A stretch of 5,191 nucleotides of DNA, taken from IMG/VR virus record IMGVR_UViG_2541047787_000001; one strand, written 5' to 3'. The number at the start of each line of letters is the position of its first letter. Positions within the stretch are counted from its first letter, which is position 1. Source of the DNA: a virus (Duplodnaviria; Heunggongvirae; Uroviricota; Caudoviricetes). The translations under genes and the position numbers were made by a program. Shown here in pieces: positions 1 through 5,191 of this stretch. The notes under the pieces are model-generated. The model saw nothing but the letters and a program-made list of their open reading frames with translations. It did no database searches and was not told the DNA's origin.

Positions 1-191
1 CCCAGCGTGTCCGTAAACTCATAACGGTATTTCACGTTAATCCCGTTCAGATTATCGCTGCCGGGAGCGTTCGTACGGGCATGAAGATACCCTGCGCTCA
101 GTGTGGCCTGCTGCTCAGACGCCCATGCAGGCGCACCGGATACGGCCAGACAGATGGCTGCGGACAAAATGGCTGCACAAACTTTACGCAT
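1..191 (-). CDS. lom: Lom-family outer membrane protein (Ail/Lom/OmpX/PagC family), 5' partial CDS; start codon at 189..191, gene runs off the window's left edge
   Basis: Reverse-complement translation from the ATG at 189..191 gives MRKVCAAILSAAICLAVSGAPAWASEQQATLSAGYLHARTNAPGSDNLNGINVKYRYEFTDTLG..., which closely matches the N-terminus of lambda Lom as I recall it. It has a typical Sec signal peptide (hydrophobic core, A-W-A cleavage motif). An SD-like GAGAGG lies about 6 nt upstream of the ATG on the minus strand. Its position immediately downstream of J is the same as in lambda. This partial ORF is absent from the supplied ORF track, presumably because it is truncated by the window edge. 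Confidence 0.85.
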   Translation of the reverse strand, partial: MRKVCAAILSAAICLAVSGAPAWASEQQATLSAGYLHARTNAPGSDNLNGINVKYRYEFTDTL

Positions 192-212
192 AATTACCTC
201 TCGCTTTTCTGC

Positions 213-240
213 AATAAAAAAGGCGCCATTTCTGGCGCCC
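213..240 (-). terminator. Rho-independent terminator downstream of J (tJ-like): GC-rich hairpin followed by a U-tract
   Basis: On the minus strand the transcript reads GGCGCCA-GAAA-UGGCGCC followed by UUUUUUAUU. That is a perfect 7-bp GC-rich stem (+ strand 222..228 pairing with 233..239), a GNRA-type tetraloop (229..232) and a run of six U then AUU (213..221). It begins about 18 nt after the J stop codon (259..261). Confidence 0.7.
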
Positions 241-258
241 GTATATGGGTTATAAAAT

Positions 259-3200
259 TCAGCTGATACTGATGCCTGCGGTGGCTTTCTTCATCACCAC
301 AACCAGCAAATCGCTGATACTTGCTGTGGGATACCAGTCATTTACCAGCCATGCTGACACCGAAAACTCCAGCGTCATGTGGCCGTGACCAGCTGGCATA
401 TCAATAACACCACTGTAAATCAGCGTATTATCCAGCGCGGTACGGTTATAAATTTCAGCACCATTTTTCTTCACTATCAGGCGGCATGACGAATAAATAT
501 CGTTATTCTCCCGCTCATGTTTAGCGCCGCAGAATGCCACCGCTGGAATAACAATTTGCCTGTCAAAAGGCTGATCGTCATAAATCCTGACGGTAATGGT
601 CCCTGATGGCCACCGCTCCGGTGCCCGGGAGTCCCGCGGGAAAGCCTTACCCACTGTTTTGACAATATCGCCTTCAATCTGATTGGCTGACAGTTTCCCC
701 TTAATCTGACAGTTCTCATTAATCGTGACGTTGTTGAGCGTCCCGGAGTTCGCATTCACACTGCCACTGATATCCGCATTTTTAGCAGTCAGCTTTCCGT
801 CCGGTGTCAGGGAAAATGCCGGTGGATTTCCACCGCTGGTAATGGTGGGGGCCGTCAGATACTTCAGGAACACGTCGTTCATGAATATCTGATCGCCCTG
901 ACCAACAAACATCGGTTTTGTGTTGCCATTCGCAGGATTAACCATCGCAATCCTGTCCGCCGCCAGCAGCACCTGACTCTGCATGCCGTCAGGGGTGTTC
1001 TCAATACCGGCACCAATACCCGCGATATAAAGGCGTCCGTCCTGCATCTGCTGCAGCTTCACAGCCCACATGCTGTTCAGGTTATTATTTGTATCAACCT
1101 GAACCTTCTGTATCTGCTGAATTGCCGCACTCTGGTCTTCCAGTTTCTTATTGACGGTCTGCGTGATTTCATTGCTGACATCCGTAATGGACGTCCTGAT
1201 TTCAGCCAGGTCAGGCGCAAGCTGACCGTTATCAATCTGCGTCCACAGCTCCTGAGCCAGATGGGTTTTCCCTATCTCGCCTTTGAAAAAATCCAGATAG
1301 CCGGATGCATCATCACTCGGCTGACCAACAGCCTCCACGAATGCCGATTTGCCAACGGTGTTCACACTGCGAACGTAAAAATAATAATCATGGCCCGGCC
1401 TGATATTGATACTGGCGGCTATCCAGTACAGCGCCGTGCCAAGATAGCGTGCTGTGGTTTCAACCTGCCTGATATCCGCAATCCGCTTTTCCGAGAACCA
1501 GAACTCAAACTGTACCGTCGGATCATAAACCGCAAGATGCGGCGTGGCGGTTATCTGAAAATAGCCCGGTGTCAGCTCAATCCGAGACGGCGCTGCCGGT
1601 GCGGCAATCCGGAACGATACCGATGCCGGATCGCCCTGCTGTCCCCACGCATTTACCGCCCGGACTGTCAGCCTGTAGTTCCCCAGCGCCAGTTGTGTGA
1701 AGCGGTATGTGGTTTCCGTCGTCCTGGCTGTGCTGACCAGCCGCTCACTGCCGTCATCCGCTGTCACGGTCAGACGGAGCAGGAAGCTCACGCCCTTCAC
1801 CACCTTCGGTGTGTCCCAGCGCGCCAGCACCTGATATTCCCCGCTGTCTGCAGTGACTTCGGCGGTCAGATGCTGCACTGCTGGCGGCGTGACACCATTC
1901 ACCGTGCCGCTCTGGTCACCGTCAAAGTGCGCCCCGTTATCCACGATGGCCTCTTTTTCCGGCACATGCTGCACGGCAGTGATGGCATACGTGCCGTCAT
2001 CGTTCTCACGGATACTCACACAGCGGAACAGGCGCTGACGCAGCGTCGGCAACTTCAGCCCCCACACGCTGTATCCGGCAACGCCGTCAGGAACACGGCT
2101 CACTTTTACCTTCACGCCGTCGGTGACGGACTGAACCTCCACGCTGACCGGATTGCCACTTCCGTCAACCAGGCTTATCAGCGTGGTACCGGAGGATGGT
2201 AGCGTGATTTCACGGTCGAGCGTCAGCGTCCGGGTCTGGCTGTTTACCGCCAGCACGCGCCCGCCGATGCTGATACCGGCATAGTCATCATCACAGATTT
2301 CAATAACATCGCCCGGCACATGGCGAAGCCCTTCTGCGCCCACGCTGAAGTCCACGGTCTGCGTTTCCAGCAGCTCTGTTTTAATCAGCCACAGCCCGGC
2401 GCGGTGTGCCTGCCCCCGGCTGGTACAGCCAAAAGCATCCATCTTCGTGACGTTACGACCGTAACGGGCAATAGCCTGCGTATCCTCCACAAGCTCTGTC
2501 GCCGTCTCCCAGCCGTTGTTCGGGTCAATCCAGTTCACCTCAACGGCATTATGGCGGTCTTTCAGGGCGCTGAAGCTGTAGCGGAACGGCGCGCCATCAT
2601 CCGGCATCACCACATTACTGCGGTTATAGGTCCACACCTTATCCGACGGTCGGTCCTGCACGAATGTCAGCGTCTGCCCGTTCCATACCGGCATACAGCG
2701 CATCGCCGAGCAGAAATCACTGAGCACATCCCACGCCTTTCGCTGTGTGGTCAGGTACGCATTACAGGCGATGCGCGGCTCCGTGCCGCCAAAGCCGTCC
2801 GGCACCGACTGGTCGCAGTACTGGCCGATGACATACAGCGCCCATTTATCCACATCCGCCGCACCAAGACGTTTTCCCATGCCGTAGCGCGGATGGGTCA
2901 GCATATCCCACAGACACCAGGCCGGGTTGTTGCTGTATGCCGGTTTAAACGTTCCGTCCCAGATACCGCTGTATTGCCGCGTCTGCGGGTTATAATTCGA
3001 CGGCACCTGCAGAATACGCCCGCGCAGATGATAATTACGGCTCACCTGCTGGCTGCCGAACTGCTCCGAATCCACCTGTACGCCGACCAGTGCCGTGTTC
3101 GGGTAGCCCTGTTTCACATCGATGATTTCGGTGTATGACGACCAGAGCGTTTTGTTCTGCAACTGGTCTGTGGTGCTGTCCGGCGTCATCCTGCGCATCC

Positions 3201-3738
3201 GGATATTGAACGGGCGCGGCGGCAGGTTACCCACCACCACCGAGGCCAGATACTGTGAGGTGGTTTTGCCTTTAATGGTGATGTCTTTTTCCGTCACCCA
3301 GCCACCGTTACGTTGTATCTGAACCAGCAGGCGGACTTCCGACGGATTCCTGTCCCCCTTTGAGGTGGTTTCCACCAGTGCCTGCACGCCGAAGGTAAAA
3401 CGCAGTCGGTCAATGTTTGCCGACGTGATGGTCCGGGTGATCGGCGTGTCGTATTTCACTTCCGTACCCAGCACCGCCTCGGAGCCGGAGGATTCAAATC
3501 CCTCCGGCGGTGTCTGCTCCTGCTCACCGGCCCGGAACACCACCGTGACGCCGGAGATGTTGGTATTCCCCTCACTGTCCAGCACCGGCGTACTGTTCAG
3601 CAGCACGCTTTTTAATCCATCCACCGGACCTTCAACCGGCCCTTCGCTGATGGCATCGATCACACTCAGCAGCTGCGTGGACTTCAGGTTGTCCTTCGCT
3701 TCGCGCGGGGTATGCCCCTTACTGCTGCCTTTACCCAT
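259..3738 (-). CDS. J: Central tail fibre / host specificity protein J (tail tip protein), 1159 aa
   Basis: The 3480-nt ORF translates to [26 protein letters not shown]... and is recognisably lambda gpJ across its N-terminal ~800 residues as I recall that sequence. The central part (about 1324..1902) contains tandem fibronectin-III-like segments (e.g. ...[23 protein letters not shown]..., ...[16 protein letters not shown]...). The C-terminal ~350 residues diverge from lambda (see findings). An SD GGAG sits at 3747..3750 (minus-strand sense), 8 nt upstream of the ATG at 3736..3738. Gene order L-K-I-J-lom supports the call. Confidence 0.97.
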
Positions 3739-3746
3739 TCGTCATG

Positions 3747-3750
3747 CTCC
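3747..3750 (-). promoter_or_regulatory. Shine-Dalgarno (GGAG) for J
   Basis: The minus-strand sequence upstream of the J start is ...UAUGGAGCAUGACGA-AUG: GGAG followed by an 8-nt spacer and the ATG. Confidence 0.55.
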
Positions 3751-3760
3751 ATAAACGATA

Positions 3761-3780
3761 AAACCGCCCGGAGGCGGTTT
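3761..3780 (-). promoter_or_regulatory. I-J intergenic RNA hairpin (AAACCGCC-UCCG-GGCGGUUU) followed by a U-rich tract; possible partial terminator/attenuator or mRNA-stabilising structure
   Basis: The inverted repeat is read directly from the sequence: an 8-bp stem (5 GC pairs plus 3 AU pairs) with a 4-nt loop, followed on the minus strand by UAUCGUUUAU and then the J SD. It lies in the 60-nt gap between the I stop (3799..3801) and the J start (3738). Confidence 0.35.
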
Positions 3781-3798
3781 CACATAAAACGTTTTTCA

Positions 3799-4440
3799 TC
3801 AGCGACCAATCACCACAACCTGACCACCATCCCCTTCGTCTGCCGTGCTGATCTCCTGAGAAACCACGCGTGACCCCACGCGCATTTCACCGTACAGAAC
3901 AGGCAGAACATTGCCCTGGGCAACCATGTTATCCAGTGAAGAGAAATAGGTGTTCTGTTTGCCGTTATCCGTTGTCTGTGTGCGGGGGGTTCTGGCTTTC
4001 GGTGCCAGCATCTGCGCCACACCACCGAGCACCATACTGGCACCGAGAGAAAACAGCAGATTACTCGCCATAATTCCTACCCCCGGCATCCATATAGCAA
4101 CCGCCATAACAGCCGCCCCCAGCACAGCCTGAAACACACCGCCACTTTTGGCTCCCGCCAGACGCGGCACGATATGGATCACAGCACCATTTGCCAGCGG
4201 TTCATTAAGACGGGCTGATAATTCCGTTTCACCTGTATCACGCCCGGCAATGCGTACCTGATACCAGCCGTCGCTCAGCTTCTGACGAAACACCGGGATC
4301 TGCATGGCCAGCGCCCGGATGGCTTCGGCCCCCGTTTTCACACGCAGATCGATGCGGCGGCCAAATCGTTGTAAATCCCCGTAAAGGCAGATGCGTGCCA
4401 TGCCTGGTGACGCCAGAGGGAGTGTGTGCGTCGCTGCCAT
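3799..4440 (-). CDS. I: Tail tip assembly protein I (N-terminal ubiquitin-like beta-grasp domain ending in Gly-Gly, then a hydrophobic Gly/Ala-rich segment and a conserved C-terminal region), 213 aa
   Basis: The translation MAATHTLPLASPGMARICLYGDLQRFGRRIDLRVKTGAEAIRAL...HIVPRLAGAKSGG...LFSLGASMVLGGVAQMLAPKARTPRTQTTDNGKQNTYFSSLDNMVAQGNVLPVLYGEMRVGSRVVSQEISTADEGDGGQVVVIGR matches lambda gpI as I recall it, with a diverged and shorter hydrophobic middle segment. The Gly100-Gly101 codons are at 4138..4143. An SD-like AGAGAGG lies about 11 nt upstream of the ATG at 4438..4440. The position between K and J is as in lambda. Confidence 0.92.
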   Translation of the reverse strand: MAATHTLPLASPGMARICLYGDLQRFGRRIDLRVKTGAEAIRALAMQIPVFRQKLSDGWYQVRIAGRDTGETELSARLNEPLANGAVIHIVPRLAGAKSGGVFQAVLGAAVMAVAIWMPGVGIMASNLLFSLGASMVLGGVAQMLAPKARTPRTQTTDNGKQNTYFSSLDNMVAQGNVLPVLYGEMRVGSRVVSQEISTADEGDGGQVVVIGR

Positions 4441-5081
4441 TTGTCGGTATACCTCTCTCGTTTGCTCAGTTGTTCAGGAATATGGTGCAGCAGCTCGCCG
4501 TCACCACAGTAAATGGCGGCATGATTCGGCACCGATGAACCAAAGCAGCACAGCAGCACATCGCCCGGTTGTGCTGATGACAACGGCACCTGATACAGCC
4601 CTGTGGCCTCCAGATTATCCAGATAGAGATTCTGGCCGTTACGCCACCAGTCATCCTCACGATGAAAGTCCGGCATCTCAATCCCCGCCAGATGATAAGC
4701 ATCCCGGAACAGCGTGTAACAGTCCGTCACCCCGTGCTCAAAGCGCCGCCCGGTAAGATGCGGCACACAGCGGAACTTGTGAATCGCCCTCCGGCAGACC
4801 AGCCACCACGGCAAATCACTCTGCACCTGCAGCCGCCGGTCGGCCTCACTCAGCCAGGGCAGACCACCGGGGTGACTGTGGACCAGCGAGACAATCTCAC
4901 CCTGCATTTCTGCCTGCAGCCAGTCCTCCGGAGCCATCCGGAAATAATCCTCCGGCTCACCGGAAATATTCACGCAGGGAAAATATCTTTCCCCCTCCGG
5001 CGTTCTCACCACGAAGCCGCACGACTCCGCTGGCGCACATCGCCGGGCGTGCGCCAGAATCGCTGATTCTGTCTCTGTCAT
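4338..5081 (-). CDS. K: Tail tip assembly protein K, two-domain: N-terminal JAB/MPN (JAMM) metallopeptidase-like domain plus C-terminal NlpC/P60-like cysteine peptidase domain, 247 aa
   Basis: The translation from the ATG at 5079..5081 is MTETESAILAHARRCAPAESCGFVV...LVHSHPGGLPWLSEAD...GVTDCYTLFRDAY...NHAAIYCGDGELLHHI.... The JAMM motif HxHx7Sx2D is at residues 68-81 (nt 4839..4880). The NlpC/P60-like region has Cys121 (nt 4719..4721) and His187/His199/His200 (4482..4487). The start lies 4 nt after the L stop codon. The supplied ORF track extends the ORF upstream to 5156, but that extension overlaps the L 3' end and precedes the conserved MTETES N-terminus, so 5081 is preferred. An alternative internal start exists at 4935..4937 (see findings). 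Confidence 0.88.
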   Translation of the reverse strand: MTETESAILAHARRCAPAESCGFVVRTPEGERYFPCVNISGEPEDYFRMAPEDWLQAEMQGEIVSLVHSHPGGLPWLSEADRRLQVQSDLPWWLVCRRAIHKFRCVPHLTGRRFEHGVTDCYTLFRDAYHLAGIEMPDFHREDDWWRNGQNLYLDNLEATGLYQVPLSSAQPGDVLLCCFGSSVPNHAAIYCGDGELLHHIPEQLSKRERYTDKWQRRTHSLWRHQAWHASAFTGIYNDLAAASICV

Positions 5082-5085
5082 GGGA

Positions 5086-5191
5086 TTACTGCGAAAGTTT
5101 GTTAATGGAAAGGAAGCCGCCAAAGTTGCCGACGTTATTGCGAAACTTACAGCCACTCAGGCATTTGCTGCATTTATCCTTCGTGATATCG
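5086..5191 (-). CDS. L: Tail tip protein L, 3' partial CDS (C-terminal 34 codons plus stop); cysteine-rich C-terminus consistent with the Fe-S-binding tail of lambda gpL
   Basis: Only one minus-strand frame is open across 5086..5190. It translates to ...DITKDKCSKCLSGCKFRNNVGNFGGFLSINKLSQ* with a TAA stop at 5086..5088. The cysteine cluster (CxxCxxxC) and the position immediately upstream of K match lambda L. It is absent from the supplied ORF track because it is truncated at the window edge. Confidence 0.8.
   Translation of the reverse strand, partial: DITKDKCSKCLSGCKFRNNVGNFGGFLSINKLSQ

Follow-up and report, generated by a model that had tools for sequence, protein, structure and literature searches.

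The tail-tip protein gpJ of phage lambda and its relatives has been known to be modular since a comparison of 1207 J homologues delimited a module, residues 960–1132, whose recombination is independent of the remainder of J (Maddamsetti et al., 2018). The phylogeny of this module is unlike that of the rest of the protein, and its lineages are defined by indels at positions 1012, 1048/9, 1077/8 and 1107. Similarly, the J proteins of lambda_2G7b and lambda_2H10 are more than 97% identical to that of lambda over 982 residues and 40–60% identical in the last 150, and the host ranges of these phages are distinct (Andrews and Fields). Recombination of lambda J with a prophage relic has also been seen in the laboratory, as previously published. 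Structures of the lambda tail (Ge & Wang, 2024), from which we take the domain names used here (helical shaft, central straight fibre and receptor-binding domain, RBD), show that four bottom loops of the lambda RBD enter LamB.

The closest experimentally characterized modules are those termed 1A2 and A8, which were fused to lambda J at residue 964 and whose chimeras deliver DNA without LamB and require OmpC (Brodel et al., 2024). Specifically, 1A2 delivers DNA into a lamB ompC double deletion only when OmpC is supplied from a plasmid. The two modules accept different sets of OmpC variants, jointly covering 21 of 23: A8 takes the OmpC of both K-12 and EDL933, while 1A2 takes that of EDL933 and not that of K-12. 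Small differences therefore matter in this system, as 1A2 discriminates between EDL933-type and K-12 OmpC. Such OmpC-using gpJ modules have already been put to use in engineering (Brodel et al., 2024), and the title of PDB entry 9wcb describes an open state in which A8 gpJ is bound to EDL933 OmpC.

The window, its tail-tip genes and their distribution

The window (the whole 5,191-nucleotide stretch of viral DNA that was analysed) contains the tail-tip region of a lambdoid prophage, encoded on the minus strand as are all features given below: the end of L, then K, I and J, and finally the first 63 codons of lom. The J gene (nt 259–3738) is an intact open reading frame of 1159 codons for the tail-tip or central tail fibre protein, and its product is identical to RefSeq WP_021535035.1, which bears the annotation gpJ in E. 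coli 14EC029. The lom-like gene for an outer-membrane protein (nt 1–191) is clipped by the window edge; its translation begins MRKVCAAILSAAICLAVSGAPAWA, and it is annotated as a member of the Ail/Lom family in the same strain. A terminator-like hairpin followed by a T run (nt 211–240) lies in the gap between J and lom, at the same post-J site that is annotated as a terminator in phage 21 and mEp460. Taken with the annotated context in 14EC029, the open reading frames of the window and the start of lom reproduce the gene order L-K-I-J-lom-stf of the lambdoid tail operon. J itself carries six Pfam families of lambda gpJ (Phage-tail_3, FNIII-A_GpJ, Ig_J, Ig_J_second, Phage_Tail_Tip and Ig_GpJ_C), each of which scores higher than its curated cut-off (E 1e-31 to 1e-43).

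Chromosomal prophages in several E. coli strains match the first 1400 bases of the window at 100% identity; that of 14EC029 occupies the Qin locus (with ydfJ split) and has a complete lambda-like set of head and tail genes. Matches to these 1400 bases occur in 4574 of 5426 complete E. coli genomes, and the receptor-binding module of this J is very common: of 243 matching phage records, 56 contain it at 90–95% protein identity, and individual protein clusters formed at 90% identity contain thousands of members.

Mosaic structure of J

We aligned the window J with lambda J (NC_001416, 15505..18903, 1132 aa) and scored identity per 50 residues. As the preliminary description had proposed, the N-terminal ~800 residues are nearly identical to lambda, at 96–100% over residues 1–750 and 90% over 751–800. 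Divergence does set in close to residue 806 (nt 1323), where it had been placed by eye: DNA identity falls from 0.93 over residues 781–800 to 0.82 over 801–820 and 0.58 over 821–840. From there on identity to lambda is anything but uniform, ranging by block from 28% to 98% over residues 801–1150. It is 44% for residues 801–850, 28% for 851–900 and 58% for 901–950, rises to 98% for 951–1000, and declines again through 58% (1001–1050) and 44% (1051–1100) to 34% (1101–1150), so that the last ~150 residues are strongly diverged, again as first described. The peptides quoted in that description all occur in the J translation.

Adjacent segments differ in their density of mismatches to lambda with Fisher P values of ~1e-10 to 1e-12. 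The alternation of conserved and diverged blocks noted earlier is thus borne out, with finer grain and more pieces than had been seen. We resolved these pieces using full J genes from ten alleles (lambda, phage 21, PhiR55_1, PPompW, 2G7b, mEp460, BP-4795, PhiR49_2, Stx2a_2499 and the window), with PhiR29_2 added to the DNA alignment for counts of mismatches by segment.

The N-terminal part (residues 1–800, nt 1339–3738) comprises the hub domains and two FNIII/Ig domains, and is of lambda type, with 97–98% amino acid identity to lambda, phage 21, PhiR55_1, 2G7b and mEp460. It is followed by a shaft block (residues ~801–951, nt 884–1338) that includes the alpha-helical shaft and the upper part of the central straight fibre and is of the phage 21 / PhiR55_1 type. 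Over nt 859–1338 there are 13 mismatches to PhiR55_1 and 17 to phage 21 in 480 positions, compared with 133 to lambda in 396, and agreement at individual sites remains PhiR55_1-like down to nt 892. The block is 28 residues longer than its lambda counterpart, the additional residues lying within the helical shaft at J ~836–866 (approximately nt 1141–1233), as judged from gaps in the aligned lambda row. A long single helix is predicted at J 842–899 by single-sequence AlphaFold2 (block-mean pLDDT ~67–88 there); overall confidence in this shaft model was 54, and we used its secondary structure alone, and cautiously. Shaft length differs between alleles, with that of PhiR49_2 exceeding lambda's by ~100 residues.

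Downstream of the shaft lies a conserved island (residues ~952–1028, nt 656–883) formed by the lower central straight fibre, a beta-prism, and the first strand of the RBD. At the DNA level the island is of the type found in PhiR29_2, a natural A8-type phage, and in lambda. Over nt 739–858 the window has no mismatch to PhiR29_2 in 120 positions, and 3, 5 and 14 mismatches to mEp460, lambda and PhiR55_1, respectively; PhiR29_2 is again closest over nt 634–738 (7 mismatches in 105, compared with 16 for PhiR55_1), and the top phage matches to nt 630–800 are PhiR29_2, 2H10 and Turner, at 95–97%. Site patterns switch at ~nt 892/883 and at 656/655. Contrasts between adjacent segments give Fisher P values of 3e-11 for PhiR29_2 and of 1.6e-4 and 3.7e-3 for PhiR55_1, the last of these (nt 634–738 against 262–633) being the weakest.

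An internal lambda-like block had previously been placed at nt 736–1071. This holds for ~nt 739–883 and fails upstream, where about 34% of the positions compared over nt 859–1338 differ from lambda. By their site and mismatch patterns, the segments show that 'lambda-like' is too simple a label for the island, which is a piece common to A8-type phages and lambda, with a shaft of phage 21 type on one side and an RBD of 1A2 type on the other. A reading of residues 926–1005 (dS 0.64 to lambda) as a stretch conserved only by purifying selection was likewise refined, as this stretch is heterogeneous: nt 739–858 match PhiR29_2 exactly and lambda almost so, while the sequence upstream of ~nt 884 is of PhiR55_1 type. 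The fusion point used for chimeric gpJ proteins, lambda G964, corresponds to G992 of the window (nt 763–765) and falls inside the island.

The three major parts of J (N-terminus, shaft and RBD) assort independently across the ten alleles. Phage 21 shares the N-terminus and shaft of the window (98%) and has a different RBD (62%), while 2G7b combines the short shaft of lambda (28% identical to that of the window) with an RBD of the window type (94%). Stx2a_2499 and PPompW also carry the window type of RBD (93–94%) behind a different N-terminus (66–80%), and the shaft of Stx2a_2499 is likewise unlike that of the window. One RBD type is therefore found, at 92–94% DNA identity, on unrelated shafts and N-termini.

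Silent divergence follows the same blocks: dS between the window and lambda is 0.12 for codons 1–400, 0.21 for 401–790, 0.87 for 791–925 and 0.64 for 926–1005, and is saturated in the RBD. Neither a uniform dS nor strict co-inheritance of blocks along J is observed, and the C-terminal module has a history distinct from that of the rest of the gene by block assortment, dS profile and breakpoint tests alike. These data bear directly on whether the C-terminus could have diverged in place, under rapid positive selection on host range and without exchange of DNA. Such selection on J residues 960–1132 is well documented, lambda evolves fast there in the laboratory (Maddamsetti et al., 2018), and dN/dS to lambda is indeed 0.40–0.42 in the diverged blocks, compared with 0.06–0.09 in the N-terminal part. 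However, rapid amino acid change would not saturate silent sites, and we reject selection in place on this ground; it also runs counter to the presence of the same RBD on unrelated shafts and N-termini, to the pairing of this shaft with another RBD, and to a perfect 120-nucleotide match to PhiR29_2 between two blocks unlike PhiR29_2, and we regard it as hardly credible. Since dS climbs to 0.87 in the shaft block and saturates in the RBD, and since the blocks are combined differently elsewhere, J is a product of recombination rather than of fast local evolution, and the recombinational exchange of a host-range module suggested in the preliminary description is upheld by the dS profile, the block assortment and the breakpoint statistics. 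Compared with relatives of its own type the RBD has a dS of ~0.23–0.31 and a dN/dS of 0.07–0.13, from which we conclude that the gene is intact and under purifying selection.

Base composition had also been put forward as a signature of exchange. The 3′ portion of J is indeed more AT-rich, with a GC content of 0.487 for residues 1006–1159 compared with 0.589 for residues 1–790 (z = −4.5), the lowest value for any 462-nt stretch in the first 2370 nt being 0.561. However, the C-terminal third loses GC and GC3 in all ten J alleles compared, lambda included (0.55), so that the shift is a property of such modules and not a mark of this allele. We therefore discard it as specific evidence of foreign origin; on its own it is a weak indicator of exchange.

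The receptor-binding domain and its probable receptor

The RBD (residues ~1028–1159, nt 262–655) is an Ig-like beta sandwich that matches Pfam family Ig_GpJ_C at residues 1029–1159 and belongs to the class of 1A2, PPompW and PhiR55_1, for which OmpC is the predicted receptor. Over nt 262–633 the window has 22–30 mismatches in 372 positions to PhiR55_1, PPompW and 2G7b, compared with 137 in 360 to PhiR29_2 and 171 in 371 to lambda. The last 131 amino acids match PhiR55_1 at 127 positions and PPompW at 123, while identity over residues 1041–1159 is 62% to phage 21 and 41% to lambda.

The DNA of the 1A2 and A8 modules was taken from the supplement of Brodel and colleagues, a machine-read PDF with errors, and was therefore compared using a frameshift-tolerant alignment, with the natural equivalents PPompW (for 1A2, error-free) and PhiR29_2 (for A8) as comparators. 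Residues 987–1159 of the window match the machine-read 1A2 at 150 of 167 scorable positions (89.8%) without indels, compared with 67.5% for the machine-read A8. Against PPompW the 173-residue module is identical at 160 positions, and 8 of the 13 substitutions are in the RBD proper. The machine-read 1A2 itself agrees with the PPompW J C-terminus at 163 of 167 scorable positions; the four mismatches are probably reading errors, as they are common to every comparator. PhiR29_2 differs from the PDB sequence of A8 at one position within the module.

Among PDB sequences the best match to J is A8 gpJ 713 (E 7e-127), followed by lambda gpJ at ~1e-105. The last 160 residues were modelled with AlphaFold2 (pLDDT 79.6), and comparison of the model with solved structures using Foldseek indicates that the fold is that of the solved RBDs of both A8 gpJ (9wcb/9wca, E ~1e-18, TM 0.75–0.77) and lambda gpJ (8xck/8xcj, TM 0.77–0.79). 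With the fold conserved, specificity must sit in the sequence, chiefly in the loops. Superposition on the lambda RBD, a comparison proposed in advance, thus succeeds for the fold, but at the two key host-range positions of lambda the window J has P1040 in place of S1012 and W1135 in place of D1107. The indel hot spots of Maddamsetti and colleagues coincide with the indels that separate four RBD classes (lambda, 1A2, phage 21/A8 and mEp460); relative to lambda, the window is free of indels at 1012, 1048/9 and 1077/8, and has a one-residue deletion in the 1107 loop. Four of the eight RBD differences from PPompW/1A2 (R1076K, N1078H, N1079T and D1134N) are located within or next to loops corresponding to the hot spots at lambda 1048/9 and 1107. 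Judging by the strand order of the model, we infer that the loops at R1076, N1078, N1079 and D1134 face the receptor, in which case they could adjust the choice among OmpC variants, and the substitutions at these positions are candidate determinants of that choice.

By analogy with the experimentally tested 1A2 chimera, to which the module is ~90–94% identical, the receptor of the window J is most likely OmpC and not LamB. This homology supports the earlier suggestion of a receptor other than LamB. We found no receptor data in the literature for natural phages with the window type of RBD (PhiR55_1, 640R1, mEp332 and 2G7b). The PhiR phages form the panel of lambda relatives in the SNIPE study, where dependence on ManYZ was tested and not outer-membrane receptors, and a preprint on receptor prediction for 255 coliphages covers the GpJ of Drexlerviridae, leaving out the lambda C-terminus as non-homologous.

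Two other assignments of the receptor deserve consideration. That the RBD still binds LamB or a variant of it might be argued from the model, which fits the lambda RBD no less closely than it fits A8, and from the lack of indels relative to lambda at three of the four hot spots. However, the sequence is well below half identical to lambda over residues 1041–1159, both key lambda residues are replaced, and a 94%-identical RBD (1A2/PPompW) functions in lamB-deleted cells and needs OmpC, so that we consider continued use of LamB very improbable. Recognition of a different outer-membrane protein, such as OmpF or some other porin, or of a different subset of OmpC variants from that of 1A2, is somewhat easier to entertain, and still improbable. 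The position of four of the eight RBD differences in or beside the putative bottom loops would agree with it, as would the differing acceptance of the 23 tested OmpC variants by 1A2 and A8 (Brodel et al., 2024) and the gain of OmpF by lambda with ~four substitutions (Maddamsetti et al., 2018). In contrast, at 94% RBD identity a switch to another receptor protein would be unusual, and the similarly small variation within the class (in PhiR55_1, 2G7b, Stx2a_2499 and PhiR49_2) fits tuning to OmpC polymorphism better. Through its eight differences in 131 RBD residues, the window J could thus accept OmpC variants unlike those of 1A2; use of another receptor is less likely.

We therefore favour, with good confidence, the interpretation that the window encodes a functional recombinant J from at least four sources, with a 1A2-class RBD that most likely uses OmpC. 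Homologous recombination would have assembled the protein from a lambda-type hub/FNIII body (residues 1–800), a phage 21/PhiR55_1 shaft (~801–951), an A8-type fibre segment (~952–1028) and a 1A2/PPompW RBD (~1028–1159). Structural constraint may hold the conserved fibre segment constant, and this segment would in turn provide the DNA homology for exchange of RBD modules among lambdoid phages and prophages. The three Ig-like domains of the J trimer would dock onto a trimeric porin, most likely OmpC given the homology to 1A2, and binding is assumed, as in lambda, to trigger rearrangement of the fibre and opening of the tip.

We also consider, as an unlikely though conceivable extension, that the window J is a natural hybrid of both OmpC-binding classes, in which an A8-type junction is joined at ~residue 1028 to a 1A2-type RBD, and that the substitutions at R1076, N1078, N1079 and D1134 would confer an altered OmpC spectrum relative to 1A2, for example one that includes K-12-type OmpC. 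If this were so, the crossover at ~residue 1028 would represent a second permissive fusion point in gpJ, 36 residues downstream of the current one. The allele and this crossover could in any case join libraries of gpJ chimeras for retargeting lambda-based DNA delivery particles.

Comparison with described J proteins

Every element of this J has been described before, and a swapped J module, while a correct description of it, is ordinary, its modularity having been published in 2018. What the window adds is one more prophage that confirms receptor change by a swap of ~130–170 C-terminal residues of J across a conserved fibre segment, and the placement of a very common E. coli prophage allele in the OmpC-using 1A2 class.

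Compared with lambda gpJ (P03749; PDB 8iyk, and 8xck and 8xcj with LamB), the window J has the same gene position (K-I-J-lom-stf), the same six Pfam domains, 97–98% identity over residues 1–790 and the same Ig-like RBD fold. The two proteins differ in the longer window shaft, which is 28% identical over residues 831–925, and in the RBD, lambda binding LamB where the window class is expected to bind OmpC. The J of PhiR55_1 (XSB43168.1) is the closest sequenced phage J overall, being also 1159 aa long, with a shaft of the same type and the near-identical RBD noted above; it is unlike the window in the island, where its mismatches over nt 739–858 and 634–738 contrast with a PhiR29_2-like sequence in the window.

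The A8 / phage 21 class (A8 gpJ in PDB 9wca, and 9wcb with OmpC; PhiR29_2; phage 21) has the same fold as the window RBD and shares its junction, as seen in the perfect PhiR29_2 match, but is distinguished by two of its loops, the one at lambda 1012 carrying a deletion and the one at 1048/9 an insertion. The 1A2 chimera, whose natural equivalent is the J of the O157:H7 prophage PPompW, has the same class of RBD and a module boundary in the same conserved island. It differs in that residues ~952–1028 of the window are of A8 type and not of 1A2 type, and in that the window shaft is long, whereas 1A2 keeps that of lambda; moreover, 1A2 has been tested experimentally, whereas the window J is known from its sequence. 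Finally, the 'specificity region' of Maddamsetti and colleagues corresponds to the diverged C-terminus of the window J, which represents the same kind of exchange, with the shaft as a second, independently exchanged block upstream.

Source prophage at the Qin locus

The window corresponds approximately to positions 20001-25191 of a prophage-bearing stretch (NZ_CP024141.1, 2419029-2460428) of the genome of Escherichia coli 14EC029. The source prophage occupies the Qin locus, where ydfJ is split, and is flanked by ydfK-pinQ-tfaQ on one side and by nohA-ynfO-ydfO-gnsB-cspI on the other. As complete lambda-like head and tail genes lie between nohA and tfaQ, the 14EC029 prophage seems to represent an undeleted form of the defective Qin prophage of K-12.

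The K reading frame and its overlap with I

On the minus strand, the K reading frame (window 4338-5156) is open for 272 codons, and a start at MTETES... would give a protein of 247 aa. In this version the C40 peptidase part would be preceded by a JAMM-like motif, HSHP...S..D. In contrast, lambda K is annotated in RefSeq at only 199 aa, and the same record leaves 148 bases without annotation between L and K. The I gene (window 3799-4440, minus strand) overlaps K by 103 bases, an arrangement shared with lambda (K, 14276-14875; I, 14773-15444).

Allelic variation in J and the J-lom junction

The helical shaft of the tail-tip protein J varies in length among alleles. Lambda, 2G7b and mEp460 have a short shaft, whereas those of the window, phage 21, PhiR55_1 and PPompW exceed it by 28 residues; in the window's J these extra residues fall at about 836-866 (window ~1141-1233). 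In phage PhiR49_2, whose J comprises 1232 aa (170-3868 of its locus, L009), the shaft is ~100 residues longer than that of lambda. The J gene of PhiR29_2 (3219-6615 of its locus, L010, minus strand) is annotated as two overlapping CDS, that is, as a split or frameshifted gene, even though E. coli C was used to propagate this phage. The C-terminal module of its J differs from the engineered, OmpC-using A8 module by a single residue.

In the gap that separates the stop codon of J from the start of lom, a terminator-like hairpin with an 8-bp stem, six of whose pairs are G-C, precedes a T run (window 211-240, minus strand); terminators are annotated at the matching position in phage 21 and mEp460.

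What the first reader, a model, noticed from the sequence alone, without database searches (positions are those of the whole stretch)
4138..5081. A ubiquitin-like domain ending in Gly-Gly (I) paired with a JAB/MPN plus NlpC/P60 double peptidase (K), encoded in overlapping genes
K carries an intact JAMM signature (H68-S-H70...S78..D81, with candidate upstream Glu19/29/31) and a papain-like NlpC/P60 region (Cys121, His199/His200). Gene I begins with a compact ~100-residue domain ending ...RLAGAKSGG, immediately followed by a hydrophobic segment, which resembles a ubiquitin-like beta-grasp domain with a C-terminal di-glycine. Comparative-genomics work has previously proposed that the JAB domain of K processes the ubiquitin-like domain of I in lambdoid phages, so this is not new. 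It is still mechanistically under-tested, and this variant, with its different post-GG segment in I, offers a natural comparison.
Basis: partly seen in the sequence, partly recalled or inferred. Interest (0 to 1): 0.4.

Follow-up and report, generated by a model that had tools for sequence, protein, structure and literature searches.

The report
Lambda-type tail genes K and I
These are the ordinary tail-tip assembly genes K and I of a lambda-like prophage of E. coli: K is a double protease and I starts with a removable ubiquitin-like domain, a pairing predicted in 2006 and recently reported as confirmed by experiment.

Summary

The locus is a common E. coli lambdoid prophage. K is 95% and I 81% identical to lambda, in L-K-I-J-lom order. 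Iyer et al. (2006) predicted that the JAB domain of K removes the Ubl of I. A 2025 conference report says this was shown for lambda, and a 2026 preprint reports equivalent N-terminal removal in F-pyocin. The finding is therefore already known.

One correction: the Ub/MoaD terminal Gly-Gly corresponds to G96-A97, which is conserved across the family. G100-G101 is found in only a minority of relatives and starts the first hydrophobic helix. The cleavage site is unresolved and may lie upstream of Gly101. The different post-GG segment is real, but it is the commonest E. coli variant.

The parts
4338..5081 (-). Gene K, tail tip assembly protein K (247 aa), a JAB + NlpC/P60 double peptidase
   Evidence: ORF. 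Pfam domains. 95% identical to K of a resequenced lambda. RefSeq calls it 'C40 family peptidase' at the same coordinates.
4785..5072 (-). JAB/MPN+ (JAMM) metalloprotease domain, K residues 4-99. Catalytic E19 is at 5025-5027. The H68-x-H70-x7-S78-x2-D81 motif is at 4839-4880.
   Evidence: PF14464, E 1.9e-13. Motif residues present in 175-176 of 177 homologs. Coordinates checked. Weak matches to the NCBIfam desampylase model and to PDB 2kks_A.
4410..4751 (-). NlpC/P60 (C40) papain-like domain, K residues 111-224. C121 is at 4719-4721, H187 at 4521-4523 and H199 at 4485-4487.
   Evidence: PF00877, E 5.5e-13. Triad placed from the alignment to 8idc_E. Conservation: C121 176/177, H187 177/177, H199 168/177.
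3799..4440 (-). Gene I, tail tip assembly/plug protein I (213 aa from M1). An alternative start, M14, is at 4399-4401 and gives 200 aa.
   Evidence: ORF. 81% identical to lambda gpI. RefSeq starts it at M14. Most distant homologs begin at the M14 equivalent.
4150..4404 (-). Ubiquitin-like beta-grasp domain of I, residues 13-97. It ends in the conserved tail P92-R-L-A-G96-A97.
4150..4155 (-). G96-A97, the positional counterpart of the terminal Gly-Gly of ubiquitin, MoaD and SAMP. This is the candidate scissile region.
   Evidence: G96 is in at least 90% of diverse homologs and P92 is invariant. hhalign pairs G96 with the penultimate Gly of MoaD and SAMP1. The HMMER match to MoaD 3rpf_C ends at the same column.
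4138..4143 (-). It sits at the start of hydrophobic helix H1.
   Evidence: Sequence. A Gly-Gly starting at this offset occurs in only 24 of 93 distinct family tails. In the fusion model the helix starts at the equivalent Gly.
4006..4137 (-). Variable hydrophobic helix-turn-helix segment of I, residues 102-145 (H1/H2 of lambda gpI). In lambda these are predicted to be membrane-inserting helices.
   Evidence: Kyte-Doolittle maximum is 2.3 at residue 109. Two helices in the AF2 fusion model have pLDDT 81-95. The segment is 10 residues shorter than in lambda. Variant classes are listed.
3799..4005 (-). C-terminal plug domain of I, residues 146-213 plus the stop codon. This part is seen as a trimer inside the lambda tail tip.
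   Evidence: Differs from lambda gpI at one position in the printed alignments. It matches PDB chains 8iyk_I and 9e7m_Ia.
4338..4440 (-). K/I overlap. The last 34 codons of K and the first 34 codons of I use the same DNA, with I in the -1 frame relative to K.
   Evidence: The C-terminal tail of K is conserved at protein level in a homolog that is 57% identical, and that homolog has a 64-nt K/I overlap.
5086..5191 (-). 3' end of gene L (tail tip hub protein). Its stop is 4 nt upstream of the K start codon.
   Evidence: Sequence. Annotation of a 99.5%-identical E. coli genome.
259..3738 (-). Gene J, central tail fibre/host specificity protein (1159 aa). It is the assembly partner into which the C-terminal domain of I is inserted.
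   Evidence: Pfam J-specific domains. Synteny.

Best explanation
This is the K-I pair of a lambda-type tail-tip assembly module (L-K-I-J) in an E. coli lambdoid prophage.

Protein I is made as a precursor with three parts. The first is an N-terminal MoaD/SAMP-like beta-grasp Ubl (about residues 13-97). The second is a hydrophobic helical hairpin (about 102-145). The third is the C-terminal plug domain (146-213), which ends up as a trimer inside the tip cone, holding the C-terminus of the tape-measure protein.

Protein K is a non-structural maturation enzyme. Its JAB/MPN+ zinc protease domain recognises the Ubl and cuts its extended C-terminal tail. This releases the Ubl, so only the hairpin-plus-plug part of I stays in the tail. 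The Ubl probably acts as a removable chaperone or steric checkpoint during tip assembly.

What is shown here: the domain identities, the intact and conserved active sites, the beta-grasp fold, the synteny, and near-identity to lambda.

What comes from the literature: K-dependent cleavage in lambda, and absence of the N-terminal region from mature particles.

What I infer: the scissile bond more likely lies at the family-conserved G96-A97 (Ub G75-G76 equivalent) than after G100-G101. The equally conserved NlpC/P60 site has a second, still unidentified substrate.
For: - Pfam JAB and NlpC/P60 hits are above the curated cut-offs, and Lambda_tail_I hits I.
- Both active sites are conserved in 177 homologs down to 36% identity.
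- K's best NCBIfam resemblance is the archaeal desampylase model, below threshold.
- The L-K-I-J-lom synteny is intact. K is 95% and I 81% identical to lambda.
- The C-terminal domain of I matches the solved lambda tip chains, where only residues about 134-223 (or 101 onward) are resolved.
- K is not found in lambda virions.
- Lambda virion mass spectrometry covers 9.87% of gpI. That equals 22 of 223 residues, the length of the C-terminal tryptic peptide (my inference).
- A conference report states that gpK cleaves the Ubl from gpI after gpI joins the tip complex.
- In F-pyocin, the N-terminus of PA0640 is present in stalled tips and absent from mature particles. PA0639, the K homolog, is essential for tip formation.
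- On the site: G96 is conserved in at least 90% of homologs and P92 is invariant, while G100-G101 is not conserved. G96 aligns with the penultimate Gly of MoaD and SAMP1. Helix H1 starts at the GG in the model.
Against: - No cleavage was tested here, and the direct experimental claim is available only as a meeting summary that names no cleavage site.
- The attempt to co-fold K and I through a natural K-I fusion gave pLDDT below 50 for K residues 76-219 and no contact output, so docking of the Ubl tail in the JAB site is not shown.
- The sequence alignments to MoaD and SAMP1 that place G96-A97 are statistically weak on their own (hhalign probability 29% and 3%; HMMER E 0.45).
- The F-pyocin preprint saw the N-terminal region removed by unknown host proteases when the I homolog was expressed alone in E. 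coli, so non-K proteolysis is possible.
- The role of the NlpC/P60 domain is unknown.
Confidence: 0.85

Rival explanations
1. The mechanism is the same, but the cut is exactly where the first reader placed it: after the G100-G101 di-glycine. The Ubl would be released as residues 1-101 and the mature plug protein would start at V102.
For: Gly-Gly is the canonical P2-P1 pair for JAMM enzymes (general knowledge). G100-G101 is present in this protein, in lambda and in a sizeable minority of homologs. One homolog, P0287, has Ala at the G96 position but keeps K-G-G.
Against: Many homologs have a single Gly or no Gly at this position (for example ...GAKSGF......GASKSP......GAAKNP...), whereas G96-[A/S] is kept. 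G96-A97 aligns with the terminal GG of MoaD and SAMP1. The modelled helix H1 begins at the GG. One lambda paper says residues from 101 onward are resolved in the closed tip, which, if exact, places G101 in the mature protein.
Confidence: 0.35
2. The papain-like NlpC/P60 domain of K, not the JAB domain, removes the Ubl from I. The JAB domain would serve only as a Ubl-binding module or act on another substrate.
For: The Cys-His-His triad is as well conserved as the JAMM site. Most eukaryotic deubiquitinases are papain-like, and Iyer et al. raised this possibility. They also note that some prophages pair I with a K that has only NlpC/P60.
Against: The meeting report attributes the cleavage to gpK and describes only a deubiquitinating domain in it. 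JAB enzymes paired with MoaD/ThiS-type Ubls are an established functional pair in prokaryotes. K's JAB resembles the desampylase model, and I's Ubl resembles SAMP1 and MoaD.
Confidence: 0.07
3. The Ubl of I is not specifically processed by K. Either it stays attached but disordered in the virion, or host proteases trim it, and K acts only as a chaperone or on another target.
For: The cryo-EM papers say only that the N-terminal domain is unresolved. PA0640 expressed alone in E. coli lost its N-terminal region to unknown host proteases.
Against: The JAMM site is conserved and strictly adjacent to Ubl-bearing I genes across distant phages. The N-terminal region is detected in stalled F-pyocin tips but not in mature ones. 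There is a direct claim of K-dependent cleavage. Only a C-terminal-length peptide of gpI was found in lambda virions.
Confidence: 0.06
4. K is a virion-associated cell-wall hydrolase that digests peptidoglycan during DNA injection, as its 'C40 family peptidase' annotation suggests.
For: NlpC/P60 enzymes are typically peptidoglycan endopeptidases. There are weak matches to RipC-type hydrolases.
Against: K was not detected in lambda virions by mass spectrometry and not resolved in any tail structure. The K homolog is also absent from mature F-pyocin. No signal peptide or cell-wall-binding domain was found by Pfam.
Confidence: 0.03

Closest known systems
Bacteriophage lambda gpK and gpI (tail tip assembly proteins K and I)
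   Same: Same genes in the same order, L-K-I-J-lom. K is 95% identical over all 247 residues to K of a resequenced lambda. I is 81% identical, with the C-terminal plug domain differing at one position in the alignment. The K/I overlap is the same 103 nt.
   Different: I differs in a patch of the Ubl (residues about 68-84) and in the post-GG hydrophobic hairpin, which is 37 residues here against 47 in lambda. The lambda reference record annotates K as only 199 aa, because it lacks one base that resequenced lambdas have.
Pseudomonas aeruginosa F-type pyocin PA0639 (K homolog) and PA0640 (tip plug protein, I homolog)
   Same: Same module. Only the C-terminal part of the plug protein is in the mature particle, the N-terminal region is removed at a 'proteolytic checkpoint', and the K homolog is essential for tip formation and absent from particles. 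The F-pyocin preprint calls PA0640 a structural homolog of lambda gpI. PDB chains named 'putative (phage) tail assembly protein' (25vf_9, 9l9p_A) also match I, but their source organisms were not established here.
   Different: Distant sequence, and a tailocin rather than a phage. The protease responsible is stated there to be unknown.
Archaeal SAMP1/SAMP2 with the desampylase HvJAMM1, and bacterial CysO-Mec+ / QbsE-QbsD pairs (MoaD/ThiS-type Ubl plus JAB protease)
   Same: A MoaD/ThiS-type beta-grasp is cut at its C-terminal tail by a JAMM metalloprotease encoded nearby. I's Ubl is structurally closest to MoaD, SAMP1 and CysO. K's JAB is closest to the desampylase model. The pairing logic is from Iyer et al. 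and general knowledge.
   Different: There is no E1-like adenylating enzyme, no sulfur-carrier or conjugation role, and no free Ubl gene. The Ubl is the N-terminal part of a structural protein precursor and ends in Gly-Ala rather than Gly-Gly. The protease carries a second peptidase domain, NlpC/P60.
Phage T5 baseplate hub protein pb3 plug domain
   Same: The C-terminal part of I occupies the same place and has the same closing role as the pb3 plug in the tail tip lumen.
   Different: In T5 the plug is an insertion in one large protein. [quoted passage not shown] That paper does not mention a Ubl for T5, and I did not examine T5 here.

Membership tests
JAB/MPN+ (JAMM) metalloproteases | Profile match to a JAB/MPN domain model above the curated threshold | tested here: met
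   PF14464 Prok-JAB, residues 4-99, 50.7 bits against a cut-off of 25, E 1.9e-13.
JAB/MPN+ (JAMM) metalloproteases | Complete JAMM motif: upstream Glu plus H-x-H-x7-S-x2-D | tested here: met
   E19, H68, H70, S78 and D81 are present with exact spacing. Each is conserved in 175-176 of 177 homologs.
JAB/MPN+ (JAMM) metalloproteases | Zinc-dependent (iso)peptidase activity on a Ubl C-terminus | not testable with these tools
   Supported only by the literature. The co-fold attempt was uninformative.
NlpC/P60 (MEROPS C40) papain-like peptidases | Profile match above the curated threshold | tested here: met
   PF00877, residues 111-224, covering the full length of the model, 49.2 bits against a cut-off of 23.
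NlpC/P60 (MEROPS C40) papain-like peptidases | Catalytic Cys, catalytic His, and a third polar residue about 12 positions after the His | tested here: met
   C121 (D-C-Y), H187 (N-H-A-A-I-Y) and H199. These were placed by alignment to 8idc_E and are conserved in 95-100% of homologs.
NlpC/P60 (MEROPS C40) papain-like peptidases | Known substrate (peptidoglycan stem peptide or other) | not testable with these tools
   No substrate can be inferred. K is absent from virions.
Ubiquitin-like beta-grasp domains of the ThiS/MoaD/SAMP/Urm1 type | Beta-grasp fold | tested here: met
Ubiquitin-like beta-grasp domains of the ThiS/MoaD/SAMP/Urm1 type | [quoted passage not shown] | tested here: not met
   The homologous positions are G96-A97 (Gly-Ala; Gly-Ala/Ser/Gly across the family). 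The literal G100-G101 lies four residues further on and is not conserved. I therefore file it as a Ubl domain with a conserved single Gly, as Iyer et al. described.
Ubiquitin-like beta-grasp domains of the ThiS/MoaD/SAMP/Urm1 type | Partner E1-like adenylating enzyme (needed for conjugation or sulfur transfer) | tested here: not met
   No ThiF/MoeB-like gene occurs in the window or in 17 kb around the same locus in a 99.5%-identical genome. It works as a cleavable fusion domain, not as a conjugated modifier.
Lambda-type tail tip assembly module (L-K-I-J) | Gene order and orthology to lambda L, K, I and J | tested here: met
   Synteny V-G-T-H-M-L-K-I-J-lom-stf. PHROG tail families match. K is 95% and I 81% identical to lambda.
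Lambda-type tail tip assembly module (L-K-I-J) | C-terminal domain of I equivalent to the plug seen in solved tail tips | tested here: met
   I residues 126-212 match 9e7m_Ia and 8iyk_I almost perfectly (E 1e-48 to 1e-109).

The most novel reading that the evidence does not exclude
K is a two-substrate maturation protease. Its JAB domain cuts I at the family-conserved G96-A97 bond, not after the visible Gly-Gly. Its equally conserved NlpC/P60 domain carries out a second tail-maturation cleavage whose enzyme has never been identified, for example the processing of the tape-measure protein H into H* and HC. The C-terminus of H is held by the plug domain of I.
Probability: 0.1. Interest if true: 0.55.

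Novelty: already known. Interest (0 to 1): 0.15.

Why it matters
The K-I pair is one of the clearest prokaryotic cases of a ubiquitin-like domain paired with a JAB 'deubiquitinase', here used as a proteolytic checkpoint in virus tail assembly. This window adds no new biology. It is a common E. coli prophage copy, nearly identical to lambda.

Two points are useful. First, annotation: lambda's reference K is truncated by a one-base error, and I is annotated with three different start codons. Second, the cleavage site should be looked for at the conserved Gly-Ala (96-97) as well as at the Gly-Gly (100-101).

Tried and rejected
1. Co-folding K with I. The tools fold single chains only, so I used a natural K-I fusion from the database (P0157, 428 aa) with a mixed K and I alignment (A4). 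K residues 76-219 came out with pLDDT below 50 (pTM 0.41), and the tool returns no contacts, so it says nothing about docking.

2. A cleaner trimmed alignment (A5). MAFFT laid the Ubl sequences over the K region, so I discarded it.

Single-protein scans returned only close relatives plus three distant loci.

4. Programmed -1 frameshift making a K-I fusion, by analogy with lambda G/GT. I is in the -1 frame of K, but there is no X_XXY_YYZ heptamer anywhere in K. The fused proteins in the databases are one- or two-member clusters, and those I read have different junctions. I rejected this idea.

5. Choosing between M1 and M14 as the start of I by comparing 80 close loci. The M1 codon and peptide are invariant, but K-frame constraint on the same bases confounds this, so it is inconclusive.

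6. Searching for a full paper from the group that reported K-dependent cleavage. Only the meeting summary is in the library. The lambda tail structure paper behind 8IYK is not in the library, so the first modelled residue of gpI could not be checked.
Full report
WHAT IS IN THE WINDOW

All real genes in the window are on the minus strand. They are:
- the 5' part of a lom-like gene (1-191);
- J (259-3738, 1159 aa);
- I (3799-4440, 213 aa);
- K (4338-5081, 247 aa);
- the 3' end of L (5086-5191).

The whole window is at least 99% identical to 7 complete E. coli records and matches 4677 of 5426 genomes. In the best match the surrounding order is the classic lambda tail cluster: V-G-T-H-M-L-K-I-J-lom-stf-tfa. 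The K-I region is 92-96% identical to many lambdoid phages, whose records call these genes 'tail tip assembly protein K' and 'tail tip assembly protein I'.

CHECKING THE OBSERVATION

K matches Pfam Prok-JAB on residues 4-99 (E 1.9e-13) and NLPC_P60 on residues 111-224 (E 5.5e-13). Both are well above Pfam's curated cut-offs.

The JAMM motif is exact: H68-S-H70, seven residues, S78, two residues, D81. The acidic residue upstream is E19, in the E-x-C-G motif.

In the NlpC/P60 half the nucleophile is C121. The alignment to the RipC-type chain 8idc_E shows that the catalytic His is H187, in the motif N-H-A-A-I-Y, and that H199 is the third triad residue.

I aligned 177 full-length homologs at 36-96% identity. 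Every one of these residues is kept in 95-100% of them. Both active sites are therefore under selection.

I matches Pfam Lambda_tail_I on residues 14-97 (E 6e-24). The sequence does read ...VPRLAGAKSGG (G100-G101), followed by a strongly hydrophobic stretch. The genes overlap by 103 nt.

IS THE N-TERMINUS OF I A UBIQUITIN-LIKE FOLD?

I predicted residues 1-110 with an alignment of 60 diverse homologs. Mean pLDDT was 83.7, with block means of 88-95 over residues 11-90. Strands fall at 13-19, 29-34, 59-64 and 87-93, with helices between them. Residues 1-12 are disordered.

K's best, though sub-threshold, NCBIfam resemblance is to the archaeal desampylase, the JAMM enzyme that cuts SAMPs.

WHERE DOES THE UBL END?

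In alignments of 37-60 homologs at 30-58% identity, P92 is invariant and G96 is present in at least 90%. Position 97 is Ala, Ser or Gly.

Among 93 distinct family tails, a Gly-Gly starting at the window's offset occurs in only 24. Many relatives have a single Gly there, or none, for example ...GAKSGF......GASKSP... and ...GAAKNP....

Three alignments place the end of the Ubl. An HMMER match to the solved H. pylori MoaD (3rpf_C) ends at the same column. By eye, HIVPRLAGA (89-97) also lines up without gaps on ubiquitin's HLVLRLRGG (68-76).

So G96-A97 is the counterpart of the ubiquitin Gly-Gly. In the fusion model the first hydrophobic helix begins at the G100 equivalent. One lambda paper states that gpI is resolved from residue 101 onward in the closed tip.

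The individual sequence alignments are weak, and I cannot see PDB coordinates. I therefore give roughly even odds that the cut is at G96-A97 rather than after G101. The site is not stated in any source I could read.

WHAT THE LITERATURE ADDS

- Iyer, Burroughs and Aravind (2006) described the Ubl in 'TAPI' and the JAB plus NlpC/P60 domains in 'TAPK'. They proposed that the JAB releases the Ubl at the conserved C-terminal glycine.
- Three cryo-EM studies of lambda find only the C-terminal part of gpI in the tip: residues 135-223, 134-222, or from 101. It forms a trimeric plug holding the C-terminus of gpH. None of the three resolves gpK, and the one that ran virion mass spectrometry did not detect it.
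- The virion mass-spectrometry table gives gpI one peptide and 9.87% coverage. That is 22 of 223 residues, and the only 22-residue tryptic peptide is the C-terminal one (my inference).
[quoted passage not shown] It also shows that the K homolog PA0639 is essential for tips and absent from particles.

MECHANISM

I is a precursor. Its Ubl probably keeps the hydrophobic hairpin and plug soluble, or blocks a later assembly step. K's JAB domain removes the Ubl once I is in the J-L-I complex. The hairpin and plug stay in the tail and later open on receptor binding.

The domain identities, fold, active-site conservation and synteny are shown here. The cleavage itself and its timing come from the literature. 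The exact bond and any role for the NlpC/P60 domain are inferred or unknown.

Because the NlpC/P60 triad is as conserved as the JAMM site, a second catalytic task is likely. A speculative candidate is the unexplained cleavage of gpH, whose catalyst is stated to be unknown.

THE 'DIFFERENT POST-GG SEGMENT'

This is real. The segment is 37 residues here and 47 in lambda, with different sequence. However, among the 120 closest database clusters the 37-residue class is by far the commonest. Hybrids between the window type and the lambda type also exist. It is a variable, mosaic helical hairpin, not a special feature of this locus.

ANNOTATION POINTS

The lambda reference (J02459/NC_001416) annotates K as 199 aa. 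The JAB N-terminus is in another frame there because the record lacks one base. Independently sequenced lambdas and relatives span 302 bases where the reference has 301, and one of them, PV340536, annotates a 247-aa K.

I is annotated with three different starts. These are M1 in the lambda reference, M14 in RefSeq prophages (64-nt overlap), and V34 in PV340536 and many gene calls. V34 would delete the first two strands of the beta-grasp. Distant homologs start at the M14 equivalent, and one has the same 64-nt overlap. Residues 1-12 are disordered in the model. Residue numbers here follow M1.

VERDICT

The finding is accurate, but it describes a known system in an ordinary member. Novelty: already known. 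Interest: low.

Noticed in passing
L087 (lambda NC_001416) 835-980; the window equivalent is 4935-5081: The lambda reference sequence annotates K as 199 aa. It lacks one base (GAGGCT-ATTTCC against GCTTATTTCC in relatives), which puts the first 48 codons of the JAB domain, including the catalytic Glu, out of frame. Many other lambda and lambda-derived records span 302 bases here where the reference has 301. One of them, PV340536, annotates a 247-aa K. This is probably an error in the 1982 sequence.
   Followed up: yes
window 4341-4440 (5' end of I): Public records annotate the start codon of I in three different ways: M1 (4440), M14 (4401) and V34 (a GTG just after the K stop). The V34 version would remove two strands of the beta-grasp domain. 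Distant homologs support the M14 equivalent.
   Followed up: partly
window 3758-3783, minus strand, between the I stop (3799) and the J start (3738): A G+C-rich hairpin (GAAACCGCC-UCCG-GGCGGUUU) followed by UUAUCGUUU sits in the 60-nt I-J spacer. Folding the 63-nt spacer gives -20.9 kcal/mol, z -2.8 against shuffles. A 'terminator' feature is listed among the annotations under the match to phage Ayreon; I did not check its exact position. It could attenuate or stabilise the transcript between I and J.
   Followed up: partly
proteins P0157, P0215, P0132, P0239 (K-I fusions), P0003/P0005/P0051 (partial K fused to I), P0144/P0150 (L-K fusions): The databases hold K-I and L-K fusion proteins in clusters of one or two members, and the K-I fusions I read have different junctions. 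The P0157 junction falls in the CACACAC run at the start of I. They look like indels or assembly errors in prophages, not programmed frameshifting. No slippery heptamer exists in K.
   Followed up: partly
protein P0303 (2783 aa) from the representative search: A very long protein gave 23 separate matched stretches to a short N-terminal piece of I (the best to residues 10-46, 44% identity). The stretch of it that was printed contains repeated units such as ...TKFAKWGDGLERRQQYRTSERLLQSLAQLCFGLRRGNLEIFA.... This is either repeat-driven noise or a repeat protein built from a Ubl-like fragment.
   Followed up: no
window 1261-2202 (+) and 2320-3138 (+): Two long open reading frames (313 and 272 aa) lie antisense to gene J. 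They have Arg/Pro/His-rich translations typical of non-coding antisense frames in G+C-rich genes.
   Followed up: no
I residues 68-84 (window 4189-4239): Apart from the post-GG hairpin, nearly all differences between this I and lambda I cluster in one surface patch of the Ubl domain (DTGETELSARLNEPLAN against DVSTSGLTAQLHETLPD). The flanks are close to identical, which suggests mosaic recombination inside the gene.
   Followed up: no
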